Part shown: piece by piece, positions 1 to 64,000 of the stretch
Numbering within the stretch: position 1 is the first letter of the stretch
Layout of the letters: the number at the start of each line of letters is the position of its first letter
NCBI GenBank assembly: GCA_021081985.1
Contig: GCA_021081985.1_3639.1
DNA length: 64,000 nucleotides
DNA from: a phage
Reading direction: 5' to 3' (one strand)
Notes under the pieces: model-generated
Databases searched by the model: none
Seen by the model: only the letters and a program-made list of their open reading frames with translations
What the model was told of the DNA's origin: nothing
Translations under genes and position numbers: made by a program

Positions 1-146
1 ATAATCTTGCGAATATTTGGTTTTACCCAATCAATAAAATCATCTAATTTATCCCGTCTGAACCTATATGCCAGATACACACATACAGAGAACAGTACAG
101 TAGTCAGTAGAACGAACACCCAATACCAAATCATAATTATTAACCT

Positions 147-1472
147 TTAATATATAGGATCCCACGTCAAAGAATCTACCTCACGAACACATTTGCCAAC
201 AGGAAATTGCGGAACACCGTCATCGGTCCTTGCTTGGTATGTAAAAGTTATATACTTGCCGATAAGTTTTTTCATATTCTCTTGTGAGCGTTCTTCGTGT
301 GTGCCTCTCATCTTACAGTTAAATTGTGTACCATCCTTCTCAGCACACAACAGGACACCTTCTCCATTCTTATCCTCAAAGGAATCAAGAACTCTGGCCT
401 CACCATCCTGAAACAATTTCCACTTTTGAAGATCAGACGATCTTTGTCCAAACTCATACTTTCCGTGAAAGTTCCTTATTACAACACCCTCATAACCTGC
501 TTCCATAAACTCCTTGATGAGCATTTTAACACGATCCTCATCAGACACTATTGCTCCGTGCACTACTTTAATCAGGTTATAAGGCCATGTATACTCAGAG
601 ACTTTCTGTAAATTATTAAACCTACACTTGTCTGTGTCAGAAGACATCCATGGTGTGTCATCTTCCGAAGGTATATCGAAAATATGATATTCTAAGTCTA
701 AACTTGAATAACCACAATACTTATTAATATTTTTCTCTGGTTTCTTTGTGATAGGATGTTCTAACCCTTCGGAGTCTTTCCAAAACTCATCACCATTGTT
801 AATTGCTTTTTCAAATCGCTTTATGTCTGATTGATAGTCTTTTTCTATCTCACATTCTATCTCTTCTGGTGTTCTCCATTTCTTAGCCAAAGAGACTATT
901 TTCTGGAGACTTAACCCATGAATATACAACTCTCCATCAAACATTTTCAATCCTGTCTTTTTGGCTAGTTTAGACATCTGATCAAGCAATTGGCCTTGTA
1001 CAGGATATGTTTTATTGCCACGACTATTAAACACAGGCACGCCATCATCACCAACCAGAACAAGTGCTCTAACACCATCAAGTTTTGGTTGAACATGCAA
1101 AGGATACACTAAAGAACTTTTCCTTTTGATGGCATCATGTGCCAGCATTGGTGAGAAATCTTGGGTTTTTGTAAGATCATCCTTAGATACGCGATACCCA
1201 AGGCGTACTTGTTTTTCCCACTTAGATTTTGCCTCCAAAACAGCTTGTTCTGTATCAGTTGTCTCATTTTTCTTACCGATGTTTTTGGCAAAGCATTTTG
1301 TGCGTTTATACTGCATTTTACCGTTTTCTTTACCAAACTCAACAACAGTTTCTGATCCATCTGCCCACACATTCCACACTTGATATGTACCATCCCTGTT
1401 TAGGGCGTATAGTGTTGGAAGGTTATTTTCAAGCATTAAATACCTCGCTTGTGACAACAGGTTTTCCTTCAA
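147..1472 (-). CDS. ATP-dependent ligase (nucleotidyltransferase superfamily)
   Basis: 441 aa; motif I KLDGVR (active-site Lys), motif IV EGVVIRN, motif V KWKLF. Confidence 0.75.
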   Translation of the reverse strand: MKENLLSQARYLMLENNLPTLYALNRDGTYQVWNVWADGSETVVEFGKENGKMQYKRTKCFAKNIGKKNETTDTEQAVLEAKSKWEKQVRLGYRVSKDDLTKTQDFSPMLAHDAIKRKSSLVYPLHVQPKLDGVRALVLVGDDGVPVFNSRGNKTYPVQGQLLDQMSKLAKKTGLKMFDGELYIHGLSLQKIVSLAKKWRTPEEIECEIEKDYQSDIKRFEKAINNGDEFWKDSEGLEHPITKKPEKNINKYCGYSSLDLEYHIFDIPSEDDTPWMSSDTDKCRFNNLQKVSEYTWPYNLIKVVHGAIVSDEDRVKMLIKEFMEAGYEGVVIRNFHGKYEFGQRSSDLQKWKLFQDGEARVLDSFEDKNGEGVLLCAEKDGTQFNCKMRGTHEERSQENMKKLIGKYITFTYQARTDDGVPQFPVGKCVREVDSLTWDPIY

Positions 1473-2214
1473 GGTGATTTTCTACCAACTCAATAAGTTT
1501 TTGGTTGCTGAATGCTTCAACTGCTCCACAGCGCATTTGGTACACACCATATTTATCATACTGCTCTTGTTCAAAGTAATTGATCGCTGGGTTTATTACA
1601 ACCAGTTTAATACCTCGTTTTGCGATTGCATGCAGCAATTCCCAGTTAAAGTCGATAACCTGATTAGAGCAGCCAACCAGAAGTACAAGATCTTGAGTAT
1701 TCAAGTCATCAAGCATGGTAAACATGTCCTGATAAAGTGGTGCATTCTCACCGAAAAATACCACATTTGGCTTGCACCACCAGTAATCATCAGGGTCAAC
1801 AACCGCATATCCGACATCAATCACACGTTTAGGAAACTCTTCACCATTCTGTACAACAAGCTCTTTGAGAAAACCATGTACATGGAGAATATCCTTCTTT
1901 TCAATGCCAGCACGTTCAAGCAGATCGTCAACGTTTGTTGTAAGATTACGTACTTGTCCAGGATAACGGTTATACCATTCTGCTACACGAAGATGTGCCA
2001 TGTTGGGGTGCACAGTCTTCAATTCTTCACGGCGTTTGTTATAAAATTCGTGTGTTTTGTGGTAAAAATTACCACGAAATGCATGAATATTACATACTTC
2101 TTCAAGATCATATTCATCCCAAAGAGCTTTACCTGACGAAGTATCTGTACGGAATGTGCGAATACCGCTTTCTGTTGACATACCTGCACCACTAATCACA
2201 AGTAATCGACGCAT
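1429..2214 (-). CDS. Sir2/sirtuin-family NAD-dependent protein
   Basis: 261 aa; N-terminal GAGMSTESGIRTFR matches the sirtuin NAD-binding signature. Confidence 0.75.
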   Translation of the reverse strand: MRRLLVISGAGMSTESGIRTFRTDTSSGKALWDEYDLEEVCNIHAFRGNFYHKTHEFYNKRREELKTVHPNMAHLRVAEWYNRYPGQVRNLTTNVDDLLERAGIEKKDILHVHGFLKELVVQNGEEFPKRVIDVGYAVVDPDDYWWCKPNVVFFGENAPLYQDMFTMLDDLNTQDLVLLVGCSNQVIDFNWELLHAIAKRGIKLVVINPAINYFEQEQYDKYGVYQMRCGAVEAFSNQKLIELVENHLEGKPVVTSEVFNA

Positions 2215-2222
2215 ATAACCAC

Positions 2223-2630
2223 CTATTGTAATTTTAAAGAGTTACGTAAACGTGCTTCTTGACGGTCACGAATAAACTGCGGGACATCATGAATGCTTTC
2301 GTTACCATGATAATTTTCCACAACTACAGATGTTACATCATAGCAGTAGTTTTCTGCTAAGTCAAGATAAGGTTTCAACTCTTTCGCAGAAGTTGTTGTG
2401 TTTGAAACAATAATCTTTTCAACTTCATTCTGCATGTGGAGTTCTACTTTGTCACGACACCATTGATGAGCTTTGTGGATATTTTCTTCTTTCCACTCAT
2501 ACACACCGTCTTCGGTGTAATGAAATTGGTCAGCTTCACACACAGGCCAACGACCATCATCAGACAACTCTTTAGCAAGAGTTGATTTTCCTGACCCAGA
2601 GACACCACGTAAAATAAATAACTTTTTCAT
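2223..2630 (-). CDS. small P-loop kinase, possibly polynucleotide 5'-kinase-like
   Basis: 135 aa; Walker A GVSGSGKST near N-terminus; sits between Sir2 and ligase-like genes. Confidence 0.55.
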   Translation of the reverse strand: MKKLFILRGVSGSGKSTLAKELSDDGRWPVCEADQFHYTEDGVYEWKEENIHKAHQWCRDKVELHMQNEVEKIIVSNTTTSAKELKPYLDLAENYCYDVTSVVVENYHGNESIHDVPQFIRDRQEARLRNSLKLQ

Positions 2631-2640
2631 TAGTTTTCCT

Positions 2641-2973
2641 TTAGTATTGGTGACGATAAAACTTTATACCTAAAGTGTTTTCGAAATATTCTCTCGCCAA
2701 CATAAACTTGTTCACGGCAGATGGGTTAGAGCTATGTACGTGAATCTCTTTAAGATTCGTAAACTTACCATCATGAAGCTCACGTTCAATATAGATGAAA
2801 GCATCGTAACCTTCCTCATCACCACCCAAATCATTATCAAAATGGATGGAATCAATGTCGCTATCACTCATAAATTTTAGTAATGAGTAGAAGCTAGAGA
2901 GATTCTTACACCATAAGGCATTAGGGTATCCATAATCTACTGGATTTCGCAGATCATCCAACCACAGTTTCAA
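2641..2973 (-). CDS. hypothetical protein in repair cluster
   Basis: 110 aa ORF tightly packed between kinase and ligase-like genes; no motif recognised. Confidence 0.45.
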   Translation of the reverse strand: MKLWLDDLRNPVDYGYPNALWCKNLSSFYSLLKFMSDSDIDSIHFDNDLGGDEEGYDAFIYIERELHDGKFTNLKEIHVHSSNPSAVNKFMLAREYFENTLGIKFYRHQY

Positions 2974-3902
2974 ATTGTACCTCCGAAAAAATCCTCAATA
3001 ATTTCACGACGGAATTGTTCATGCAAACATTCCCAATGTTCTTTAGAATAGTTATCACGCAAATAGTTTAAAAGGTTATAATACTCTTCGTCAACTTTCT
3101 TCTTAGCTTCTTCTGGGTTTCCCCAAATCATATCCCACTTGTTCTTACCGCCACGCATCAAAAATTTCTTCGCCAAATAGTGTGGTGATTTTATCTTCAA
3201 GAGAAGATCTTGCTGTCCTGTAGCAGCACGTACAACAAACCCTTCATGTTTGCATTCTTTAGACATTTTCAGGATGTCTGAAAAGTGCATATTTATGTAA
3301 GTCTCTGGTCGTTTAAAACCGAACTCTTTTGCGATAAGATCCAGAGCTTTTTCACTAAGCATAGAAGTTAATTTGTCTTTATGAAATCGAACACCAATCA
3401 AATACACACCTGCCTTTTCTGGTACAATGTGTGGGTCTGAAGGAGCGCAAATCTCAAAGATAAATGTTGTCTTTGGTTCTTCCACACATGATAACAACAT
3501 TGGCAAATTAGTACATTCTTCCATGATCATACCTTTTGCAAGTTTTGCAAAATCGGAATCTAGAGTTCCTGTTGTTGAAACAATTAGCTCACCATTGTAT
3601 GAGCTTACTGCTGCCATGAAGCCATTAACTTTACGTGCTGCATTCACAACCATATCTTTTGGAAGATCAGTACCGTTCTCTAAATGATTGAAAATCTTGG
3701 TAAAAGGCCACACAACGATGTTGTCATCACTGTCCACAACCATACCACGGCAATCAAGTAAGCGACTGTCTTGATCCCACAAGTTTTCCCAAAAAACTTT
3801 GTTACTGTATTTCAAAACAGACAAACCTTTAAACTCACCACTGGTATAAGTCTTCTTTTTGACAAGGCCTTTTGATACTAAATCTTCAACATTGAATTTC
3901 AT
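2970..3902 (-). CDS. ligase-family nucleotidyltransferase, likely RNA ligase
   Basis: 310 aa; motif I RKVNGF (KxNG), motif IV EGFVVR, motif V LLKIKSP. Confidence 0.6.
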   Translation of the reverse strand: MKFNVEDLVSKGLVKKKTYTSGEFKGLSVLKYSNKVFWENLWDQDSRLLDCRGMVVDSDDNIVVWPFTKIFNHLENGTDLPKDMVVNAARKVNGFMAAVSSYNGELIVSTTGTLDSDFAKLAKGMIMEECTNLPMLLSCVEEPKTTFIFEICAPSDPHIVPEKAGVYLIGVRFHKDKLTSMLSEKALDLIAKEFGFKRPETYINMHFSDILKMSKECKHEGFVVRAATGQQDLLLKIKSPHYLAKKFLMRGGKNKWDMIWGNPEEAKKKVDEEYYNLLNYLRDNYSKEHWECLHEQFRREIIEDFFGGTI

Positions 3903-4099
3903 TTGTCTTCACCGTCACTATTGTATGATTGTTTATTAAATGACTCAATTATACATGTTGATCGTCTTGCGTCAACAGATTGGCTTGTTAAATCTTTAGC
4001 AACAACTAGTTTTTCCACATCATCTTTTTTGATGGATCCGTAAGCACCAGAATCCATCATGAAGAATATTTTATCTTCTGTTATCTTGTGTATTTTCAT
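3899..4099 (-). CDS. hypothetical small protein
   Basis: 66 aa ORF, 4-nt overlap with upstream gene. Confidence 0.3.
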   Translation of the reverse strand: MKIHKITEDKIFFMMDSGAYGSIKKDDVEKLVVAKDLTSQSVDARRSTCIIESFNKQSYNSDGEDK

Positions 4100-4120
4100 T
4101 CATAAAATCTCAATAATTAT

Positions 4121-4699
4121 TCAATGGCCATCAGCAGTGAAAACGTCTTTTTCCATACACATTTGGTATGCTTCTGGCAGACCCAAAATTCTCCCATGTA
4201 CATCCCAACCAACATCAAGAATCCGTCCTTTCGCACTGTAAGATCCGTGACTGTGCCCATGCAAGAACACAGACCCATAGTGAGATTTATTCCACGCGGC
4301 AAACGGGTAATGACTCATACAAATTTTTTGTTCATAATCGTTAAATTCGTAATAATCGCACACATCATGACCACGTTTTTTGAATGTTTTAATCGCATCA
4401 AAATTGTCATGATTACCTTTGACAAGGACGATATGCCCAACAAGTTCATCAAGAATTTCTTCAAGTCTTTTAATAACTTGCTTGCCACGACCAAAACAAA
4501 AATCACCAAGCACAAAAGTCACAGTATCGGCATCTGCGCCGTGGTTAAATTTCACTGTGAGGTCTTGGTTCATTTGTTCAACGGTTTTGTACAAATCACC
4601 ACGAAAACGTTTTGAACTCTCAAAGTTCAGGATGTTTTTATGCCAGTAATGTAAATCAGATGTTACACGGTATTTGGTTCCCATTTCTCTCTCCCTCAC
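4121..4699 (-). CDS. calcineurin-like metallophosphoesterase
   Basis: 192 aa; GDxxxGR, GNHD and GHSH metal-binding motifs. Confidence 0.75.
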   Translation of the reverse strand: MREREMGTKYRVTSDLHYWHKNILNFESSKRFRGDLYKTVEQMNQDLTVKFNHGADADTVTFVLGDFCFGRGKQVIKRLEEILDELVGHIVLVKGNHDNFDAIKTFKKRGHDVCDYYEFNDYEQKICMSHYPFAAWNKSHYGSVFLHGHSHGSYSAKGRILDVGWDVHGRILGLPEAYQMCMEKDVFTADGH

Positions 4700-4709
4700 A
4701 CAACAAAAA

Positions 4710-5147
4710 TCACTGTCGCTCTAACAAATCTTCTGCTGGATAAGCATACAGCATGTATTCCCAACCACGATGGTAATGTCTGTGTTGCCAGTTGATTAAT
4801 TTTAGACACACAATGTTCACCACGTTCCTGTCCCCATGGATAAAAACACAAGTCTCAAGGATTGACTTTCCAAACTCAACATGACTGTCAAGATACAGTT
4901 TTGTGTTGTATCTTTTTTCAGCATCCAGCATGATCTGTTTCAAGGCCAGAAATGCCTCGCAACACACAGATTTTTCATCAGAAATCATTTTGATATTCAA
5001 GCATTCACCCCCACACAGGCAACCACGCAAATCGTGTCTGATCACCACAACACAATCGGTTTGAAACAAACCTGTTTGACACACAACAGGCATCGTCGTA
5101 GTGTCATGCCTAAACACAGACAGATATGATACGACGAAGATCCCCAC
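4710..5147 (-). CDS. hypothetical Cys-rich protein
   Basis: 145 aa ORF, several Cys pairs; first gene downstream of the AT-rich control region on the minus strand. Confidence 0.4.
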   Translation of the reverse strand: MGIFVVSYLSVFRHDTTTMPVVCQTGLFQTDCVVVIRHDLRGCLCGGECLNIKMISDEKSVCCEAFLALKQIMLDAEKRYNTKLYLDSHVEFGKSILETCVFIHGDRNVVNIVCLKLINWQHRHYHRGWEYMLYAYPAEDLLERQ

Positions 5148-5362
5148 ACAGAGTCACATAGTGACTTGTGACAACCCGAATCCATGATTGAGATAAACAC
5201 ACAGAGACAAACCTGTAGGGTTTGTTGATGTGGGTTTATCTCAGAATGGCTCATGAGGGTTAGATGATCACAAGCTATCAGCGCAGTGAGCATCTTACAC
5301 ACTCACGTATTGCCTGAAGAGTCTCATCGACTCATGCTTTCAGGCAAAACACTATGAACTCT

Positions 5363-5406
5363 ATGATTCGAAATCATCGAACCATACGATTCGACTCAAT
5401 CGAATC
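5363..5406. repeat. palindromes ATGATTcgaAATCAT and GATTCGA-n5-TCGAATC
   Basis: Perfect inverted repeats read directly in the divergent intergenic region. Confidence 0.6.
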
Positions 5407-5493
5407 ATATCAACAAAAATATTTAAAATCAAGTCTTGACATTCTTCAAGACTTAATGTATTTTAAATAAATTTTATATAATATATTATTATA

Positions 5494-5596
5494 TATAATA
5501 CGTAGTATTATATTATATTAAATTATATTATATAATTTATATTATATTAGATCATATTAAATAGATCATAGTATTATAATACGTAGTATTATATTT
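5494..5596. repeat. AT-rich direct repeats (aatacgtagtattatat x2, tagatcat x2)
   Basis: Two copies of a 17-19 nt unit about 80 bp apart in an almost pure AT stretch. Confidence 0.6.
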
Positions 5597-5644
5597 AATA
5601 GATCTTATAAGTTAGTTTAATTTGATCAGTTAGTATTGTGTCCC

Positions 5645-5689
5645 CAAAACGGGGACATACCCATGTCCCTGAAATGGGGACATATGGGA
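5645..5689. promoter_or_regulatory. paired hairpin/operator-like sites GTCCCC-n-GGGGAC
   Basis: gtccccaaaacggggaca and gtccctgaaatggggaca in tandem just upstream of a TTGACA box. Confidence 0.4.
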
Positions 5690-5693
5690 GGGG

Positions 5694-5722
5694 TTGACAT
5701 TGTGTGGGGTTATGGGTAGCAT
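5694..5722 (+). promoter_or_regulatory. sigma70-like promoter candidate
   Basis: TTGACA, 17-nt spacer, TAGCAT. Confidence 0.35.
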
Positions 5723-6129
5723 TCTCGGTGTTGGATTACACACCGGAGTTTGCCTTGAAATCTAATGTTGGGGGTTTCCATGTAAATCCGAAAGCTGGGT
5801 CATACATCGCTGTCCCGACAGAGTGGGTTTTTGATGAACGGTTATCACCAAGCGATCTGCAAAGATTGATACGCTTGTTGTGGAGATACGAGTATTTCAA
5901 GAATCTGAACCCTCTGGGTGGGGAACTGGTATTCTTTCCGTCACAACAATCCTTGTGTGGCCTGTTGGGGTGGAATGAAAACTCACGAACCAAAGTGTCT
6001 GAATTTCTGTCTCGGATGGAGAGCTTTGGTTATATCAGGCGTGTTAGATCAGGATTTCAGGATTCTGATGGTAACGTGAAACCAAGAAATTATATTATCG
6101 TCAATCGTATCAGAGGGGATAAATCATGA
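5704..6129 (+). CDS. hypothetical protein
   Basis: 141 aa ORF, 4-nt overlap with the downstream Prs-like gene; start uncertain because it overlaps the promoter-like site. Confidence 0.4.
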   Translation: MGLWVAFSVLDYTPEFALKSNVGGFHVNPKAGSYIAVPTEWVFDERLSPSDLQRLIRLLWRYEYFKNLNPLGGELVFFPSQQSLCGLLGWNENSRTKVSEFLSRMESFGYIRRVRSGFQDSDGNVKPRNYIIVNRIRGDKS

Positions 6130-6935
6130 ATATTCGTTTGAGTTTGAACAAGCTACATGTGCCAGTTGACCATTTCACATTTAGTGGTGGTGAGGAGCAG
6201 ATTAAGATCGATATGCGTCATGTTCCGCATGGTTCGATAGGTTTTGTTGATATCTTCGCTAGACTCAAGAACTCACAGGATGTGATGTGTTTGGCACTGC
6301 TTGTTGATGCAGTTAATCGTCTTGGCAATTTGGATGTTGGTGTGGAAAAGGTTTTACACCTGCCGTACATTCCGTATGCTCGACAAGACCGAGTTATGAA
6401 CCCTGGAGAATCTCTGTCGGTGAAAGTCTTTGCCACAATGATTAACTCGCTTGGTTTCCACAAAGTCATCGTCGATGATCCACACAGTGACGTATCCGCA
6501 GCACTGATTGATAACGTGAAAATTCGTTCTCAGACTGATTTGTTCTTGAACATGAATTTTGATTTTGATCTGCTTACGGACGAATCGCTTGTGTTGGTTG
6601 CTCCAGATGCAGGTGCACGCAAGAAGACCCAGAAGGTTGCTGATACCTTGGAACTATCTGTGGTTGAAGCAGGTAAAATCCGTGATGTGGGAACAGGGGC
6701 AATCACAGGCACAACAGTGTTTGGTGATGTTGGTGGGAAGACATGCCTGATTGTCGATGATATCTGCGATGGTGGGTTTACGTTTACAAACTTAGCTCAA
6801 GCCTTGAAAGCTGCTGGTGCAAAACGTGTTATTTTGTATGTTACGCATGGAATTTTCTCTCGTGGGAAAGAATTTATTCTCGACGGTGGTGTTGACGAAA
6901 TTTATGCATACTACGACTGGACAGAAAATTTTTAA
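6126..6935 (+). CDS. PRPP-synthetase-like phosphoribosyl pyrophosphokinase
   Basis: 269 aa; PRPP-binding signature LVAPDAGA and IVDDICDGG. Confidence 0.7.
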   Translation: MNIRLSLNKLHVPVDHFTFSGGEEQIKIDMRHVPHGSIGFVDIFARLKNSQDVMCLALLVDAVNRLGNLDVGVEKVLHLPYIPYARQDRVMNPGESLSVKVFATMINSLGFHKVIVDDPHSDVSAALIDNVKIRSQTDLFLNMNFDFDLLTDESLVLVAPDAGARKKTQKVADTLELSVVEAGKIRDVGTGAITGTTVFGDVGGKTCLIVDDICDGGFTFTNLAQALKAAGAKRVILYVTHGIFSRGKEFILDGGVDEIYAYYDWTENF

Positions 6936-6999
6936 GTTGGTATTGACAAAGATACGTTTTAGTGAAAAAATACGTTTTTAGGATTGGAGGGTTGAGATC

Positions 7000-8715
7000 A
7001 TGCTTCACAAAGAAAGTCCATTGCTGTTTGCAGATTTTTATAAACCAAGTCACATCTCGATGTACGACAAACGTTCACAGTTTGTTCAAGACAACATGAC
7101 ACCACGCAATGCGAAACACTTTGTACACTTTGCAGATGATGACCATCGTGTAATGTTTGCTGGTCTTCAGGGATTTATCAAGTGGTTCCTGATTGACATG
7201 TTTAATAATAATTTCTTTGCTTTACCGAAAGAAAAGGCGATTCAGGATTACAAAGAGATTTGTGATTTGAGCATTGGGAAGGATGCTGTTGAAACTTGGG
7301 GTTTTGAGAGATTGCATGATCTTGGATATCTCCCAATTGAAATTAGAGCTTTGCCTGAAGGAACTCTTGTTCCTGTTCAGGTTCCTATGTTCACGATTCA
7401 GAACACGCACCCTGATTTTTACTGGCTGCCAAACTTCCTTGAGAGCGTGATCTCCTCGGAGACTTGGAAGACAATTACCACGGCAACGACTTTCTGGCAA
7501 TATCGTAAACTATCAGAACTGTGGGCAAAGAAAACATGTGATAACAACGATCACGTTCCTTTCCAGAACCATTGTTTTGCATACCGTGGTGAAGCTGGAA
7601 CACATGACGCAGCACAGAGCGAATTTGGGCAACTGATTAGCTCAATGGGCACAGATACAATTCCAGCGATTGTTTACGCAAATCGCTATTACAACATGAA
7701 AGGTCGCTTTGTTGCTGGGTCTATTCCCGCATCTGAGCATAGCGTAGCGACAACGAACATTGGTTTTATTGTTGAGCGTATCCAGCAGGAAAATCCTGAC
7801 ATGTCGCTTGCTGAAGCACGTTTTCGTGCTGAAGTTGAGTTCTTAAAGCGTTATGCAACAGAGATTTTTCCGTCAGGCTATGCTTCATACGTCGCAGACA
7901 GCTATGATTTTTGGGCAATCATTACACAAGCAGCCAAAATCCTGAAAGATGAGATTATGTCTCGTGATGGCAAGCTGGTCTTCCGACCGGACAGTGGGAT
8001 CCCAGAGCACATCATTGCTGGCTATCGTGTGTGCTCTCAGGAAGAATGGGCAACGGGACAGTGCTGTGATATGGATGCTGTGCTGTTTAAAAATGGCAAA
8101 TATGTCACTCTGTACGAGATGTCCAGAGACACTTCTTGGATGCGAGATTCGGAAGGCAACCTCGTAGATTGGAAATCTTTGACAGGTGATGAATTTACAA
8201 ATTATCTTACCAAAGAGGAGGTTAAGGGTGCTGTACAATGCTTGTGGGAAATCTTTGGTGGTAGTGTAAACTCTTTGGGTTACAAAGTTCTTGATAGCCA
8301 TGTTGGTTTAATCTACGGAGACTCTATCACAATCTCTCGTGCTAAAGAGATCTTTGAGCGCCTTGAAGAACGAGGCTTTGCTTCCAGCAACATTGTGTTT
8401 GGTGTAGGATCTTATACAACGCAATATACAACCCGTGATTCTCTTGGGATGGCTGTAAAAGCTACTGGTGCTGTGATTGATGGCAGACAAGTAATGGTTG
8501 TAAAAGAGCCTAAGACTGATCTTGGGAAGAAATCTGCGAAAGGTTTTGTTAAAGTTATTCGTGGTGATGATGGTGAGTTGAAGCTGGTAGATAATCTTGG
8601 TATTAATCAGGTATCTGACCCTGACAACGAGCTTAGAACAGTTTTTGTTAATGGTAAGCTGCTTGTGGATGAGGATCTTGAAGAAATTCGTCAAAGAGCT
8701 TTGTCACAGCTTTAG
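7000..8715 (+). CDS. nicotinamide phosphoribosyltransferase family protein
   Basis: 571 aa; N-terminus LFADFYKPSH and overall length typical of NAMPT/NadV. Confidence 0.75.
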   Translation: MLHKESPLLFADFYKPSHISMYDKRSQFVQDNMTPRNAKHFVHFADDDHRVMFAGLQGFIKWFLIDMFNNNFFALPKEKAIQDYKEICDLSIGKDAVETWGFERLHDLGYLPIEIRALPEGTLVPVQVPMFTIQNTHPDFYWLPNFLESVISSETWKTITTATTFWQYRKLSELWAKKTCDNNDHVPFQNHCFAYRGEAGTHDAAQSEFGQLISSMGTDTIPAIVYANRYYNMKGRFVAGSIPASEHSVATTNIGFIVERIQQENPDMSLAEARFRAEVEFLKRYATEIFPSGYASYVADSYDFWAIITQAAKILKDEIMSRDGKLVFRPDSGIPEHIIAGYRVCSQEEWATGQCCDMDAVLFKNGKYVTLYEMSRDTSWMRDSEGNLVDWKSLTGDEFTNYLTKEEVKGAVQCLWEIFGGSVNSLGYKVLDSHVGLIYGDSITISRAKEIFERLEERGFASSNIVFGVGSYTTQYTTRDSLGMAVKATGAVIDGRQVMVVKEPKTDLGKKSAKGFVKVIRGDDGELKLVDNLGINQVSDPDNELRTVFVNGKLLVDEDLEEIRQRALSQL

Positions 8716-8728
8716 CAGCATAATCATT

Positions 8729-8751
8729 CCCCTCCGCACGGAGGGGTTTTT
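8729..8751 (+). terminator. rho-independent terminator
   Basis: CCCCTCCG-cac-GGAGGGG followed by TTTTT. Confidence 0.7.
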
Positions 8752-8769
8752 CATTCCTAGGAGAGCGTT

Positions 8770-8976
8770 TTGAGAAATTTCGTAGTCAAGCACGACAGAA
8801 ACCGTGCATCAGTCCACACAGACATGAAAAAAGCGTGGGAGCCAGATATCCTTGACGGACTAGAAGAACATTACATCGAAGTCGGTCTTTGCAAGGATGC
8901 CTCATGTGACCTTTCCCCTCATGAGATTGCAGTAGCAGAATACGAACGTGGTGTCAAGGCTTCTGGAATAGTTTAA
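8770..8976 (+). CDS. hypothetical small protein
   Basis: 68 aa ORF. Confidence 0.3.
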   Translation: MRNFVVKHDRNRASVHTDMKKAWEPDILDGLEEHYIEVGLCKDASCDLSPHEIAVAEYERGVKASGIV

Positions 8977-9044
8977 TTGACAAAAATAAACACCACTGAT
9001 AAGATCTAATAACAAGATAAAAATAAAGTTAGTGGTGATTTGTT

Positions 9045-9293
9045 ATGTTTAAATTAAAAATGGTTCTTAAGTCTGATAACGGGGAGTACGTAGAACATGA
9101 GTCTTTTCATAAAACACATGATGATGCGCTTGAAGAAGCGGATGATGTCGCTTTTTCTACAACTGGTTTTGGAATTGAATCCTGGAAATATATTGCATCG
9201 TTCGGTGAAGAAGGCGGGTTATATTATTTCTACCCCATCGAAGGGATTAGTACAACAAAGTACGTTATCAGGATCCTTAGAACAACCGTATAA
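9045..9293 (+). CDS. hypothetical small acidic protein
   Basis: 82 aa ORF. Confidence 0.3.
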   Translation: MFKLKMVLKSDNGEYVEHESFHKTHDDALEEADDVAFSTTGFGIESWKYIASFGEEGGLYYFYPIEGISTTKYVIRILRTTV

Positions 9294-9575
9294 AAATCGT
9301 AAACAAAGACGTGCAGAAGCTGCAATGAAAAGATCACGGAGAAAAGTAAGATGACCAAAACGTATACTGAAGAGACGCATAAACAAGTTGAGTTGTTGCT
9401 TTGTAGGTTACAACAGTGTATTGACAGAGTTCGTATTTTACGTTTTGAGTTTGAAAATAATATCTCTTAATGTGAGGAATGTATGAGAAAAGGTATTGAT
9501 TTTGAAAAAGAAGTTGGTTTCGGGGAAGGGTGTCATCAAGAAGAAAATTGGGATGTTTAAAATTTTAAAATATCT

Positions 9576-9604
9576 CTTGACAATGTAGATCATACAGGAT
9601 AACA
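9576..9604 (+). promoter_or_regulatory. sigma70-like promoter upstream of tRNA-Met
   Basis: TTGACA, 17 nt, TAACAT, about 22 nt before the tRNA 5' end. Confidence 0.5.
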
Positions 9605-9626
9605 TCATCTCATACCAAAGAGATAC

Positions 9627-9702
9627 GGCCCCTTAGCTCAGTGGTTAGAGCAGGTGACTCATAATCGCTTGGTCGCTGGTTAAAGTCCAGCAGGGGCCAC
9701 CA
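9627..9702 (+). tRNA. tRNA-Met (CAU)
   Basis: Acceptor GGCCCCT/AGGGGCC, anticodon loop CTCATAA, T-arm GGTTAAAGTCC, encoded CCA. Confidence 0.8.
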
Positions 9703-9754
9703 AATGTGGCACACGAAATAAACTAGGTTTATTGTTTTCGGAGGAGAAAACTTA

Positions 9755-10078
9755 ATGGCTAAGAAACAGTCTGCTAAAAAGGTATCAGCTATCGAGGCGA
9801 TCAAGCAACCTTTTCAGTTTGAATCAAAATCCACGCAGACACATTCTGCACCGCACGATGTGCGTCTTGGTGGCAAAACGCAAACTGTAGCAGTTCTGAA
9901 AAAACGCAAAGATGAAGACGGTAATACTGAAATGTATTATGAATCTGTGTCTCGTGTCATTGGTGGTGAAGTGATTTCTGCTTCCTATCGTATCCGTACT
10001 GGGAAAACAAAGCGTGAACGAGAAGTGAAACAGAAAACAAGCACTCCTGTAGGAAACGTTAAGAAAACTAAAAAATAA
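9755..10078 (+). CDS. hypothetical Lys-rich basic protein
   Basis: 107 aa ORF directly after tRNA-Met. Confidence 0.4.
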   Translation: MAKKQSAKKVSAIEAIKQPFQFESKSTQTHSAPHDVRLGGKTQTVAVLKKRKDEDGNTEMYYESVSRVIGGEVISASYRIRTGKTKREREVKQKTSTPVGNVKKTKK

Positions 10079-10154
10079 TTTACTGACGAGAGTGCCACCG
10101 TGAGCCAGCGTCATTAAACAAAGGGAATCACGGACATTCAGGAGGGTTGAGATT

Positions 10155-10346
10155 ATGATAGGATCTTTGCTTAAGATTGCAAGCGATGTAACAACAACGG
10201 CTGTTGAAGTGACTGCTGCGGTAACAACTCCGTTTGTTGATTTAGCATCAGATGCTATAGCAGCAGCAGACGAGATGATTTTGTCACCGACATCTGATCT
10301 TGTCCAAGATCTTTGTGATTCTATAAAAGATGCTGTAAAAGATTAA
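10155..10346 (+). CDS. hypothetical small acidic protein
   Basis: 63 aa, rich in Asp/Glu/Ala/Thr. Confidence 0.35.
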   Translation: MIGSLLKIASDVTTTAVEVTAAVTTPFVDLASDAIAAADEMILSPTSDLVQDLCDSIKDAVKD

Positions 10347-10354
10347 AATTTTTC

Positions 10355-10383
10355 TTGACATAGTTTTTGTTTTTCTGTATAGT
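10355..10383 (+). promoter_or_regulatory. sigma70-like promoter
   Basis: TTGACA, 17 nt, TATAGT. Confidence 0.55.
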
Positions 10384-10419
10384 TACTTTATCAAAGCTAA
10401 TTTACATAGGAGAGATTGA

Positions 10420-11067
10420 ATGTCTACTAAGATTTCCGTAACTCGTGCACTTGCTTCTATCTCTAAGATTGAAGATAAGATCAATAAGCGCATTTATAAC
10501 CTTGAATGTATTAAGATTGCAAAAGGAACTGAGAATAATTGTAAGATTCCTGGTTATATCGGCTCTGTTGATGATTTTAAGAAATCTGCGATCAACGACT
10601 ATCAAAGTCTGCAAGACCTCTTGGCAGTTCGCGATGAACTGAAGGCAAAAATTGTCAAGTCTAATGCTGAGACAATTGTCAAAATTGGTAAGGTGTCTAT
10701 GACAGTTGCTGAGGCAATCGAACGCAAACGGACGATTTGCTTTAAACAAGAGTTGTTAAACAAACTTTGTGCACAGCGTGCTTCTGCACAGCTTCTTCTG
10801 GCAAAAGAAGAAAAATCTCTGGAAGATAAACTTGAAAATGCCAGAGCGCCATATATCCAACGTGATAAAGCGCCAGATGCAGAGCAGATTAAGACTGTGG
10901 AAGCTCCCATTCGAATGATGAACACACCATCGGTTGTGGATCCTCTTGAACTGGCTTCTAAGATTCGTTCTCTTGAAGAAGAGATTGAAGATTTCTTGTC
11001 TAACGTTGATTTTGCGTTGTCTGAGTCAAACGCTAAGACAGAAATTGAGATTGAGCACTCTCTCTAA
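10420..11067 (+). CDS. hypothetical coiled-coil protein
   Basis: 215 aa, charged and helix-rich. Confidence 0.5.
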   Translation: MSTKISVTRALASISKIEDKINKRIYNLECIKIAKGTENNCKIPGYIGSVDDFKKSAINDYQSLQDLLAVRDELKAKIVKSNAETIVKIGKVSMTVAEAIERKRTICFKQELLNKLCAQRASAQLLLAKEEKSLEDKLENARAPYIQRDKAPDAEQIKTVEAPIRMMNTPSVVDPLELASKIRSLEEEIEDFLSNVDFALSESNAKTEIEIEHSL

Positions 11068-11432
11068 AAGGCTCTGATAATATCATTATCGTTCCTTTGT
11101 TTTGAAATTTAAAACATTGCTTTTGATTAACGAAGTTTACATCATCTTGCCTCCTGGGGATTGGAGGTTAAATATTCCCCACCATGTATCGTATATGTAT
11201 GAGGATAATACAGAACATAGATGCAGCGAGGCACACGAAGATGCTTTGTTGTTTCCACTAAGTAAAAGTTCATACAATAAAGGTCAATGGTTAAATGTGA
11301 AAGATGAAACTTGAAAGTTGACTCTTGAAAGATAAAATTTCGTTTATCATCTGAAATCCTTGACACAGGTTATGGCTCACAAGATATGGTCTGTAAAGCC
11401 TCAAGGCTGTTAATCGGAAGCAATGTCTTATT

Positions 11433-11507
11433 GCTCGTATAGCTCAACGGTAGAGCACCTGCCTTGTAAGCAGGGGGTTGCAGGTTCGAAACCTGCTGCG
11501 AGCACCA
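11433..11507 (+). tRNA. tRNA-Thr (UGU)
   Basis: Acceptor GCTCGTA/TGCGAGC, D-arm GCTC..GAGC, anticodon loop CTTGTAA, T-arm GCAGGTTCGAAACCTGC, CCA. Confidence 0.8.
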
Positions 11508-11509
11508 AT

Positions 11510-11606
11510 GCTGGGTAAGCCCTTTGGCAAGGGCGAGGATTTATAATCCTGAAAATAGACGGGCTAGCCGTTGAATACATAGGTGGTTCGATTCCATCAC
11601 CCAGCC
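11510..11606 (+). ncRNA. non-canonical tRNA-like RNA
   Basis: tRNA-type acceptor (GCTGGGT/ACCCAGC), D-arm and T-arm (GGTGGTTCGATTCCATC), but the anticodon position is a closed hairpin AGGATT-tat-AATCCT followed by a second tight hairpin; about 97 nt, no CCA. Confidence 0.4.
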
Positions 11607-11807
11607 ACAAGTTTGTTTTATAGTGTATTAGCTTATATTATTCGATATAAATGCCTGATCAGCATTTGTTGTGAATGAGGCATACAATGCGTGAGAAAGC
11701 TATCGGTGCGCAACGTTGATTTCAAACGTAGTCATGCTCGTAGAGCACCAACTGTGGAAGTTGGAGGGTGGTTGAGTAACCATACACTATAAAGCATTCT
11801 TTAAAAT

Positions 11808-11892
11808 GGGCGGTGTCCCCACACAAGTCTTCTAAACTTGTACTTAAAAAGTGGGAAGGAAGTGAGAGGTTCGATTCCTCCACCGTCTACCA
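11808..11892 (+). ncRNA. non-canonical tRNA-like RNA
   Basis: 3' end TTCGATTCC...ACCGTCTACCA with a pairing 5' segment GGGCGGT, no D-arm, internal hairpin ACAAGT-cttctaa-ACTTGT. Confidence 0.3.
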
Positions 11893-11968
11893 GATTAACC
11901 CCAACTTGAGAATCGTCAGCGCGGCTCGTAAGACCCACTCTATAGGTTCTCTACCTGGGGTGCTTATT

Positions 11969-12045
11969 GCACGGTTGCCGGAATTTGGTTACGGGTCTGT
12001 CTGCAAAACGGATATATGTCGGTTCAAGTCCGACACCGTGCTCCA
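11969..12045 (+). tRNA. tRNA-Cys (GCA)
   Basis: Acceptor GCACGGT/ACCGTGC, anticodon arm TCTGT-CTGCAAA-ACGGA, T-arm GTCGGTTCAAGTCCGAC, CCA; D-stem imperfect. Confidence 0.65.
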
Positions 12046-12082
12046 AACTTTCAATTTCTTGGCAAATATGTTAAAATACCAC

Positions 12083-12111
12083 TTGACAGATATGTTTTTA
12101 TTTGATAATAT
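12083..12111 (+). promoter_or_regulatory. sigma70-like promoter
   Basis: TTGACA, 17 nt, TAATAT, followed by RBS and ATG at 12132. Confidence 0.6.
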
Positions 12112-12131
12112 CATTAAGTGGGGTTTTTAAA

Positions 12132-12479
12132 ATGGCTACTAAGCAGCTTACAAAACGTAGAAGAGGAAAAGGTCGTCCTCTGAAAGAGGAATCTAATGCA
12201 ATTCAGTTAGAGAAAAATATCCTAGATTTGAAAACGAATCTGATTGCAATGATTCCTGAAGCTCATCAGGTTCTTAGGGATTTGATGAAGAATGTGAATA
12301 CAAAAGACAATATCAGAGAAAATATCGCTCGTTATGTTATTGAGAAAGGTGAGCAGATGCTTTCTGATTACTTTGATGAGGAAAACGAAGAGTTACTCGA
12401 AAAAGATAACTCAGAAAAAGCGCCTATTAAGGCAGCCAAACCATTCTCGACGGATATTGTTCAATTCAAACAAGGTTAA
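12132..12479 (+). CDS. hypothetical protein with basic N-terminus
   Basis: ORF track 12102..12479; start moved to the ATG after the promoter and RBS (MATKQLTKRRRGKGRP...). Confidence 0.45.
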   Translation: MATKQLTKRRRGKGRPLKEESNAIQLEKNILDLKTNLIAMIPEAHQVLRDLMKNVNTKDNIRENIARYVIEKGEQMLSDYFDEENEELLEKDNSEKAPIKAAKPFSTDIVQFKQG

Positions 12480-12480
12480 T

Positions 12481-12570
12481 GTGTCGTTAGACCGTAGGGG
12501 TAGCGGGGGAGACTGTAAATCTCCTGTCTCGAAAGGGACTCGGGTAGTTCGACTCTATCACGGCACACCA
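12481..12570 (+). tRNA. tRNA-Tyr (GUA), type II
   Basis: Acceptor GTGTCGT/ACGGCAC, anticodon arm GGAGA-CTGTAAA-TCTCC, long variable arm, T-arm GGTAGTTCGACTCTATC, CCA. Confidence 0.75.
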
Positions 12571-12638
12571 ACTAAATCTGTACTGGCTTTGATGTGTGAC
12601 GATACCCTCCAATCGTGGTTGTTGGGTCAGTACAGTTT

Positions 12639-12714
12639 GGGAGTGTAGATCAGTTAGTAGATCGCTCGACCGATAATCGAGAGGACGTAGGGGCAGAGCC
12701 TACCACTCCCACCA
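12639..12714 (+). tRNA. tRNA-Ile (GAU)
   Basis: Acceptor GGGAGTG/CACTCCC, D-arm GATC..GATC, anticodon arm CTCGA-CCGATAA-TCGAG, CCA; position 33 is C and the T-loop is atypical. Confidence 0.6.
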
Positions 12715-12719
12715 AATAT

Positions 12720-12794
12720 GCATCCATAGTTTAATTGGGAAAACTACAGCCTTCCAAGCTGAAGTCGAGGGTTCGATGCCCTCTGGATGCTCCA
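12720..12794 (+). tRNA. tRNA-Gly (UCC)
   Basis: Acceptor GCATCCA/TGGATGC, anticodon loop CTTCCAA, T-arm GAGGGTTCGATGCCCTC, CCA. Confidence 0.75.
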
Positions 12795-12919
12795 GTTAAA
12801 AGATGTCAATGAAATCCGCTTGGGTCAACTGAAGACCGTAACAAATTCCATGGGGTTGTGTTTGCGGTCCAACCCTAGACATCTTCTATCTTTAGTAGAA
12901 GGCTTTAATACGGACGAGT

Positions 12920-13150
12920 ATGATGGTTTCTAAATTAATCATAACAAGGCATCATAATGCTAAAGAAATAGAGATTGTGAATGCTGCTGGCACTCTTGTG
13001 CTAAAAGTTGGTAAAGACTGTCCTTTTGAATTGTGCCAGAAGGAACTTTTAAGTTTGTGCGGTTTCAGGTTTAAACAGATTATCTTTGAAAATGCTTTTC
13101 AATATTCAGACTTAAACCAGTACATTATATCTAGGCTTGATCCTGCATGA
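12920..13150 (+). CDS. hypothetical small protein
   Basis: 76 aa ORF, 4-nt overlap with the next gene. Confidence 0.35.
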   Translation: MMVSKLIITRHHNAKEIEIVNAAGTLVLKVGKDCPFELCQKELLSLCGFRFKQIIFENAFQYSDLNQYIISRLDPA

Positions 13151-13704
13151 GATACTTGAAATATTTATCTTGGATCCTGTTAGCACCTCTTGATCCAATT
13201 ATGTCGGCTCTCTGTGTTATTCTGGCTCCTTTTGTTGTTCCGTTCTATAATGAGAAGACAGGGCATCTACCCTATATTTTCAGGTGGATGGAAACATATG
13301 ATAATCCTATAGACGGTGACAGAGGACACATAGAGAGATGGGAAGAAGTCCGTAAAATAGGAAGTTTTGGTGTTTACCTACAACGAGTTGCTTGGTTGTG
13401 GAGAAATAAAGCCTACAATTTTTCCTATCACGTACTTGGACGTGAAATCGCATCTGTGACAAAGTGGAAAGGAAACATCCATGTAAGCTCTGATGTGGAG
13501 GATAATCAACAAGGCTATTTGTTGATGTGGAATGACAATGCGTGGGGTGTATTCGCGTTTGTCCCGTCTTTTAGATTGTTTGGAAAACAATTTTACTGGC
13601 GAATTTATGTCGGTTGGAAACTGAAGAGTGTGGTTCCTGAAGACAGAGCTTTTTCAAGAGAGAGGGTGATGTTGGCATTTTTCATAAGTCCTTTCCGAAA
13701 ATAG
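13147..13704 (+). CDS. hypothetical membrane protein
   Basis: 185 aa, hydrophobic N-terminal segment LSWILLAPLDPIMSALCVILAPFVVPF. Confidence 0.45.
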   Translation: MRYLKYLSWILLAPLDPIMSALCVILAPFVVPFYNEKTGHLPYIFRWMETYDNPIDGDRGHIERWEEVRKIGSFGVYLQRVAWLWRNKAYNFSYHVLGREIASVTKWKGNIHVSSDVEDNQQGYLLMWNDNAWGVFAFVPSFRLFGKQFYWRIYVGWKLKSVVPEDRAFSRERVMLAFFISPFRK

Positions 13705-13710
13705 TTTTTA

Positions 13711-13792
13711 ATGAGAGTAGCGTAACTTCACTGGGTGAAGGCTGGCCTCCAAAACCAGTGACTAAGAGGTTCGATTCCTCACTCTCGTGCCA
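13711..13792 (+). tRNA. tRNA-like, possibly tRNA-Trp (CCA)
   Basis: Acceptor ATGAGAG/CTCTCGT, loop CTCCAAA, T-arm GAGGTTCGATTCCTC, CCA; D-region is over-long and non-canonical. Confidence 0.4.
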
Positions 13793-13793
13793 A

Positions 13794-13869
13794 AGGGGAT
13801 TAGCATAGTGGCCTAATGCAACGGGCTTTGACCCCGTGATCGGTTGTTCGAATCAACCATCCCCTGCCA
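13794..13869 (+). tRNA. tRNA-Gln (UUG)
   Basis: Acceptor AGGGGAT/ATCCCCT, D-arm GCAT..ATGC, anticodon arm ACGGG-CTTTGAC-CCCGT, T-arm GGTTGTTCGAATCAACC, CCA. Confidence 0.8.
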
Positions 13870-13878
13870 AGTTAAAAC

Positions 13879-13968
13879 GGAGAAGCAAATCGATTGGCGA
13901 CGAAACCACATTGGAAATGTGCTGACTGGTAAAACGGCTTGAGAGTTCGATTCTCTCCTTCTCCACCA
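13879..13968 (+). tRNA. tRNA-Ser (GGA), type II
   Basis: Acceptor GGAGAAG/CTTCTCC, anticodon loop TTGGAAA, long variable arm, T-arm GAGAGTTCGATTCTCTC, CCA. Confidence 0.7.
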
Positions 13969-13982
13969 GTTTTTAAGGATTT

Positions 13983-14726
13983 ATGTATGCACTCTCCCCA
14001 AGAAAAAAAAATGGAAAACAGATATTTAATTTGTTGAAAAGCGGAAAAGGCTTCTCAAACCCGCTTCAATCAGGTCTTTCTCTGGTTGGTGGTAAAGTAA
14101 GTAGTCTATCTTCTTTATCTTCCTCTATTTCTTCGGTAACTAACCCAGCTATAAAGGCTCAATTAGCTGCCGCAGGTTTGACAACTGGCGTTTTATCAAA
14201 TTTTACTTCGTCTCTTGGTTCTGTTACAAGCACGACAAAAACGCTTGTTGATTATGGTCAGAAATCTGTTGAAGAGTTCTCCCAAAGAATGCACGCAGCG
14301 AGTAATTATATGAGTACTCTGAGCAGAATGGGAGAAAAGACAAGTTGTTCAATATTTAGTGACGTTATGTCTGTAGCCACTGATTTAGGTAAGAAAGCTA
14401 TGGATGCCGTTAATTCCGCGATGGATGCGGTGAACGATGTTATGTCTCAATTGCAAGATGCAATAAATAAGGGTTTGAATACAATATCTAGTTTGGCGAG
14501 TAAAGCTGTCTCAGCGATAAACAAAGGGATCCAGAAAATGTCTGAGTATGCTAGCCAAGTGACAAAGATGATTGAAGATGAAGCAAAGAAGTTGGCAGAC
14601 TACTTAAAGACAAGTGCTGAAGGATTTCTCGCAGATATCCTACCTGATTGGTTTAACGATTCTTGTAAATCTGGTATAGTTGACCAGATTGCTACACCAG
14701 AGATGAAAGAAGTTCTTAAAAAGTAA
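13983..14726 (+). CDS. hypothetical protein with Ser/Thr-rich N-terminus and amphipathic helical repeats
   Basis: 247 aa; repeated AMDAVN/SAINKG-type helices. Confidence 0.5.
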   Translation: MYALSPRKKNGKQIFNLLKSGKGFSNPLQSGLSLVGGKVSSLSSLSSSISSVTNPAIKAQLAAAGLTTGVLSNFTSSLGSVTSTTKTLVDYGQKSVEEFSQRMHAASNYMSTLSRMGEKTSCSIFSDVMSVATDLGKKAMDAVNSAMDAVNDVMSQLQDAINKGLNTISSLASKAVSAINKGIQKMSEYASQVTKMIEDEAKKLADYLKTSAEGFLADILPDWFNDSCKSGIVDQIATPEMKEVLKK

Positions 14727-14728
14727 TT

Positions 14729-14822
14729 GGAAGATTAACCCTAATTTGGTAAGGGGTCTCCCTGCTAAGGAGATAGTAACCCAGAAATGGGTGTGCCAGT
14801 TCAAGTCTGGCATCTTCCTCCA
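14729..14822 (+). tRNA. tRNA-Ser (GCU), type II
   Basis: Acceptor GGAAGAT/ATCTTCC, anticodon arm TCTCC-CTGCTAA-GGAGA, long variable arm, T-arm GCCAGTTCAAGTCTGGC, CCA. Confidence 0.75.
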
Positions 14823-14901
14823 CTGTATGTCAAGGCTCAGATTTCTTCGGACCTGGGCGTTCGCCTTTGTTGGGTGTATATTCTCGGCAGAGGCTATCTT
14901 T

Positions 14902-14990
14902 GGAGGCTGGGGTGCATGGTGCACAAGCTGGTTTGAACCCAGTCCCGCTGTAGAGATATGGTGACAGTTCGATTCTGTCAGCCTCCTCCA
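14902..14990 (+). tRNA. tRNA-Ser (UGA), type II
   Basis: Acceptor GGAGGCT/AGCCTCC, anticodon arm GCTGG-TTTGAAC-CCAGT, long variable arm, T-arm GACAGTTCGATTCTGTC, CCA. Confidence 0.7.
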
Positions 14991-15213
14991 AGTTATCTTT
15001 AATGTAGCTTGTTTAGTTGCTTGGTGTGATTTTTCGGTGGATGGCTGCAACCATCTTATCGATACCCCAGAGCAGTCCGCTCTTTACTGGCGTAAGCCAA
15101 ACACTTATGATGGTCATGTAATCGTAATCTATCATTAGTGTGCTCTCCCTGGAGAGCTGTTGCGTATAGCTAATTATTGTGTGAGTAATTAGCTATTTTA
15201 AAGATAATTTGAC

Positions 15214-15290
15214 GGATCTGTAGCCAAATGGTTTAAGGCACTCGACTTTTAATCGAGAGATTGTTGGTTCGAATCCAACCAGATCCACCA
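15214..15290 (+). tRNA. tRNA-Lys (UUU)
   Basis: Acceptor GGATCTG/CAGATCC, anticodon arm CTCGA-CTTTTAA-TCGAG, T-arm GTTGGTTCGAATCCAAC, CCA. Confidence 0.85.
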
Positions 15291-15299
15291 AAATATTCA

Positions 15300-15390
15300 G
15301 GTTCTTTGACCGAGTGGTCGATGGTGACGGCCTGTTAAGCCGTTGGGAGGAATCTCCCCACCGAAGGTTCGAATCCTTCAGGAACCGCCA
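15300..15390 (+). tRNA. type II tRNA with GUU anticodon (nominally Asn)
   Basis: Acceptor GGTTCTT/AGGAACC, anticodon arm ACGGC-CTGTTAA-GCCGT, 19-nt variable arm with hairpin GGGAG/CTCCC, T-arm GAAGGTTCGAATCCTTC, CCA. Confidence 0.55.
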
Positions 15391-15474
15391 ATTCTTGACT
15401 TAATCAAGTCACAGATATCACCTAGCCAGCGATACCAGTTAGTAGATTCTGGGACAATTAAAATCTACATTTCT

Positions 15475-15552
15475 CTGTCCGTAGCGCAGCTTGGGTAGCG
15501 CGGGTCACTTGGGATGATCAGGTCGTTGGTTCAAATCCAACCGGACAGACCA
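15475..15552 (+). tRNA. tRNA-Pro (UGG)
   Basis: Acceptor CTGTCCG/CGGACAG, D-arm GCGC..GCGC, anticodon arm GGTCA-CTTGGGA-TGATC, T-arm GTTGGTTCAAATCCAAC, CCA. Confidence 0.8.
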
Positions 15553-15594
15553 ATAAACATATACATATCAAAGCAGAAATGTACAGAGGATACC

Positions 15595-15786
15595 ATGTTA
15601 ACAGTTAAAGTCGTATCTCCAAATGATGAACAAATTTTTTGTGGGAAAATTGTTGGGTATTGTGCTCATCAAAAGTCTATAGCTATTTCAGGTATTGACC
15701 AAAAAGTGTTTTTGTCTGAGGATCAGACCGCTTATGTGATCAATGCCAATGGAAAAACTATTTCTGTGTATCGTGGAAAACCGTAA
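15595..15786 (+). CDS. hypothetical small protein
   Basis: ORF track 15514..15786 begins inside tRNA-Pro; internal Met (MLTVKVV...) taken as start. Confidence 0.3.
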   Translation: MLTVKVVSPNDEQIFCGKIVGYCAHQKSIAISGIDQKVFLSEDQTAYVINANGKTISVYRGKP

Positions 15787-15800
15787 CTCTTAATATAAAT

Positions 15801-15877
15801 GGGCGATTGATGGAATTGGTATACATGTCAGGCTTAGAACCTGAATTTTGGGGGTTCGAGTCCCTCATCGCCTACCA
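15801..15877 (+). tRNA. type I tRNA with UAG anticodon (nominally Leu)
   Basis: Acceptor GGGCGAT/ATCGCCT, anticodon arm TCAGG-CTTAGAA-CCTGA, 5-nt variable loop, T-arm GGGGGTTCGAGTCCCTC, CCA. Confidence 0.55.
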
Positions 15878-15882
15878 ATTAT

Positions 15883-15958
15883 GTGACGGTAACTCAGTTG
15901 GTAGAGTGCCTTGCTGAAGACTAGGTGGTCACAGGTTCGAATCCTGTCCGTCACACCA
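15883..15958 (+). tRNA. tRNA-Phe (GAA)
   Basis: Acceptor GTGACGG/CCGTCAC, D-arm ACTC..GAGT, anticodon loop CTGAAGA, T-arm ACAGGTTCGAATCCTGT, CCA. Confidence 0.75.
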
Positions 15959-15973
15959 AACAGGAAATAGATT

Positions 15974-16204
15974 ATGCGAAGAAAATTGAAGAGTGCATAT
16001 ATCCAAAAAATAGAGACAGTTAGAAAATTTTGTGCTGGGTGGCCTCTTATTCTACTTATTGCCGATTCTAGGTATACTACTCAAGATGTGAAGAACTACA
16101 AGAAAGTAGATAAGTATTGTCGGACAAAGAAAGGAAGACTTGATGGTACTTATGAGATCCATTTTGGTCATCCACCTAGAAGGATTTCTCTTGGTAATAA
16201 ATGA
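15974..16204 (+). CDS. hypothetical small protein
   Basis: 76 aa ORF between tRNAs. Confidence 0.3.
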   Translation: MRRKLKSAYIQKIETVRKFCAGWPLILLIADSRYTTQDVKNYKKVDKYCRTKKGRLDGTYEIHFGHPPRRISLGNK

Positions 16205-16208
16205 ACAT

Positions 16209-16284
16209 TGCGAGTTTGAAGTCTGGTGACTTCGCTGGTCTCATAAGCCAGTCCAGATTGGTTCGATCCCAATACTCGCAACCA
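16209..16284 (+). tRNA. tRNA-Met (CAU), second copy
   Basis: Acceptor TGCGAGT/ACTCGCA, D-arm GAAG..CTTC, anticodon arm CTGGT-CTCATAA-GCCAG, T-arm ATTGGTTCGATCCCAAT, CCA. Confidence 0.75.
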
Positions 16285-16416
16285 GAATTAAAGTGGACAC
16301 TAAGGAAGGTCGTGGCTGAGTAAACGGTAAGACACTCTCGACATGTAAAGGTTCCTTCGCCACTTTTCTCAAATAACTATAATAATAATCCAATCAATCT
16401 CCTCTCCTATGCCTAA

Positions 16417-16440
16417 CCCCGCCTCTTGCGGGGTTTTTCT
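16417..16440 (+). terminator. rho-independent terminator at end of tRNA island
   Basis: CCCCGC-ctctt-GCGGGG followed by TTTTTCTTT. Confidence 0.7.
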
Positions 16441-16486
16441 TTATGTGCTAGTCTTTACGCATCTTGTTTTGTACTTAAGGATAGCT

Positions 16487-17848
16487 AAGATGTTGCATGT
16501 TTTCAAAAAAGAAGATTTTCAAAGAGAGTATGACATTTTGTGCTCTTTTATACCAAAAGGTGTTTATGATTTATTGTCAAAGCTGGATGTTAAGATAGCT
16601 GGCGGTGCAATAACCTCTTTGTTCTCTAATAGTAAAGTCAACGATCTTGATTTGTATTTCCCATCTTGGGAAAGCCTTGAGATATTCATTGCGTACATGA
16701 TGGATAAAAGACTCTTGTCAGGGAAATATGATTTGTCTAAGAAAACAAATGGCTGGGCGTCAGATCAAAAAATAGCATTTAGGCATTTCTATAAACTTGA
16801 TCACGGTGATCCAGCATTTTCAAATTTTACAGATCCTCTTTCTATAGGTAGAGAATATGACAATGAATACGATTATTTATGTGATGAAGATGATAATTTG
16901 CCAACCATGAAAAAGGTTGGTGTGACAGATAAGAGTGTGATGTTTTACTTTGGACAAGAGCCTGTCTTTCAATGTGTGGCTGTGGATGTGTTCAAAACAA
17001 CAGAAGACATCTTTAGCAAATTTGATTTTACAATAAATATGGGTGCTTTTAACTTCAAAGATGGTGTGTGGGAATTTAATAGCAATTTCTTAAAACATAT
17101 TGCTCAAAGAGTTTTGGTTGTAAATCATAAAACTGAATACCCGATTATGTCACTTTTGAGATCTGAAAAATACAAATCTCGTGGCTATACAATTTCGAAA
17201 AAAGAGACAATGAAACTGGCTATGACCATTGCTAACCTTCAGATAGAAGGTTGGGAATCGGCAAAGTCACATCTTAGCGGGATGTACGGAATGAAACTGT
17301 CAGATATTTTTGATGAGACAAAACAGTTTTCACTTGATTCTTTGGTTGAGTGCCTAGACAGATTAGAATCTTGTTGCCAGCAGGTAGACAAAAATGTTAC
17401 CCCTGTGCAACCGTTGCCGTTTAATGATGTATCTAAAGTTAATATGTTTAATATTTTTCAAAGATTAAGAAAAGCAACAGGCAGGAAATACTTTACAAAA
17501 CTATATGGGGTTTGTCCTGCTGAAGTTTTCTATCTTATGATGCCAACAAAAGATACACATTATGTTGGGCTTTACAAAGAAGATATAGCAAATAATTTTC
17601 CCACTCTCAGACTTTATGTTGATGAGAAGAAGGCAAGAGAATATTACGAATACCTGTGTGAGTGTGGTAAGACAGATGGTTATGGATGCCTAATGTATAA
17701 ACCTGGGGCAGTTCTCTTAGATGTCTCAATAAGTGATCCATCTAAGATGCAATACGATATCATAACTGATGAGATTAATATTTATGAAAACAGAAAAACA
17801 ACATTGAAAATTGAAAACATTATTGTGTGTGATGGGGATATATCATGA
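16487..17848 (+). CDS. hypothetical protein, possible Pol-beta-type nucleotidyltransferase fold
   Basis: ORF track 16409..17848 starts inside the terminator; likely start is ATG at 16487 with RBS AAGGAT. N-terminal GGAITSLFSNSKVNDLDLYF fits the G[GS]-x9-13-DxD signature. Confidence 0.45.
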   Translation, partial: KMLHVFKKEDFQREYDILCSFIPKGVYDLLSKLDVKIAGGAITSLFSNSKVNDLDLYFPSWESLEIFIAYMMDKRLLSGKYDLSKKTNGWASDQKIAFRHFYKLDHGDPAFSNFTDPLSIGREYDNEYDYLCDEDDNLPTMKKVGVTDKSVMFYFGQEPVFQCVAVDVFKTTEDIFSKFDFTINMGAFNFKDGVWEFNSNFLKHIAQRVLVVNHKTEYPIMSLLRSEKYKSRGYTISKKETMKLAMTIANLQIEGWESAKSHLSGMYGMKLSDIFDETKQFSLDSLVECLDRLESCCQQVDKNVTPVQPLPFNDVSKVNMFNIFQRLRKATGRKYFTKLYGVCPAEVFYLMMPTKDTHYVGLYKEDIANNFPTLRLYVDEKKAREYYEYLCECGKTDGYGCLMYKPGAVLLDVSISDPSKMQYDIITDEINIYENRKTTLKIENIIVCDGDIS

Positions 17849-18246
17849 TATGGTTTAAAACGCTGTTAACTTTCTTTTCTAGGAACATAAAACAGATAGG
17901 TGTTGTTTTGTGTTGTGTGGTTCTCGTCTGTGGTATCTTGGGGATAAAACATTGGTATAATGACCAGTTAACATCGTCCTACAACGCAGGTGTCAGCGAC
18001 ACGGATCTTAAATGGGAGAGGATTAACCAGCAAGTTAGAGATCACAACAACGCTTTTAAAAAACAACAGCAGGATAAGATCGATGAGTTGTCAACCATGT
18101 TGGTGAAAGAGAGAGAAATTAATAACCAACTGAAAGAAGACCTTGATAAAAAGGTTAAAAGTTATAGCAAAACACAAGCAGGAAAACAGGTTTGCCTCGA
18201 TAACCAGTTTGTTGATATCTATAACGACAGTTTGGGGTCTAAATGA
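17845..18246 (+). CDS. i-spanin-like protein
   Basis: 133 aa; N-terminal transmembrane helix then charged coiled-coil; 4-nt overlap with a lipoprotein gene. Confidence 0.5.
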   Translation: MIWFKTLLTFFSRNIKQIGVVLCCVVLVCGILGIKHWYNDQLTSSYNAGVSDTDLKWERINQQVRDHNNAFKKQQQDKIDELSTMLVKEREINNQLKEDLDKKVKSYSKTQAGKQVCLDNQFVDIYNDSLGSK

Positions 18247-18536
18247 AAAAGTATGTTATCATGGTTCCTTTTCTATTGTTTATGTTAACAGGGTGCACTT
18301 CACCACCTGAGAGAGTTGTTCCTGTTGCAAAAGAGATCATAATAAGCGATATCCTAGCAAGACCACCCGCTGAAGCTATGATACCACCGAAAGAACCTGA
18401 AAAATTGCCAGGTGGTCTTAGTAATGCAGATGCTATCGAGGTGATTAAGAAAAACAACATTAAGGCTGCTGAAGATCGTATGAAATTAAGAACGTTACAG
18501 CAGTATGTAAAGACAATATTTTCTTCAGACAAATAG
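18243..18536 (+). CDS. o-spanin-like outer-membrane lipoprotein
   Basis: 97 aa; signal peptide with lipobox LTGC, Pro-rich mature region. Confidence 0.55.
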   Translation: MKKYVIMVPFLLFMLTGCTSPPERVVPVAKEIIISDILARPPAEAMIPPKEPEKLPGGLSNADAIEVIKKNNIKAAEDRMKLRTLQQYVKTIFSSDK

Positions 18537-18544
18537 TTGACAAT

Positions 18545-18577
18545 GCCCTTATTTAATGATAAGGGCTTTATTTTTAT
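18545..18577 (+). terminator. rho-independent terminator
   Basis: GCCCTTAT-ttaatg-ATAAGGGC followed by TTTATTTTTAT. Confidence 0.6.
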
Positions 18578-18631
18578 CGTGATTCGTGGTAAACTACCTC
18601 CTATGGTAGGAATAGAAAATATGGAGGTCTT

Positions 18632-19978
18632 TTGAGTAAAGTATTTGGACCTGCCAGTCCTAAACAAAAAATGATTTTGGAGAGTAAAGCCCAAATTCTA
18701 ATAATTGGCGGGGCCGCCGGGTGTTTGTCTAAAGACCACGAGGTGTTGACACCATCTGGCTGGATTAAGATATCAGAATGGTCAGGACAGGACATTCTGC
18801 AATATGATAAAGCCACTGGGGAGGCTAAATTTATCCCTCCTTTAGAGTTTGTTAAACTCCCTTGTGAAAAACTTACAAGAATAGAAGGTAATGGTATTTG
18901 TCAAGAGCTATCTGACGAACATACTGTGATTTATAAACCAGACTATAAATCACAGCCAAGAACACTTTCTTTTTCTGAAGTGGCAGAAAGACATAACAAC
19001 TCTGTTAAAAAAGGTTGGACAGGTAAGTTCATAACTACATTTAACTATGATGGGCCTGGGATAGACATGACAGAAGGGGAATTAAGGCTTCAGGTTGCTG
19101 TCATGGCTGATGGGAGAGTTGTTAAAGAAGGGAAAGATAATTATACACAGATGCGCTTTGCTAAAAAGCGTAAATATGACCGCTTAATCGAACTTTGTAA
19201 AAAGTTTGGATTAAGATATGAAGATAGAGGATCAAAACCCAGTGAAAGATATACCACTGGGGAACAGTACGAGGTCATTGTATGGCCTAAATATCCTGAT
19301 AAAAAATTTACAGAGAAATACTATCAGTGTTCAAATGAACAACTGGAGATAATACTTGATGAGATTTTTCATTGGGATGGTTCTTTTTGTAAGCCATATG
19401 GCGGTAAAACACATAATAGCTTTACAGGTAGATATTTTACTGCTCATAAGACGAACGCTGATTTTGTTCAGTTTATAGGATCTTCTCTTGGTTATAATAC
19501 CACCATAAGCCATGATACAAGAAGTGGAAAGGACAGTTATACTGTTAATATTATGGCTAGAGGAAAAGGATTAAGGTCACTGGCTAATAAAGACAGAAAA
19601 GCTGAGTTTAAAGAGTTTATACCTACGGATGGGTTTAAATACTGCTTTGTAACACAAACAGGTTTCTTTGTTACCAGACTAGAAGATTGTGTGGTTGTCA
19701 CTGGGAATAGTGGAAAATCATATCTCCTACAATTGATGCCGCTTGCTTATGTCGATGACCCGCAGACAGCATGTATAATGTTTCGTAGGACAACACCTCA
19801 ATTGACAGGTGCAGGTGGACTTTTTGATACAGCGAAAAGTATTTATTTGCAACTCGATAAGGAATGGAAGCCGAAGTTCAGGGAGAAAGCTCTGGAAGCA
19901 ATTTTCCCATCTGGGGCAAAGGTGTTGTGGAGACACATGGAGTATGAGAATAACAAATTAGATCATCAGGGTGAATAG
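18632..19978 (+). CDS. terL: terminase large subunit, 5' part (N-extein, intein, C-extein segment)
   Basis: TTG start with RBS GGAGG; Walker A split as IIGGAAG | intein | SGKSYLL; translation stops at 19978 where the putative intron begins. Confidence 0.75.
   Translation: MSKVFGPASPKQKMILESKAQILIIGGAAGCLSKDHEVLTPSGWIKISEWSGQDILQYDKATGEAKFIPPLEFVKLPCEKLTRIEGNGICQELSDEHTVIYKPDYKSQPRTLSFSEVAERHNNSVKKGWTGKFITTFNYDGPGIDMTEGELRLQVAVMADGRVVKEGKDNYTQMRFAKKRKYDRLIELCKKFGLRYEDRGSKPSERYTTGEQYEVIVWPKYPDKKFTEKYYQCSNEQLEIILDEIFHWDGSFCKPYGGKTHNSFTGRYFTAHKTNADFVQFIGSSLGYNTTISHDTRSGKDSYTVNIMARGKGLRSLANKDRKAEFKEFIPTDGFKYCFVTQTGFFVTRLEDCVVVTGNSGKSYLLQLMPLAYVDDPQTACIMFRRTTPQLTGAGGLFDTAKSIYLQLDKEWKPKFREKALEAIFPSGAKVLWRHMEYENNKLDHQGE
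18722..19708 (+). mobile_element. intein in terminase P-loop (329 aa), with LAGLIDADG-like endonuclease motifs
   Basis: Begins CLSKDHEVLT (block A-like Cys1), ends VVVTGN followed by Ser+1; internal LQVAVMADGRV and LDEIFHWDGS; flanking residues reconstitute GGAAGSGKS. Confidence 0.7.
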
Positions 19979-21162
19979 CTTGCCCTTCGTGCCTATAACG
20001 GTGGAACTCCCTATGGGAAAATACCGTGCCACAGAATATGGAAATATAAAATCTGGGTGTAACGACTATCTCCGATGAGTGTAGGAGAGTAGAATCACAA
20101 GCGATTGGTGATCCAAACGGCACGCCAAGGATGGAAGATATAGTCTGTTCCACATGGAAACATGTGGCGGGTGTTTTAGCACACCGCCTCAGTGTAGCGA
20201 ACTGAGGGGACAATAAGTTGCAGTATACCTTTATAGGTTTTGATGAGGGTTGGTATTAGCTCTCTTTAAACCTCCCTAATTGTCGGGGAAACCTTTATTG
20301 TTTACATAACCAAGCAAATGTGGTAACATGTTTGTGGCCTACACTAACTATGTAGGGTATGGTAATATCATGTAAAATTAGGTAATCCGCAGCGAAGCAT
20401 CCCTATGGGATGAACGTTCAACGACTATCGCTTACGGGCGTTAGGGCCAAGCGGTGAGGGAAACCTCCAGTCTTTCAGACTGCCGAAATGGGAGGATATT
20501 TGCGTAATAATATTAAAAAATGTGTTGACTGCCATAGAGAACTTCCTCTTGATAAATTTTTTCTTTCATCAAAAAGTAGTGATGGATATTCTGGAGCTTG
20601 TAAAGAATGCTACATGTATTATAGACTTAACAACTCCAGAAAGAATAAGGATATGATTAAGAAAGAGGATGCTGCCATGTTTATACAAGATTTGGTATCA
20701 TCTGGTGAACTTTTCGAATGCAAAACTTGCCGTAAGAAGTTTTTAGCTGATAATTTTTATACTAAGAGAGATTATGGTAAAGTGTATCTTGCAACAAATA
20801 GATGTAAAAGATGTGAAAAGTTTTACCAAATAGAGAGAAAGTTTGGCATCTCTGAGGAATATTACTTTTCAATGTTGGAAAGGCAGGGGTTTAAGTGCGA
20901 GATATGTAAAATACCTTTGGAAGATTATAAAAATCAAGGGTATAGAGATTTTTTCTCCGTAGATCATGACCATAAGACAGGGAAGATTAGAGGTTTGTTA
21001 TGCGATAAGTGTAACAGGGCTTTGGGATTTTTCGGAGAAAATGAGGAAACACTTTTAAATGCCGCAGAATATATACGCAAATATAAGATATAGTCTGGTC
21101 TGCATGGTGACATGCAGCAGCACGTAGTGGTGCGGGATAAGAGTAGCGATCTTATCTGAACA
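19979..21162 (+). mobile_element. putative group I intron carrying an HNH homing endonuclease ORF
   Basis: Non-coding structured flanks around the HNH ORF; 38-nt core (20383-20420) and 3' segment (21114-21162) nearly identical to sequences in the DNA polymerase interruption; terminase frame reopens right after an in-frame TGA at about 21160. Boundaries approximate. Confidence 0.5.
20488..21093 (+). CDS. HNH homing endonuclease
   Basis: 201 aa; Cys-rich N-terminus and HNH motif SVDHDHKTGKIRGLLCDKCN. Confidence 0.8.
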   Translation: MGGYLRNNIKKCVDCHRELPLDKFFLSSKSSDGYSGACKECYMYYRLNNSRKNKDMIKKEDAAMFIQDLVSSGELFECKTCRKKFLADNFYTKRDYGKVYLATNRCKRCEKFYQIERKFGISEEYYFSMLERQGFKCEICKIPLEDYKNQGYRDFFSVDHDHKTGKIRGLLCDKCNRALGFFGENEETLLNAAEYIRKYKI

Positions 21163-21240
21163 AAAACGACACAATTCACATGGTCACAGATAGATTATCT
21201 GATATCTCGTCTACGTTCAAACTCTAAATATCCGAGCAGG

Positions 21241-22281
21241 ATGGTTATCTCTTGTAACCCTGATCCAGATCATAAGATTAAAGAGTTGATTTCTTGGTAT
21301 TTAGACGATGAGGGGTATCCTATACCTGAACGTGACGGGGTGATTAGATGGTTTATAAGACGTGACGGGGAGTTTATCTGGGGTGAATCAGAGCAAGAAT
21401 TAATTGAAAAGTATTGGGATGGCAAGGATGAGAAAAGAAAGCCTAAACCACTTTCATTTTCCTTCATTTCCGCAACAATATTCGATAATCCTCCCATGCT
21501 GGAGAATAACCCAGATTATCTAGCATTCCTTGAAGGTCTTCCAGAGGTAGAAAAAGCCCAGTTATTGCATGGAAACTGGAACGCAAGACCTGAAGGGGCA
21601 AACTATTTCCAGAGATCTTATTTAAAAGAGGTTCCCTGCTTACCTCTCGGTGTTGTATCTGTTCGTCCGTATGATAAAGCAGGTACAGAAAGAACATCTG
21701 GAAACAGATATCCTGACTTTACAGCATCTGTTAAGGTAAGTAAAGACAATGATGGTTTTTACTACTTGTCTGGTGATTATTGTCCTGAATTTTTTGATGA
21801 TGGTAGATATTCGACTCAAACGCAGGGAAGATTCTGTAAAAAAGCTGGGGAACGTGATGTTATCATTAAGAAACAGGCTTATTTTGATGGTGATGATGTC
21901 ACCATAATTTTCAGTGTTGACCCAGGACAAGCAGGAATAAGTGAATTTTTAACAAGCTCCCGTGAACTAATAGCGGAAGGGTTTACAGTAGAAAAAGATC
22001 CTACACCAAGCAATAAATCAAAATTAACACGATTCACACCGTTTGCAAAACTTGCTCAAGCAGGTATGGTGAGAATAGTTCGTGATAGTTTTGATCCTAA
22101 AACTTATGAAGCCCTTATGACAGAGCTTGAAAAGTTCAATGGGGAAAGGAGTACTACGACAAGAAAAGACGATTGGGTCGACGCCATTTCTTCTGGGATA
22201 AATTATCTTGAAAAAGAAGAAATAGTCAAACCTGTTGTTATTCCAAAAATTGTAGCTCCTACCTTGTATAAAAGAATATAA
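21241..22281 (+). CDS. terL: terminase large subunit, 3' part
   Basis: 346 aa from first ATG; reading frame is open upstream to about 21163, so the true exon probably starts there without its own start codon. Confidence 0.7.
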   Translation: MVISCNPDPDHKIKELISWYLDDEGYPIPERDGVIRWFIRRDGEFIWGESEQELIEKYWDGKDEKRKPKPLSFSFISATIFDNPPMLENNPDYLAFLEGLPEVEKAQLLHGNWNARPEGANYFQRSYLKEVPCLPLGVVSVRPYDKAGTERTSGNRYPDFTASVKVSKDNDGFYYLSGDYCPEFFDDGRYSTQTQGRFCKKAGERDVIIKKQAYFDGDDVTIIFSVDPGQAGISEFLTSSRELIAEGFTVEKDPTPSNKSKLTRFTPFAKLAQAGMVRIVRDSFDPKTYEALMTELEKFNGERSTTTRKDDWVDAISSGINYLEKEEIVKPVVIPKIVAPTLYKRI

Positions 22282-22296
22282 CAGAGGGGATAATTC

Positions 22297-23838
22297 GTGT
22301 CAACAAGATTTGCACAACAAGAAGAGATTTCTAAAGCAGGTAATGAGAGACTTGCTGTTAGTCGTCTTCGCACCGGAGAGTTAGGCTCTGGTGCTCTTTC
22401 TCAACTTAGGGCTGAATCAGAAATTATGAAAGTTAAGGAGTTGAGATGGCCTAATTTCATCGCCACTGTTGAAGCCATGAAGCAAGACCATACAGTTTCC
22501 ACAGCCCTTGATACAAAGTATGTCTTTGTAACCAAAGCATTCAATGACTTTAAAATCTTGTACAACAGAGATAGCAGAAAATCTAAGAAAGCTGCTGAGT
22601 TTGTGGAGTATGCACTGAAGAATCTTGCTAATCAACAAACTCTGCGTGATATAGCCCGAAGCGCAGCAACGTTCAATGAGTATGGGTTTTCGATATTTGA
22701 AAAAGTTTATCGTACTGAGCCAGAGACTTCAAGGTATGCTGGGTATATTACGATTGATAAAATTGCATTCAGGCCACAGTGCAGTCTTTCTAGATCAAAG
22801 CCTTGGGTATTTGATGCCGATGGCAAGACGCTGAAGGGCATTAACCAAAGCAGTTTGGCTTTCTCTAATTTACAAAACGGAATGCTAGGTGACACTTTAA
22901 GCATTATACGTAAATTAACTAATGGTGATGATGTTTTTATTCCAGTTAATAAGTTGATGATAATGAGTTTGGGAGGTACAGAATCAAACCCGGCTGGGGT
23001 ATCACCATTAGTGGGTTGTTATAGGGCATTCCGAGAGAAGATCCTTATAGAAAATTTGGAGACTATTGGGGCATCTAAAGACCTTGGTGGTATCATAGAA
23101 CTTAAAATACCTTCCCAGATCCTTAATAAAGCAGCAATAGACCCAACATCACCAGAAGCTGCTATGGTGCAAGGATTAATGGCAGATGCTGCTAACGCAC
23201 ATGCTGGAGAACAAGCCTACTTTATTTTACCATCTGATCTCAATAACCAAGGTGGTAAACAATATGAAATGTCTCTCAAAGGGATAGATGGGGCAGGTAA
23301 ACAATACAGCACTCAAGAGCTTGTTAATTCTCGCAAGAAGGCCATTCTTGATCGCTTTGGTGCTGGGTTTATTAACTTAGGTAACGACGGGCAGGGATCT
23401 TATAATCTTTCAGAATCAAAACAGACTATTCATGGTCATTTTGTCCAGAGAGATATTGATATTATTACCGAGGCGTTCAATAAGAACTTAATACCCCAAC
23501 TTCTTGCTTTGAATGATATAAGATTATCTGACGAAGATATGCCTAGATTAAAACCTGGACTTATTCAAGAAGTTGATATGGAAGGGTTCTCTAAATTTGT
23601 TCAGCGTATTGGTGCTGTTGGGTACTTGCCTAAGACACCTACAGTTATTAATAAAATTCTTGAGGTTGGTGGTTTTGACGAAGAAATCCCAGAAGATATG
23701 GACCTTGAAGAGTTGTTGCAAATTCTTGGTCAGGATGTAAGTCGTTCTGGTGATGGGATGACTCCAGGGTCAACAGGTAACGGAACATCAAAAATATCAA
23801 CAGTGAGGGATAATTCTGTTTCTAATTTAGAGAATTAA
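22297..23838 (+). CDS. portal protein
   Basis: 513 aa, immediately downstream of terminase. Confidence 0.65.
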   Translation: MSTRFAQQEEISKAGNERLAVSRLRTGELGSGALSQLRAESEIMKVKELRWPNFIATVEAMKQDHTVSTALDTKYVFVTKAFNDFKILYNRDSRKSKKAAEFVEYALKNLANQQTLRDIARSAATFNEYGFSIFEKVYRTEPETSRYAGYITIDKIAFRPQCSLSRSKPWVFDADGKTLKGINQSSLAFSNLQNGMLGDTLSIIRKLTNGDDVFIPVNKLMIMSLGGTESNPAGVSPLVGCYRAFREKILIENLETIGASKDLGGIIELKIPSQILNKAAIDPTSPEAAMVQGLMADAANAHAGEQAYFILPSDLNNQGGKQYEMSLKGIDGAGKQYSTQELVNSRKKAILDRFGAGFINLGNDGQGSYNLSESKQTIHGHFVQRDIDIITEAFNKNLIPQLLALNDIRLSDEDMPRLKPGLIQEVDMEGFSKFVQRIGAVGYLPKTPTVINKILEVGGFDEEIPEDMDLEELLQILGQDVSRSGDGMTPGSTGNGTSKISTVRDNSVSNLEN

Positions 23839-23859
23839 CACCCAACCTTCTGAAATAAC

Positions 23860-24549
23860 TTGCAAAAGAAAAAGAACGATGTTAAAATAACTGTTAATGG
23901 GGAAATAATGAAATTTAAAAGCATTAAAGACCTTCCTTCATCAGTATCTGATCTGTCTCTTGTTCAAAAGAGCAAGATACTGAATATCGCTAATGGCCTG
24001 ATTGCTTCAGGCCATTCTCCAGAAATTTCTGTAGAAAAGGCTTCCGAGAGAGTTTTATCTCTAAATCTTAAAAAGAGTCTTAATAAAGAAACATCTGTAG
24101 TTAATATTCAAAAAGATGCGGAACAAATGATCTCTTATGAGGTTATTTATGAGCCAAACACTAAGGATGCCCATGGAGAGTGGATGTCTCCTGAAACGAT
24201 AGTAAAGGCAAAAGAATCCTACGATAAGGCACTCGCTGCTGGTTTGGTGAAAGAAAATTTATTCCATCTTAGTGAGACTGATGCATTCACTATTGAAAAA
24301 ACTTGGATTCAAGAAGAACTGGATGTTGTGGTCATTGGGACGGAACAGATAATTAAAGCAGGAACATGGGTAGCCAAGGTTAAGTATAATGATCCTGATT
24401 TGTGGAATTTGAAAAAAGCAAATGTTGTTGGTGGTTTAAGCATCCAGTGCTCTGGGCGTGTGGACACAGCAACAGGAGAAATAACAGATGTTGATTTCGG
24501 TATCGAATGTCTGGGTTATCTAGATGAAACAGAGGAAGAGGACGAATGA
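23860..24549 (+). CDS. head morphogenesis protein, possible prohead protease
   Basis: 229 aa between portal and scaffold; acidic C-terminus; assigned by position only. Confidence 0.3.
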   Translation: MQKKKNDVKITVNGEIMKFKSIKDLPSSVSDLSLVQKSKILNIANGLIASGHSPEISVEKASERVLSLNLKKSLNKETSVVNIQKDAEQMISYEVIYEPNTKDAHGEWMSPETIVKAKESYDKALAAGLVKENLFHLSETDAFTIEKTWIQEELDVVVIGTEQIIKAGTWVAKVKYNDPDLWNLKKANVVGGLSIQCSGRVDTATGEITDVDFGIECLGYLDETEEEDE

Positions 24550-25547
24550 CAATTGTAAAGGCCAAAGCCATTAAGGAGAAGGGTATTGCACTGTGTCATG
24601 AGCTTCAAGGGTATTCTGCTAATTTAAGACCAGTATCACTTCTTATGAAGTCTGATCTTAAACCCGAGCAGCTTACTAAAGACGTTATCAAAGCCCTCCA
24701 GCAAGTAACTGTTACAATGAGCTTTGAAGAATTTCTGCGTAGATTCTTCTACATGTGGCATGATGATGCAGAACTGCTGGCAAAACTTCTTGGTTTTGAA
24801 ACTGAACTTGAATACGATGCGGCGCAAAACCCTGATGATGAATTTATTGTGGCGTGGAATGCACAACATCAAGAATTTCTTGAAGAACGCGTGCAAGCAA
24901 TAACAATTGCTAAAGCTGCTCACGAAGGTAAAGAATTAGATCTCACTAAACAATATGAGTTGTTAAAATTACAACAATTGTTTGAAAAAGGTGTTGCAGA
25001 ATTAGGAGTCACTTTCGTAGAGGGTGATGATAAAGATCTCCAGGTGACTGGGGTCGTCAAAGAAGCAGGTTCAAATCCTGTAGTTGATAAATCCAAGAAA
25101 AAAGAGGAGACCTCAGTGTCTAATAATGTTGATGTTACCAAATCTCAGGAATATCTGGATCTGGTTAAAAAATTAGAAGAAGCTGAAGCCAAAGCTGCTA
25201 AAGCTGATGAAATTATCAAAGCTGCTGTTGAAGTGGAAAAGAAAGAAGCTCTGAATAAAGCAAAAACTTTCACTTTCGCTGCTGACTCTGATCATGAAGC
25301 ACTGGCTAACTTTATTATCGAGAAAGCTAATGCTCCTGTGGTGGCTATTCTGGAAAAAGCACAGGCTCGTATTCAGGAGCTTGAAGAAGAAGTTAAGACT
25401 GTGAAAAAAGAATTTGCTACCGCTGAACATGGCTCCGGTGCTGAAGCTACTACAGACGACATTAATAAGTCTGCTGAAGATATTCTGAAAGCCAACGTAG
25501 AAAAAGCTCGCGCCCGTGCACGCGAAGCGGCTGCAATGAACGCGTAA
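24546..25547 (+). CDS. scaffolding protein
   Basis: 333 aa, Ala/Glu/Lys-rich coiled-coil (EEAEAKAAKADEIIKAAVEVEKK), directly upstream of capsid genes. Confidence 0.55.
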   Translation: MTIVKAKAIKEKGIALCHELQGYSANLRPVSLLMKSDLKPEQLTKDVIKALQQVTVTMSFEEFLRRFFYMWHDDAELLAKLLGFETELEYDAAQNPDDEFIVAWNAQHQEFLEERVQAITIAKAAHEGKELDLTKQYELLKLQQLFEKGVAELGVTFVEGDDKDLQVTGVVKEAGSNPVVDKSKKKEETSVSNNVDVTKSQEYLDLVKKLEEAEAKAAKADEIIKAAVEVEKKEALNKAKTFTFAADSDHEALANFIIEKANAPVVAILEKAQARIQELEEEVKTVKKEFATAEHGSGAEATTDDINKSAEDILKANVEKARARAREAAAMNA

Positions 25548-25565
25548 TTCGAGGAGATTAAATAA

Positions 25566-25988
25566 ATGGCTAATCCAATTCAAGGTTTCTACTCTGACAT
25601 TGTACTGGGTAAAGTTGATTCTTCTGACCAAGGCTATAGCTTCAAGGAAATGGAGATTCAGTACGCAGCAGGTATGAAAGCAGGTATGATCGTTAAAGAA
25701 GACGGTACTCTGGTCGCTTCTGGAAGTGGTACAGATGCTTATGGTGTTCTTGTTGACCATGATCTTGTGCCTGCTTACGAGCCAGTTACCCCGTACAAAG
25801 TAGGAACCAAATATAATTTTGTTGTTGCTGTTCGTGGCGTTACTCTGAATAAGTCCAAGATTGTGTTCTCCGACGGTTCCACTGGAATTGACGAGACTGC
25901 TATTAAAGCTCTTGAGGCAAGAGGTCTGAAAATCACCGATAAATATTACGATGGTTCTGAAGATATTAAAGTAACGGCTATCAGCTAA
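25566..25988 (+). CDS. head decoration-like protein
   Basis: 140 aa between scaffold and major capsid gene, lambda D-like position. Confidence 0.4.
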   Translation: MANPIQGFYSDIVLGKVDSSDQGYSFKEMEIQYAAGMKAGMIVKEDGTLVASGSGTDAYGVLVDHDLVPAYEPVTPYKVGTKYNFVVAVRGVTLNKSKIVFSDGSTGIDETAIKALEARGLKITDKYYDGSEDIKVTAIS

Positions 25989-26011
25989 TTTGCATCAAGG
26001 AGAATTTATAA

Positions 26012-27025
26012 ATGGCAGCAGTACAGACTAACGACTTTCAAATCGTAAACCTTGGCGCAGCACTGGAACTTGTTCCACGTCAGTATCGCCTGATTACCAA
26101 CATGGATCTGTTCACCGCTTACCATGGTGAAACCACAATTGCTCGTGTTGAGCGTGTTGACGAAATTGTTGCGGATATTCCTGCACGTCGTCGTGGTGGA
26201 GAACGTAACTATGTGGGTAGTGAAAAAGCTCAAATCAAGAACTTCAACATTCCGTTCTTCCCTCTGGATCGTCAGATCACTGCGGCAGATGTTCAGAACT
26301 TCCGTAAATATTTCACTACGGACGCTCCGAGAACTGTTGAAGACGTAGTTGCTCGCGTAGTTAAGCGTATTCGCGTTTCTCATGAACAACTGAAAGAAAA
26401 AGCAATGGTTCAGGCAATCATGGGTAAATCATGGTCTCCACAAGATCCGACCGCACAGTACAACTACTTTACCGAGTGGGGAGTTACCCAGCATACTGCC
26501 AATATCGACTTCACAGATGTCGCTGTTGACCCGTCTGATCTGATTGAAAAAGACGCTCGTGCATACATCATCGACAATGCAGGTGATAACGGCAATAACT
26601 ACAATATCATTGTTCTGGCTTCTCGTAAATGGTTCTCTGCTCTGATCGCCCATCCGCTGATCATGAATGCATACCAGTATTATTCTTCTACCCAAGAGCC
26701 GCTGCGTCGTCGTCTGGGTATGGGTTCTGAGAATGCCAACAACCGTATGTTTGTTCATAAGAACGTAACCTACATTGAAGACATCTCTGGATATATCCCA
26801 GATGGTGAAGCATACATCCTGCCGCAAGGTATTGATGATATGTTCCAGATCCACTATGCTCCGGCAGATGATGTTCGTGAAGCAAACACTGTAGCTGAAG
26901 AACTGTATCTGTGGTACAAATCTTCTGCATATCTGCGTGAAGAGAAAGTTGAATCTGAAACTTCCTTCTTGACGGTTAACACCCGTCCTGAACTGGTTGT
27001 GCGTTCTACTGGTACTTTCGCATAA
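26012..27025 (+). CDS. major capsid protein (lambda E-like)
   Basis: 337 aa, high codon-bias, strong RBS AAGGAGAA, followed by a strong terminator. Confidence 0.7.
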   Translation: MAAVQTNDFQIVNLGAALELVPRQYRLITNMDLFTAYHGETTIARVERVDEIVADIPARRRGGERNYVGSEKAQIKNFNIPFFPLDRQITAADVQNFRKYFTTDAPRTVEDVVARVVKRIRVSHEQLKEKAMVQAIMGKSWSPQDPTAQYNYFTEWGVTQHTANIDFTDVAVDPSDLIEKDARAYIIDNAGDNGNNYNIIVLASRKWFSALIAHPLIMNAYQYYSSTQEPLRRRLGMGSENANNRMFVHKNVTYIEDISGYIPDGEAYILPQGIDDMFQIHYAPADDVREANTVAEELYLWYKSSAYLREEKVESETSFLTVNTRPELVVRSTGTFA

Positions 27026-27051
27026 GATAGCTTAAATGCTACCTCTAATGA

Positions 27052-27082
27052 GGGGAGGTGAATTATCACCTCCCCTTTTTTC
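27052..27082 (+). terminator. rho-independent terminator after capsid gene
   Basis: GGGGAGGTG-aattat-CACCTCCCC followed by TTTTTTC. Confidence 0.8.
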
Positions 27083-27156
27083 ACATTCTGACCTTAATAA
27101 TAGCCACTTATCCTGTGTTGTCAAGTGGTTTTTACTAAGGAATAAAAGGAGATTTT

Positions 27157-27666
27157 ATGGCAAATCAAAATTATCGTATTTTCCCTAATAAAGTGGAACT
27201 GTTTAAGTTTTTCGGAGCATATGCACCACAATTGAATGCAGCGGTATCTGCAAGACTGCCTTTGAATGGTTTATGTGTGGGAACACAACACAAAGCATTC
27301 AGAAACACTGTTGAGTTTTTCACTGCTCTTGCTGAGATGTCTGGTCTTGATGTTGATGCACAGCACTCTACTATTCGTATGGGATCTTATATCGTGTTCT
27401 TCAACAAAGATATCCCTAGCCCAAATAGTATGGGTAAGGTAGTTGATGCCAAGATTGTAGAAGTGCAAGATAAAAAGGATGATAAAGAAAATCTATCTAT
27501 TGACCTGATTTTAGAGGAAGCAATGTCTCTGAATGATGAAGCTGATAAAAAAGGTAGTAAAGATAGATTAGTTGAGTTTGCACTTTCTAAAGGTGTTACA
27601 CTGACTAAGAACAAATCCTTTGAAAAGATGATTGCTGATCTTAAATCTGAATTAGAAGCATTTTAA
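27157..27666 (+). CDS. hypothetical structural protein
   Basis: 169 aa ORF with RBS AAAGGAG. Confidence 0.4.
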   Translation: MANQNYRIFPNKVELFKFFGAYAPQLNAAVSARLPLNGLCVGTQHKAFRNTVEFFTALAEMSGLDVDAQHSTIRMGSYIVFFNKDIPSPNSMGKVVDAKIVEVQDKKDDKENLSIDLILEEAMSLNDEADKKGSKDRLVEFALSKGVTLTKNKSFEKMIADLKSELEAF

Positions 27667-27693
27667 AATGTTTTTTTTTCAAGGAGTTAAGCA

Positions 27694-28947
27694 ATGACAG
27701 CAACAACAGGTGTTGGTGGTTTAATTTATGGTCGTGCATTGGTTGACCAGAAGACAGGAAAGAAAATAAATTTTGATGAACTGGGTGGCGGGAATATTCC
27801 AGAAGATATAACAGATCTTATTGCATCTAAAGCCCCAATAGAAAGCCCTTCATTTACAGGGAACCCTCAAGCACCAACACCGTTGGATGATGCTATTGGA
27901 AAGGAAATAGCTAATGTAGAATATGTGAGGGGTTTAATTGCAAAATTGGCTGACTCAGCGCCTGAAACATTGGATACTCTCAATGAATTAGCGAAGGCAT
28001 TAGGTGATGACCCTAACTTTGCGACAACCATAACTAACGCTCTTGCTGGTAAACAACCATTGAGTGAAATACTGACATCTTTGTCAGGATTGATTACTGC
28101 TGGAAATAAACTAGCTTATTTCAGTGATAAAAACGTAATGGCTTTGGCAAATCTCTCCGCTGTTGGTCGAGTTATCATAGGGCAAGACTCAAAAACTGGT
28201 GTTCTCGATTATCTGGGGATAAAAACCGCTGCCGCAAAAGATGTACAAAGGGATATCTACGATACCACAGAAGGGGTGGTATCTTTACCAGGGGCATTTG
28301 GTTTTGGTGCGTTTTTTCCTACGGAGAAAGAAGTTGTTTTTCAAGAGAAGAATGGGCCAGAGGAATGGGTTTCTTGGTTGAGAAGTGCACAACCTGGTCG
28401 CTACCTTGTTCGCCAAGATTTACCTTCAGGTGGCACACCTATTATTAAAGGGATTACTGCTTTCAAAGGTATGGTTGAGGTATTGTCACCATATCCAGCA
28501 GAGAATGCAGAGCAGGCAGCAAAAAATAGTAAACATGCCTATTTTTATGGCATAAATGGGGAGTTGTACCATTATCGCTTACTGACTATTTTTGCCAATG
28601 GTGACTGGGTGAATATAAAAGGGCAATTCTCTTCTTTGCAGTCTACGGTAGGCAATTCTTGGGGGAGTCCTGATGTTGGAGGAATAATGTTAGGAGTGTA
28701 TCTTGGCGCTTCAGACACTGATTCAAACAGAAAACTTGTTCGTGGTCAGACTATCCCAGGATCCCGCATAGGGTGTATAACTCTTTACAGCAAAGTTTCC
28801 GCAACAGGTGCATATCAAAGTACACCAGTTTCTGTTACACACAGTACTGAAACACAGAGAGGTACGTTTATAGCCTTATCCGGTTCACCAAGCAATAGTA
28901 ATGGTACTGATACAGGTTATATTGGCCTTTTTATGAGGATTGCATGA
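27694..28947 (+). CDS. tail fiber protein
   Basis: 417 aa; conserved fiber motif SPSFTGNPQAPTP...IANVEYV; N-terminus MTATTGVGGLIYGRALVD. Confidence 0.6.
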   Translation: MTATTGVGGLIYGRALVDQKTGKKINFDELGGGNIPEDITDLIASKAPIESPSFTGNPQAPTPLDDAIGKEIANVEYVRGLIAKLADSAPETLDTLNELAKALGDDPNFATTITNALAGKQPLSEILTSLSGLITAGNKLAYFSDKNVMALANLSAVGRVIIGQDSKTGVLDYLGIKTAAAKDVQRDIYDTTEGVVSLPGAFGFGAFFPTEKEVVFQEKNGPEEWVSWLRSAQPGRYLVRQDLPSGGTPIIKGITAFKGMVEVLSPYPAENAEQAAKNSKHAYFYGINGELYHYRLLTIFANGDWVNIKGQFSSLQSTVGNSWGSPDVGGIMLGVYLGASDTDSNRKLVRGQTIPGSRIGCITLYSKVSATGAYQSTPVSVTHSTETQRGTFIALSGSPSNSNGTDTGYIGLFMRIA

Positions 28948-29516
28948 TGCTAGATATTAAAGATATCAAGTCTCCACAGTATCTTCTTAATGGCGACGTT
29001 GATTGTCTGGTACTTTTTGATGGTTTTTCTGATTATCTTCCATACACCGCTTCCAGCAACGACTATAGTGAAACTGGGAAAGCAGTTTGGGATTCCTTAC
29101 AGTCTGGTAATTTTGGGGAGATTGCCCCGTATGTAGTAAACCCTCAATTTATCGAGGCATTAAAGCAACAGATGTTATCAGAAATAAAAGAGTGGAGAAA
29201 ACTGGAAGAAAGCTCTACAGCTATTGTTTCTTATAATGGTGCAAGGTATGATGTCAATAATGCAACCCTTGGTCGTATTTATCCAGTATTATTAGCACAA
29301 AAAGCATCCTCGGCTAGACAAGCTGTGGTTTGGAGAGATGTTGATAACAAACCTGTAGAGATGAGTAGCTCTGAATTTGAAAATCTTGTTGTAGCTATGT
29401 CTTCCGAGTTGGCAACTAAGAATGATTCAATATACATCAAGCAACGAGAAATGAAAGATCAAGTGCTTTCAGCCTCTACGGTTGAGGAATTACAAAGGAT
29501 AAAAATTGGGTGGTAG
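28944..29516 (+). CDS. hypothetical protein, fiber-associated
   Basis: 190 aa, overlapping start/stop with both neighbours. Confidence 0.4.
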   Translation: MMLDIKDIKSPQYLLNGDVDCLVLFDGFSDYLPYTASSNDYSETGKAVWDSLQSGNFGEIAPYVVNPQFIEALKQQMLSEIKEWRKLEESSTAIVSYNGARYDVNNATLGRIYPVLLAQKASSARQAVVWRDVDNKPVEMSSSEFENLVVAMSSELATKNDSIYIKQREMKDQVLSASTVEELQRIKIGW

Positions 29517-31297
29517 CTATGGATTATAAGGATAAAGTTGTCAATGCTGAAGTCATACTTCCAGATGGGCATAGTATTGGAGGATCAGGACTCCCAAGCC
29601 AATCTTTTAAATTATACACAGAAGACACCGCGACCATAAAACTTTCAGGTAATGGTGAAAAAGCAACACCACTTAAAGGTGTTGTTGTGGTGGCAGAAGA
29701 TGAAAATAATGCTCTCCAAGCTGGAGATAATGGGTTAGCTGTTAAGGTTAGCCCTGCTGCAAATAACCTGTTGGAGTTGAAACAAGGGGCATTATATGTA
29801 ACAGCGCCCGAAATAAATATCCCTATATCTCCTAAAGAAGGAAATGCTTTAACAAATCTGACTTCTGAAGGTGAAGAGGGGTTGTATGTTGCACCTACCA
29901 AAGTACAAGGATGGCTTTATGATCCTGCGCCTGGTGTTGCAGCTTTGCCTGGAGCTTTCGGCTACGGAATGACAAATCCTGGAGCAATTTCACTTATTGC
30001 TTACAGTCTTGGCGATGTTGCACGTTCTGCCCATAACCTACACCCAGGTAGGTATTATACTTTCACCACACGATCTGAGGAAATGACCGGAATAACAGAA
30101 ATTATCTGGCTGGATAATGGCTGGGGCGACAAAACCAGCCAGACAGCAACAAAGCTGGTTCTGTTTTTTGGAAAAGACGGTCGTATGAAGTATACAATCC
30201 GTGGCGACAATCCAAGGGAGCCAGCAGTGTGGTATGATTTGTTAACTGCCAAACAAGCGAATATTCATGATCGCACGGCTGGTGTTGCAGCCATACCGGG
30301 AAGTTTTGGGTACGGTATGGCAGCGAGCGATGGTGTCACCTTATCGTTGCTAAACATTGATGAGATCGCTTCTCTTGCTAATCAGACCATGCCGGGGAGG
30401 TATTATGCCCATATACAATTCCCAGCAAACTCTGGCGTATTTGAAATAATATGGCTAGATAATTGGCAAAATGATAAAACTTCAGCAACGGCAAGTAAAT
30501 TGATCTTGTTTTATGGCGCGGATGGTAGTGTTAAGTATACAATTAGAGGCTCAGACCCTAGTACCCCTGTTTCCTGGGTAGACCTTGGAGGAAGTTCTGC
30601 CACCTATTCACTATCTATCGGCACAGTTTCCTCTTTGGAAAGTGGGCAACAGGCAACCGCATCAATAACTGGTGATTCTCCTTCACAAGTTCTTAACTTA
30701 GGTATCCCTAAGGGTGCTGATGGACAAACAATAAAATCTGTTAATGCTGTTGTTAAAGAAATAGACAGTGCACAACAGGTAACACTGACTTTTACAATGA
30801 CAGATGATTTAAGTCAACAGGCGAGCTTTAATATCCCATTTTCTCCTCAGCCGACTATGAAGTTGTCAGCAACATCTGGGAATTTCTCTTTCAATTATAG
30901 CGATACACCTTCAGCGAAAAAAGCAGCGGGGAGATCTGGGTCTTCTATATATTTGAAAACAACAGTTGATCTGAACAGATCAACTGCTGGCAGTACAGAT
31001 GTTATGGTGGATGTTCGTTTGACAGAGATACCTTGTACGGAAGACGGTACGTATCTTGATTATGATATCTATGCAGAATACCCAAGTGTTGTCGGGTCAG
31101 GGCAACCCACAGTGGCTGTATGGCTTATTCTACCAACAGTTCCCACGCATACCATTGATCCCAAGACGAAGACAATAACTAAACTTCTTCGTGGTGATGG
31201 TTTATCAGGACTTAATGGAATCATTCCTATTGCAGGTGCAGACGAACAAGTCCACGAATTTAAATATTTCTTGCAATATTCTTATCTGAACAACTAA
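29510..31297 (+). CDS. tail fiber or structural protein with internal tandem domain duplication
   Basis: 595 aa; two ~100-aa repeats (ALPGAFGYGM...IIWLDNGWGDKTSQTATKL and AIPGSFGYGM...IIWLDNWQNDKTSATASKL). Confidence 0.5.
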   Translation: MVAMDYKDKVVNAEVILPDGHSIGGSGLPSQSFKLYTEDTATIKLSGNGEKATPLKGVVVVAEDENNALQAGDNGLAVKVSPAANNLLELKQGALYVTAPEINIPISPKEGNALTNLTSEGEEGLYVAPTKVQGWLYDPAPGVAALPGAFGYGMTNPGAISLIAYSLGDVARSAHNLHPGRYYTFTTRSEEMTGITEIIWLDNGWGDKTSQTATKLVLFFGKDGRMKYTIRGDNPREPAVWYDLLTAKQANIHDRTAGVAAIPGSFGYGMAASDGVTLSLLNIDEIASLANQTMPGRYYAHIQFPANSGVFEIIWLDNWQNDKTSATASKLILFYGADGSVKYTIRGSDPSTPVSWVDLGGSSATYSLSIGTVSSLESGQQATASITGDSPSQVLNLGIPKGADGQTIKSVNAVVKEIDSAQQVTLTFTMTDDLSQQASFNIPFSPQPTMKLSATSGNFSFNYSDTPSAKKAAGRSGSSIYLKTTVDLNRSTAGSTDVMVDVRLTEIPCTEDGTYLDYDIYAEYPSVVGSGQPTVAVWLILPTVPTHTIDPKTKTITKLLRGDGLSGLNGIIPIAGADEQVHEFKYFLQYSYLNN

Positions 31298-31307
31298 GGG
31301 GATAATT

Positions 31308-31565
31308 ATGGCAACAACAGGTGTGGCTGGTAAAGTATATGCATCAAGCCTTGTTGATATAAAAACTGGAAAATCTGTGAAAATCGAAGATATTATTGCT
31401 GGAGGCTCAGATAGCTATGTTCTTCCAGCGGCTACGGAATCAGTATTAGGAGGTGTTAAGAAAGCACAAACACAAGCAGATTCTGTGGCTTCAGATGTCT
31501 CTACGTTGGTCAACGATTTTAATGCTTTGCTTGCCAAGTTGAAAGCCGCTGGTATTATGTCGTGA
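31308..31565 (+). CDS. short fiber-like protein
   Basis: 85 aa; N-terminus MATTGVAGKVYASSLVDIKTGK parallels the N-terminus of the 27694 fiber. Confidence 0.4.
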   Translation: MATTGVAGKVYASSLVDIKTGKSVKIEDIIAGGSDSYVLPAATESVLGGVKKAQTQADSVASDVSTLVNDFNALLAKLKAAGIMS

Positions 31566-31570
31566 TAAAA

Positions 31571-31596
31571 AAGACCCTTCGGGGTCTTTTTATTTT
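31571..31596. terminator. bidirectional rho-independent terminator
   Basis: AAGACCC-ttcg-GGGTCTT with T-runs on both sides, between convergent genes. Confidence 0.75.
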
Positions 31597-31994
31597 AGGA
31601 GTTCCTGTACTCCTTTATTCAAATTTGCATTAATATACGGTTCACGCCCATTCTTATAGAAAGTACAGATGTATTTCCCAGTGTAAGATTTTTTTCCTGA
31701 GATAATTGCGACATCATCAAAATATTGATATGCTTCTGCTTGCTCTGCAATTCTGCCTTCAAAGCCTGATGACACAACAATCACGTCTGGTTTAAATGCT
31801 TCTCTGAATCTCTTATCGCAAGATAATTGTACAATACGGCTAATTGCCTCATCTTTTTCTTCTGGTGACAACCAACTTGCCTCGACAGATTTATAATCAT
31901 TAATGTCTGGGTTATTTTTCACATATTGGAGAGTCCCCGCTGCAATAACAGCACAGACGCACAGACCAATTGTAATTTTTAAAATATTTTTCAT
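31590..31994 (-). CDS. lipoprotein on opposite strand, candidate superinfection-exclusion protein
   Basis: 134 aa; signal peptide with Cys-containing lipobox region ITIGLCVCAVIAAG; only minus-strand gene inside the plus-strand tail module. Confidence 0.55.
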   Translation of the reverse strand: MKNILKITIGLCVCAVIAAGTLQYVKNNPDINDYKSVEASWLSPEEKDEAISRIVQLSCDKRFREAFKPDVIVVSSGFEGRIAEQAEAYQYFDDVAIISGKKSYTGKYICTFYKNGREPYINANLNKGVQELLK

Positions 31995-32121
31995 AAATCC
32001 TCCATAGCAGTTGTTGTGTTTATCTTACCTACGGAATTTTTCGTGTCAAGCGTTTTTAATGACAAAAATTGTATTTTGTGATAATATAGTTACTAACAAG
32101 TAACATAAAATGGAGAGTTAG

Positions 32122-32640
32122 ATGACAGACCAAGAAATTGTTGATTACATCAGGCTCCTGCTTGGGTCAATATCCCCAGAGGCACTACCTGATGAAGTTA
32201 TCATGGCATTCCTTGAGATGGAGAAAAAAAGAGCAAACTGGCCTAACCCATCATCCACGCCTTGCGACATGTGGAGAGTGGTCTATAACACAATGGTGGC
32301 TGTATTAAGATGGTTAATTCTTCAAGAGATAAATTCTGGCGAGGCATCCATCACAGAAAGATTGGAAAAGATAGGTGATGAGACAATACAGGTGAAAGGC
32401 GGATCGTCATACCAGAACTGGAAAGATTTTCTGGACTGGCTACTGCAAAACCCTGATTACGTCAATAGCTGCCTGAATGGTGTCTCTGGTTTGGTTATTG
32501 TGGGCGGTGTGCGACAGGATGAGTTTTGGCGTGTTAAGAGTAATCCTAACTCAAGAAGCCCGTTTGATGTTTCCGGTATAGTTCCTCAAACAGGAGTTCC
32601 CGGTATTCCTCGGAGATACCCAAAACACAGGTATTATTGA
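32122..32640 (+). CDS. hypothetical head-tail joining protein
   Basis: 172 aa, position between fiber genes and tail genes. Confidence 0.4.
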   Translation: MTDQEIVDYIRLLLGSISPEALPDEVIMAFLEMEKKRANWPNPSSTPCDMWRVVYNTMVAVLRWLILQEINSGEASITERLEKIGDETIQVKGGSSYQNWKDFLDWLLQNPDYVNSCLNGVSGLVIVGGVRQDEFWRVKSNPNSRSPFDVSGIVPQTGVPGIPRRYPKHRYY

Positions 32641-32705
32641 CAATCGTATTCCTAATTATTGATTTTGCTTGGATAATGTGGTAAAATACCTTAACGGGAG
32701 TTCTT

Positions 32706-33182
32706 ATGAGAACAAAATTTAAATCTCATCAAGATTTAAGTGCTTTGGAGAATTTTTATAACTCTGTACAGCAACTTGATAAAAAACAAGTCTCCTATGG
32801 TTATTATGATGACCCACACTATTCAGGACTAAATACTGCAACTCTGGCAGCTATCCATGAACAAGGCTGGAATAATCTTCCAGCCCGTACATTCATAACT
32901 AGCGCGGCTGTGTCCTTTCAAAAGGATTTGGAGAAATTACAGAAGGAGTTATTCGGCACGTTAGCATCTGGAAGTAATAATCCAACCCCAATGCTGAAAA
33001 AAATTGGTAAAGCAGGTGCTGAAAAAATTAAGTTTGTAATAGACTCTGGGCTTTTCCCTCATAATACTGTATCAGATGCATGGGCAGATGTCAAAGGTTT
33101 TAGTGCAGCTATGTATCATTATGGGGATTTAAGAGATTCCACAACTTATAAGATTTCGAACAGAAGAGGTTCAGGGGCGTAA
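32706..33182 (+). CDS. hypothetical head-tail joining protein
   Basis: 158 aa. Confidence 0.4.
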   Translation: MRTKFKSHQDLSALENFYNSVQQLDKKQVSYGYYDDPHYSGLNTATLAAIHEQGWNNLPARTFITSAAVSFQKDLEKLQKELFGTLASGSNNPTPMLKKIGKAGAEKIKFVIDSGLFPHNTVSDAWADVKGFSAAMYHYGDLRDSTTYKISNRRGSGA

Positions 33183-33185
33183 ATT

Positions 33186-33620
33186 ATGGCGGGATACAAA
33201 CTTATAGGCAAGAACAAATTGATACCCAGAGTTACCATGAAAGGTAGACACAGGCAGTTCAAAAAGACAGACTTAGATAATCCATTTGAAAATGGTGGGT
33301 TGGATATTGAGTATGTTGAATTTGATGTACCTGAATGTGTCGTTCAACCTATTAGTGGTAAAGCAGCTAGGGATTACACGTCCCAATTAGTTCCTGAAGG
33401 TGGTAGGCAGTATGATTCCTTTACTGTGTATTCATCTGTGATGTTAAAAGGCCCAGTTGAAGGATCTGATAACATGGCTGATCAGATTCTATTAATGAAC
33501 TCTCGTGGTGAGATGGAGTGGTTCACAGTTATTAAATCTGATTTGTATCAGACCACAGGTGTCTCTAGGTTCAGAGCTTATGTGGTGGCAATACCAGAAG
33601 GGACAAACGGAGGTATTTAA
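33186..33620 (+). CDS. hypothetical tail completion protein
   Basis: 144 aa. Confidence 0.4.
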   Translation: MAGYKLIGKNKLIPRVTMKGRHRQFKKTDLDNPFENGGLDIEYVEFDVPECVVQPISGKAARDYTSQLVPEGGRQYDSFTVYSSVMLKGPVEGSDNMADQILLMNSRGEMEWFTVIKSDLYQTTGVSRFRAYVVAIPEGTNGGI

Positions 33621-34150
33621 TGACTGATTTTATCAGTGCAGATGAAATCTTCGATGCTTTGACGAAAACAATAGGTTCTTTTTGTAAAGAAGTTACTGGT
33701 AGGAAAGTCGTGCTGGCAGGGGAAGATGAAATACCTAAAGTTGATGGTGAGTTTATTCTAGTGGATCTTACTGCTGTAGATCAGCTTGACTGGCAATCAG
33801 ACGATGGATTTACTGATGATGGTCGAGCGATGACAGTCCATAACTATGAAATTGTATATACATTGACTGCTTATCGTGGTAAAGCACCAAATGCCCTAAG
33901 TCGTATTTTACAAGCTATGAACTTACCTTTTATATACGATAAGTATTTCCCAACTAATTCACCTTTTGCATATTCCTCCTCTTCAACAATATCTCGGTTG
34001 AGAGTTCCTTTGAATGTCCAAAAATATGAAACTCGGGCTGTAGTGCTGATAACTTTTAATGTTTGCTTTGCAGAAACAGACACTGGAGTTTTCGAAGATT
34101 TGGAAACCCTCAATGCGCAACTTTCATATCATTTTCCGAAAGAGGATTAA
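33620..34150 (+). CDS. hypothetical tail completion protein
   Basis: 176 aa, start overlaps previous stop. Confidence 0.4.
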   Translation: MTDFISADEIFDALTKTIGSFCKEVTGRKVVLAGEDEIPKVDGEFILVDLTAVDQLDWQSDDGFTDDGRAMTVHNYEIVYTLTAYRGKAPNALSRILQAMNLPFIYDKYFPTNSPFAYSSSSTISRLRVPLNVQKYETRAVVLITFNVCFAETDTGVFEDLETLNAQLSYHFPKED

Positions 34151-34276
34151 AAGAAATATTTTGGTTATTGATAAGCACTGGCTTATTGGTGATCACGATG
34201 TGGAGAAATAACCCACAACACAGCACAAATAAGTGCTGGTCAATAACTGTACGTACAGAAATAAAAGAGGAAATCG

Positions 34277-35689
34277 ATGGCTTATAATGACAAGGTGGTT
34301 GATGTAACAGTCACACTTGGTACTCAACCAATCGACACAAAAGGGTTTGAAACCCCACTGTTCCTTGCGATCCATAATGTCTTCCCAGAAAGAGTTCGTG
34401 CTTATACCGAACTTAGTCAATTAGTTGATGATGGATTTGCTGTTGGAACACCTGCATATAATTATGCATCTAAGGCATTTTCTGGAACATTCCGTCCACA
34501 ATATCTGATGATTGGTCGCCAAGGCTTCACCAATACGGTTGTGGATTTTACAGACCAGACAAACACAGACCCAGAAACACCTGTAGCTCTAAACTTTGTG
34601 ACAGGGGCTTATCAAAAGAGCATACTTGTCAATGTAAATGCATCTTCAGAGCCTTCTACAATTGCTACATCTCTGGCTGACGCTATTAATGCGGATACAA
34701 CGCTGAAGACTGTACTTACGGCAACAGCAAGCGAGGCTAAAGTAACAATTGCCCCAAAAGATAGTGGCAAGTTTAGTGTTGGTAAAGACAGCGGAAATAT
34801 GGTCATCACCAATACCTCCGATGAGACAGTTTCTTCTGTTCTTCCGCAGGTTATGACCGCAAATGAGAACTGGTATTTTGTCAGCACTGAGTCACACACA
34901 AAAACATCTATCTTAAGTGCCGCCGCATTCGCCGCTGCAAATTACAAGATGCATGTCTACTCAACTGCGGATGAAAAATCTAAAACTGCTGATAGTGATT
35001 CCATCGCAGATGAACTGAAAGCTCTGCAATACGACACCTCTATTGGTATGTACGATCCGCTGGCAGACAGTGCCTATCCAGAAGGAGGAATTATCGGGGC
35101 GATGGCCTCAAATGATCCTTCCTATGGGGATTCTATCCACCTGAAGACTATGGACGGGGTTGTTGCTCCAACCTTGAGTGCAACGGAACGTATGACTATC
35201 TGGGGTAAGAATCTGAACTTCTACCGCATGATTAATGGTGTAGGATCCTTCTATGAAGGCAAATGCGCTTCCGGCAATTATGTAGATGTTGTGAGATTTG
35301 GTCACTGGCTTAAGTTCCGCACCGAAGAAAGTGTTTTCGGATATATGTCCCGCAGATCCAACATGGGCCTGTCTGTTAAAATGAGTGATGATGACCTCCC
35401 TAACCTGAAGTCTGTCATCATGAATAACCCTATCAACGTAGGTATTTCTAACGGAGCTATTTTAACAGGTTATGATGAGGTTAACAAGGTCTTCTTCGAC
35501 CCTGTAATCACAATCCCTCTGCGTGGAAGCATACCTACTAACGATCTGGCAGCACGTACACTTAACAACGTGAAAGTGGAACTGGTATACAACACACCAC
35601 TACATTTTGTCAAGATCCGTATGACTGTCATGCTGGACAAAACAGGTTCAAATTCTGGTAACGCACAGACAGTAACAGCAGGAGTGTAA
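34277..35689 (+). CDS. tail sheath protein
   Basis: 470 aa, followed by a ~150-aa tube-sized gene, chaperones and tape measure (PBSX/Mu-like order); by position and size. Confidence 0.5.
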   Translation: MAYNDKVVDVTVTLGTQPIDTKGFETPLFLAIHNVFPERVRAYTELSQLVDDGFAVGTPAYNYASKAFSGTFRPQYLMIGRQGFTNTVVDFTDQTNTDPETPVALNFVTGAYQKSILVNVNASSEPSTIATSLADAINADTTLKTVLTATASEAKVTIAPKDSGKFSVGKDSGNMVITNTSDETVSSVLPQVMTANENWYFVSTESHTKTSILSAAAFAAANYKMHVYSTADEKSKTADSDSIADELKALQYDTSIGMYDPLADSAYPEGGIIGAMASNDPSYGDSIHLKTMDGVVAPTLSATERMTIWGKNLNFYRMINGVGSFYEGKCASGNYVDVVRFGHWLKFRTEESVFGYMSRRSNMGLSVKMSDDDLPNLKSVIMNNPINVGISNGAILTGYDEVNKVFFDPVITIPLRGSIPTNDLAARTLNNVKVELVYNTPLHFVKIRMTVMLDKTGSNSGNAQTVTAGV

Positions 35690-35692
35690 TAA

Positions 35693-36166
35693 ATGAATAC
35701 AGCTATTCTAACGCCGTATGCATATGACCCTAAAAAAGTAAAACTGTATCTGATGACTCAAAGAGTAACAGGATTCGCAGCGGACACGAAAATTGTTGTG
35801 TCCCGTAATGAAGACAATATCATCCCCCACATGGGGGTTGATGGTGAGCTATCTGCTGCACTGTCCCGTAACCAATCTGGTGTTATGACGGTTTCTCTTC
35901 AGAATACAGCATCATGGAATGGTAATTTAGCAAACTGGCAAAAACAAGCATCCGTAACTGGCCTTATTTTCTTCCCTGTTCTTCTGGAAGGTTCTCAAGG
36001 TATGGGCTTGAGTACAATTGGATGGATTCAGAAACAGCCTGACCTTACTTACGGAACGGAAGTTGGTCAGATGGACTGGGAAATTGGTATTCTGGATGCT
36101 TGGTTGAGTCCTGATACTCTGTCCTCTGTTGGCTTCGGCCTCGCTGGACTTTCCGGTATTATTTAA
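35693..36166 (+). CDS. tail tube protein
   Basis: 157 aa immediately after the sheath candidate. Confidence 0.5.
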   Translation: MNTAILTPYAYDPKKVKLYLMTQRVTGFAADTKIVVSRNEDNIIPHMGVDGELSAALSRNQSGVMTVSLQNTASWNGNLANWQKQASVTGLIFFPVLLEGSQGMGLSTIGWIQKQPDLTYGTEVGQMDWEIGILDAWLSPDTLSSVGFGLAGLSGII

Positions 36167-36241
36167 TAATTTCGTGTGCCACATGGATGTGGCCTTTATA
36201 CACGTAAGGATAGTTCAACTTCTAAAGACGCAGGAGCGTGC

Positions 36242-36709
36242 ATGAAAATCAGACAAACAACTGAAATTGACCTAGCGGGTCACAACTTTGTTATTACACA
36301 TTGGTCCCCAACAAAAGCATTTAAAAATATTCCTAAGATAGGACGTTATATTGCTGTTCCAATGGCATCCATTTCTGGAGCACTTATGTCTGGTGGGCAG
36401 AATCTTTCTGATGCTATTCCAACAGCAGTATTATACCTATTTGACCAGATGGAGCAAGATAATATTGAAGAACTTTTTGCCTTAATTCTGGACGATGTAT
36501 CTGTTGATGGTATGGCAGGTAAGGTAGACATTGATGATATTTTCCAAGGGAAGATGATGGACCTTATCAAACTCGTGGCGAAAGTGCTGGAGGTTAACTA
36601 CGGCTGTTTTTTCACGAAAGACGGTTTCGCAAGCCTTCAGGATCTTCTGGGACGCCTGGGTCAGACCCATCAACTGAACACGATGGATCAGGCAGAGGAA
36701 GCGGAGTAA
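36242..36709 (+). CDS. tail assembly chaperone
   Basis: ORF track 36176..36709; start moved to ATG after RBS AGGAGC because the 5' end overlaps a hairpin. Confidence 0.4.
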   Translation: MKIRQTTEIDLAGHNFVITHWSPTKAFKNIPKIGRYIAVPMASISGALMSGGQNLSDAIPTAVLYLFDQMEQDNIEELFALILDDVSVDGMAGKVDIDDIFQGKMMDLIKLVAKVLEVNYGCFFTKDGFASLQDLLGRLGQTHQLNTMDQAEEAE

Positions 36710-36744
36710 CACCGTCTAATATTTCGAAAGTTGTCCTGAGAGCT

Positions 36745-36987
36745 ATGAACTATGCAAGAAAAAATAGCTCATTGACTTGGTTCGATTATTTGTGGTGTCG
36801 TGCTCTGAAGAGTTTTAAAGGTGAGTCTTATTCCTCACTTGAGTCTGCTGACATGGCCTACCTGCTTAAACTGAACGAATATCTTGATATCGAAGAGTTT
36901 ATCCAAGACGTACAGGAGAGAGAGGAACAAAGTGCAGCCAATGCTGCCGCCGCTGCAAATAGGTCGCGCCGAGGTAGAAGAGGTTAA
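36745..36987 (+). CDS. hypothetical protein, possible second tail chaperone
   Basis: 80 aa, Ala-rich basic C-terminus, just upstream of tape measure. Confidence 0.35.
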   Translation: MNYARKNSSLTWFDYLWCRALKSFKGESYSSLESADMAYLLKLNEYLDIEEFIQDVQEREEQSAANAAAAANRSRRGRRG

Positions 36988-37038
36988 TCTCAAGCCAGGT
37001 TCCTTCTCGGAACCTGGCTTTTTTATTGAGGAAAATCT

Positions 37039-39411
37039 ATGGCGAATATCATAGTAACTAAAACCGTAAATGCTGTCGAGTGGTCTGTAGATCGCACCAG
37101 TTACGGTCGTGCAATGAAAGCTATAAAATCCCTGAAGAAGGAATGGGAAAAGACTAACAGAGCTTTCACTTCTAATAAAAGTAATCCGGCAGCAATTTAT
37201 AAACGTTCTGCGCAAGAGGCTCGTCTTGTAGCTAAAAGATTACACCAAACTGAACGTGCAGAGCAAGCAAAATCTACGGCACATGCTATTGCAATGGCAA
37301 AAAAGGAAGCTCGTGCTCGTGAACAAATAGCCAAAGTTGAGAGCGCGAGAAGAAAGCAAGCAGTAGCCAGACTAACAAACAGAAGAACACCTGAAGAACA
37401 AAAAGAATATAATGCATTAAAATCAAAGTTGAAGCAGATGGAAAAAACAGGTTCTGGATATGTAACAAATCCAGAAATATCTGCTGCCCGTCAAGCAAGA
37501 TTGCAGCAAGAACTTGCAGCAAGAAAGTCTTCAGGGTCTGCCTCTGGTATTGTTGGGGATCCTAATAGTCGTCACGATCCAAGTCTTGTGGCTGCCCAGA
37601 ACTCTGCTATGGAACGCTATCATAAATCTATTCCGAAAGAAAAAACAGCGGATGAGATTAAGGCAGAAAAAGATGCTAATAAGAAGAAAGAAAGAGAAGC
37701 GTTAAGAGCAGAAAGGATAAAGGCTGCAAAACAATCAACAATTGCTAATGCTGCTGTAAGACTTCGTGCTAAGTATGGTGATGATTTCAGGTCTAAAATT
37801 AAAGGTTATGATGATCTGGAAAAGAGATTTATGCAAAGCCAGACTATGAGAGCTTCTAATTTCCGTGCTGAATTGGCAGCAATGGAAACAGGACTCCGCA
37901 AAGCTAAGGCAAATACACTATCTCTTGATCAAGGATTGAAAAACCTTCGTAGCACATTAATTAGTGTTTCTGCTGCATACGGAGCTTTTAATGCTGCCGC
38001 AAGTGTTGTGAAAACAGGACAATTCTTTCAAGGCATGGAAGCTACCATGTTAATGGTTTCTGATGACTCAGAAGAAGCAGCGAAAAGAATACAGTTTGTT
38101 CGGGAGCAATCTTACAGATTGGGTTTGAATTTAAAAACCGCCGCCCAAGGTTATACCCAAATGTCCATATCTGCCAAAGGTGTTTTGAGCAAGGCGCAAA
38201 ATGACGAACTGTTCAAAGGTTTCTCAGAATATGCTACTGCACTTCAGGTTGATCCTGTAAAATACCAGCGTGGTATTACCGCTATCCAACAAATGATGGG
38301 TAAAGGTCAGATCATGGCTGAAGAATTAAAACAGCAGTTAGCCGAGGGTATTCCTGGTTCTCTTGATGTATTCCTTAAAGCCACACAAGAAGCATTCAAT
38401 GATTCATCTATAGACATTGCAAAATTAATGGATATGATGAAGAATGGAGAGCTAAAGGCTTCAAAAATTCTTCCTTTGGTCGCTAAGTATTATGCCGAGG
38501 CTGCAAGAAAAGGTGGTGCACTTACCAAGGCACAACAAAGCAACCGTGTTGCTATGCAGCGTTTACAACAAACATGGATGAACTTTCAAAATAAGATATT
38601 TGAAAGTGGATTTGGGGATGAATTAACTAAAACGTTTAATGATTTGTCTCACATGTTGGATGCTAAAGGACCGTTAGCTGAGAAAGTTGGACAATTTACT
38701 TCTGGATTCATAAAGGGCTTTATGGATATCGCACATACGATATCTAATGTCTGCATTTTTATAAATGCAGAATTAAACATGTATATCCCACAATGGATAA
38801 AGAAAAGTGAGACATTCCAAAAAGCGACTAACTGGGTAGGTTGGGGTCTCGGTGCTCTATTCTTCGCGACTTCCTTGGTTAGAGTATTCAGAATCTTGGC
38901 TAAAATTGCTGGAATAACGGGAACATTGAAAGTATTGAAGGATATCTTTGGTGATGGTGACGATAAACCTAAAAATCCAAGAAAACCAAGAATACCAAAA
39001 TTCCTGAGACGCGGTAAAGGTTGGCTCGGTTTAATAGCAACAGCCGCTATAGCAGCAACAGGTTTGGATGTTGATGACTCCGAAGAACCAAGTTCTGACC
39101 AAATACCTACAAAATCAATGCAGGAAGATTTTGTTAAGAACAGGAGTATTTCAGGCGGCCTTTCTCAATGGTGGGATAGTTTATGGGCTGGGCATATGCA
39201 GGATAAAGCCAACTATCTTCAATCCCATAATCTAATGCCTGGCGGATCTGCTACAGGTCAAACTGTAGCTCCTATGGTTATTCCTACCGAGCCTGTCAGT
39301 GGTGAAATAACAATTAAAATAGATGCTGGAGAATTACGGAATATGATTGACCAGCAAATAGAGACAGCTAATATGGATAACATTAATCTTATTCTTGCTG
39401 TCCCTCAATAA
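37039..39411 (+). CDS. tail tape measure protein
   Basis: 790 aa; long Ala/Lys/Glu-rich helical N-terminus, internal hydrophobic segment, located between chaperones and baseplate genes. Confidence 0.8.
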   Translation: MANIIVTKTVNAVEWSVDRTSYGRAMKAIKSLKKEWEKTNRAFTSNKSNPAAIYKRSAQEARLVAKRLHQTERAEQAKSTAHAIAMAKKEARAREQIAKVESARRKQAVARLTNRRTPEEQKEYNALKSKLKQMEKTGSGYVTNPEISAARQARLQQELAARKSSGSASGIVGDPNSRHDPSLVAAQNSAMERYHKSIPKEKTADEIKAEKDANKKKEREALRAERIKAAKQSTIANAAVRLRAKYGDDFRSKIKGYDDLEKRFMQSQTMRASNFRAELAAMETGLRKAKANTLSLDQGLKNLRSTLISVSAAYGAFNAAASVVKTGQFFQGMEATMLMVSDDSEEAAKRIQFVREQSYRLGLNLKTAAQGYTQMSISAKGVLSKAQNDELFKGFSEYATALQVDPVKYQRGITAIQQMMGKGQIMAEELKQQLAEGIPGSLDVFLKATQEAFNDSSIDIAKLMDMMKNGELKASKILPLVAKYYAEAARKGGALTKAQQSNRVAMQRLQQTWMNFQNKIFESGFGDELTKTFNDLSHMLDAKGPLAEKVGQFTSGFIKGFMDIAHTISNVCIFINAELNMYIPQWIKKSETFQKATNWVGWGLGALFFATSLVRVFRILAKIAGITGTLKVLKDIFGDGDDKPKNPRKPRIPKFLRRGKGWLGLIATAAIAATGLDVDDSEEPSSDQIPTKSMQEDFVKNRSISGGLSQWWDSLWAGHMQDKANYLQSHNLMPGGSATGQTVAPMVIPTEPVSGEITIKIDAGELRNMIDQQIETANMDNINLILAVPQ

Positions 39412-39413
39412 TT

Positions 39414-39444
39414 TGAAGGGGCTTTTGCCCCTTTTTGTTGTTTT
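39414..39444 (+). terminator. rho-independent terminator
   Basis: GAAGGGGC-tttt-GCCCCTT followed by TTTGTTGTTTT. Confidence 0.7.
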
Positions 39445-39490
39445 AATAAAAGATTTATGATAAAATCATACAATAACAAGTGAGGTTCTT

Positions 39491-40357
39491 ATGGCTTCAG
39501 TTTCCAATAACCAGTCAAAACCGCAGCAAGGTAAAGCTACAGCAAATGTCGAAAGAAAGGTAAGTAATGCACAAGAAACAAGCTCTGGTGTTAAGTATAC
39601 ACTTTTTGCCAGCGGTTTGAATTATGGTGGTCGTAATATTGAACTGAAAGATAAAAATTATACAGACGATTTAGCTATAATTTTTGATGTTGTTGAAGAA
39701 CACTCCTATACGAGAACTGTGGATAAGACTTCTTATGCAGTTGAAGATAGGGTTAAGTTTAGTGATCACGGTGTAATAGAAGATGGGAAATTCTCTTTTA
39801 GTGCAAGGGTTAGCTCATCACCACTTTCAATTATTCAGTTTAATTACATAGATAAAGATACCGATAATCAGAACCCCGCTGCTTCAAAAAGACCAGAAAA
39901 AGCTCTGGAAGTGCTTGAGCGCCTCATAGACCAAAGACAAATTGTAACTCTTGTGACAGAGGATAGAATCTTAGATAATTATATCCTTACTTCAATGGAG
40001 GCATCTCGTAGCAATTCAGATGGTGCGGCATTAGTTTTTCAATTAGAGTTTACAGAGTTCCGTACATTCACATTAGGAAAGACTGTTTTAGCCACCATCT
40101 ACACAGATCCTAAGAAGTCAGGGAAAACAAAACAGAAAGGTTCTGTTCAATCATCCGCTACCCAACAAGAAGTTGATATTATGGCTAGAAAAACATTATA
40201 CTCTGGAGACCAAGCTGATTTCTGGAAAAACTGGTCAGAGAGCAGACACCATAATTTAGATGATGTTACTTCTCTACAGAAAGTTGGGTCATATACACTT
40301 ACTCCGTCTGGGGAATTTAAAGATCTGGATGGGAACCCTATGAAGTTTGGTAAGTAA
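39491..40357 (+). CDS. baseplate/tail protein
   Basis: 288 aa, first gene after tape measure. Confidence 0.45.
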   Translation: MASVSNNQSKPQQGKATANVERKVSNAQETSSGVKYTLFASGLNYGGRNIELKDKNYTDDLAIIFDVVEEHSYTRTVDKTSYAVEDRVKFSDHGVIEDGKFSFSARVSSSPLSIIQFNYIDKDTDNQNPAASKRPEKALEVLERLIDQRQIVTLVTEDRILDNYILTSMEASRSNSDGAALVFQLEFTEFRTFTLGKTVLATIYTDPKKSGKTKQKGSVQSSATQQEVDIMARKTLYSGDQADFWKNWSESRHHNLDDVTSLQKVGSYTLTPSGEFKDLDGNPMKFGK

Positions 40358-40367
40358 GGAACTATAG

Positions 40368-40718
40368 ATGTCTAAAATAACTTTTGTCTGGGATATAGAT
40401 GGGTTTGCTGATCAAACAATGAGAGTTGTCTTGGACAGTAAAACATACGAGATGAGATTTCAATGGAATGAAAGGGATGAATCTTGGCTTGTGTATTTTG
40501 GGGATGTTGGCTCCACACCCACGATATCTTTTAAATTAACAACAATATTTGATATCTTTGAGCCGTTCAAATACCTTGAGAATATACCATCTGGTCAATT
40601 GTCTGTTTTTTCTTTTAAACAGTCTACAAAACGTGTCGGAAGATACAATATCGGATTTCTTGCAGATCTCCAACTTCTTTATTCATCTCCTGACGAGGAG
40701 TTAACAGGTGAGGAGTAA
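40368..40718 (+). CDS. hypothetical baseplate protein
   Basis: 116 aa. Confidence 0.4.
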   Translation: MSKITFVWDIDGFADQTMRVVLDSKTYEMRFQWNERDESWLVYFGDVGSTPTISFKLTTIFDIFEPFKYLENIPSGQLSVFSFKQSTKRVGRYNIGFLADLQLLYSSPDEELTGEE

Positions 40719-40723
40719 TAATT

Positions 40724-41722
40724 ATGCCATCTTACAGAACAAGAACATATAAACTAACAATAGGTAAACCAGTATACATTGGAGAGAAGCCAACGAATAT
40801 TTCAGATTATACAAATCAGAATAATAAGGATGCTTATGTTGTAAGTAACGAGTACGGTTCTGCAAATATAGAATTTGAAGTTAAAAAAGACAACTCAAAA
40901 GACCCTAACAAAGGTTACGTAACAATTTACAATTTAAGTGATGAGACCGTTAGCTATCTAGATGCTAATCAGAGAGAATCTCTAGCCATAGTGTTGGAGG
41001 CTGGGTTTGATGGTGAAAACCAAATGTTATTCTCTGGGACAGTAGAGTTTGTTCAGGATAAATGGGATGGAAATACTCGCCAAACAAAAATGATCCTTGG
41101 TGATGCAACCACAAATATTATGACTGCTAAAACAGCAAGATCATATAAAAAAGGAACACCTTTAGATACTGTTCTTAATGATTTAATTTCTGATTTAAAA
41201 TTACCTATCGGAAAAGTTGTTAAATTCGGGAATAAGACTCTTCAACAATCAATGGCATTCACAGGGAATGCTGCTAATAATCTTGAGAGGTTAGCTAGAA
41301 ATACAGGTTCCACATTTAGTGTCCAAGACGGTGCTGTGTACTGGACAACCCAAGGTAAAAGATTTAAGAACGCTGTTTTTGAAATAAGCGCAGAATCTGG
41401 GATGCATGATTCTCCAACCCCACAGAATCCAGAACCTGCTAAAAGAAGACTTGAGAAAGAAAGCAAAAAGAAAAAAAGGAAACCTAAACCCGGTACGGAT
41501 ACAAGACCAAGTAGAGCAAGAATAAAAGAAGACGCTGGGTTGGTTGTAACCACAGAGCTTAATGGGGCAATTATTCCTGAGAGCACAATTTATTTGAAGA
41601 GTCATAAATATACAGGTTTTTATAAAGTAGTATATTTGACACACAAAGGGCAACTTGAAGGTGGAGATTGGATTTCCGAAATTGGCCTTGCTGAAGCCCG
41701 TGGTGGTGTTGTGGAGGAATAA
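40724..41722 (+). CDS. baseplate hub-like protein
   Basis: 332 aa with Lys-rich internal linker; upstream of V-like spike. Confidence 0.45.
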   Translation: MPSYRTRTYKLTIGKPVYIGEKPTNISDYTNQNNKDAYVVSNEYGSANIEFEVKKDNSKDPNKGYVTIYNLSDETVSYLDANQRESLAIVLEAGFDGENQMLFSGTVEFVQDKWDGNTRQTKMILGDATTNIMTAKTARSYKKGTPLDTVLNDLISDLKLPIGKVVKFGNKTLQQSMAFTGNAANNLERLARNTGSTFSVQDGAVYWTTQGKRFKNAVFEISAESGMHDSPTPQNPEPAKRRLEKESKKKKRKPKPGTDTRPSRARIKEDAGLVVTTELNGAIIPESTIYLKSHKYTGFYKVVYLTHKGQLEGGDWISEIGLAEARGGVVEE

Positions 41723-42423
41723 TGGCAGCAATTCAAAGAATGGACGCAGCATTGAATCAGTGGTTTGCGAGACAAGCCAGAGACATCCATACAGGATTAA
41801 GGGCGAAGGTTGTTGAGGTTGATTATAGCATACCCTCAGCAACTGTACAACCTTTGGCATCCACCAATTTCGACGACGGAACAGTAGATGCATATCCTGC
41901 TGTTTTCGACGTGCCACTTTCGATGCCAAGCGCAAACGGCGGTAAGGCAAGACTTACATTGCCTGTTAAACCAGGTGATATTGTCGGGTTATCTTTTTCA
42001 GAGAGAAATGAGTCAGATGCTAATGACTTAACGACACACGGTTTATTTCCTGGGTGGTCAATCATTGGTGTTCACAGTGATGGGAATGCAATGGTTATCG
42101 ACCCAAACAATGTGGAATTATGGAACGACCAAGTTCATTTCTCTCTTGCCCCTGAAGGAGATTTTGTATTAAAAGGCCCAGTGGGAACATTTACTGTTGA
42201 TAAAGATGGCAAAATGTCTTTTACCAACGGGTCTGCGACATTGACAGCGAAGCCTGATGGGAATATAGAGATGAATGGGGCGAAGGTGACACCAGATGGG
42301 AATATTGTGACAGCTAGAGGTGTAAGTCTAAATGATTTCTACGACTGGTTTACAAGACACACACATCACTATATTTGGACAGACCCATCTGGTGAAAGTG
42401 ACACAAATGTCCCTAACAAATAA
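41722..42423 (+). CDS. baseplate spike (gpV-like)
   Basis: 233 aa; C-terminal His cluster TRHTHHYIW resembling spike-apex metal-binding motifs. Confidence 0.5.
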   Translation: MAAIQRMDAALNQWFARQARDIHTGLRAKVVEVDYSIPSATVQPLASTNFDDGTVDAYPAVFDVPLSMPSANGGKARLTLPVKPGDIVGLSFSERNESDANDLTTHGLFPGWSIIGVHSDGNAMVIDPNNVELWNDQVHFSLAPEGDFVLKGPVGTFTVDKDGKMSFTNGSATLTAKPDGNIEMNGAKVTPDGNIVTARGVSLNDFYDWFTRHTHHYIWTDPSGESDTNVPNK

Positions 42424-42432
42424 GGAGTGTAA

Positions 42433-42960
42433 ATGGCAACTCTCTATTCTGATTTATTAATGGATCCTGTTACTGGGGATCTCGATGTCTCAGAAGGTCT
42501 TAAACTGATAGAATCAAACCAAGTTAGTCTTCGTCAACGTTTGTGGCTAAGGTTTAATGTCTGGCAAGGAGACTGGTATTTCGATGAGACATTCGGATTT
42601 CCATATCGAACATATATTAGCAAGAAGGTTATGAAGACTGTACTTGATAATAAGATAAAAGAGGTAACAAGGCAGGAACCGGACGTTTTGGAAATAACTT
42701 ATTTTCATTCCACAATGGATTCAGGGACAAGAAGCTATCAAGCATATTTTGAAGTGACAACCAAAGAACAAGAGGTTGTTAGGATTGCCTTTATAGGGCA
42801 GGATGAGTATTATTATCCAGAAGCTGATGCAGGGACAACAATCCTTTGCGATGATGATGGCTGGATACTTTGGGCTAACAAACTCTATTACCTCATCAAT
42901 TTCCGTTTACCTCGTACAGGTGACGCAACTTGGTGGAATAAGTGGGCAACTAATGAATAA
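42433..42960 (+). CDS. baseplate wedge protein
   Basis: 175 aa, position between spike and J-like gene. Confidence 0.45.
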   Translation: MATLYSDLLMDPVTGDLDVSEGLKLIESNQVSLRQRLWLRFNVWQGDWYFDETFGFPYRTYISKKVMKTVLDNKIKEVTRQEPDVLEITYFHSTMDSGTRSYQAYFEVTTKEQEVVRIAFIGQDEYYYPEADAGTTILCDDDGWILWANKLYYLINFRLPRTGDATWWNKWATNE

Positions 42961-42964
42961 TGGA

Positions 42965-42995
42965 AAGGGGCTTATGCCCCTTTATTTGTGTTTAC
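42965..42995 (+). terminator. rho-independent terminator
   Basis: AAAGGGGC-ttat-GCCCCTTT followed by a T-rich run. Confidence 0.65.
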
Positions 42996-43065
42996 TATTT
43001 ATAATTAAGACATATTGTGGTAAAATAACCACATCTTATAATAATTTACAAGAGGAGGCATAATC

Positions 43066-44559
43066 GTGGCTGCTCAATTTGGATTAAATGACTACGGTTT
43101 TTCAATTCCGTCCCTTGATGACTTGATAACAGACACTAAGCAATCCCTTATTAGAGCTTTTGGTGAAAACTTTAACACCCAAACTAACTCTGTTGTTGAT
43201 AAGATCACTACTATTTTCAACGAAAGGGAATATCAATTAATTCTTTTGGCTGCATCTATTTATGCAGCACAAACGCTAGCAGGGGCAGAAGGTATATATC
43301 TTGACGAGATTCTTGGTCGTCGTGGCATATTCCGTAGAGGAAAAACCAAAGGGTCCGGTACTGTTCAAATGGTAATTAATAACACAGTGCCGTATAACAT
43401 GATTTATGATGCCGCAACATACAGTATTGACGGTGGAAATTTTGTGTTAACAGAAGATACCGCCGTTGCTGGCAATATCATAGCGCAGCAAATAACCAAT
43501 CAAGATTGGGTTCTTGGTAACTACACCATCCAGATAGTTAACCAGAATGATGGGACAACAAAGACACTGAACCTATCTCTGAAAAACAAAACTCCAAACA
43601 GTACCGAATTAAACTCTTTTATGATGGCTATGAAAGAGTTTATAGTCGATAATACAACTTATCTGAATGAAGATAAGATCTTTATCGAATCTTCTTCAGG
43701 AAGTATGTTTATAGGTTATGATCAAAATAAGAAAATGATTGGTCTGAATGCCCCTGTGGACTTTAGAACATCACCCCTACTTGGTCAAAGAACAATAACC
43801 ATGGATGTTATTGCTGTTGAAGCAGGAGAAATATCTAGAGAAGCAGAGACAGTTACTAACATAAGCCCAACACCAAGTGGTTTTGTTAGCTTGACGAACA
43901 GGGAAGCATTCAGTGATGGTACAGATGTCGAGACAGATACAGAATATAAGCTGAGAGCCTCAAATACAACATCCGCAGGTGCAGCCGCAACACGACCTGC
44001 TATTGTTTCTGCTGTTTTAAATGTGCCTGGTGTAAGTAAGGTTAAAATTTTCTCCAACAATACTGGTGTGACAAACGAGTACGGTGTTCCAGCGTATAAG
44101 TTTGAGACAGTAGTCTATGGTGGGGCCACAGAAGATATCAGTAAGGCACTTTATAATACTATAGCACTCTCTAATGCTACTTATGGTGATGTATTCTATG
44201 ATGTGACTACAGAAGATGACCAAGTAGAAAGAATTTATCATAGCAAGGCAAAAGTAAGGCAACTTGAAATTCGTGTCAGATATAAAGGTAAATTACTATC
44301 CCTTACAGAACAGAACACGATCAGGGATTCCCTTAAAGCTGTTGTTGATCCTCTTAACATTGCAGATACGTTGTACAATATTCAACTTGTTTCTGCTGTG
44401 GGGTCATCCATCTCATCAGGCAGATTTACTCAACTTTTAGTAGATGTCAAAAACAAAGGTGAGCCAGACAGTACGTACACTAATGATGATATTGTTGCTA
44501 CTATGACAGAAGTTTTCGCTGTAGAGTTAAATGACATAACTTTCCAGCAAGTTCTTTAA
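43066..44559 (+). CDS. baseplate J-like protein
   Basis: 497 aa, size and order match J-like baseplate subunits. Confidence 0.5.
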   Translation: MAAQFGLNDYGFSIPSLDDLITDTKQSLIRAFGENFNTQTNSVVDKITTIFNEREYQLILLAASIYAAQTLAGAEGIYLDEILGRRGIFRRGKTKGSGTVQMVINNTVPYNMIYDAATYSIDGGNFVLTEDTAVAGNIIAQQITNQDWVLGNYTIQIVNQNDGTTKTLNLSLKNKTPNSTELNSFMMAMKEFIVDNTTYLNEDKIFIESSSGSMFIGYDQNKKMIGLNAPVDFRTSPLLGQRTITMDVIAVEAGEISREAETVTNISPTPSGFVSLTNREAFSDGTDVETDTEYKLRASNTTSAGAAATRPAIVSAVLNVPGVSKVKIFSNNTGVTNEYGVPAYKFETVVYGGATEDISKALYNTIALSNATYGDVFYDVTTEDDQVERIYHSKAKVRQLEIRVRYKGKLLSLTEQNTIRDSLKAVVDPLNIADTLYNIQLVSAVGSSISSGRFTQLLVDVKNKGEPDSTYTNDDIVATMTEVFAVELNDITFQQVL

Positions 44560-44569
44560 GGATGTTATT

Positions 44570-45247
44570 ATGGCAGACTATTTAAAAGATGTAAATCATA
44601 TACACACACTGCCAGATTTCGTTGAGGGAGGTATTGATTATCTCCCTGGTGATTTTCTGAAAGAGAAAAAGAATCTTGTAAAATTTCTGACAATATACCT
44701 TGAAAGATTGAAAGCTATTGATGAGATGCTTGTAAAGCTATCAGAAGGTAGATTATTAAGGAATGCCGCAGGGCTGAATCTTGATGAGATAGGTAATCAG
44801 GTTGGTATTGAGAGGAACGGGCTTGATGATGCCACCTATAGGGCAATAATAATGATCTTGGCTGCTGGATCTGCAAGACACGGTACAAGACCAGAGTTTA
44901 TTGAAACATTAGATCAACTGTTTGGTGTTGGAAATTTTACAACTTACAAAGGGGATAATTACCGTTTTGACGTAAACGTATCGAAAAGCTGTTTCGACTT
45001 AGCAGCAGCGATAGATGAGATACTTGACCTATTACCGTTACCAACTCACCTTAGACTAACAGAGTCTGTGGGTTTGGCGTTTGGCTTTAAGAATGACAAA
45101 CATGCACTTGGATTCGGATCTGTGGCAGAGAAATCAAGAACTGGGGATGGCGGTTTAGCCCATCTAGTTTACGTACCGGATCCACCAAGAACATCGGATG
45201 ACATCCTTATTTATGTTGACAATATCTCTGTAGATGCAACAGAGTAG
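44570..45247 (+). CDS. baseplate/tail protein (I-like)
   Basis: 225 aa following the J-like gene. Confidence 0.4.
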   Translation: MADYLKDVNHIHTLPDFVEGGIDYLPGDFLKEKKNLVKFLTIYLERLKAIDEMLVKLSEGRLLRNAAGLNLDEIGNQVGIERNGLDDATYRAIIMILAAGSARHGTRPEFIETLDQLFGVGNFTTYKGDNYRFDVNVSKSCFDLAAAIDEILDLLPLPTHLRLTESVGLAFGFKNDKHALGFGSVAEKSRTGDGGLAHLVYVPDPPRTSDDILIYVDNISVDATE

Positions 45248-45259
45248 AGGAGACCACAT

Positions 45260-47323
45260 ATGGCAGAGGCTATTTTCACAGCCAGAAGAGAAGATGACTC
45301 TGTAGCTGTCAGCTTTGACTATGAAACAATACCAAACACAGCTATTGCTGGAAGAGATTATACACCCAAGGTAGGTACGGCAACAATTCCTAAAGGGGAA
45401 AAGTCTGTACAGATACCTGTGGAGATAAAACAACATCCTAAAAACTCATTACCAAGAGAATTTACCTTAAAAATGAGTAATCCGTCTTTTGGTGCAAGGC
45501 TAGACAGGCTGGCTTCCAGATGTGTTATTAGCACCAAGGAGGATATGTCTGAGTTGGGGTGGGGAACAAAAGAAGAGAAAATGTTTCTACCTAAATATTG
45601 GACAATTGATTCTCAACCCACAGAAAGTTGCTCTATAATATCTAATGGTAATATACTTACAGCTTATATGACTAATAGAACTGTAAGCGGTTTAGCAGGG
45701 GTTATTTGGAGCACAAAAGATAAGTATGATCATAAAGGGATCTCTTTTCAAGATCACACAGATCTTCGAAACGCTAAGCTGTGGTTCGATATAGAGTTGG
45801 GCGACGGAATGCCTGATTTCAATAATGAGAAATTGACCCCGACATTAACCCTTAAACTTTTAGATGGGGCGACCCATTATATCCCTCTGTACGCTTATGC
45901 TGAAAATATCAGCGAGGATTATAAAAGAGCCACAATCAAACTTGATTTTTCAAATTTAAAATCTGGCCCTGATGTGAACGTGCCAGTGGATACCTCTCAA
46001 GTGGATCAGTTTTTCTTTTCTATGATATCTGAGAAGTATGCAGAAGGAGAAGATGTTGTCCCTAAAGAAAATCAGAACCTTATGTTGAAAATAACTCTTA
46101 AAGAGCCTGATACAGGCTATACAATGATGAGAGTTAATAATTTGACAATTCCTGCACATGATGTGCGTATGTGTACATCCTATGATGACATGTATAACCT
46201 GACACCTGAACGAGTGGTGGACAACTGCTTGAAACTTGGGTACAGGGATATGATAAACCACTATAATGGTATGTCGCATTATTACGAGTTCTCTTGGGAA
46301 AGCTCCGCATGGAAACTGAACAAAGATGTCCCTGTCAATAATGCAACCCTACAATGGATGAATAACTATTTCGCACTGACACGAGCAAATGGTTATAAGG
46401 TTATCAATTCTATTAGTTTTGAGTTGATGAGCACTGTATGTCCGGCAGAATGGGTGCAGCATGATTGGAATGATGCATTGGCTGAAACAGGCTATACACC
46501 TCCTAGTTGGGTATTATCACCTAATATTAATGAGGGTATGCAATATATCCAAAGTGTGATAAATAAAATAGCAGCTACGTGCGAACAAGTTAACCAAGTT
46601 GTTATCATTCAGATAGGAGAACCTTGGTGGTGGTATAATACAGCTACTAACTTACCTTGTGTCTATGATTATACTACAAAAGTTCGTTTTAATGAAGAGA
46701 CTGGATTGTATGCTCAAGACATGGGAACAATTTATGACTTTAAGACCGGAACACCCTATGATGAGTATGTAGATTTTCTAAGACAGTGCTTAGGGGAGCG
46801 AGTGGTAAAATTCGGTGCTGATCTTAAAAAATCTTATCCTAATGCAAAAATAACACTTTTACCGTTTTTACCATCCATTATTGGTAATGGTATTATGGAA
46901 AAGATAAATTTCCCTAGTGGTAGTTATACACCTGAGAATTTTGATTTCTATTGCTCCGAGTGCTATGACTGGTTACTTCAAGGAAAAATGGAAAAATCAT
47001 TTCAGGCTATCACCATTCCGCGAGATGTCTTAAAATTTGAAGAAGATAAGATACATTATCTGGCAGGATTTGTTCCAGATGAAGGGCTAGCACCATTATA
47101 CGGATTTGACCCTAATTCTAATTATAGAGAATATCTTTGGAAAATGATTATAGGGAACATCGTTCTTAATGAGTTTAAGTTTCCAGGTATTTATCAATAC
47201 ATATGGGCGTATCCACAAGTAATGCATGATTCTATAACAGTGCACAACTCTCAATCCGCAGTCTTTCATATGGGGCATACAGCATTGAAAGGGTATTTAA
47301 AAGATACCCCACCAGAAGTTTAA
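45260..47323 (+). CDS. large tail/receptor-binding protein, possibly with an enzymatic domain
   Basis: 687 aa, Trp/Tyr-rich central region (IGEPWWWYNT); function not recognised. Confidence 0.45.
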   Translation: MAEAIFTARREDDSVAVSFDYETIPNTAIAGRDYTPKVGTATIPKGEKSVQIPVEIKQHPKNSLPREFTLKMSNPSFGARLDRLASRCVISTKEDMSELGWGTKEEKMFLPKYWTIDSQPTESCSIISNGNILTAYMTNRTVSGLAGVIWSTKDKYDHKGISFQDHTDLRNAKLWFDIELGDGMPDFNNEKLTPTLTLKLLDGATHYIPLYAYAENISEDYKRATIKLDFSNLKSGPDVNVPVDTSQVDQFFFSMISEKYAEGEDVVPKENQNLMLKITLKEPDTGYTMMRVNNLTIPAHDVRMCTSYDDMYNLTPERVVDNCLKLGYRDMINHYNGMSHYYEFSWESSAWKLNKDVPVNNATLQWMNNYFALTRANGYKVINSISFELMSTVCPAEWVQHDWNDALAETGYTPPSWVLSPNINEGMQYIQSVINKIAATCEQVNQVVIIQIGEPWWWYNTATNLPCVYDYTTKVRFNEETGLYAQDMGTIYDFKTGTPYDEYVDFLRQCLGERVVKFGADLKKSYPNAKITLLPFLPSIIGNGIMEKINFPSGSYTPENFDFYCSECYDWLLQGKMEKSFQAITIPRDVLKFEEDKIHYLAGFVPDEGLAPLYGFDPNSNYREYLWKMIIGNIVLNEFKFPGIYQYIWAYPQVMHDSITVHNSQSAVFHMGHTALKGYLKDTPPEV

Positions 47324-47338
47324 GAAGGAGATACTTTT

Positions 47339-48409
47339 ATGGCTACACCAAGTATACCAATCGAGATTTGGGCAGCGGGGGATGTAATTCTCCCTAATAC
47401 TCACGGGGAGAATAAAATAAGACCTATTGACGACCTTTGGTTAAAAGGTTGGGATATGGGAGAAAAACCAGCTTGTGAAGAATTTAACTATGTTCTTCAT
47501 ATGATGACAAGTTGGATAAAATATGTTACAGGGGATCAAATTCCTGAATTAGATACAAGATTTTTAAGAAGAAGTGAAAATCTGTCTGATTTAGCTGACA
47601 AGGAAACATCCAGAGTCAACCTTGATGTGTGGAGCAGATCAGAGGCCGATAACCGTTACGTGAATGTAACGGGAGATACAATGACAGGAGCTTTGTCATT
47701 GCCGAGGTTGAATTTTCAACCTTCTGAAACAGATACTGCGTATATCACAACTACAAATCCGGCTTCTGACTGGACGTACTGGGATTTTGTTCTTGGAGAT
47801 AATCCAGGAACAGCAGGGACAAACGGTGTAGATTCTATACGTTTCCGATTCTCTCCTTCAGGTAACTCTGGGATGTTCACTATGATGGAGCTTAATGCTA
47901 TTAGCTCCTCAGCGGCTTTGTGTAAAGTAACAGGAAATGTTGTTGCCACAGGCACTGTACAAGGAACTAATGTTAATGGCACAAATGCAACATTCACCAC
48001 AACAAGAACATCCTCTTTGACGGCTACAGGACAAATTCAAGGCCAAACTATTGTAGCAACAAGCTCATTAACAACACCATCTGCAAGAGTTAATGGAACA
48101 GCAAACGTAAATGCACTAATTGTAAATAATAACTCTGCTACGGTTGCCGGGAGAAATATCGTAAGATCTGTTAATGGTGTAGGTGCGGATGGTAACGGAA
48201 ATGTTAACTTACCAACAGGAAGTGTTCAGCAAATAAGACTTGGTAATCGTTTCTCTGCTGGGGTTGTTGAGTCTACGTTTTATCCTGGACATGTAATGAC
48301 TGGCTGGGCATTTGGTAATAAAAAGGAATTGAGAGGTGGTTCGTATTACACTGCTCCTTTGCAATATCTTGTGAATGGTCAATGGGTAACAGTGACAAAT
48401 TTAAACTAA
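47339..48409 (+). CDS. tail fiber protein
   Basis: 356 aa, Thr/Asn/Gly-rich repetitive C-terminal half. Confidence 0.5.
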   Translation: MATPSIPIEIWAAGDVILPNTHGENKIRPIDDLWLKGWDMGEKPACEEFNYVLHMMTSWIKYVTGDQIPELDTRFLRRSENLSDLADKETSRVNLDVWSRSEADNRYVNVTGDTMTGALSLPRLNFQPSETDTAYITTTNPASDWTYWDFVLGDNPGTAGTNGVDSIRFRFSPSGNSGMFTMMELNAISSSAALCKVTGNVVATGTVQGTNVNGTNATFTTTRTSSLTATGQIQGQTIVATSSLTTPSARVNGTANVNALIVNNNSATVAGRNIVRSVNGVGADGNGNVNLPTGSVQQIRLGNRFSAGVVESTFYPGHVMTGWAFGNKKELRGGSYYTAPLQYLVNGQWVTVTNLN

Positions 48410-48412
48410 GGG

Positions 48413-48964
48413 GTGCATATGTACAAGATCTATGGTAATTTTCAGCCTTACACACCTGAAAGAACAGAGTATAATTCGGCCTTCATAGATACAGGGGCAG
48501 GTTTCCTTAAAGATAGTGATGGCAGAGATTGGTATGAATTATCAAAAGAACTAGCTGATAACAAAGCGGAAAATCAAAAATTTTTGCTTCTGACTTCGGA
48601 TGATATAGTCCTCTGTGTCTCACAAGACCCGACCGCTTATTTTCCTTATGGAATGAAAATAGTAGTTATTGAGAATCTTACTGTAAACTTAGACCCTAAA
48701 CTCGGGCATATAAAATTTACAGATGGAGAATTTGTTGATTATAACAAAGAAGCGGTAGAACAAGCTCAATCAATTATAGAAACAGAAATGATGTGGGCTT
48801 CTAATCAAATCTCTACCTTGGAGGATATGATCTCTATGGGATTGGGAACAGAGAGTAGAAAAAAATATCTGGAAAAATTAAAAGAGTATCGCATAAAACT
48901 GTTTTCGTTAGACCCTGAAGAAGATATGGATATTTCTTTACCAGACAGACCTTCTAAAAAATAA
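48413..48964 (+). CDS. tail fiber assembly-like protein
   Basis: 183 aa directly after a fiber gene. Confidence 0.4.
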   Translation: MHMYKIYGNFQPYTPERTEYNSAFIDTGAGFLKDSDGRDWYELSKELADNKAENQKFLLLTSDDIVLCVSQDPTAYFPYGMKIVVIENLTVNLDPKLGHIKFTDGEFVDYNKEAVEQAQSIIETEMMWASNQISTLEDMISMGLGTESRKKYLEKLKEYRIKLFSLDPEEDMDISLPDRPSKK

Positions 48965-48975
48965 GGAGACAAGGA

Positions 48976-49290
48976 ATGTCTATTGACCTATTTGCTATCT
49001 TAAAAGCCGTATGGGGCGTTTTGACGTTTTTCTTAGTTGGTGTTCTGAAGTTAACATACTCAGACTATAAAAAGACACAGCAACGTCTTGATGAACTTGA
49101 TAGGGACATCATAAGAATTAAGGCAGAGATGGTCACTAAAGAGAAACTTGATGAGATTCTTGATAAAAAACTGAAAGCTGTCCGCGATGATGTTTCAGAT
49201 TTTAGAAAAGACTTAAAAGAGGATGTGAGCAGTTTGAGAGTTGATCTTATAGACCAGCTTAAAATTCTTATAGAGAGTCAAATGAAATGA
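48976..49290 (+). CDS. small membrane protein with coiled-coil
   Basis: 104 aa; N-terminal TM helix LFAILKAVWGVLTFFLVGVL then charged helix. Confidence 0.4.
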   Translation: MSIDLFAILKAVWGVLTFFLVGVLKLTYSDYKKTQQRLDELDRDIIRIKAEMVTKEKLDEILDKKLKAVRDDVSDFRKDLKEDVSSLRVDLIDQLKILIESQMK

Positions 49291-49760
49291 TAAGTTCTGC
49301 ACTGTACTTTATATGCTTTGCAGTGCTACTTCTCGATAATGATAAAGGGATCCGAGCCATGTCAGTATTTGGCATGGTTCATATCGTGGCAGAGAATATA
49401 TTATACTGGTGGTTCTGTTCCCATATCTACGCATTTGACTTGTCACTCTACCTAACCTTTTGTTGGTTCTTGGATATATCTCTGATTTTCTTTACTGCAT
49501 GTGCTTTGACAGGATGGAGAAAAAAGCTAATGCTTGCATTATCTCTTCCTGTTCTGTTTTGCCAAATTTTAGTTATGCAGTTCCCATTTATTTTACCAAG
49601 CGCATTAGGCTTCACGATAAATTCATCATATCCGACATTTATGGAAGCTCTTTTATTATGCGCCGCATACAAAAGCGGTACAATAAAAGAATTGCTTGAG
49701 ACTTCTGTTGTTGTTGGTTTCATAATTATAGCCAGAATTGTTCCTGGAGTAAATTATTGA
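49287..49760 (+). CDS. polytopic membrane protein
   Basis: 157 aa with about four hydrophobic segments. Confidence 0.45.
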   Translation: MISSALYFICFAVLLLDNDKGIRAMSVFGMVHIVAENILYWWFCSHIYAFDLSLYLTFCWFLDISLIFFTACALTGWRKKLMLALSLPVLFCQILVMQFPFILPSALGFTINSSYPTFMEALLLCAAYKSGTIKELLETSVVVGFIIIARIVPGVNY

Positions 49761-49775
49761 GGATTCTAATGTATT

Positions 49776-50039
49776 ATGCTAAAATCAATATTGAAATTTT
49801 TAAAAGATCTTGTCAGATCCCCAGTAAATCCAGAGAAGGCATCTCACACAAAATTTTGGAGTAATATCGGATTAGCTGCAATGACAGCAGTTTTTTTAGA
49901 TTGGGGTTTCAAAGGCACATTAACGGAGTGGTATATGTGGGTGTATGCCCCCACAGTAGCTGCCCCGCAGTTAATAAGTAAGTTAATATCTCTACGTTGG
50001 GGTGTAGAAGCACAACGTAGGGAAGAGTCAGACCAATAA
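49776..50039 (+). CDS. small membrane protein
   Basis: 87 aa with one hydrophobic segment. Confidence 0.35.
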   Translation: MLKSILKFLKDLVRSPVNPEKASHTKFWSNIGLAAMTAVFLDWGFKGTLTEWYMWVYAPTVAAPQLISKLISLRWGVEAQRREESDQ

Positions 50040-50049
50040 GGAGATTCTT

Positions 50050-51804
50050 GTGGCAGACATGACTAAATTTGAACAGGCGGTCGATCAGGTTGTAGAAGAT
50101 TCTGAACGCCTTCATAAAGTTGTCAATGGAGCAGCTACTGAAACTGTAGTTACAGAGGATGGCAGTCTGATACCTACAGTCAGAAAAGCATTTCTTGACA
50201 ATTTATTCTTTAAAACACCTCCACTGCCGTGGGTTGCTGGACAACAGACGACGGTATTTAATCAGTTGTATGCCTATACAGGGGAAAGAGGTGTCCAATG
50301 GTGGTATGCACCCGGTGCGACAGAGAGTTCGCCTGTAACACTACCTCCTAATCCAGTCAATAATGTTAACTGGAGATTATACAACGATTTAGAATCTATG
50401 TCTCAGCTATTTGCGCCTATTGACAGCCCTATTTTTACAGGGAACCCTCAAGCACCAACACCATCAGCGGATAGTAACAGTACAACTCTGGCAACAACAC
50501 AATTCGTTACTAGAGCTATTGCTACTGCTTTGGCTGGAATTGCGGGTGGCAACGGTACATTCGCGGATCTTACTGTAACAGGTTTAGCGAGTCTTAATAC
50601 GCTTTCTGTTGGCGGTGTGTCAACATTTAATGGGCCTGTTAATGCTGAAAATCAAACAGGAAAATTCCAGAATCTTATCTTAACAAAAGATAATTCAAGT
50701 CTATCTTTTGCCTACAGTGATGATTCTAACCCGACGTTTATAAAAACAAGGCTTGAAGCATACTCAGCGCAGACACATCAGTTACATACAGACATCATCA
50801 TAAACGGTGTGCCAGTAGCAGACAATACAACAATGTCTTTCACAGGTCTTGGTAATAATACCTTCGACTATGTTTACATTACAGGTAACTCTAAAAAAGA
50901 CCCTTCTGAAGCTCGTCTTAAAGTCTTTGGGATGACAGAACTTGAAAACTTAAAGATCACAGGTACTGTAACAGGACTTTCTTTTTCTGTCAATGGGGAA
51001 GATATCTCGCCTAATTCTGTAACAACGGCACAAGGGGTTACTGTAGGTGGTGATTTACAAGTCAATGGTAACACCAATCTCAACAGTACAACATGTGAGA
51101 GCTTAGAAGTTACTAACAACCTTGTTGTTAATGGACAAGCCAGCCTCAAAGATTTCTCCTCTACAACTGGTAATGTCACAGGGCTATTAACTTTGGGGGA
51201 GGGATTTACTGCTACTGGCGACGGGTCTGTAGGCGGTGATCTAACTGTCAACGGAACTTCAACCCTTGGTAAGATAATATCTGATGGCGATGTGACTTTA
51301 AATAGATCTTCTGGCACAACAACAGTAAACAATTTGGTTGTTAAGGGGACTGTATCTGGTATTACGTTTGATTTGACAGGACAAAACGTAAACGTAGCAT
51401 CTCTTTCTGCTCAAAGCAGTGTAACAACAAATCAGTTATTTGTTAACGGCCAGGCACAACTTTCTTCCACCAATGTAAGTTTTCTAACTTTACAATCGGA
51501 AGAGGTTGACGATCCAACAGCAACATGGACACCAAGCGGCACATCCAACATTTATAATATCACAGTGAATAAAAATCTGACAATCGGAGCATGGCCTGAT
51601 CCACAGCAACCTTTCTCCGCTATGATTTATCTGACGCAGGATGCCACAGGTGGACACAGTGTGATTCTGGATCCTAATTATGTTGTCCTTAACAGCGAAA
51701 CTGTTAATACAGCAGCAAATTCAGTTACCATCCTTCAATTAACCTTTAACGGTGTTGAAGATGGGGTTGTTGACACCATTATTGTCCGTAGACCACAACC
51801 ATAA
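50050..51804 (+). CDS. tail fiber protein
   Basis: 584 aa; fiber motif SPIFTGNPQAPTP...LATTQFV; Thr/Gly/Asn-rich beta-repeat C-terminal half. Confidence 0.6.
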   Translation: MADMTKFEQAVDQVVEDSERLHKVVNGAATETVVTEDGSLIPTVRKAFLDNLFFKTPPLPWVAGQQTTVFNQLYAYTGERGVQWWYAPGATESSPVTLPPNPVNNVNWRLYNDLESMSQLFAPIDSPIFTGNPQAPTPSADSNSTTLATTQFVTRAIATALAGIAGGNGTFADLTVTGLASLNTLSVGGVSTFNGPVNAENQTGKFQNLILTKDNSSLSFAYSDDSNPTFIKTRLEAYSAQTHQLHTDIIINGVPVADNTTMSFTGLGNNTFDYVYITGNSKKDPSEARLKVFGMTELENLKITGTVTGLSFSVNGEDISPNSVTTAQGVTVGGDLQVNGNTNLNSTTCESLEVTNNLVVNGQASLKDFSSTTGNVTGLLTLGEGFTATGDGSVGGDLTVNGTSTLGKIISDGDVTLNRSSGTTTVNNLVVKGTVSGITFDLTGQNVNVASLSAQSSVTTNQLFVNGQAQLSSTNVSFLTLQSEEVDDPTATWTPSGTSNIYNITVNKNLTIGAWPDPQQPFSAMIYLTQDATGGHSVILDPNYVVLNSETVNTAANSVTILQLTFNGVEDGVVDTIIVRRPQP

Positions 51805-51808
51805 TATA

Positions 51809-51835
51809 AAAGGCCACAGCAGTGGCCTTTGTTTT
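51809..51835 (+). terminator. rho-independent terminator
   Basis: AGGCCAC-agca-GTGGCCT followed by TTGTTTT. Confidence 0.65.
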
Positions 51836-51845
51836 AGGAGGATTA

Positions 51846-53789
51846 ATGTATCCAATTCCTTGTTTTTATATCATAATTTCCAATAACCCTCTAGCCAACT
51901 CCATTTCCTTAACCTCCCTCGGTACGTGTCTTAAAGGAGGCAAAGCACAATTAATATGGTCTGTTGTGCCGGAAGGTGCAGACTTGCATGATATAACATT
52001 TACACCAGACAAACCGACGATTGTATCTGTTGATCCTACGGGGCTAGTATCTTTTCTTGAAGATGGTGATTTTATCATTACAATGTCTGCAAAGACTGGC
52101 AAAGGAGACGAAGAAAAGACCTTAACAGCGCAAATCAATGGTCATATCGATACACTACGCATTGATGTTGATCCTATAGGCAGCAGAAGCATTAATGATA
52201 GATTCTGGTTTGTCTACAAAGGCGACCCGTCTTTTGACCCAAGCAATCCGAATCCGAATATGATTGGCTTTAACATCTCTCCAGCAGAAGTTATGGAGGA
52301 GGATGACTTTTATGTCACCGCAGTTTCTGAAACACCTGATATATTAAGTCTGGCTCCTAGTGGTATCATCACATGTGTTAGTAAAGGTGTTGGGCATTGT
52401 GGTATGAAAGGAACCTATAAGGATGTGACAGTAACGACACTTACCGATGTATATGTAGATATAGCACCACAACTTATAAATCCGACTGCTGTAGCCAACA
52501 GTTATGGTGACGTTAAGATAGCGTGGGATGTTCAATTTCCCTCCTTGGATGATATTTATACCGTAGAGGTTTATGATTCTGAAGGGATGGAGGTTGTGTG
52601 GAGTAAGAAAACCAAAGACACATTCGTATTCTTTGATGTTACAGAATCAGTGCCTATCTTTGGATTTGCCCCTACATATCTTAAAGTGGTCATCAAAGGA
52701 TCAGATCCAGAAACACAACCTATATCTTTTAATAATAATGTAACTGTTGACGACTCTTTTGTTAAAGAGGTGCTTGTTTTTGCTGGCGGTGATAACGCAG
52801 CAGCACATTTTAACTCTTTTTCTGGTAGGGATAAAACAAGCCAAAGTGCAACCGTAGCACGTAATGAGTATGCTCTTAGCAAAGGGTTTTACCCAGCAGA
52901 AGTATTACCAATCAATGCCGCATTCATTACATCTTGTGCAGAAGCACAGGCAAACTCCTCTACAGGGTTAGCCACAAATTACTGGTATGACGTTAGTTCC
53001 TCCACAGCAGGTCCGTGTCTAACACAATTCCTTGCGAAGGTTAAACCTTATAAGGATAAAATTAAGGCTGTTTTCTGGTCGTTAGGGGAACAAGATGCCA
53101 TGGTAGCAGCAGCAAAACAGGAGGGGAAACATAGCGATGATGCTCGTTTTCAGACTGCTATGACCGCCATCTTTGAAAATATCCGATCTGTTATCACAAA
53201 TCCTGAAGCTAAGATTGTATTGCAGACACTTGGTAGATGCTTTGATGATAGTGTGGAAGTAGGTGGTGTTGAGTGGTATCGTTATAGAAGTATTCAACAA
53301 CAGTTAGTGGTAGATTCCGGGGGTGAGGTTATAATTGGCTCTTGGGTTGATGGTGCTGAACACTATGGCAATTATGTTGTTTCAGGGGCAGGTGATGGTT
53401 TAAGAATACAGTACCGACCAACAATTTATAAGAATGCCGCAGTATCCTTGGCTAACATGGAGGACTTGTCGAACACACCTCCTGTTTGGGTGGATATGAA
53501 AGTTCCCATGGGAGGAAAGGCAGTAAGGCAAGCAAACCAGGATATTCTTTTATCATGGGATACCAGAGGCTACAACAAGTTCTTTCTTGTTAACTTTGAT
53601 GTCCTGACAGGGGCTGTTATATCCCAACAAACATTGACCACCAATAGTTACACATTTACCTACGCAGATCAAGTAAAACAATACGGGTATGCTGCGGGTA
53701 CAGTTTTGTTTGGTGTTGCATATGTTCAAACAACCAGTAAAGGTGATATTACATCTCCGTTGGCGAAATTCAGTATCAATGTAGCGTGA
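51846..53789 (+). CDS. tail-associated protein, possible C-terminal esterase-like domain
   Basis: ORF track 51822..53789; start moved to ATG after RBS AGGAGG. C-terminal half has VFAGGDN...DGAEHY, loosely SGNH-esterase-like. Confidence 0.45.
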   Translation: MYPIPCFYIIISNNPLANSISLTSLGTCLKGGKAQLIWSVVPEGADLHDITFTPDKPTIVSVDPTGLVSFLEDGDFIITMSAKTGKGDEEKTLTAQINGHIDTLRIDVDPIGSRSINDRFWFVYKGDPSFDPSNPNPNMIGFNISPAEVMEEDDFYVTAVSETPDILSLAPSGIITCVSKGVGHCGMKGTYKDVTVTTLTDVYVDIAPQLINPTAVANSYGDVKIAWDVQFPSLDDIYTVEVYDSEGMEVVWSKKTKDTFVFFDVTESVPIFGFAPTYLKVVIKGSDPETQPISFNNNVTVDDSFVKEVLVFAGGDNAAAHFNSFSGRDKTSQSATVARNEYALSKGFYPAEVLPINAAFITSCAEAQANSSTGLATNYWYDVSSSTAGPCLTQFLAKVKPYKDKIKAVFWSLGEQDAMVAAAKQEGKHSDDARFQTAMTAIFENIRSVITNPEAKIVLQTLGRCFDDSVEVGGVEWYRYRSIQQQLVVDSGGEVIIGSWVDGAEHYGNYVVSGAGDGLRIQYRPTIYKNAAVSLANMEDLSNTPPVWVDMKVPMGGKAVRQANQDILLSWDTRGYNKFFLVNFDVLTGAVISQQTLTTNSYTFTYADQVKQYGYAAGTVLFGVAYVQTTSKGDITSPLAKFSINVA

Positions 53790-53796
53790 TAGCAAA

Positions 53797-53828
53797 ATAA
53801 AAGGGAGCTAAAAGCTCCCTTTTATTCT
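53797..53828. terminator. bidirectional terminator between convergent genes
   Basis: AAGGGAGC-taaa-GCTCCCTT with T/A runs on both sides. Confidence 0.7.
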
Positions 53829-54214
53829 AACTCACCTTTATAGGTGTATGGAATGTTATAATGGCTACATATTTGGTCAAGGATTTTTATAAGCAAATAC
53901 CTGTGGCAAAAGCCTCCTCCTTTACAATAACATGCAATTGCAAGAGGATCTTTAGTATTACAGAAATCAACAAACCACTGCTTATCTCTAATATATCTTT
54001 CCCTCATAATAGAGAGATACTCTTTTTCATATTGTTCTTTACCGATTGTCCCCTCTTTGTATGCCCACAAAAGATTTTTTGTTGGTGCTAACCATCTTTC
54101 ACCACAATGGTGTACTCCACTTTTTAATGTACAGTCAATAATCTGAATGTCTTGTTTCTTTGCAAGCCTCCATTTAGAGAGTTGCATTGTGTATATTTCC
54201 ATTAGAATACTCAC
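53822..54214 (-). CDS. DUF488 (YeaO)-like protein
   Basis: 130 aa; recalled resemblance to YeaO-family small proteins. Confidence 0.4.
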   Translation of the reverse strand: MSILMEIYTMQLSKWRLAKKQDIQIIDCTLKSGVHHCGERWLAPTKNLLWAYKEGTIGKEQYEKEYLSIMRERYIRDKQWFVDFCNTKDPLAIACYCKGGGFCHRYLLIKILDQICSHYNIPYTYKGELE

Positions 54215-54221
54215 TTTAACA

Positions 54222-54255
54222 GCAAATAAAAATGGAGGGTTCCACCCTCCATTTT
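54222..54255 (-). terminator. rho-independent terminator (minus strand)
   Basis: AATGGAGGGT-gga-ACCCTCCATT followed by TTTTATTT on the minus strand. Confidence 0.65.
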
Positions 54256-54264
54256 GTGTATTAA

Positions 54265-55482
54265 TTAAAGAATGTATACCCGATGTTTACCGTACTGTAG
54301 ACCTACAGGACTGAAAGGGATATCTTCATCATAGTCAAATTCAGGTGCTGGCGATTCCATATTCGGAATATCGCTATTGGAACTGTTCAAAGGTTCCTTA
54401 GCATGCTGTTTGTTCTTTTGTTGTGTCTTCCCATCACCTTTAGATAAGAACTCGTAAAACGGCTCTGATAGTGTTAGGTAAACATCTTTGGCGGCATTCA
54501 GAATACTATCTTCTGTTAGTTTATCGGTTTGATGATACAAAGCACAAGCCACTAAGATAGCATTACCCGCACTAGCGCCCACCGCATTAGATTCCACATC
54601 TTTTCCTGTTTTCTCTGCCACAAAAGCCTTCATAGCTACTGTAGCGTTGTGAACCATTTTCGCAGCAGAGAGACGATCCTCAATCTTAAAACCAGCTTTA
54701 ATGAGTTCCTTCACACCGTTGATGCCGTGCCCACAAGCAACACCTAAAGCATCATAACCACCAGATGACTTCTTAGTCTGCCCAGCAGGACCGTAGGCTT
54801 TAAACCCACCTAAGACCGTACCATCACTTAGGTTAACAATCGCAGTGACACGACCACCTACTACAACTTGCGACAATTGCTCATCTGTGAGGACAAGGTT
54901 TCCTTGACCATTCTTCTCATCATTAACTGTCACCACATTGCCAACGATTGCAGCAATCTCACCATAAATTTTAGTGCCTTTAACTTGGGCATTTGCAGGT
55001 GATTGGGTCGAAGATTGCTGGCGAGGAGCACTTTGACCAACTTTACTTTCATCGAGAATGCTGAAGGTCTTTCCGTTTAAAGTGCCGTTTGTATACGTTT
55101 TATCCCCACTCTTAGTAATTTTGAGAGGGAAAGAAACAACCATCCCCGCCACAATATCTTTGTATCCAGAATCAAATTTCACCTGAATTTTGTCTGCATG
55201 GCTTGGGTGAAGTTTTTTCTCACCCATAGAAATCCACTCACCTTGGCTCTGTGGGTCAATAACGTTGTTATTATCGTCAACCTCTTGCATCAGGAAACTG
55301 ATTGAGTGCGTAGCCTCAATAACTTTAGCTGGTTGCCCTTTGCGAGCAGGGATATGGGTACGCCGGATACCATCTGCGTCAGCGTTTTTCACTGGACGAA
55401 TATTAACATACTTGATAAAACCTTTCGCAAAATAATCAACTTTTCCGTTGATTGGATTCTTAAATTCATTGATTACGCTCAT
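54265..55482 (-). CDS. hypothetical protein
   Basis: 405 aa; Gly/Val-rich core; acidic EFDYDEDIPF motif close to, but not at, the C-terminus. Confidence 0.5.
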   Translation of the reverse strand: MSVINEFKNPINGKVDYFAKGFIKYVNIRPVKNADADGIRRTHIPARKGQPAKVIEATHSISFLMQEVDDNNNVIDPQSQGEWISMGEKKLHPSHADKIQVKFDSGYKDIVAGMVVSFPLKITKSGDKTYTNGTLNGKTFSILDESKVGQSAPRQQSSTQSPANAQVKGTKIYGEIAAIVGNVVTVNDEKNGQGNLVLTDEQLSQVVVGGRVTAIVNLSDGTVLGGFKAYGPAGQTKKSSGGYDALGVACGHGINGVKELIKAGFKIEDRLSAAKMVHNATVAMKAFVAEKTGKDVESNAVGASAGNAILVACALYHQTDKLTEDSILNAAKDVYLTLSEPFYEFLSKGDGKTQQKNKQHAKEPLNSSNSDIPNMESPAPEFDYDEDIPFSPVGLQYGKHRVYIL

Positions 55483-55496
55483 TCTCTCTCCTTTTA

Positions 55497-55838
55497 TTAC
55501 TTAACGCCTTCAGCAGTTTCGTTTCCAACGCTCAACATTTTATCTACCACTAAATCTTCAACTTGATTTAGCAGGTTCAATGCAAAAGTGGAAGCAGTAT
55601 TTAATTTCAACAAATTGTTGCGGTGTCCTCGGATCCATGAAATTGCATCCTCTACCGTTTTATAGTTACCACTTTGGATGAGCTTCAGCATCTCTTCTCG
55701 AATTTCTTTCGACCCGATTACTGTTCCCATCTGGTGACTGGCGCTGGACAAGTATACGATTGTTCCAAACTGCCCTTCATCAAGATCAAGAAAACGGATA
55801 TCCTCTTTATTTTCAGGTGTTTGTTTTTCTTTAGGCAT
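55497..55838 (-). CDS. hypothetical protein
   Basis: 113 aa. Confidence 0.4.
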   Translation of the reverse strand: MPKEKQTPENKEDIRFLDLDEGQFGTIVYLSSASHQMGTVIGSKEIREEMLKLIQSGNYKTVEDAISWIRGHRNNLLKLNTASTFALNLLNQVEDLVVDKMLSVGNETAEGVK

Positions 55839-55894
55839 GTCTATTCCTTACAAGGTTGTTGAGTATCACATCTTACACTATGCATGCATGTATG

Positions 55895-56086
55895 TCAAGA
55901 TGATTTTTTGTCTTTTTCTTGGAGAAAAGACAGGACAAATGCTGTAACCGCTATAATCAAAGGGGGCATGACAACAATTGCCCATGGTAGGTATAGAGGG
56001 GCAAGAACTAACCACCAAGACCAGTCTATAATCTCACACAACTTCAACGCTATGAAGAGAATGCTTAACGCAGATAAAAATCTCAT
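55895..56086 (-). CDS. hypothetical small membrane protein
   Basis: 63 aa with two hydrophobic segments. Confidence 0.3.
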   Translation of the reverse strand: MRFLSALSILFIALKLCEIIDWSWWLVLAPLYLPWAIVVMPPLIIAVTAFVLSFLQEKDKKSS

Positions 56087-56093
56087 AAAAACC

Positions 56094-56375
56094 TCAAGAG
56101 AAAAACTCTTCTATAACTTCCCAAATCCTTTCCGAATCCCCTCCTGAAAGGATACTCCAAATAACCATATCTTGATAGCCTTTCTTACACACATCCACTT
56201 GTCGAAATGCTTTGTGGAAACCCTCTGGACAACCATATTCCACAGGGAGCATATCCACATTATCTTCGAAATATTTAAGTAGCAATTCCTCTTCCAAAGA
56301 GGGATTGTTGCGAAGTTTCTCTTTGAGATTCTCAACAAGTTGTGCACCTGTTAACTTTTTGTTTGTCATGTCCAA
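56094..56375 (-). CDS. hypothetical protein
   Basis: 93 aa. Confidence 0.4.
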   Translation of the reverse strand: MDMTNKKLTGAQLVENLKEKLRNNPSLEEELLLKYFEDNVDMLPVEYGCPEGFHKAFRQVDVCKKGYQDMVIWSILSGGDSERIWEVIEEFFS

Positions 56376-56722
56376 TCTCCATTTTTAATTTCCAGTATAT
56401 CTACGCTCTCTGTTGGTACAAAACCAACAACAGGCTTCATACATTTCTCTTTTACATTGTCGAAAACATACATTTCATCCAATGCTTTTTGTGTTGTGCA
56501 CGATTCCCAGTTTTTTGTGTACTCTTTGTAACCATCCTCGTAAAGGAGAAAGTAGTTAATAGTTGTTGCCCCAAGAATAACGAATATAACAAAAGAGACA
56601 ACAACGTGTTTCCATGTTCCTTTATACGATAAAATGAAAGCCCAAATAGAACACAACACATAAAACGATAAAGCAGGGAACCAGTTATTATGCACTTGGA
56701 CCCACTCTAAAAAAGACATCAT
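56366..56722 (-). CDS. hypothetical membrane protein
   Basis: 118 aa with hydrophobic N-terminal half. Confidence 0.4.
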   Translation of the reverse strand: MMSFLEWVQVHNNWFPALSFYVLCSIWAFILSYKGTWKHVVVSFVIFVILGATTINYFLLYEDGYKEYTKNWESCTTQKALDEMYVFDNVKEKCMKPVVGFVPTESVDILEIKNGDWT

Positions 56723-56726
56723 GTCT

Positions 56727-57020
56727 CTATCCTTTATTCATATATCTCTTCCAGTCAGAAACAATGTTAGATGCAAGCTGATAAATTCCGTTGGCATGTC
56801 CATCAGTTTTTGCTGCCGCTTTTACATACGGTAGGGATTGTTCGAGAGCATCCACAATCAAGGGACACATTGCAATAGCCAAAGCTAGATTCCCGTTTTC
56901 AGCGGTACAGATTGGGGAGTAGCTCTCCATTCCGTTTCCGTATTTCTCAAGACTACCTTTAACAATAACTTGGTTTTCACCAAACAAATCCTCGTGATGT
57001 TCCCACATTTCTTTGGTCAT
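56727..57020 (-). CDS. hypothetical protein
   Basis: 97 aa. Confidence 0.4.
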   Translation of the reverse strand: MTKEMWEHHEDLFGENQVIVKGSLEKYGNGMESYSPICTAENGNLALAIAMCPLIVDALEQSLPYVKAAAKTDGHANGIYQLASNIVSDWKRYMNKG

Positions 57021-57242
57021 CTAGTTATTCCTCAATTTTGCCATTGCATTATTAAATATTTTTTCGAGTTTCCTGTATTTAATCTTTTGTTTTATGCTTA
57101 ACTTTTGTCGGACTCCACCAACCATTGCGCCATAATACTTAAATAAAACAACACGTCTATTGCTTACTTTTAATACTTGGGATTCCCTTTTCCTTGGCAG
57201 GAGAAGGATTTTAGCTTTGCGATTTTTCATCTTTATCTCCAA
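57021..57242 (-). CDS. hypothetical small basic protein
   Basis: 73 aa. Confidence 0.35.
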   Translation of the reverse strand: MEIKMKNRKAKILLLPRKRESQVLKVSNRRVVLFKYYGAMVGGVRQKLSIKQKIKYRKLEKIFNNAMAKLRNN

Positions 57243-57741
57243 TCATCTTATCCAGTTTTCGCCACATATCCCACACACCACCATTACCTATTGTGTTTTT
57301 CGATGGAGTCACACAGGCGATAAATTCCAGATCAGTACCTTTATTCATGAGATATTCAGAGAGCAGACCAGAAGCAACAAGTTTTATATTTCCAAGATCT
57401 TCTTCAAGCTCTTTAATACGAGCCTGTGCTTTTTCAATTTCTTCCTTATGTCTTTTGTATTCTTGAAAAGCGTGCCAAGATTGTCCTTTATGAACACTTT
57501 CACAAATGGCCTCTACTTGCTCTTTTGAGAGCACAGTGAGTGGTTGAGATGGGAAAATCATTATTTGTCCACTATCCCAATCGAATCCTGCATGTATAGA
57601 TTGAACATCAACCGAAGGTGTTGCTCCAACAGTACCTGGGGAATGAATAACAATTGTTACTTTAGTGTCTGGATCCTGATATTGTTTCCCACGTAAAGAG
57701 GCTATATGGTTAACCAAGTCTGCGAATTTAGAAAGTTCCAT
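57211..57741 (-). CDS. hypothetical protein
   Basis: 176 aa. Confidence 0.45.
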   Translation of the reverse strand: MELSKFADLVNHIASLRGKQYQDPDTKVTIVIHSPGTVGATPSVDVQSIHAGFDWDSGQIMIFPSQPLTVLSKEQVEAICESVHKGQSWHAFQEYKRHKEEIEKAQARIKELEEDLGNIKLVASGLLSEYLMNKGTDLEFIACVTPSKNTIGNGGVWDMWRKLDKMIGDKDEKSQS

Positions 57742-57995
57742 TATTCTACCTCCCCAACATAGATAAAGTCTTCTTTGAACTGTTTGTATGTTAAACAGTG
57801 CTCTAAATAACCCTCGTTAATTTTAATCAAAGGGTAGTCAGTAATCAAGACATGATTTAAACCAACGGCAGTAACAAGGTATTTCTGCTCTGGATCCCAA
57901 GACAATTTAGACTTGTACAAACAACCTTGTCTAATTTTAAAATCTTCCACACACCCACCCTTCACAGTTGTGATCACGACATCCTTCAAAATCAT
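57741..57995 (-). CDS. hypothetical protein
   Basis: 84 aa. Confidence 0.35.
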   Translation of the reverse strand: MILKDVVITTVKGGCVEDFKIRQGCLYKSKLSWDPEQKYLVTAVGLNHVLITDYPLIKINEGYLEHCLTYKQFKEDFIYVGEVE

Positions 57996-58623
57996 ATGGG
58001 CTGTACTGCCAGGTTATTTTTCCGCAGTGCGGACAATTCCAGCGCACCTTCCCGCTTCGTGACTTCTTCCTTCTGTTTTGCTTTTTCAACCAGTCTGGCA
58101 TGATCAAACCTGCGCCCTGAACCATTGTTCTGCGGTTAAAGTTATTGATATTGAACGTCCGGCGCTTTGCTGCATCAGCAATGGAAAATGGCAACCAAAC
58201 TATTCCTGGTTCGTTTTTGTTGGCGACGCTAAAGATGGTTGCTTTACTGAAGTCATCGGTTGGCAATCCACCGTGTTGAAGCCAGTAAACATCGTTGCCG
58301 TTCCAGCTACCTTTTTTGTAGGCCACATACGCAGTGCAATCTGGCTCAATCAGGCTTTCTGTAGGGATGTACTGGCAATCAACGTGCCACACAGCCATTG
58401 CATCCACGCTATCGGCGCAAACAGGCTGATCGATATCTCGACCACAATTCCAGGCTTTTTGGGCTTCTTCCAGCGTGTAAACATGAGCGCGATCGATATC
58501 AGAACTGTAACCATTGCCGTTATGGCAATGTAATGAGGCGTTATTACCCACAGTTTCACGCAAGCACATCATGTAAAAACGGTTGCTCACTGGTTGCCTC
58601 CGTTGCGAAGCTGTTCCGCACAA
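57937..58623 (-). CDS. hypothetical protein with C-terminal zinc ribbon
   Basis: 228 aa; CPHCG...CRDHNCEGWVC; noticeably higher GC than surrounding genes. Confidence 0.45.
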   Translation of the reverse strand: MCGTASQRRQPVSNRFYMMCLRETVGNNASLHCHNGNGYSSDIDRAHVYTLEEAQKAWNCGRDIDQPVCADSVDAMAVWHVDCQYIPTESLIEPDCTAYVAYKKGSWNGNDVYWLQHGGLPTDDFSKATIFSVANKNEPGIVWLPFSIADAAKRRTFNINNFNRRTMVQGAGLIMPDWLKKQNRRKKSRSGKVRWNCPHCGKITWQYSPYDFEGCRDHNCEGWVCGRF

Positions 58624-59036
58624 TGCCGCAGGGCATCCGTAGCATCTTTAAGCGTAACCATCTCGTCATCATCCAGTCCTGCTCCCCTCGCATTCATGAC
58701 AAACGCTGCGCAAAGGTCGTTAAACACTTCAGCCCGTATTTCAGCCAGAAAAGCATCGGTGGCTGGGGTTTTGATATCATAAATTTCAGGAAGAATCTCT
58801 TCCCATGCAGAGATATCGCCATTCAAATGCCAATCGGCAACCCCACTGGAGTTATCAGCAACATTGTGGACAGCTTTAATTGCCCTGTGCAGCACTATAT
58901 TTTCAGCGACTAGCTCTGCACAACGAGTCGCAAGTTCGGAGATTTTCTTTTTATCATGGTATTTCTCTTCTAAAAGAGTTGCACATTTAGCACCAAGACG
59001 TTTGATTTCATCAATGTGCACCGATTTCTTAGTCAT
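58587..59036 (-). CDS. hypothetical protein
   Basis: 149 aa, higher-GC segment. Confidence 0.45.
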   Translation of the reverse strand: MTKKSVHIDEIKRLGAKCATLLEEKYHDKKKISELATRCAELVAENIVLHRAIKAVHNVADNSSGVADWHLNGDISAWEEILPEIYDIKTPATDAFLAEIRAEVFNDLCAAFVMNARGAGLDDDEMVTLKDATDALRHCAEQLRNGGNQ

Positions 59037-59256
59037 GGCTAATTACCCCTTCCTTCAATAACTCGACATTAGTTTTGAGTTCTGCAATTTGACACATGGC
59101 GTCAATATTTGTGTCTTCTAACTTCTTAATTTCATCAAGAAGTGCCAGCACAAGCTGAGGCGTGACCATAGCACGGTAGTCAGTTATTTCTTGATGAGTA
59201 CCACCATCTCTTGCTATCTCTGCTAACTTACGTAATTCTTGGTAGTCAATTTTCAT
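59029..59256 (-). CDS. hypothetical small protein
   Basis: ORF track 59029..59376 overlaps the upstream gene; internal Met (MKIDYQEL...) taken as start. Confidence 0.3.
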   Translation of the reverse strand: MKIDYQELRKLAEIARDGGTHQEITDYRAMVTPQLVLALLDEIKKLEDTNIDAMCQIAELKTNVELLKEGVISHD

Positions 59257-59632
59257 AACTTGATAAGTCCTGTGTTGTTTTATTGACTGCATTATATGCC
59301 TCTTTGAGCACCCAGTCAACAGCATCTTTCCATGCTCCGGTTTCGACTGGTGGATTCTCACGCTTAACCTGTTCATAGAAGCGCACTGCTTTAATCAATC
59401 CTTCTAAGGTTACAGGTGTGGTGTATAACGCCTGAATTTCGTAGTTTGGTCTGTCGTTACAATCTTCTTTTGTTGGGACATATTTCCAGTCACCAGTCCA
59501 CAGATTTCCCTGTTTTACATAACGATAGCGCCAAGCAACTGGTTGTTGGGTTGCTGCTTTAAGGCTTGGTGACGAAGGTGGAAGCGCAACATTAGTCATT
59601 ACCGAGATGACAGGTTGATAACCATTGCTCAT
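59246..59632 (-). CDS. hypothetical protein
   Basis: 128 aa. Confidence 0.4.
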   Translation of the reverse strand: MSNGYQPVISVMTNVALPPSSPSLKAATQQPVAWRYRYVKQGNLWTGDWKYVPTKEDCNDRPNYEIQALYTTPVTLEGLIKAVRFYEQVKRENPPVETGAWKDAVDWVLKEAYNAVNKTTQDLSSYEN

Positions 59633-59807
59633 TTAAATCTCCTCCTGCCTCATATGCCACTTGTAACCAATACATAAATGTTTCAATAGAAACACAACCA
59701 CAATCCACATCAATCTGGTCATGTTGTTGTTCCAACCACTGCTGAAAACGTGATTTTTGAGTATCAGTCTCTGGTTGTTCTTTTATCATTATCACCCCCA
59801 TCGGCAA
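59592..59807 (-). CDS. hypothetical small protein
   Basis: 71 aa. Confidence 0.3.
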   Translation of the reverse strand: MPMGVIMIKEQPETDTQKSRFQQWLEQQHDQIDVDCGCVSIETFMYWLQVAYEAGGDLNEQWLSTCHLGND

Positions 59808-59871
59808 ACTGAGTACACTGCAAAGGCTACAGCCATTACAACCCCTACCGTTGTGAATGCTTCAGGCCAAG

Positions 59872-60534
59872 TCATTGATTCATCCCCTTCTTTTTGAGCA
59901 TAGCGGCACGACAGGCATTCCAGCCATCAACATAATCAAACGTATTGCTATCGTCTGGCTCGATTTCATCCGGTACTGCCAATGTCGCCTGGGCGGCAAC
60001 ATTGGCAAAGGCTGCACGCAACCCTGTCTTAATCTCCTCTACCTCATCAGCGCCTAGCGATGAATCTGATAGTGCATGATGGAATGCGTATGCCATGTCG
60101 TCGTTTACTGTTATCGGTTCCACTTTCTTTACTGTAAGTGTTGGCGGTACATGATACAACGGGATTACACGACGCGGGTCTGTACCTTTACTTGGTGGGT
60201 ACGGCATTATCCAGCCTAAACCAATCTGATCAACATCCCGCAACTCCTCTTCGTCCGTCCATCCCACCGGTTCTGCTCTCAACTCCACCTGCGCATTAGG
60301 GGAGGTGTAGAGTGGGATTCCTTTCCTCCCACCAGAAAATTCATTGCGAGCGTTATACTCACGACCATCTGCGTCCTCACACATCCATGCTACAGGCTCT
60401 GTTTCCAGCACTGCCAGAGCAATTCGAGCCAGTTCTTGCGCTTCTTCTGCTGGCAGTACAACGTTGCCACCAAGTCCGTATGTTTCACGCCACTGCTTGA
60501 TTGTCAGCAGACGTTCTTTGGTAATAGTGATCAT
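59872..60534 (-). CDS. hypothetical protein
   Basis: 220 aa, higher-GC segment. Confidence 0.45.
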   Translation of the reverse strand: MITITKERLLTIKQWRETYGLGGNVVLPAEEAQELARIALAVLETEPVAWMCEDADGREYNARNEFSGGRKGIPLYTSPNAQVELRAEPVGWTDEEELRDVDQIGLGWIMPYPPSKGTDPRRVIPLYHVPPTLTVKKVEPITVNDDMAYAFHHALSDSSLGADEVEEIKTGLRAAFANVAAQATLAVPDEIEPDDSNTFDYVDGWNACRAAMLKKKGMNQ

Positions 60535-60536
60535 AC

Positions 60537-60797
60537 CTATTTCACCTTAATCTCAACATTTCTCATATCTAGCTCTACGGGGAGTTCTGACTTTCCGGTC
60601 AGTGCTAATGCAAGATTTTCTGGGGTAACAAGGACAGTTATTGTTTTTCCTCTCTCCAGACGAATAGCCATTCTTATCTTGTCATCATCACCTGTGTTAG
60701 GTCGAGTAATTGATATTTGTCCGTTCATATATTTATCCTCTGTTATTAACATGCCAATCCTTAATAAATAGTTATGTGAATGAAAGAAAGCAACCAA
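60537..60797 (-). CDS. hypothetical protein
   Basis: 86 aa. Confidence 0.35.
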   Translation of the reverse strand: MVAFFHSHNYLLRIGMLITEDKYMNGQISITRPNTGDDDKIRMAIRLERGKTITVLVTPENLALALTGKSELPVELDMRNVEIKVK

Positions 60798-60904
60798 AGA
60801 ATTGACTCAATAGCTGCCCAACCAATAACTGCACAAACAACACCAAGAAACAAGAAAAAACCAGTACCGGGCAAATTATTGAACATCCTCACTCCCCCTT
60901 GTTA

Positions 60905-61210
60905 TTAACACACTGTAAAAGCAAGTGGTGAAGTGTACACTTCAATTTTTCCGTTATCAATAGGCCATTCTCCATCTTTGATATAGTCGCTTGTACCATC
61001 GACTCGCTGCTCTGCGATATGGAAAGCACCAATCGGTTTTGCTTCTAATGCATTTAATGCGATCTTGGCAATCTCCAAATCAAGAGATACCGTATCAAAA
61101 ATCTTCTTATACTCATCTCCAGCCTCACCAACACGCTGTTGGAGGTCTTTCAGATGGTCGACATTAGAACGAACATGCTTAAGTAGCTGCTCTTTTGTAA
61201 ATTTTTTCAT
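60905..61210 (-). CDS. hypothetical protein
   Basis: 101 aa. Confidence 0.4.
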   Translation of the reverse strand: MKKFTKEQLLKHVRSNVDHLKDLQQRVGEAGDEYKKIFDTVSLDLEIAKIALNALEAKPIGAFHIAEQRVDGTSDYIKDGEWPIDNGKIEVYTSPLAFTVC

Positions 61211-61218
61211 AAGTCACC

Positions 61219-61482
61219 TTATCCTGCTGTACTTGCCACTACCGAGGGAAATGTAATACTCTCTTCAAACAAAGCGTCAAGGTTTTCAACAGCCATGCAA
61301 AAATCAAATGCCGTCCCAGAGTCAAGCGCCTTAAAAATTTTATCTTCACGGCGTAAATCGTACAGATAAATATGCCTATCCCCTATGGTATAAAAACCTA
61401 TCTTTTTTGGGGATGGGCAACGATCAATGATGCTTTGAAGGTCTTTTAACCACTTCTTTTCTTCTTTTGTCAGTTTTGGCAT
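61219..61482 (-). CDS. hypothetical protein
   Basis: 87 aa. Confidence 0.35.
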   Translation of the reverse strand: MPKLTKEEKKWLKDLQSIIDRCPSPKKIGFYTIGDRHIYLYDLRREDKIFKALDSGTAFDFCMAVENLDALFEESITFPSVVASTAG

Positions 61483-61484
61483 AA

Positions 61485-61976
61485 TTACTCTTCCCTTTTG
61501 AATAATACATCCCGTAATACAGGAACGCTTTTATCCATACTTGCTTTAAATTGTCCACTGTCCGCACTTGCCCATGTATACACAACCATTTTAGCAGCGT
61601 CGCTCAAAGTTTCATACTTATTTCTTAAAGCTCCTTGCTCCTTCTTGAACAAATCTATATTGTCTTGTACCCATTGCAAGCGTTCTTTGTTCTCATGGCA
61701 AGTATTTTTAAACATTTCTCTACTATAAGGACTTGTCTGGTTGAAAGGCAATCTTTTATCTAGCCCCGCCTTTTCGAAATCATCATGCAGCATGTCTAGT
61801 AGGTCATCCATGTAGCCGGACAAATGATTCACATTACACCAATCATATAAATTAGCACACAAACCGCAGTTACGAGAGAAAATATCAGAGTCTGGTGCTC
61901 CTCTTTTTACCCAAGCATCGTAAGAAAGGTAAAAACTTTGTAGTAAGACATGTAGCTTTGTAATATCAAAATTCAT
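61485..61976 (-). CDS. hypothetical protein
   Basis: 163 aa. Confidence 0.45.
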   Translation of the reverse strand: MNFDITKLHVLLQSFYLSYDAWVKRGAPDSDIFSRNCGLCANLYDWCNVNHLSGYMDDLLDMLHDDFEKAGLDKRLPFNQTSPYSREMFKNTCHENKERLQWVQDNIDLFKKEQGALRNKYETLSDAAKMVVYTWASADSGQFKASMDKSVPVLRDVLFKREE

Positions 61977-62434
61977 CGTTCGAAATCTCCATTACGAAGT
62001 TGTTCTGCATAAAGAAGGGCTTGCTTTCCCGCATAGATGATGCTTTCTTCTTGCTCCTGCTCTCCGATACTGATTGTGAGCATACCGTACATATGAACAC
62101 CTTGAGCCATCATCTCTGTGGAGAACTTCTTTGTGGCTTCCAAACCAGGCATCAAAGGTGATTGATCTGCTGGGGTATATGCATCAGAGATATCAGATTG
62201 TTCCCCATCAAAAACATAACAACTCTCACGAATGAACTTCTTTAGGAGTGCATTTTCTGATGCTACGTCAATGAACATACCCTCCAGTTTCTTGTAGTCA
62301 TCGTAAGAAACCATGTCTGTACAGAAGGAACTCCCTTGTACAGGGGGTGATAAATAGTCACTTGGTATTGCATGTATCTTTACATTTCTCATAGAAATTC
62401 TCCACAAAGTGTCAGGTAGTGAAATGATACACAA
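61973..62434 (-). CDS. hypothetical protein
   Basis: 153 aa. Confidence 0.45.
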   Translation of the reverse strand: MCIISLPDTLWRISMRNVKIHAIPSDYLSPPVQGSSFCTDMVSYDDYKKLEGMFIDVASENALLKKFIRESCYVFDGEQSDISDAYTPADQSPLMPGLEATKKFSTEMMAQGVHMYGMLTISIGEQEQEESIIYAGKQALLYAEQLRNGDFER

Positions 62435-62458
62435 ACAGATTGCCTATAGCATGTGTTC

Positions 62459-62830
62459 TTAATTAGCCAATTCAGCATCCAACGACATTATATACTCAGG
62501 TAGCTTTCGGATGTTCTCATACAGCACAATCTCTCCGTGTGTCAATGGCCTGATTTCTTTATCCACACCAACATTATTATGGTAATCCCAATCTGCATCA
62601 ACATGGACGAAGACCTGTGTTCCTCTATTGCCAGCCTTAGCGTCCTTTCTTACGATAATCTCTCCGTCTATTGAAGGTAGGCATCTTTTAAAGAATTTGT
62701 TTAAAAGTTCTTGTTGAATTGCTTCTGCCAAGATCATTTTGTCTTGGCTATCTACGATTCTTTTGATTTCAGAGTCGTTTACTTCAACATCAATAAGTTG
62801 TGTTGTTGTCTGTGTTCCTTTTACTTTCAT
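62459..62830 (-). CDS. hypothetical protein
   Basis: 123 aa. Confidence 0.4.
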   Translation of the reverse strand: MKVKGTQTTTQLIDVEVNDSEIKRIVDSQDKMILAEAIQQELLNKFFKRCLPSIDGEIIVRKDAKAGNRGTQVFVHVDADWDYHNNVGVDKEIRPLTHGEIVLYENIRKLPEYIMSLDAELAN

Positions 62831-62875
62831 GCCACCTCTTCTTTTAAAAAGGTGCTTTTCAGCACCTTACCATTT

Positions 62876-63178
62876 TTAGTGGGAATCTGCCCATGTGTAT
62901 CCACAAAGATATTCTCCTGTAATTAAAACGGGAAGCCCCATTATCTTAGATGCTTTTTCTACACATTTTGTTGCAAGCTCTCCTACTGGGCAATGCAGTA
63001 TCCTGTATTTCCCATACACATCAGGTTCAACAATAACTTTACCTGCTTTCACATAATGCCCGTCGAAACGATGACCTTTTTCAAGCATCATGTCTACATA
63101 GCTTTGTGCAGCCTCTAAGTTAGAATGCTCCGTTATTGATTTAAATCTTTCCGGTACTTGTACCTGTATCTCATCCAT
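62876..63178 (-). CDS. family A DNA polymerase, C-terminal part (motif C to C-terminus)
   Basis: Begins MDEIQV (HDE-like motif C region) and ends GYTWADSH, matching the Pol I C-terminal WxxAH pattern; frame is open upstream of the first ATG. Confidence 0.7.
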   Translation of the reverse strand: MDEIQVQVPERFKSITEHSNLEAAQSYVDMMLEKGHRFDGHYVKAGKVIVEPDVYGKYRILHCPVGELATKCVEKASKIMGLPVLITGEYLCGYTWADSH

Positions 63179-63184
63179 CAGTTC

Positions 63185-63444
63185 AGAGAGTTCGTTACGC
63201 TCTCCCGCACCATTACGTGCATAGCCACAAGATTTCTCCTGTGGGTCGGACTATTTCATCCTCCTAATGTTAAGGAGGCCTCCCGTTTCGACCGCACTTG
63301 CTGGCCTACTCTACTCGCTTTCACATTACTAGTGTGCTTTCGATAGTCTCTGAACGTTCATCCCGTAGGGATGCTTCGCTGCGGATTAGCATATTGAACT
63401 TTTACCACTTTTACGTATAAAAGTCAACTTAGCCTTCCCGTCAA
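63185..63444 (-). mobile_element. putative ORF-less group I intron in DNA polymerase gene
   Basis: About 260 nt non-coding insert between the motif B and motif C exons; contains a 38-nt core (63351-63388) nearly identical to the terminase intron. Boundaries approximate. Confidence 0.5.
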
Positions 63445-63978
63445 TTAAAGAGGTTTTCGACATGCATTACTGCATGAAGCCACAATTTGTTTATGGTAGT
63501 AGATAACCCTCCTGACACCTTGGTCGTACCATCCCCGTTTTACCAATTCCCAATGGAACAGGACTCCCATGAGGTCAAACAATGAAGCACCACCGTTTTG
63601 TTGGTAAGCATTCAGCAGAGAATGTTTAGAACGAGTCCAAATTTTACGCCCGTCCATGCCTGGAATATAGCGTCTGCCATTTGCCTCCCAGAATTTTTCC
63701 AACCACTCTCTACGCATTTTCAACCCGAAGTTACTATCCCAGAATGCGTCTATTACAGCCTGTGCTCTATTAAGGGGGATACCCAGCATTGCGGCTATCT
63801 TAGGAGCTTGTGCTCCATACATAATTCCATACGTAACCCCCTTTCCTCCAGAGCGTGTTACCTCCTTTCCTGCTGCTATTGTGTATGCTCTTGCGTTTCG
63901 TTCATGGGCATCCTCTTCCATCATGATACGTAAATACTCACCACCGTCAAACTCAAAAGCCCCTGCCGCTGCAATCAT
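63445..63978 (-). CDS. family A DNA polymerase, upstream part containing motif B (ORF-track fragment; N-terminal region beyond first ATG and window edge not assessed)
   Basis: TRSGGKGVTYGIMYGAQAPK matches Pol A motif B (R..K..YG..YG). Confidence 0.7.
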   Translation of the reverse strand: MIAAAGAFEFDGGEYLRIMMEEDAHERNARAYTIAAGKEVTRSGGKGVTYGIMYGAQAPKIAAMLGIPLNRAQAVIDAFWDSNFGLKMRREWLEKFWEANGRRYIPGMDGRKIWTRSKHSLLNAYQQNGGASLFDLMGVLFHWELVKRGWYDQGVRRVIYYHKQIVASCSNACRKPL

Positions 63979-64000
63979 ACCTTCTAAGTTAGATCCATCA

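Follow-up and report, generated by a model that had tools for sequence, protein, structure and literature searches.

The small terminase subunit (TerS) of phage PaP3 carries an oligomerisation hairpin, formed by helices alpha4 and alpha5, that is followed by an acidic tail (PMC7672466). The genome paper of phage rV5 mentions no small terminase, and in the Certrevirus paper the large terminase subunit (TerL) alone could be identified (PMC9769974). Here, we describe a conserved segment (positions 10155-12479) of the Vequintavirinae tRNA region, which comprises three real protein genes (p63, p215, and p115), a large structured RNA, and several tRNAs. It lies within a 64,000-nt stretch of phage DNA, analyzed as a whole and called the window below. 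The window represents an Avunavirus-like phage (Vequintavirinae) with 97% identity to Escherichia phage Av-05. The whole span would be read rightward by host RNA polymerase from consensus promoters. Its features, and the tRNA that follows it, are given in order.

10155-10346, plus strand: p63, a small acidic, hydrophobic, all-helical protein of 63 aa; phrog_9123
10355-10383, plus strand: sigma-70-type promoter of p215, TTGACA-17-TATAGT, which agrees with the consensus at 11 of 12 positions and is the top site within the 8 kb scanned
10420-11067, plus strand: p215, a coiled-coil-rich protein of the T5.085 family; phrog_1491 (E 5e-76)
11114-11426, plus strand: predicted structured RNA of ~310 nt, 3' of p215, delineated by conserved blocks, covariation, and a covariance model
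11433-11507, plus strand: tRNA-Thr (UGU), called by ARAGORN; Rfam tRNA 73.6 bits; starts 6 nt past the closing stem of the RNA
11510-11606, plus strand: 97-nt tRNA-like RNA; Rfam tRNA 33.1 bits (gathering score 29), with a long extra arm and an aberrant anticodon arm
11969-12045, plus strand: tRNA-Cys (GCA), called by ARAGORN; Rfam 52.3 bits
12083-12111, plus strand: sigma-70 promoter of p115 and the following tRNAs, TTGACA-17-TG-TAATAT with an extended -10, from the promoter scan
12132-12479, plus strand: p115, 115 aa from ATG; phrog_3330, rV5 gp070 family; candidate small terminase subunit
12481-12570, plus strand: tRNA-Tyr (GUA), called by ARAGORN; starts 1 nt after the p115 stop codon

As a joint explanation, we regard it as moderately probable that p115 is TerS, that p63 is a helical contact protein, and that p215 and the RNA form a common module. 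A sequence-only reading of this DNA had singled out p63 and p115 as candidates for host takeover. Both open reading frames (ORFs) are present where that reading placed them, and both are real, conserved genes. What it had said of the sequence largely stands (a small acidic protein, an AT-hook-like GRP motif, and a consensus promoter), while most of its functional interpretation does not. The analysis thus corrects two tempting misreadings: from an acidic composition to a DNA mimic, and from an AT-hook with a consensus promoter to an early takeover factor.

p115 is most likely a small terminase subunit in which an AT-hook-like arm replaces the helix-turn-helix. Every distant relative that we tested proved to belong to phrog_3330 (E 1e-12 to 1e-27), and their gene order places the family beside TerL. 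In three lineages, the gap between the p115-family gene and TerL is 0-1 nt. The family stop is at 3833 in Aeromonas phage TS9, where a TerL piece starts from 3834; in L016 and L020 the gene ends at 5375 and 5354, and TerL begins at 5376 and 5355, respectively. In three further distant members, the gene shares its strand with TerL and precedes it by 0.35-2 kb. At these loci a Mu-type portal comes next, and then an S78 protease where the locus reaches far enough. One other distant member (L019) has no terminase within its 5 kb of sequence. In the window itself, p115 (end 12479) is on the same strand as TerL (18632-19978 and 21241-22281) and 6.1 kb upstream of it; the corresponding distance is about 2 kb in rV5-like phages. 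The tRNA cluster, lysis genes, and other genes would have been inserted between TerS and TerL in the Vequintavirinae.

Profile comparisons of the p115 family point in the same direction, although similarity to known small terminases is weak and no single match is significant database-wide. "Terminase small subunit" is the only functional PHROG label that recurs across p115-family members. The TerS PHROGs matched are phrog_2538 (four members) and phrog_7344 (two members), with E values of 0.0025-0.2 over six member-family pairs. Single weak matches were to a DNA-binding protein, a transcriptional regulator, a tail protein, and ScpB. Searched against the PDB, the family profile finds the small terminases 7joq and 6w7t (E about 0.5). 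An hhalign comparison aligns p115 residues 33-74 with residues 67-108 of the NV1 TerS, which is of the NV1/PaP3 type (probability 57.8%, E 1e-4, 42 columns), and this stretch of NV1 corresponds to the alpha4-alpha5 hairpin of PaP3 TerS (PMC7672466). Family members match no TerS family in Pfam, and none of the other ORFs scanned near the window's TerL matches a small terminase. The gene order in distant relatives, the weak TerS profile matches, and the lack of a TerS in the rV5 and Certrevirus genome descriptions together suggest that p115 most likely fills this role. Thus, p115 is probably not an early takeover factor, as had been proposed, since gene order and profile similarity instead indicate TerS, a packaging protein.

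The N-terminal arm of p115 carries an invariant GRP core. The sequence-only reading had p115 begin with KRRRGKGRPLK; the motif is present, but it occupies residues 8-18 rather than the very start. Its description as AT-hook-like holds, with RRRGKGRPLK at residues 9-18 providing a GRP core with basic flanks. G14-R15-P16 is invariant in 21 close and 20 distant relatives, and outside this core the rest of the family is only 21-30% identical. Pfam AT_hook is the sole family matched by several p115-family members (5 of 20, best E 0.0097). The window's own p115 has no match to Pfam AT_hook (PF02178) at E up to 10, and finds nothing else in Pfam, NCBIfam, or PADLOC. The GRP arm probably binds DNA.

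The remainder of p115 is predicted to be helical. Behind the basic, AT-hook-like arm (residues 8-18) come three helices (residues 18-89) and an acidic linker, and the C-terminal part carries a conserved PF(T/S)T(D/E)I peptide. Structure prediction, which had been put forward as a check, yielded helices at residues 18-40, 42-53, and 55-89 (AF2 model) and a disordered arm. Confidence in this model is modest (pLDDT 64.8), and it led to no fold match: Foldseek returned nothing usable from either the PDB or BFVD. The overall layout fits a TerS, with an N-terminal basic arm, a helical core, and a C-terminal tail, each with a putative role. The flexible arm would contact DNA through its GRP core, probably in the minor groove of AT-rich DNA at the site where packaging starts. 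The ring-building core would consist of the helices, and the acidic linker and C-terminal peptide would engage the large terminase.

The p115 arm resembles known AT-hooks in several respects. It shares the G-R-P core flanked by K/R with PF02178, with HMGA, and with the "RGR" hooks of H-NS and Lsr2. In many distant family members the sequence is KRGRGRPxK, near the canonical hook. The arm is predicted to be disordered and has an acidic tail after it, as in HMGA. p115 differs in having a single copy of the motif in a 115-aa phage protein, and the version in the window, RGKGRPLK, falls below the Pfam reporting threshold.

The promoter of p115 is strongly conserved. As the sequence-only reading had claimed, p115 has its own consensus promoter (TTGACA-17-TAATAT, whose -10 is extended by a TG). 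Across six phages belonging to several Vequintavirinae genera, the spacer varies but the -35 hexamer, the TG, and the -10 pattern are retained, and the equivalent site in PVP-SE1 carries a promoter annotation. A strong sigma-70 promoter of its own and a distance of 6.1 kb from TerL are features that speak against TerS, as a packaging gene would be expected to be late.

These observations also bear on a different reading, in which p115 is an early AT-hook DNA-binding protein (HMGA-like, or resembling an H-NS/Lsr2 antagonist) that remodels the nucleoid or regulates transcription on AT-rich host or phage DNA. The invariant GRP with its basic flanks, the AT_hook matches of 5 of 20 members, and the HMGA-like succession of basic arm and acidic tail all agree with such a role. 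So does the conserved extended -10 promoter, which suggests use by unmodified host polymerase, and a few GenBank records name the protein a "putative regulatory protein." However, a DNA-binding arm is equally expected of a TerS, and consensus promoters occur throughout the rV5 genome, even in its late regions (PMC3606486). One would hardly expect a regulator to stay immediately 5' of TerL in distant lineages, and the sole weak homology that recurs is to small terminases. We therefore consider this reading unlikely.

The position of p115 among tRNAs suggests a further alternative: an RNA-binding factor of the tRNA operon that acts through its arginine-rich N-terminus as an antiterminator, a processing factor, or a protective factor. 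In the Vequintavirinae the gene is always directly 5' of a tRNA run, with tRNA-Tyr in the window starting 1 nt past the stop, and the arm is indeed rich in arginine. Homologues beyond the subfamily, however, have no tRNAs nearby and adjoin a terminase gene instead. Furthermore, an invariant G-R-P is typical of hooks that enter the minor groove of DNA rather than of RNA-binding motifs rich in arginine. This makes an RNA-binding role highly improbable, and TerS is the assignment that we retain. A TerS for the rV5-like phages, a subfamily that includes therapy and biocontrol phages, would complete their packaging machinery.

p215 belongs to a widespread phage protein family. Its homologues occur in 743 phage records from many groups (tblastn). 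In T5, the T5.085 gene lies among replication and nucleotide-metabolism genes; elsewhere, genes of this family are found in tRNA regions. We found no match for p215 in Pfam, NCBIfam, PADLOC, or the PDB. The inherited label "tail fiber protein" is unsupported for p215, which has no fibre match in Pfam or the PDB and no location in a tail module. This label is thus very probably wrong for the several hundred homologues that carry it. Rad, the anti-retron protein of the T5 family, is a Toprim/primase-like protein (10.1101/2023.03.15.532788). p215 is not Rad: the latter is a 189-aa Toprim protein that in T5 fits T5.076 rather than T5.085, and p215 has no Toprim match. Kinship with the neighbouring 203-aa coiled-coil protein of PVP-SE1 was also rejected (E 24).

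A large structured RNA is predicted directly downstream of p215. Its elements, all on the plus strand, are given from the outside inward and then from 5' to 3'.

11114-11132 with 11408-11426, plus strand: closing stem P1, with compensatory changes
11150-11154 (CCTCC) with 11163-11167 (GGAGG), and 11155-11159 (TGGGG) with 11177-11181 (CCCCA), plus strand: apparent H-type pseudoknot, from manual comparison
11276-11338, plus strand: heptamer array of nine in-register nTnAAAg units; TRF period 7/14
11354-11411, plus strand: 3' domain, AAAUCC-helix-GGC, with a covarying helix

Conserved blocks of this RNA extend from rV5-like to T5 phages. A long-range helix with the geometry of P1 is present in 58 of 81 RNA loci, above the 95th percentile of shuffled sequences. 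Pairing in the 3' helix reaches 95.8%, with 29 double changes, and none of 500 shuffles reaches the observed covariation. A covariance model gives one match per locus in 68 of 92 sources and a single match in the window. These matches are always on the strand of the gene and 3' of it, 230-400 nt past the stop codon in the loci checked. The pseudoknot rests on manual comparison, because an automated scan could not tell genuine sequences from shuffled ones (9 of 34 above the 95th percentile). Two promoter-like sites in this interval are probably false positives: 11311-11338 lies inside the heptamer array, and relatives do not preserve the TTGACA at 11360-11365.

We found the RNA 3' of p215 homologues in T5-like, rV5-like, Vibrio, and Bacillus phages. 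Rfam has no relevant match at E up to 10 for either the window copy or the T5 copy, which falls within NC_005859 positions 43,142-43,504 (minus strand). Literature searches on T5.085, rv5_gp070, the relevant PHROGs, and phage structured RNAs found nothing relevant, and the text of the paper on the pseudo-ToxI RNA of phiTE, a phage of the same subfamily, shows no link to the ~310-nt RNA.

p215 and the RNA would form a module common to many unrelated large virulent phages. Its range covers T5-like, rV5-like, Vibrio, Bacillus, and uncultured large virulent phages, often inside tRNA clusters. The module is probably a ribonucleoprotein, or else a protein and a stable RNA cut from the same transcript. 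That it is an undescribed module of either kind and that, separately, p115 represents a class of TerS with a ring of AT-hook-like arms is a combined proposal that we advance tentatively, holding it to be somewhat short of probable. If real, the RNA, which is present in the model phage T5, would represent a class of phage RNAs that is widespread and has a protein partner dedicated to it.

The 97-nt tRNA-like RNA that follows tRNA-Thr folds as a cloverleaf (z-score -3.6) and is not called by ARAGORN. It has 93.8% identity to rV5-like phages, where a few records list it as tRNA-OTHER or tRNA-???(atcc).

At the start of the segment, p63 is a real gene by the standards of sequence conservation. It is preceded by an AGGAGG ribosome-binding site, and it matches phrog_9123 (E 5e-27). 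Homologues are found in 60 phage records, all Vequintavirinae-like. Compared with PVP-SE1, its pN is 0.26 and its pS 0.67, giving a dN/dS of about 0.19, in the p63 frame only. The promoter scan detected no promoter belonging to p63 itself. The nearest is at 9577-9605, and is followed by tRNA-Met and a basic 107-aa ORF before p63 is reached.

p63 is acidic, but less so than had been claimed. The sequence-only reading described it as strongly acidic and low in complexity. Its composition is indeed simple, because seven residue types (A, D, V, T, S, L, and I) supply 50 of its 63 residues. With 11 D/E against 3 K/R, it has a net charge of -8 and a pI of 4.05; none of the other plus-strand ORFs of the window (55 in all) has so low a pI or so negative a charge per residue. 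"Strongly" is nevertheless an overstatement: the acidic fraction of 17.5% is at the 91st percentile of the window, and the low pI arises mainly from the small number of basic residues. The protein is also hydrophobic, with a GRAVY of +0.55 (95th percentile).

From this composition, p63 had been taken for a DNA-mimic anti-restriction protein, a claim that is unsupported. Like T7 Ocr and ArdA, with which it would share its mode of action, p63 is small with a low pI. Its Asp and Glu residues, as read from the sequence, recur at i, i+4, and i+7, and so would line one face of each predicted helix; in addition, a NARP1-like counter-defence operon lies 1.4 kb upstream. Yet acidic residues make up 17% of p63 and roughly 25-30% of Ocr, and its hydrophobicity is unusual for a soluble mimic. 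It differs from Ocr and ArdA in lacking sequence similarity or reliable structural similarity, and it has no kin among the mimic and anti-restriction families of Pfam, NCBIfam, PADLOC, PHROGs, and the PDB. The proposed structure prediction gave a helical AF2 model, but its pLDDT of 55.5 is too low for a surface to be read. The gene also overlaps the start of a membrane-peptide gene in most relatives. DNA mimicry by p63 is thus very unlikely.

A site of action at the membrane is possible for p63 in view of the same overlap. In PVP-SE1, Mydo, Henunavirus, and AV124, the stop of the p63 homologue overlaps the start of an ORF of 45-49 aa, and the 45-aa product of PVP-SE1 (MSGGMIFLAMLVICAIIILW...) is annotated with one transmembrane segment. 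p63 could accordingly be a partner of small phage proteins in the inner membrane, helping for instance to time lysis or to exclude superinfecting phages, with the partner gene having been lost in the Avunavirus lineage. Its hydrophobicity and its richness in small residues (A, T, V, G, and S), as in helix-packing proteins, fit this idea. However, the sequence of p63 has no stretch long and uncharged enough to cross a membrane, and it has no homology to known lysis or exclusion proteins. p63 also remains under purifying selection even though the window lacks the partner ORF. This partnered version of a membrane role appears unlikely. We favor p63 as a small, all-helical, amphipathic protein with Asp and Glu on one face of each helix, which most likely works via protein-protein contacts as a helical bundle, perhaps at the membrane.

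p63 has no matches in Pfam, NCBIfam, or PADLOC. Its sole match among PDB sequences is a designed tandem-repeat protein, which is compositional and does not reflect homology. A relationship to the DUF7217 protein encoded at 13983-14726 was rejected (E 0.22).

The RNA at 11114-11426 can be compared with several large RNAs. Like ROOL and GOLLD (often beside tRNAs), T4 species 1 and 2, and the "RNAX" of T5, a set of structured RNAs with no known function, it is large and phage-borne. It is likewise ornate, located in a tRNA region, and paired at its ends. It matches none of the Rfam models of such families, and it differs from them in being tied to one protein family (T5.085/p215) and in its in-register heptamer array. 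Its order of parts also recalls tmRNA: an end-to-end stem, a pseudoknot, a single-stranded stretch, and a 3' hairpin domain stacked on the closing stem. Unlike tmRNA, it has a closing stem of 13-22 bp rather than a 7-bp acceptor stem, lacks a CCA end and a tag reading frame, is not called by ARAGORN, and has a repeat period of 7, which is no multiple of a codon. The tmRNA-like layout and the nine-unit UnAAAg array hint that it may serve in tRNA or translation biology or act as a decoy for host ribonucleases.

The closest counterparts of p115 are the small terminases of PaP3/NV1 (6w7t, 7joq) and Bacillus phage SF6, although the similarity is too weak to prove homology. p115 is like these proteins, which are about 100-160 aa, in length and in order of parts: a DNA-binding N-terminus, a helical core, and an acidic C-terminal tail. 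The family motif P.A...L..lM.d......vR..aAk.Il..G aligns with the alpha4-alpha5 hairpin of the PaP3/NV1 proteins (PMC7672466). In p115 the helix-turn-helix is absent, with a basic arm of roughly 17 residues and a GRP core in its place. No beta-strand is predicted directly after the hairpin, and the acidic linker gives way to a conserved PF(T/S)T(D/E)I peptide. p115 in the Vequintavirinae is 2-6 kb from TerL with the tRNA cluster between, whereas its distant relatives lie just upstream of the TerL gene, as in the known systems. In PaP3-type phages, too, another gene (lysozyme) parts TerS from TerL. If assigned as TerS, p115 would be a testable case of one that may read DNA by minor-groove hooks rather than by a helix-turn-helix.

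The sequence-only reading had passed over the most unusual object in this span, a structured RNA that is widespread and coupled to the T5.085 protein family. In the window, it follows the gene for p215 (10420-11067, plus strand), a homologue of T5.085 that matches phrog_1491 (E 5e-76) and is found in 743 phage records. Many unrelated phages carry the RNA too, immediately after their own p215/T5.085-family gene. The label "tail fiber protein" attached to p215 is unsupported: there is no fibre-like match, and in T5 the gene sits among replication and nucleotide-metabolism genes. Nor is p215 the T5 anti-retron protein Rad, which is a Toprim protein.

11114-11426, plus strand: structured RNA of about 310 nt, made up of a long closing stem (P1), an apparent pseudoknot, a run of heptamers and a 3' domain that covaries
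NC_005859, about 43,142-43,504, minus strand: the T5 copy of the RNA (7142-7505, minus strand, in our T5 locus L005)

Every p215 homologue opened is followed by 360-550 nt without annotation. Aligned, these gaps contain conserved blocks from the rV5-like phages through T5, and RNAalifold pairs the two ends of the gap in an 18-bp stem with compensatory changes. In 58 of 81 loci (80 from IMG/VR plus the window), the best long-range helix of this geometry scored above the 95th percentile of the shuffled controls. These helices are 13-22 bp long, span 265-375 nt and are unrelated in sequence; conservation is seen at the inner end, which reads ...CG on the 5' strand and UG... on the 3' strand. One IMG/VR contig (L067, IMGVR_UViG_3300044612_001810) carries at 1840-2240, after its p215 homologue, a perfect inverted repeat of 68 bp that covers 400 nt; the closing stem is usually far shorter.

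The 3' domain consists of AAAUCC, a helix, a variable hairpin and GGC. The alignment was anchored on the conserved flanks and made no use of complementarity. In it, the 5-bp helix of the domain is 95.8% paired, and 29 cells differ on both sides; this covariation was reached by none of 500 shuffles, and slid controls gave 36-53% pairing. A covariance model of the domain has a single match per locus in 68 of the 92 sources; the match always lies downstream of the p215 homologue on the same strand (230-400 nt past the stop codon in the loci checked), and the 64-kb window has exactly one (11354-11411, E 8e-8). The 5' part of the RNA looks like an H-type pseudoknot, with about ten differing, fully complementary versions of the second stem visible by eye. 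We call it apparent because an automated score did not separate real loci from shuffles. Between pseudoknot and 3' domain lie nine in-register heptamers, nTnAAAg (11276-11338; TRF period 7/14). No Rfam family matches the window or T5 copy, and literature searches found no description of the RNA.

Among 48 diverse loci, a tRNA begins within about 100 nt after the RNA in about a dozen and is nested inside it in a few. We infer that a stable RNA is cut out of the p215 transcript, possibly by cleavage at the long duplex of P1 and, where the next tRNA starts, by RNase P. The RNA probably works together with p215.

Further tRNA-like elements follow, none of which was called by ARAGORN.

11510-11606, plus strand: 97-nt tRNA-like RNA with a long extra arm (Rfam tRNA, 33 bits)
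12639-12711, plus strand: clear tRNA (Rfam, 53.4 bits)
11807-11889, 13715-13786 and 16210-16279, plus strand: weak tRNA-Sec-like matches (29.6-37.4 bits, below the gathering score)

The three weak matches may be degenerate tRNAs. The 97-nt element, whose anticodon arm can be drawn either with 6 bp and a 3-nt loop or with 4 bp and a UUUAUAA loop, is the region's best-conserved DNA across genera (93.8% identity to rV5-like phages). It is unannotated in most records and appears as "tRNA-OTHER" or "tRNA-???(atcc)" in a few.

The region has a gene order conserved across the subfamily. Escherichia phage Av-05 (Vequintavirinae, Avunavirus) shares 97% identity with window positions 9600-13000 over 99% of the length, and four related phages share 96%. 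In Seunavirus PVP-SE1, Mydovirus, Henunavirus, Certrevirus and Vequintavirus, a Prs-like/Nampt-like pair is followed by small ORFs, tRNA-Met, a basic ORF of about 107 aa, the homologues of p63 (a 63-aa product) and p215, tRNAs, a promoter, the homologue of p115 (a 115-aa product) and more tRNAs. By PHROG labels and gene order, the leading pair is arranged as in NARP1, the NAD+ reconstitution counter-defence pathway (Adps/Namat) of phage Bas63 (10.1101/2024.02.11.579819).

6126-6935 and 7000-8715, plus strand: two-gene operon, Prs-like and Nampt-like
9755-10078, plus strand: very basic 107-aa protein (net +14, pI 10.2; phrog_6662)
10155-10346, plus strand: p63
12132-12479, plus strand: p115

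Both p63 and p115 are present as first described, and p63, p215 and p115 are real genes. p63 matches phrog_9123 (E 5e-27) and occurs in 60 phage records. Compared with PVP-SE1, its own frame gives pS 0.67 and pN 0.26, against pS 0.21-0.34 and pN 0.37-0.40 in the other two; the protein is therefore under purifying selection.

The acidic protein p63 stays an orphan. Only its low pI (4.05; net -8) speaks for the proposal that it is a strongly acidic DNA mimic with anti-restriction activity, and its charge per residue is indeed the most negative among the window's 55 plus-strand ORFs. However, with 11 acidic and 3 basic residues, p63 is acidic because it has few basic ones; the acidic fraction is 17.5%, and the protein is also hydrophobic (GRAVY +0.55). 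None of the libraries scanned assigned it to a known family, and we regard DNA mimicry as very improbable. The sole match in a PDB-sequence profile search was a designed repeat protein, a compositional hit. An AlphaFold2 model from 19 sequences shows two helices, but its pLDDT of 55.5 does not justify a fold search. Nineteen relatives all share P26, P45 and C54 and largely keep the acidic positions, often as D/E swaps. The acidic residues are spaced i, i+4, i+7 opposite hydrophobic positions, a pattern read from the sequence that predicts amphipathic helices with an acidic stripe. Our best commitment is that p63 would be a helical-bundle protein working via protein contacts, possibly at the membrane.

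In PVP-SE1, Mydovirus, Henunavirus and AV124, a 45-49-aa ORF begins in overlap with the p63 stop codon; its product in PVP-SE1 is a one-pass membrane peptide. A gene for a 203-aa coiled-coil protein comes next, and the window has neither ORF. p63 has no promoter of its own and lies downstream of tRNA-Met and the basic 107-aa ORF, behind a promoter at 9577-9605. The basic ORF is immediately upstream of p63 in all relatives. Its product resembles phiEco32 gp93, and a partnership with acidic p63 is conceivable; weak Cmr5-like matches (E 0.001-0.02) are probably spurious.

The AT-hook-like protein p115 is best read as the subfamily's so far unassigned small terminase (TerS). It matches phrog_3330 (E 4e-46) and occurs in 232 phage records. 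The reported motif, KRRRGKGRPLK, is present and constrained, although it occupies residues 8-18 and the window protein has no score against Pfam AT_hook. Among 21 relatives (49-81% identity), there is no variation at R11, G14, R15 or P16 or in the KEESNA that comes next, and G-R-P is the only invariant feature in an alignment reaching down to 21-30%. Many distant members read KRGRGRPxK, and AT_hook is the only Pfam family matched by several of the family's members (5 of 20; the best has E 0.0097). In a full HMMER search through 1.84 billion representatives, only 25 clusters came up, all stand-alone proteins of 60-145 aa bar a few weak tail matches. In the AF2 model (pLDDT 64.8), residues 1-17 form a disordered arm, helices occupy 18-40, 42-53 and 55-89, and the acidic linker after them is disordered too. 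Even distant clades keep a PF(T/S)T(D/E)I peptide at the C-terminus.

Gene order points p115 towards the large terminase (TerL). In Aeromonas phage TS9, the p115 homologue ends at 3833 and a TerL segment begins at 3834; next come an HNH endonuclease, the remainder of TerL and the portal. On two metagenomic contigs (L016, L020) the homologue ends one base before TerL, and in three further loci it precedes TerL by 0.35, 0.9 and 2 kb, with both genes on the same strand; there TerL precedes a Mu-type portal and, where the locus reaches that far, an S78 protease. One short contig has no terminase within reach, and two more were too short to judge. In the window, lysis genes, a split TerL and the portal lie further right on the same strand.

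18632-19978 and 21241-22281, plus strand: split TerL gene
20488-21093, plus strand: endonuclease VII/HNH-type gene interrupting TerL

The rV5 TerL gene is likewise reported as split by an endonuclease, and the interruption recurs in those distant phages in which TerL directly follows the homologue of p115.

The homology evidence is weak, and weaker than that from gene order. Among the weak PDB-sequence profile matches are NV1 and PaP3 TerS, both from Pseudomonas phages. Across 20 family members, "terminase small subunit" is the only functional PHROG label that recurs (phrog_2538 in four, phrog_7344 in two); DNA-binding protein, transcriptional regulator, tail protein and ScpB are single weak matches. 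In profile-profile comparison, p115 residues 33-74 align with residues 67-108 of NV1/PaP3-type TerS (probability 57.8%, E 1e-4); the crystal structure of PaP3 TerS places the alpha4-alpha5 hairpin of its oligomerisation core at residues 64-105 (PMC7672466). Scanning the ORFs near TerL in the window gave no other TerS-like match. The rV5 genome paper does not mention a small terminase, and in Certrevirus only the large subunit was identifiable (PMC9769974). On balance, p115 is most likely the small terminase, a reading we hold with moderate confidence.

The features first described are real, but the functional labels put on them do not hold, and early takeover, the role first suggested for p63 and p115, is not the favoured reading. 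The consensus promoter of p115 is real (TTGACA-17-TAATAT, 12083-12111) and conserved in six phages from several genera, with TTGACA and the extended -10 TG invariant, TAAnAT and a variable spacer. It gives no timing: rV5 has 33 consensus promoters, distributed along its whole genome and present in late regions as well (PMC3606486). PaP3-type TerS genes, too, can have another gene between them and TerL, and a sigma-70 promoter is annotated for one of them. Since tRNA-Tyr begins 1 nt past the p115 stop codon, the promoter may mainly serve the downstream tRNAs.

PaP3 TerS has an acidic C-terminal tail further downstream, past a beta-strand (PMC7672466). Usual small terminases carry a helix-turn-helix, whereas in p115 the GRP arm would be the DNA-binding element in its place.

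What the first reader, a model, noticed from the sequence alone, without database searches (positions are those of the whole stretch)
11510..11892. tRNA-like RNAs with collapsed or missing anticodon arms
Two elements have clear tRNA-type acceptor and T arms, but the anticodon position is a closed hairpin (AGGATT-tat-AATCCT) in one and the D-arm is absent in the other. Between them is a truncated copy of the tRNA-Thr 5' region (GCTCGTA...GAGCACC at about 11735). These could be decaying tRNA genes, or stable processed RNAs of other function such as nuclease decoys or RNase P-processed regulators.
Basis: seen in the sequence. Interest (0 to 1): 0.6.

Follow-up and report, generated by a model that had tools for sequence, protein, structure and literature searches.

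The report
Non-cloverleaf phage tRNA-Arg plus tRNA mimics
This stretch of a phage tRNA operon holds three conserved tRNA-derived RNA genes rather than decaying tRNAs, and one belongs to a widespread, unannotated phage family of arginine tRNAs that lack the usual D-arm, a shape not reported for tRNAs used by bacterial ribosomes.

Summary
The window is an rV5-like phage (Vequintavirinae, 98.5% identical to Av-05). Positions 11510-11892 lie between tRNA-Thr and tRNA-Cys and hold three separate structured RNAs. None is a decaying gene.

- **E1 (11510-11609):** a five-helix tRNA-like RNA found in five genera of Vequintavirinae. Its acceptor, D, T and "anticodon" stems covary, and so does the D-loop/T-loop elbow pair (G:C to U:A). 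The "anticodon" loop is 5-7 nt and not conserved, so E1 is probably a non-decoding tRNA mimic. Its function is unknown.
- **M (11616-11794):** a 179-nt structured RNA shared with Seunavirus. The "truncated tRNA-Thr" motif is part of it.
- **E2 (11808-11892):** the main result. It has a normal anticodon loop, CUUCUAA (UCU, arginine AGA), but no D-arm. A helix between the 5' connector and the variable region, plus a 3-bp pseudoknot helix, takes the D-arm's place. The structure is 99% paired across 53 distinct homologues from T5-like, T4-like and other phages. Anticodons are UCU or CCU in 55 of 56 recovered sequences; the 56th is an unrelated archaeal T-arm match. E2 sits exactly where a sister phage has a canonical tRNA-Arg(UCU). 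AGA is the phage's commonest arginine codon.

E2 is most likely a functional, non-cloverleaf tRNA-Arg. No literature on it was found.

The parts
11311..11338 (+). Sigma-70-like promoter candidate (TTGAAA-16-TAAAAT) upstream of tRNA-Thr. No terminator-like site follows before the next promoter-like site at 12083, so Thr, E1, M, E2 and Cys are probably one transcript.
   Evidence: This is a consensus match only; co-transcription is inferred.
11433..11507 (+). Canonical tRNA-Thr(UGU). Its CCA end lies 2 nt upstream of E1.
   Evidence: 73.6 bits.
11510..11609 (+). E1: a five-helix tRNA-like RNA. Acceptor 11510-16/11599-605; D-arm 11519-34; short hairpin in the anticodon position 11536-50; conserved linker GAAAATAG 11551-58; hypervariable hairpin 11559-71; conserved linker TGAATACATA 11572-81; T-arm 11582-98. 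No CCA is encoded (the element ends CACA).
   Evidence: Alignment A2 covers 14 sequences from 5 genera. In it 99.3% of cells are paired and 10 of 22 pairs show double changes, including the tertiary pair 11527:11589 (G:C x9, U:A x5). All homologues fold the same way.
11536..11550 (+). E1 hairpin occupying the anticodon-arm position. The stem covaries. The loop is 5 nt here, 6 nt in Seunavirus and Mydovirus, and 7 nt in the Erwinia phages, with no conserved triplet.
11616..11794 (+). M: a 179-nt structured RNA closed by a 12-bp stem (11617-28/11782-93). It has a tRNA-like outline: a GCTC/GAGC 'D-stem' enclosing about 110 nt with three hairpins, a closed anticodon-like hairpin, and a GAGU-tetraloop hairpin in the T position. 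It contains the 'truncated tRNA-Thr' motif at 11736-49.
   Evidence: 16 of 49 pairs compensatory between Avunavirus and Seunavirus; the many G-U pairs indicate the + strand. No Rfam family matches.
11808..11892 (+). E2: D-armless tRNA-Arg(UCU). Acceptor 11808-15/11881-88 (8 bp including G8-C); helix a 11818-22/11851-55; anticodon stem 11823-28/11836-41; loop 11829-35; helix b (pseudoknot) 11842-44/11861-63; A-run 11846-50; AAGGA 11856-60; T-stem 11866-69/11877-80; T-loop 11870-76; discriminator A 11889; CCA 11890-92.
   Evidence: Covariance model R1 scores it 104.5 bits.
11831..11833 (+). E2 anticodon TCT (reads AGA) within the loop CTTCTAA.
   Evidence: With the anticodon left free in the search, 55 of 56 distinct sequences are family members carrying UCU (50) or CCU (5); the 56th is an unrelated archaeal T-arm match.
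11851..11860 (+). GTGGG plus AAGGA. This is the 3' strand of helix a followed by an invariant GGA. It is proposed to stand in for the D-stem strand and the D-loop bases G18, G19 and A20, relocated to the variable region.
   Evidence: Helix a covaries at 3 of 5 pairs. GGA is invariant in A1, where it was not part of the search pattern, and it is kept in the divergent members L021 and KB57. The G18/G19/A20 role is inferred.
11893..11968 (+). A 76-nt structured spacer between E2 and tRNA-Cys. It is conserved in sister phage 18-1-2.
   Evidence: (z -2.96). Not studied further.
11969..12045 (+). Canonical tRNA-Cys(GCA), the downstream boundary of the region.

Best explanation
The interval holds three independent, selectively maintained tRNA-derived RNA genes. 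They are probably co-transcribed with tRNA-Thr and tRNA-Cys and released by the host tRNA-processing enzymes.

(1) E2 is a working arginine tRNA that reads AGA, built on a non-cloverleaf fold. The 12-bp acceptor/T-domain and a normal anticodon loop are kept. The D-arm is missing. In its place, the 5' connector (CCCAC) pairs with GUGGG in the variable region, forming a helix that stacks directly on a 6-bp anticodon stem. A second 3-bp helix crosses the first as a pseudoknot. The invariant GGA that follows GUGGG most likely supplies the G18/G19 contacts to the T-loop and the A20 that ArgRS needs. E2 belongs to a phage-specific family (anticodons UCU and CCU only) that moves between unrelated phages as a gene cassette.

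(2) E1 is a tRNA-shaped RNA with a preserved L-shaped elbow but no anticodon. It most likely acts as a non-decoding tRNA mimic that is processed like a tRNA and binds some tRNA-recognising factor.

(3) M is a larger tRNA-derived structured RNA of unknown role.

Shown: conservation, secondary structures, anticodon restriction, and positional replacement of a canonical tRNA-Arg. Inferred: processing, aminoacylation, use on the ribosome, the G18/G19/A20 mimicry, and any anti-defence benefit.
For: E2:
- About 310 phage records match at 76-88% identity, in Demerecviridae, Straboviridae, Vequintavirinae and unclassified phages. None of the roughly 100 records listed annotates it as a tRNA.
- RNAalifold predicts the nested structure independently.
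- The full structure with the pseudoknot is 99.7% paired in 24 sequences and 99.1% in 53 sequences. 17 of 26 pairs show double changes. The covariation score is 0.57, against 0.16 in shuffles and at most 0.07 with partners slid.
- Scans that left the anticodon free gave UCU in 50 and CCU in 5 of 56 distinct sequences; the 56th is an unrelated archaeal T-arm match. Tandem UCU and CCU paralogues occur in Aeromonas phage AhSzw-1.
- Sister phage 18-1-2 has a canonical tRNA-Arg(UCU) in exactly this slot, with flanks 96-97% identical.
- Vibrio phage D260 has 17 canonical tRNAs for 16 amino acids but no Arg other than its E2 homologue. Acinetobacter phage KARL-1 likewise has no other Arg tRNA.
- AGA makes up 39.8% of Arg codons in the window's long ORFs.
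- C35, U36, a discriminator of A, G or U, and an encoded CCA all fit the bacterial Arg identity set (PMC9976931).
- The E. coli ribosome, EF-Tu and a synthetase accept an engineered D-armless tRNA without adaptation (PMC11551756).
- Only 1 of about 185,000 bacterial species genomes carries the motif.

E1: including the covarying elbow pair.

M.
Against: - There are no expression, processing, aminoacylation or translation data for any of the three elements.
- A decoy for a nuclease or enzyme specific for tRNA-Arg(UCU) would also conserve the anticodon loop.
- The invariance of the T-arm, and the invariance of GGA in the later scans, is partly imposed by the search patterns used.
- The 8/4 versus 7/5 reading of the acceptor and T stems cannot be settled, because G8 and its partner never vary.
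- Helix b is only 3 bp.
- The sequences are related, so cell counts overstate the number of independent events.
- The tRNA complements were checked in loci of 1-30 kb, not in whole genomes.
- E1's function is essentially a guess. In rV5 and in this window its loop can be drawn as 7 nt (UUU or UAU), and some GenBank records call it tRNA-Lys or a suppressor.
Confidence: 0.7

Rival explanations
1. E2 is a tRNA-Arg(UCU) mimic that is not used in translation. It would act as a decoy or sponge for a host factor that recognises the Arg-UCU anticodon stem-loop, such as an anticodon nuclease, a colicin-D-like toxin or a modification enzyme.
For: The anticodon loop is invariant while the body is remodelled. 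Phage tRNAs are known counter-measures to tRNA-cleaving defences (PMC10264068, PMC11464382, PMC11555353).
Against: E2 takes the place of the canonical tRNA-Arg(UCU) rather than adding to it. It is the only Arg tRNA found in the D260 and KARL-1 tRNA regions. AGA is the phage's main Arg codon. The encoded CCA, the discriminator and the GGA are what a chargeable tRNA needs. A CCU paralogue fits codon coverage better than a decoy role.
Confidence: 0.17
2. The elements are decaying tRNA pseudogenes or chance tRNA-like folds.
For: ARAGORN calls neither element. Rfam scores are marginal or below threshold.
Against: Compensatory changes occur in every testable helix of E1, M and E2, including a tertiary pair in E1. 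E2 is conserved across unrelated phage families at 80-108 bits with its own model, while canonical tRNAs score 25 bits or less.
Confidence: 0.02
3. E1 is a genuine decoding tRNA with a long variable arm. Its anticodon would differ by genus: UAU (Ile) here, UUU (Lys) in rV5, UCA (suppressor) in the Erwinia phages. Several GenBank records annotate it this way.
For: Rfam's tRNA model gives 33.1 bits with a 7-nt loop drawn. Relatives carry the annotations tRNA-Lys, tRNA-OTHER and tRNA-TERM. ATA is a frequent codon, at 17.4 per 1000.
Against: A 7-nt loop requires opening two A-U pairs of a stem that covaries as 5 bp. The Seunavirus and Mydovirus copies have 6-nt loops. The triplet, the discriminator base (C, A or U) and the 3:70 pair all vary without any accompanying change of identity elements. 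The most conserved parts are the two single-stranded linkers that flank the extra arm, not the loop.
Confidence: 0.12
4. E1 and M are processing or punctuation scaffolds only. They would be tRNA-shaped signals that direct RNase P and 3' processing of the polycistronic transcript, with no function in trans.
For: They are packed tightly between tRNAs with 2-13 nt spacers. There is a precedent in T4, where stable RNAs lie in the tRNA cluster.
Against: The neighbouring tRNAs already carry their own processing signals. The near-complete conservation of E1's single-stranded linkers (the AATACATAGG core is invariant) and of its elbow pair across five genera suggests a specific partner.
Confidence: 0.2

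Closest known systems
[quoted passage not shown]
   Same: There is no D-arm. A short connector lies between the acceptor and a lengthened anticodon helix. The T-arm is retained. The anticodon reads AGN codons. These are functional in translation (PMC7609411, PMC4013460).
   Different: They are organellar and depend on co-evolved factors. They carry serine, not arginine. E2 is encoded by phages of bacteria. It keeps a full canonical T-loop, has a covarying helix between the connector and the variable region plus a pseudoknot helix, and has an invariant GGA.
8/4 and 9/3 'allo-tRNAs', and the 8/4 tRNA-Ser and tRNA-His of phages (Mukai et al. 2017, PMC5389517)
   Same: These are non-canonical tRNAs found in bacteria and phages. 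They have an 8-bp acceptor with a 4-bp T-stem and a long extra arm, and ordinary tRNA finders miss them.
   Different: Allo-tRNAs keep a D-arm and mostly carry Ser identity with many anticodons. E2 has no D-arm and carries only UCU or CCU. Its 8/4 reading is unproven.
Selenocysteine tRNA (Rfam RF01852)
   Same: This is the only Rfam model that aligns E2. It shares the 6-bp anticodon stem, the long extra arm and the 4-bp T-stem. E1 can also be drawn with a Sec-like D-arm of 6 bp with a 4-nt loop.
   Different: E2 scores 29.6 bits against a cut-off of 47. It has no UCA anticodon and no D-arm.
Phage T4 stable RNAs species 1 and 2 (rnaC, rnaD)
   Same: They are small stable RNAs encoded inside a phage tRNA cluster. 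rnaC ends in a canonical T-arm and an acceptor-like stem. The records give no function for them. This is the best analogue for E1 and M.
   Different: No sequence or model similarity was found: the E1 model hits only T4 tRNA-Thr and tRNA-Leu, at 25 bits or less. rnaC has no D-arm or elbow covariation evidence here. The architecture differs.
Plant-virus tRNA-like structures (TYMV and BMV TLS)
   Same: They are viral RNAs that use a pseudoknot to rebuild part of a tRNA shape, and synthetases charge them (my own knowledge; mentioned in PMC9976931).
   Different: They sit at the 3' ends of RNA genomes. The pseudoknot builds the acceptor stem rather than the core. They are not adaptors in decoding.
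Engineered D-armless 'mini HisT' in E. coli (PMC11551756)
   Same: It shows that a bacterial ribosome, EF-Tu and a synthetase accept a D-armless tRNA, and that stability against degradation was the limiting factor.
   Different: It is artificial. E2 is natural and adds helices a and b, which may provide that stability.

Membership tests
Canonical tRNA (Rfam RF00005) | Score at or above the curated cut-off of 29 bits | tested here: inconclusive
   E1 scores 33.1 bits and passes narrowly. E2 gets no RF00005 hit even at E<=10.
Canonical tRNA (Rfam RF00005) | D-arm between the acceptor and anticodon arms | tested here: not met
   E2 has only 8 nt there (11816-11823). E1 does have a covarying D-arm.
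Canonical tRNA (Rfam RF00005) | 7-nt anticodon loop with a conserved anticodon across orthologues | tested here: inconclusive
   Met by E2: loop CUUCUAA, with NCU in all 55 family members. Not met by E1: the loop is 5-7 nt with no conserved triplet.
Canonical tRNA (Rfam RF00005) | T-arm with a TTCGAnT loop, and a D-loop/T-loop elbow | tested here: met
   E1: the T-arm covaries, and G19:C56 changes to U:A in 5 of 14 sequences. E2: the T-loop TTCGATT is present. The elbow partner is inferred to be the invariant GG at 11858-59.
tRNA-Arg (bacterial identity set: A20, C35, U/G36, A/G/U73) | C35, U36 and the discriminator base | tested here: met
   Compared with the identity table in PMC9976931 using alignments A1 and A4.
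tRNA-Arg (bacterial identity set: A20, C35, U/G36, A/G/U73) | A20 in the D-loop, and actual charging by ArgRS | not testable with these tools
   An invariant A follows the invariant GG (11860), but whether it is equivalent to A20 is a structural inference. An aminoacylation assay is needed.
tRNA-Sec (RF01852) | Score of at least 47 bits, and a UCA anticodon | tested here: not met
   29.6 bits; the anticodon is UCU.
8/4 allo-tRNA | 8-bp acceptor with a 4-bp T-stem | tested here: inconclusive
   G8 and its partner C are paired in 51 of 51 sequences but never vary, so covariation cannot test the pair. The divergent KB57 variant reads as 7/5.
8/4 allo-tRNA | D-arm present, with Ser-type identity and diverse anticodons | tested here: not met
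   E2 has no D-arm and only the anticodons UCU and CCU.
D-armless mitochondrial tRNA | Lacks a D-arm yet serves as an adaptor | tested here: inconclusive
   Absence of the D-arm is shown. Adaptor function is inferred from synteny, codon usage and identity elements. The origin is a phage, not an organelle.
T4 rnaC/rnaD stable RNAs | Sequence or structure homology to rnaC or rnaD | tested here: not met
   Models R1 and R2, searched over the T4 locus L056, hit only canonical T4 tRNAs at 25 bits or less.
tmRNA | tRNA-like domain plus a tag reading frame | tested here: not met
   ARAGORN finds no tmRNA, and Rfam gives no hit.

The most novel reading that the evidence does not exclude
E2 represents the first natural family of non-cloverleaf elongator tRNAs used by bacterial ribosomes. 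In it the D-arm is deleted. A D-stem and D-loop equivalent (helix a plus GGA) is rebuilt from the variable region and locked by a pseudoknot. The gene spreads horizontally among unrelated phages as an AGR-decoding cassette. This could be because the remodelled core escapes host factors that recognise or destroy canonical tRNA-Arg. E1 and M would then be further products of the same pressure to diversify tRNA shape.
Probability: 0.5. Interest if true: 0.9.

Novelty: new variant of a known kind. Interest (0 to 1): 0.8.

Why it matters
[quoted passage not shown] A natural D-armless tRNA family with a pseudoknotted core, working with bacterial ArgRS, EF-Tu and ribosomes, would be a counter-example.

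- It would define the minimum that the bacterial translation machinery needs from the tRNA core.
- It would give synthetic biologists a ready-made orthogonal scaffold.
- It exposes a blind spot in annotation. The gene is unannotated in the roughly 100 phage records listed out of about 310 matches, so phage tRNA repertoires and codon-compensation analyses are systematically short of an Arg tRNA.
- If the remodelled shape evades tRNA-targeting immunity, it adds a structural strategy to the known strategy of anticodon-loop mutations.
- E1 gives a tractable tRNA mimic, conserved across five Vequintavirinae genera, with which to search for a partner.

Tried and rejected
- **Rfam, at permissive thresholds, over the region.** Only the tRNA and tRNA-Sec models hit; nothing matches M.
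- **Search for targets complementary to E1's conserved linker** (CCTATGTATT, up to 1 mismatch). There were 3 hits against 4.8 expected, so there is no sign of antisense targets in the window.
- **PHROGs and Pfam on the ORFs within and flanking the tRNA cluster,** looking for tRNA-related enzymes. Most are of unknown function. ORF 16409-17848 gives only a weak nucleotidyltransferase PHROG hit with no Pfam support.
- **E1 model searched in T5-like and T4-like tRNA arrays.** No homologues were found outside Vequintavirinae.
- **Relation to T4 rnaC/rnaD.** No similarity was found.
- **Six literature searches** for D-armless, non-canonical or tRNA-like phage RNAs. Nothing describes E1, M or E2.
- **A link to Schlafen nucleases that target type II tRNAs.** The paper gave no support.
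- **E1 as a tRNA-Gly derivative.** G1:C72, C2:G71 and U73 are present, and many Seunavirus loops contain UCC or GCC. This is suggestive but inconsistent across genera, so it was not pursued.
- **A cloverleaf for E2 with a D-arm.** This is impossible, because the 5' connector is too short.
Full report
**Context.** The window is a Vequintavirinae (rV5-like) phage of the genus Avunavirus. Positions 11300-12100 are 98.5% identical to Escherichia phage Av-05 and 92.7% identical to phage 18-1-2 and its relatives. A tRNA cluster runs on the + strand from about 9.6 to 16 kb. The finding lies between tRNA-Thr(UGU) at 11433-11507 and tRNA-Cys(GCA) at 11969-12045. A promoter-like site sits at 11311-11338. 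No terminator-like site follows before the next promoter-like site at 12083, so the whole stretch is probably one transcript. That is an inference. In related genera the same slot reads Thr-(Ile or Arg)-E1-M-Leu-Arg(UCU)-Cys.

**Checking the observation.** ARAGORN calls nothing in 11510-11892.
- Rfam's tRNA model scores 11510-11606 at 33.1 bits, against a cut-off of 29.
- The tRNA-Sec model scores 11807-11889 at 29.6 bits, against a cut-off of 47.
- The hairpin AGGATT-TAT-AATCCT is at 11536-11550.
- The second element has no room for a D-arm.
- GCTCGTAGAGCACC is at 11736-11749.

The title does not fit the second element, which has a full anticodon arm.

**Element E1 (11510-11609).** blastn finds it in 185 phage records. 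All those inspected are Vequintavirinae: Avunavirus, Vequintavirus, Seunavirus, Mydovirus and Henunavirus. The records annotate it inconsistently, as nothing, tRNA-OTHER, tRNA-Lys or tRNA-TERM.

I aligned 14 distinct sequences (A2). Each folds on its own into the same five-helix shape: acceptor, D-arm, a short hairpin, a variable hairpin and a T-arm. On the alignment:
- 99.3% of cells are paired.
- 10 of 22 pairs show changes on both sides.
- The covariation score is 0.43, against 0.16 in shuffles and at most 0.10 with partners slid.

The most telling pair is tertiary. The D-loop reads TTTGGCAA wherever the T-loop reads TTCGATT, and TTTGTCAA wherever the T-loop reads TTAGATT. That is G:C in 9 sequences, U:A in 5, and no exceptions. 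This is the G19:C56 elbow pair of the tRNA L-shape.

The hairpin in the anticodon position has a covarying 5-bp stem, but its loop differs between genera:

| Group | Loop |
|---|---|
| This window (Avunavirus) | UUAUA |
| rV5 (Vequintavirus) | UUUUA |
| Seunavirus, Mydovirus | CAUCCA, CAGCCA, CCUCCA, CCUCAA |
| Erwinia phages (Henunavirus) | CAUCAAA |

The discriminator base varies (C, A or U). CCA is encoded only in some genera. The best-conserved parts are the two single-stranded linkers, GAAAAUAG and (U/A)(G/A)AAUACAUA, which flank a hypervariable hairpin.

I conclude that E1 is a selectively maintained tRNA-shaped RNA that does not decode. Its function is not shown. The window contains no excess of sites complementary to the conserved linker. 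A covariance model of E1 finds nothing comparable in T4-like or T5-like arrays.

**Element M (11616-11794).** The 200 nt between E1 and E2 fold well below shuffled controls (z -4.6). By blastn, close copies exist only in Avunavirus. A motif search recovered clear homologues in Seunavirus: 4MG, NINP13076, FENT2, PVP-SE1 and GAP31. RNAalifold on seven sequences gives a consensus structure with these parts:
- a long closing stem;
- a GCUC/GAGC stem enclosing about 110 nt with three hairpins, one carrying the conserved loop CUGAUCA;
- a closed hairpin in the anticodon position;
- a GAGU-tetraloop hairpin in the T position.

16 of 49 pairs are kept through double changes. The many G-U pairs indicate that the + strand is the folded one. 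The "truncated tRNA-Thr" motif is the 3' half of the GCUC/GAGC stem. It reads GGTCGTAGAGCGCC in Seunavirus, and the tRNA-Thr of phage 4MG has a different sequence. It is therefore part of a conserved tRNA-derived RNA and not a recent fragment. The comparison has only two clades, so the evidence for M is shallower than for E1 or E2.

**Element E2 (11808-11892): distribution.** E2 is not a relic peculiar to Av-05. blastn finds about 310 records covering at least 80% of it, at 76-88% identity. None of the roughly 100 records listed annotates it as a tRNA. The carriers include:
- T5-like Vibrio phages;
- Aeromonas phages AhSzw-1 (Demerecviridae) and Aszh-1 (Straboviridae);
- Salmonella phage Arash;
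- Acinetobacter phages KARL-1 and Stupor (Straboviridae) and B9;
- Vibrio phage GRLPWR.

Pattern scans of IMG/VR and of metagenomes added more copies. A scan of one genome for each of about 185,000 bacterial and archaeal species found a single bacterial copy, probably in a prophage, plus one unrelated archaeal T-arm match. The family is effectively phage-specific.

**Element E2: structure.** RNAalifold on 24 distinct sequences independently returns four nested helices:
- an 8-bp acceptor;
- a 5-bp helix between the 5' connector (CCCAC) and GUGGG, which lies 3' of the anticodon arm;
- a 6-bp anticodon stem;
- a 4-bp T-stem.

By eye I added a 3-bp helix b, between the three bases after the anticodon stem and the three bases before the T-arm. 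It crosses the connector helix as a pseudoknot.

| Measure | 24 sequences | 53 distinct sequences, model-aligned |
|---|---|---|
| Cells paired | 99.7% | 99.1% |
| Pairs with double changes | 15 of 26 | 17 of 26 |
| Covariation score | 0.63 | 0.57 |
| Shuffled controls | 0.18 | 0.16 |
| Partners slid | below 0.09 | at most 0.07 |

Helix b was not in the model, so the larger alignment is not biased towards it. In that alignment the connector helix covaries at 3 of 5 pairs and helix b at 2 of 3. The family model scores members at 80-108 bits (the window copy scores 104.5). Canonical tRNAs score 25 bits or less.

**Element E2: evidence that it decodes.**
1. The loop is CUUCUAA. When the anticodon was left unspecified in the search pattern, 56 distinct sequences came back. 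Of these, 50 carry UCU, 5 carry CCU, and the last is the unrelated archaeal hit. Both anticodons read AGR arginine codons. AhSzw-1 carries UCU and CCU paralogues in tandem.
2. In sister phage 18-1-2 the flanks are 96-97% identical to the window, and a canonical 76-nt tRNA-Arg(UCU) occupies exactly the E2 slot. The replacement runs from about 6 nt upstream of the gene to its CCA.
3. A 30-kb region of Vibrio phage D260 has 17 canonical tRNAs for 16 amino acids and no Arg apart from its E2 homologue. The KARL-1 array likewise has no other Arg. Among the loci examined, the only canonical tRNA-Arg(UCU) genes ARAGORN calls lie beside a D-armless CCU copy, not a D-armless UCU copy.
4. AGA is the commonest Arg codon in the window's long ORFs: 39.8% of Arg codons, or 15.5 per 1000. 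From my own knowledge, AGA is rare in E. coli.
5. C35, U36, the discriminator (A, G or U) and the encoded CCA fit the bacterial arginine identity set.
6. The strongest ArgRS determinant, A20, normally follows G18 and G19 in the D-loop. In E2 an invariant GGA follows the GUGGG strand. GGA was not part of the first search pattern, yet it is invariant in that set. It is also kept in the divergent members L021 and KB57.

From point 6 I propose that helix a plus AAGGA is a D-stem strand and D-loop relocated into the variable region. This would preserve the stacking on the anticodon stem, the elbow contacts and A20. That proposal is an inference.

Edelmann et al. 2024 showed that the E. coli ribosome, EF-Tu and a synthetase accept an engineered D-armless tRNA as it is, and that degradation was the limiting factor. 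This makes function plausible, and suggests that helices a and b provide stability.

Klebsiella phage KB57 has a divergent D-armless UCU element (33.6 bits) in the syntenic Leu--Cys slot. The architecture is therefore broader than the core family.

**Comparison with what is known.**
- Six full-text searches found no description of D-armless or pseudoknotted phage tRNAs.
- A 2020 review of non-canonical tRNAs does not mention phages.
- Mukai et al. reported 8/4 tRNA-Ser and tRNA-His in phages, but those have D-arms.
- The closest functional analogue is the D-armless mitochondrial tRNA-Ser(AGN).
- The closest analogues for E1 and M are the T4 stable RNAs rnaC and rnaD, to which no homology was found.

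**Caveats.**
- There are no expression or biochemical data for any of the three elements.
- The pattern-based collection fixes the T-arm, and in the later scans also the GGA.
- The sequences are related, so counts are not independent events.
- The 8/4 versus 7/5 reading is unresolved.
- The tRNA complements were checked in loci, not in whole genomes.
- A decoy role for E2 is not excluded.
- E1's mechanism is a guess.

**Verdict.** The "decay" interpretation is wrong. The region contains a likely functional tRNA-Arg with a new architecture, from a widespread unannotated phage family, and two conserved tRNA-derived RNAs of unknown function.

Noticed in passing
window 13712-13793 (+): Another tRNA-like gene that ARAGORN misses. 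The tRNA-Sec model scores it 34.4 bits, below its cut-off, and the E2 model scores it 24.9 bits. By eye it has an 8-bp acceptor, a 4-bp T-stem, a 6-bp D-stem with a tiny loop, and a loop containing CUCCAAA (CCA, tryptophan?) closed by a C-A mismatch. It ends GCCA.
   Followed up: partly
window 12639-12711 (+): A tRNA with anticodon GAU (Ile), found by Rfam (53.4 bits) but not by ARAGORN. Its T-loop reads GGCAGAG instead of TTCGAnT. Relatives such as FENT2 annotate a tRNA-Ile(GAT) (tRNAscan score 73.1) just after tRNA-Tyr.
   Followed up: no
window 12572-12638 and 11893-11968 (+): Two further structured spacers inside the tRNA operon (fold z -2.35 and -2.96). The second is conserved in phage 18-1-2.
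   Followed up: no
window 63228-63502 (-): A group I catalytic intron, full-length match at 78.7 bits.
   Followed up: no
L007 (PVP-SE1) about 925-1085; L003 (FENT2) about 970-1150; L008 (KB57) about 850-1000; L006 (Erwinia pEp_SNUABM_01) about 910-1090: Between E1 and the next gene, other Vequintavirinae carry additional 150-190-nt inserts, each closed by a long stem of 10-15 bp. The inserts differ between genera. They look like a class of structured RNAs embedded in tRNA arrays, with unknown function.
   Followed up: no
L002 (NINP13076) about 1500-1715; L007 (PVP-SE1) from about 1283: Compared with 4MG, the tRNA-Leu(UAA) gene appears to be interrupted after GAGGCAT. In NINP13076 the insertion is about 150 nt and carries a small annotated ORF, so it may be an intron-like insertion in a phage tRNA. 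In PVP-SE1 only the start of the divergence was seen.
   Followed up: no
L026 2700-2801 (-), a T4-like IMG/VR contig: A 102-nt tRNA-like gene that ARAGORN misses. It has an 8-bp acceptor, a long extra arm and the loop CUUAUAC (UAU). It lies near the D-armless UCU and CCU genes in the same array.
   Followed up: partly
L012 (Aeromonas phage AhSzw-1) 410-497 and 504-588: Tandem D-armless tRNA-Arg(CCU) and tRNA-Arg(UCU) genes, 6 nt apart.
   Followed up: yes
window 16409-17848 (+) and 7000-8715 (+): The ORF just downstream of the tRNA cluster gives a weak nucleotidyltransferase PHROG hit (E 4.7e-5) with no Pfam match. It may be relevant to CCA addition, because E1 encodes no CCA. The ORF at 7000-8715 is a nicotinamide phosphoribosyltransferase.
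   Followed up: partly

Follow-up and report, generated by a model that had tools for sequence, protein, structure and literature searches.

Which amino acid is delivered by a tRNA whose architecture disagrees with its anticodon? According to textbooks and a recent tRNA identity review, a long variable arm is restricted in bacteria to the tRNAs for Leu, Ser, and Tyr. The window analyzed here, a 64,000-nt stretch of phage DNA (contig GCA_021081985.1_3639.1 of assembly GCA_021081985.1), encodes two tRNAs that seem to break this rule in opposite directions. The first-pass annotation, made from the letters alone, had described one tRNA with a 19-nt type II arm and the Asn anticodon GUU, and another with a short type I variable loop and the Leu anticodon UAG, and it proposed that either both had been misread by eye or the phage encodes identity-swapped tRNAs.

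The window has a GC content of 40% and an identity of 96–97% across the region with Escherichia phage Av-05 and with vB_EcoM_TH18, a phage placed in Vequintavirinae, and it is assigned by this similarity to an Av-05-like Vequintavirinae coliphage. Among the 14 tRNAs that ARAGORN identified in the array (Table 1), the two odd tRNAs were the sole Asn and the sole Leu members. The array order is syntenic in Cronobacter phage GAP31, Escherichia phage 4MG, and Salmonella phage PVP-SE1, and Rfam detected two further tRNA-like matches over the gathering score (29 bits for RF00005) in the array. ARAGORN and the covariance model placed both anticodons exactly where they had been read by eye, and automated folding did not move them to canonical isotypes; both tRNAs are therefore real, and the proposed misreading was not borne out. 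The tRNA-Tyr anticodon loop reported at 12481, CUGUAAA, was also present as described, one base from the CUGUUAA loop of the GUU tRNA.

Table 1. Features of the tRNA region and other elements of the window, with the basis of each assignment.
Feature	Position	Strand	Basis
Phage tRNA array	9627..15958	+	ARAGORN, 14 tRNAs
tRNA-Asn(GUU), type II architecture, 91 nt	15300..15390	+	ARAGORN tRNA-Asn(gtt); Rfam RF00005, 57.0 bits, E 1.5e-10
Anticodon GUU, loop CUGUUAA	15334..15336	+	ARAGORN and Rfam alignment
19-nt variable arm	15344..15362	+	Covariance-model alignment and count of the sequence
tRNA-Leu(UAG), type I architecture, 77 nt	15801..15877	+	ARAGORN tRNA-Leu(tag); Rfam RF00005, 60.7 bits, E 1.5e-11
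Anticodon UAG, loop CUUAGAA	15835..15837	+	ARAGORN and Rfam alignment
5-nt variable loop AUUUU	15845..15849	+	Covariance-model alignment
tRNA-like match, anticodon GAU (Ile)	12639..12711	+	RF00005, 53.4 bits; unseen by ARAGORN
tRNA-like match, 97 nt	11510..11606	+	tRNA model, 33 bits, barely over threshold
tRNA-Sec model match	16210..16279	+	Sub-threshold (30–37 bits for the three matches; gathering score 47)
tRNA-Sec model match	13715..13786	+	Sub-threshold, as above
tRNA-Sec model match	11807..11889	+	Sub-threshold, as above
tRNA-Ser, A73	13879..13968	+	
tRNA-Ser, U73	14729..14822	+	
tRNA-Ser, U73	14902..14990	+	
Counterpart of tRNA-Lys(UUU), ordinary 77 nt	15214..15290		
Match to the group I catalytic intron model, full length	63228..63502	-	RF00028, 78.7 bits, E 2.5e-18
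Two adjoining ORFs with matches to ribose-phosphate pyrophosphokinase domains and nicotinate phosphoribosyltransferase (NAPRTase)	6126..8715	+	

The GUU tRNA has the acceptor stem GGUUCUU/AGGAACC, the discriminator G73, and the D arm ACCG-AGUGGUCGA-UGGU. Its variable region, UGGGAGGAAUCUCCCCACC, consists of U, a 5-bp stem (GGGAG/CUCCC) with a GAAU loop, and four unpaired nucleotides (CACC) before the T stem; the RF00005 alignment inserts about 16 nt in this region, and the length of 19 nt comes from our own count. We considered the extra hairpin as the true anticodon arm and ruled this out, since its loop of only 4 nt cannot serve as an alternative anticodon arm. Both odd tRNAs encode CCA and have an intact T loop, and both show the hallmarks of the tRNA family, i.e., a cloverleaf with U8, A14, G18G19, U33, and a GUUCRANYC T loop.

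Homologues of the GUU tRNA, annotated plainly as tRNA-Asn, were identified in GAP31, 4MG, and PVP-SE1, as well as in Enterobacter phage EC152, Klebsiella phage VIK251, and the 348-kb Salmonella phages 7t3 and SE_PL. When 15 homologues were aligned, standard pairs occupied 97% of the cells, compared with 74% in shuffles and 31–53% with slid partners, and two-sided changes occurred at 20 of 26 pairs. The extra arm alone had two-sided changes at four of its five helix pairs, and these compensatory changes mark it as a real, selected helix rather than an insertion scar. A BLAST search of both odd tRNAs against 5,426 E. coli genomes gave no match, with queries that are probably too short for such a database; E. 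coli K-12 tRNA genes were retrieved directly for comparison. That the odd tRNAs are decaying or non-functional copies is hard to credit. Degenerate tRNA-like sequences do occur in the same array (e.g., 12639–12711, with C33 and an aberrant T loop), but the two odd tRNAs score 57–61 bits with every hallmark intact, are conserved across phage genera with compensated helices, and have hundreds of independent homologues, including a BF23 tRNA-Leu that works as a suppressor according to its annotation.

Additionally, we observed several other unusual elements in and around the array. The match with anticodon GAU carries C33 in place of the near-universal U33 and the T loop GGGGCAGAGCC instead of the usual GGUUCGAAUCC, and may be a degenerate or specialised tRNA-Ile. 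The 97-nt match directly follows tRNA-Thr; since a tRNA-Arg(GCG) likewise follows tRNA-Thr in GAP31, this match may be a tRNA with an insertion. Bacterial tRNA-Sec is also long-armed. The three matches to the tRNA-Sec model sit between tRNA genes and may be more tRNA-like remnants, comparable to the "tRNA-like RNAs of unknown function" of BF23. Just upstream of the long-arm Asn tRNA, a "tRNA-Lys(UUU)" of 84–87 nt was found in GAP31 (5745–5831), PVP-SE1 (2848–2933), and 4MG (2744–2827), with an ordinary counterpart in the window. ARAGORN missed this gene in GAP31 and 4MG and called a 4-nt anticodon at the PVP-SE1 position; in GAP31, for which alone the sequence was read, the variable loop is normal and the D loop is about 10 nt longer. 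Eight ORFs from the array and its flanks were scanned with Pfam, and no synthetase, tRNA-repair, or tRNA-modification enzyme was found. The ORF pair upstream of the array may form a phage NAD salvage module, and a full-length match to the group I intron model lies elsewhere in the window.

The identity set of E. coli AsnRS comprises G34, U35, U36, and G73, and it confers Asn identity when moved into tRNA-Lys (PMC9976931). This set is complete in the GUU tRNA. The loop CUGUUAA, which we take to be the anticodon loop of E. coli tRNA-Asn in agreement with the asnT alignment row, and G73 are common to E. coli asnT, the type I tRNA-Asn of T5/BF23, and the window tRNA. The acceptor end with its discriminator is also nearly identical between the window (GGTTCTT..AGGAACC-G) and BF23/T5 type I tRNA-Asn (GGTTCCT..AGGAACC-G), and the T arm of the 7t3 homologue exactly matches that of BF23 tRNA-Asn. 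The two forms differ in architecture: type I tRNA-Asn has a variable loop of 4–5 nt and a 4-bp D arm (GCUC/GAGC), whereas the window tRNA has a structured 19-nt arm and a type II-style D arm of 3 bp plus G-U, with the extra positions 20a/20b. No other Asn tRNA accompanies the long-arm GUU tRNA in the near-complete arrays retrieved for GAP31, 4MG, and PVP-SE1.

An identity swap or a dual identity would mean that SerRS charges the GUU tRNA wholly or partly, placing Ser at Asn codons, and that the UAG tRNA carries an amino acid other than Leu. SerRS recognises its tRNAs mainly by the variable arm and takes no account of the anticodon (PMC9976931). In the window clade, Ser-like features comprise G1:C72, G2:C71, C11:G24, G73, and the 5-bp extra stem, with U3:A70 in addition in the window tRNA, and the D arm is identical or nearly so to that of the phage tRNA-Ser(GCU) of PPSC2. 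The window tRNA thus has the bacterial tRNA-Ser pairs G1:C72 and G2:C71, but in the wider long-arm GUU family of phages G2:C71 reaches only 41%, and 35% of members carry C2:G71, an antideterminant against SerRS (antideterminant table, PMC9976931). The PVP-SE1 homologue lost G2:C71 (A2:U71) and retained GUU and G73.

Across phages, the acceptor ends of the long-arm GUU tRNAs were close to those of short-arm Asn tRNAs. The first pair was U:A in 56% and G:C in 36% of the former and U:A in 65% and G:C in 26% of the latter; the second was G:C in 41% and C:G in 35%, compared with 44% and 42%; and G73 occurred in 87% and 89%, respectively. Phage Ser tRNAs had G1:C72 in 86%, G2:C71 in 93%, A3:U70 in 80%, and G (67%) or U (24%) at position 73, and phage Tyr tRNAs had G1:C72 in 78%, G2:C71 in 72%, and A73 in 94%. 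These results indicate that the acceptor end of more than 100 phage long-arm GUU tRNAs bears an Asn signature, not that of Ser or Tyr. G1:C72 and G2:C71 are present in all three tRNA-Ser genes of the window, and their discriminators (A73, U73, U73) differ from the G73 of both E. coli tRNA-Ser genes compared.

Bacterial tRNA-Tyr resembles the window GUU tRNA in its short extra hairpin, the approximately three unpaired nucleotides at the 3' base of this hairpin, and G34-U35, and its anticodon GUA is one base from GUU. However, tRNA-Tyr has A73, which is critical for TyrRS, whereas the window tRNA has G73 and U36, so that of the TyrRS set (A73, GUA, with U35 critical) only U35 and G34 are shared. 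The number of unpaired nucleotides at the arm base determines in which direction the arm points, and SerRS reads this direction. Between the extra stem and the T stem, long-arm Asn tRNAs had three or four unpaired nucleotides (four in the window tRNA), Ser mostly one, Leu mostly two, and Tyr mostly three; among tRNAs of the same phages and E. coli, the count was mostly 0–2 for Ser (one in E. coli Ser) and mostly 3–4 for Tyr. The arm of the window tRNA therefore lies outside the Ser-type setting of 0–2 nucleotides, and by this measure it is set in a Tyr-like, not a Ser-like, manner.

We also scored the tRNAs with an isotype classifier, consisting of anticodon-masked profile HMMs built from canonical phage tRNAs (held-out accuracy of 70%). 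The window GUU tRNA scored 34 bits for Ser and 12.5 bits for Asn, and the calls for 111 long-arm GUU tRNAs included Ser for 64, Tyr for 26, and Asn for 10. Since the same HMMs also assign Ser or Tyr to the majority of long-armed tRNAs for Thr, Met, Trp, and Cys, the classifier appears to read mainly architecture, and its Ser call was set aside as an indication of charging identity. For the window clade, partial or full charging of the GUU tRNA with Ser by host SerRS is, on these sequence comparisons, quite unlikely.

The UAG tRNA begins with G1-U72, ends with A73, and has the D loop AAUUGGUAU and no long variable arm of the kind typical of tRNA-Leu; the last U of its variable loop AUUUU is placed opposite A15, giving an A15:U48 Levitt pair. 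Charging by E. coli LeuRS depends crucially on A73 and requires A15-U48, G18G19, and A20a, while the long arm and the anticodon arm are removable (PMC9976931). All elements of the LeuRS set, namely A73, A14 (with U8), A15:U48, G18G19, and U20-A20a, were found in the UAG tRNA, and in the alignment with E. coli leuW the positions A14, A15, U16, U17, G18, G19, and A73 were invariant. The masked HMMs gave Leu as the best call, narrowly (30.7 vs. 28.9 bits). Likewise, short and long Leu tRNAs of phages were similar in A73 (93% and 96%) and C2:G71 (61% and 64%).

Phage records matching the UAG tRNA numbered 212, including Vequintavirinae, Vibrio, Aeromonas, Leptolyngbya, and T5-like phages. In particular, tRNA-Leu1 of T5/BF23 is also a 77-nt tRNA with UAG, a 5-nt variable loop, A73, and the D loop AAUUGG[U/C]AUA. 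The window tRNA is about 79% identical to it over 61 nt and is, by this resemblance, a member of the same lineage; the acceptor and anticodon stems have changed with compensation, and G1-U72 is found in the window tRNA. According to the BF23 record, tRNA-Leu1 recognizes the CUA codon, and a swap of its anticodon to CUA yields an effective amber suppressor. This annotation, in which the amino acid is unnamed, suggests that tRNA-Leu of this lineage is charged and used on E. coli ribosomes. Type I tRNA-Leu without a long arm likewise exists in Streptomyces coelicolor and human mitochondria (PMC6614811). E. coli LeuRS failed on the type I tRNA-Leu(CAA) of S. coelicolor (PMC6614811), and short-arm Leu tRNAs are therefore not automatically LeuRS substrates; unlike the Streptomyces form, that of phages has retained A73 together with a D-loop core of the E. 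coli type, and it acts as an E. coli suppressor per the BF23 annotation.

Taken together, long Asn tRNAs resemble short Asn tRNAs and short Leu tRNAs resemble long Leu tRNAs at the acceptor end and discriminator; on present evidence, it is the architecture that appears to be swapped and not the amino acid. The mismatch described by the first-pass annotation thus stands, but its suggestion of an identity swap is disfavoured, because the nucleotides used by the E. coli synthetases match the anticodons. A swapped or dual identity is accordingly improbable. It draws on the Ser-like features of the window GUU tRNA, the dependence of SerRS on the arm, and the masked Ser call, and is opposed by the family-wide acceptor signature, the SerRS antideterminant, the arm base, the acceptor stem in common with T5/BF23 type I tRNA-Asn, the position of this tRNA as the sole Asn tRNA in otherwise complete sets, the PVP-SE1 homologue, and the full LeuRS set of the short Leu tRNA with its Leu call. 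Its most far-reaching form, in which SerRS charges a substantial fraction of the GUU tRNA and the phage deliberately puts Ser at Asn codons, is an outside prospect; if true, the wider class of long-armed tRNAs in phages would amount to a family of natural missense tRNAs.

The body of nematode nev-tRNAs reportedly keeps Leu or Ser identity elements, and these tRNAs are said to be mischarged. Anticodon variants of tRNA-Ser that cause mistranslation retain a body with Ser identity elements, and they are mischarged (PMC9976931). Like the window GUU tRNA, both nev-tRNAs (PMC3333845) and these tRNA-Ser variants (PMC9976931) combine a long arm with an anticodon that belongs to none of Leu, Ser, and Tyr; unlike them, the phage long-arm GUU tRNAs have an acceptor end and discriminator that follow the amino acid of the anticodon.

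We therefore regard it as likely that both genes encode functional phage tRNAs that decode as their anticodons say, and we infer charging by AsnRS and LeuRS. Host AsnRS would charge the 91-nt tRNA, which would read AAY codons, and host LeuRS would charge the 77-nt tRNA, which would read CUA and CUG, and probably CUU too, provided that its U34 carries the modification of the host tRNA. The textbook rule would then be broken only in the variable region, together with the matching D arm of the Asn tRNA. The odd shapes would be possible because AsnRS uses the anticodon and G73, and LeuRS uses A73 and the D/T-loop core but not the long arm. Class IIb synthetases approach the tRNA from the variable-loop side, and the long arm might thus hinder AsnRS.

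A supply role of both tRNAs fits the codon use of the window. Per 1000 codons, the window ORFs use AAU and AAC 53 times, CUU 22 times, CUA 6.3 times, and CUG 13 times; the corresponding values of E. coli are about 39, 11, 4, and 53. This comparison suggests that the phage demand is higher for exactly the codons read by both odd tRNAs. A main role outside decoding, as decoys or sponges for host immune nucleases that target tRNAs, is very unlikely: host defences do cut tRNA variable regions, but a pure decoy would have no need of the full identity sets and anticodon loops that are conserved here, and no other tRNAs take the Asn and Leu slots of the retrieved arrays.

How common the long-arm GUU shape is was surveyed in IMG/VR with the pattern CTGTTAA, 22–30 nt, and GGTTCGAATCC, which returned at least 120 loci. 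Among the matches listed, 117 of 124 had anticodon GUU in an ARAGORN tRNA of 83 nt or more, and several of the other seven were truncated at locus ends; 106 distinct and very diverse long-arm GUU sequences were parsed from these listed matches. A scan for either arm length gave, among the matches listed, 112 new short-arm Asn loci and found eight long-arm loci again, so that, among these listed matches, roughly 7% of the phage Asn tRNA loci sharing this loop and T loop are long-armed. When 185,579 bacterial and archaeal genomes were scanned with the long-arm pattern, 25 of 122 listed matches were long GUU tRNAs, the remaining listed matches being tmRNA 3' ends and chance matches. About eight of these 25 resemble archaeal intron-containing genes, and many of the bacterial ones sit in loci with 5–39 tRNA genes per 8 kb that look phage-derived. 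The viral and cellular scans together indicate that the long-arm GUU class is mainly a phage feature. In the samples of phage Leu tRNAs, 45% were shorter than 81 nt and 36% had a variable loop of at most 6 nt; thus, about 35–45% of phage Leu tRNAs have a short arm. Long arms were also observed in phage Cys tRNAs (20–33%, with U73 kept) and in 3–8% of other isotypes; Thr, Met, Ile, Lys, Asp, Glu, His, Trp, and Pro all have long-armed examples. IMG/VR loci with such tRNAs include L038, L042, L037, L070, and L025. Two 91-nt tRNA-Lys occur in L038, and some contigs carry several long-arm tRNAs.

With regard to origin, an Asn-type acceptor end and a Ser/Tyr-type D arm give the window Asn tRNA a mosaic appearance. 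For the D arms of 110 long-arm Asn tRNAs, the nearest neighbour was Ser in 23 and short Cys in 20, the rest being scattered; the long-arm Asn tRNAs could derive from Tyr, from Ser, or from a recombinant. Two candidate reasons for the odd shapes are escape from host nucleases that attack the variable region and a neutral by-product, the latter arising when tRNA genes duplicate, recombine, or change anticodon within phage arrays. An altered variable loop lets T5 tRNA-Tyr escape retron-Eco7/Septu (PMC11555353, PMC13096335); this phage variable region differs from that of the host and is a precedent for the region as a site of conflict. Because the variable region is such a site, gain of the arm (Asn, Cys) and loss of the arm (Leu) could hide tRNAs from nucleases that read tRNA shape or the variable region, a possibility that we put forward tentatively and consider rather doubtful. 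In T5 tRNA-Tyr the architecture is the same and the benefit is demonstrated, whereas the window tRNAs have gained or lost an entire arm, for a benefit that is hypothetical. Bacterial Schlafen nucleases, considered as an arm-specific threat, found no support, as the characterised one cuts type I tRNAs.

The anticodon-based GenBank annotation of these genes is known already, and the T5/BF23 Leu tRNA was sequenced long ago. A 2019 study presented arm-less tRNA-Leu as an oddity of Streptomyces and mitochondria and treated it as rare (PMC6614811). Our full-text literature search, whose coverage excludes the older Russian-language T5 literature, retrieved no description of long-arm phage tRNA-Asn, and it retrieved none of short-arm phage tRNA-Leu. 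Both shapes are common in phage genomes and seem previously undescribed, with an ordinary decoding identity probably residing in a non-canonical architecture.

These results show that phages break the arm rule often and in both directions: long-arm tRNA-Asn forms a large class found mostly in phages, smaller sets of long-armed tRNAs exist for Cys, Thr, Met, and others, and the arm is missing from a third or more of phage tRNA-Leu. Such genes will be marked as mismatches by isotype classifiers, which is a warning for annotation, and they provide natural test cases for the tolerance or rejection of the arm by AsnRS, SerRS, and LeuRS. Since host immune nucleases cut tRNA variable loops, the shape of tRNA may itself be contested between phage and host, which is a testable idea.
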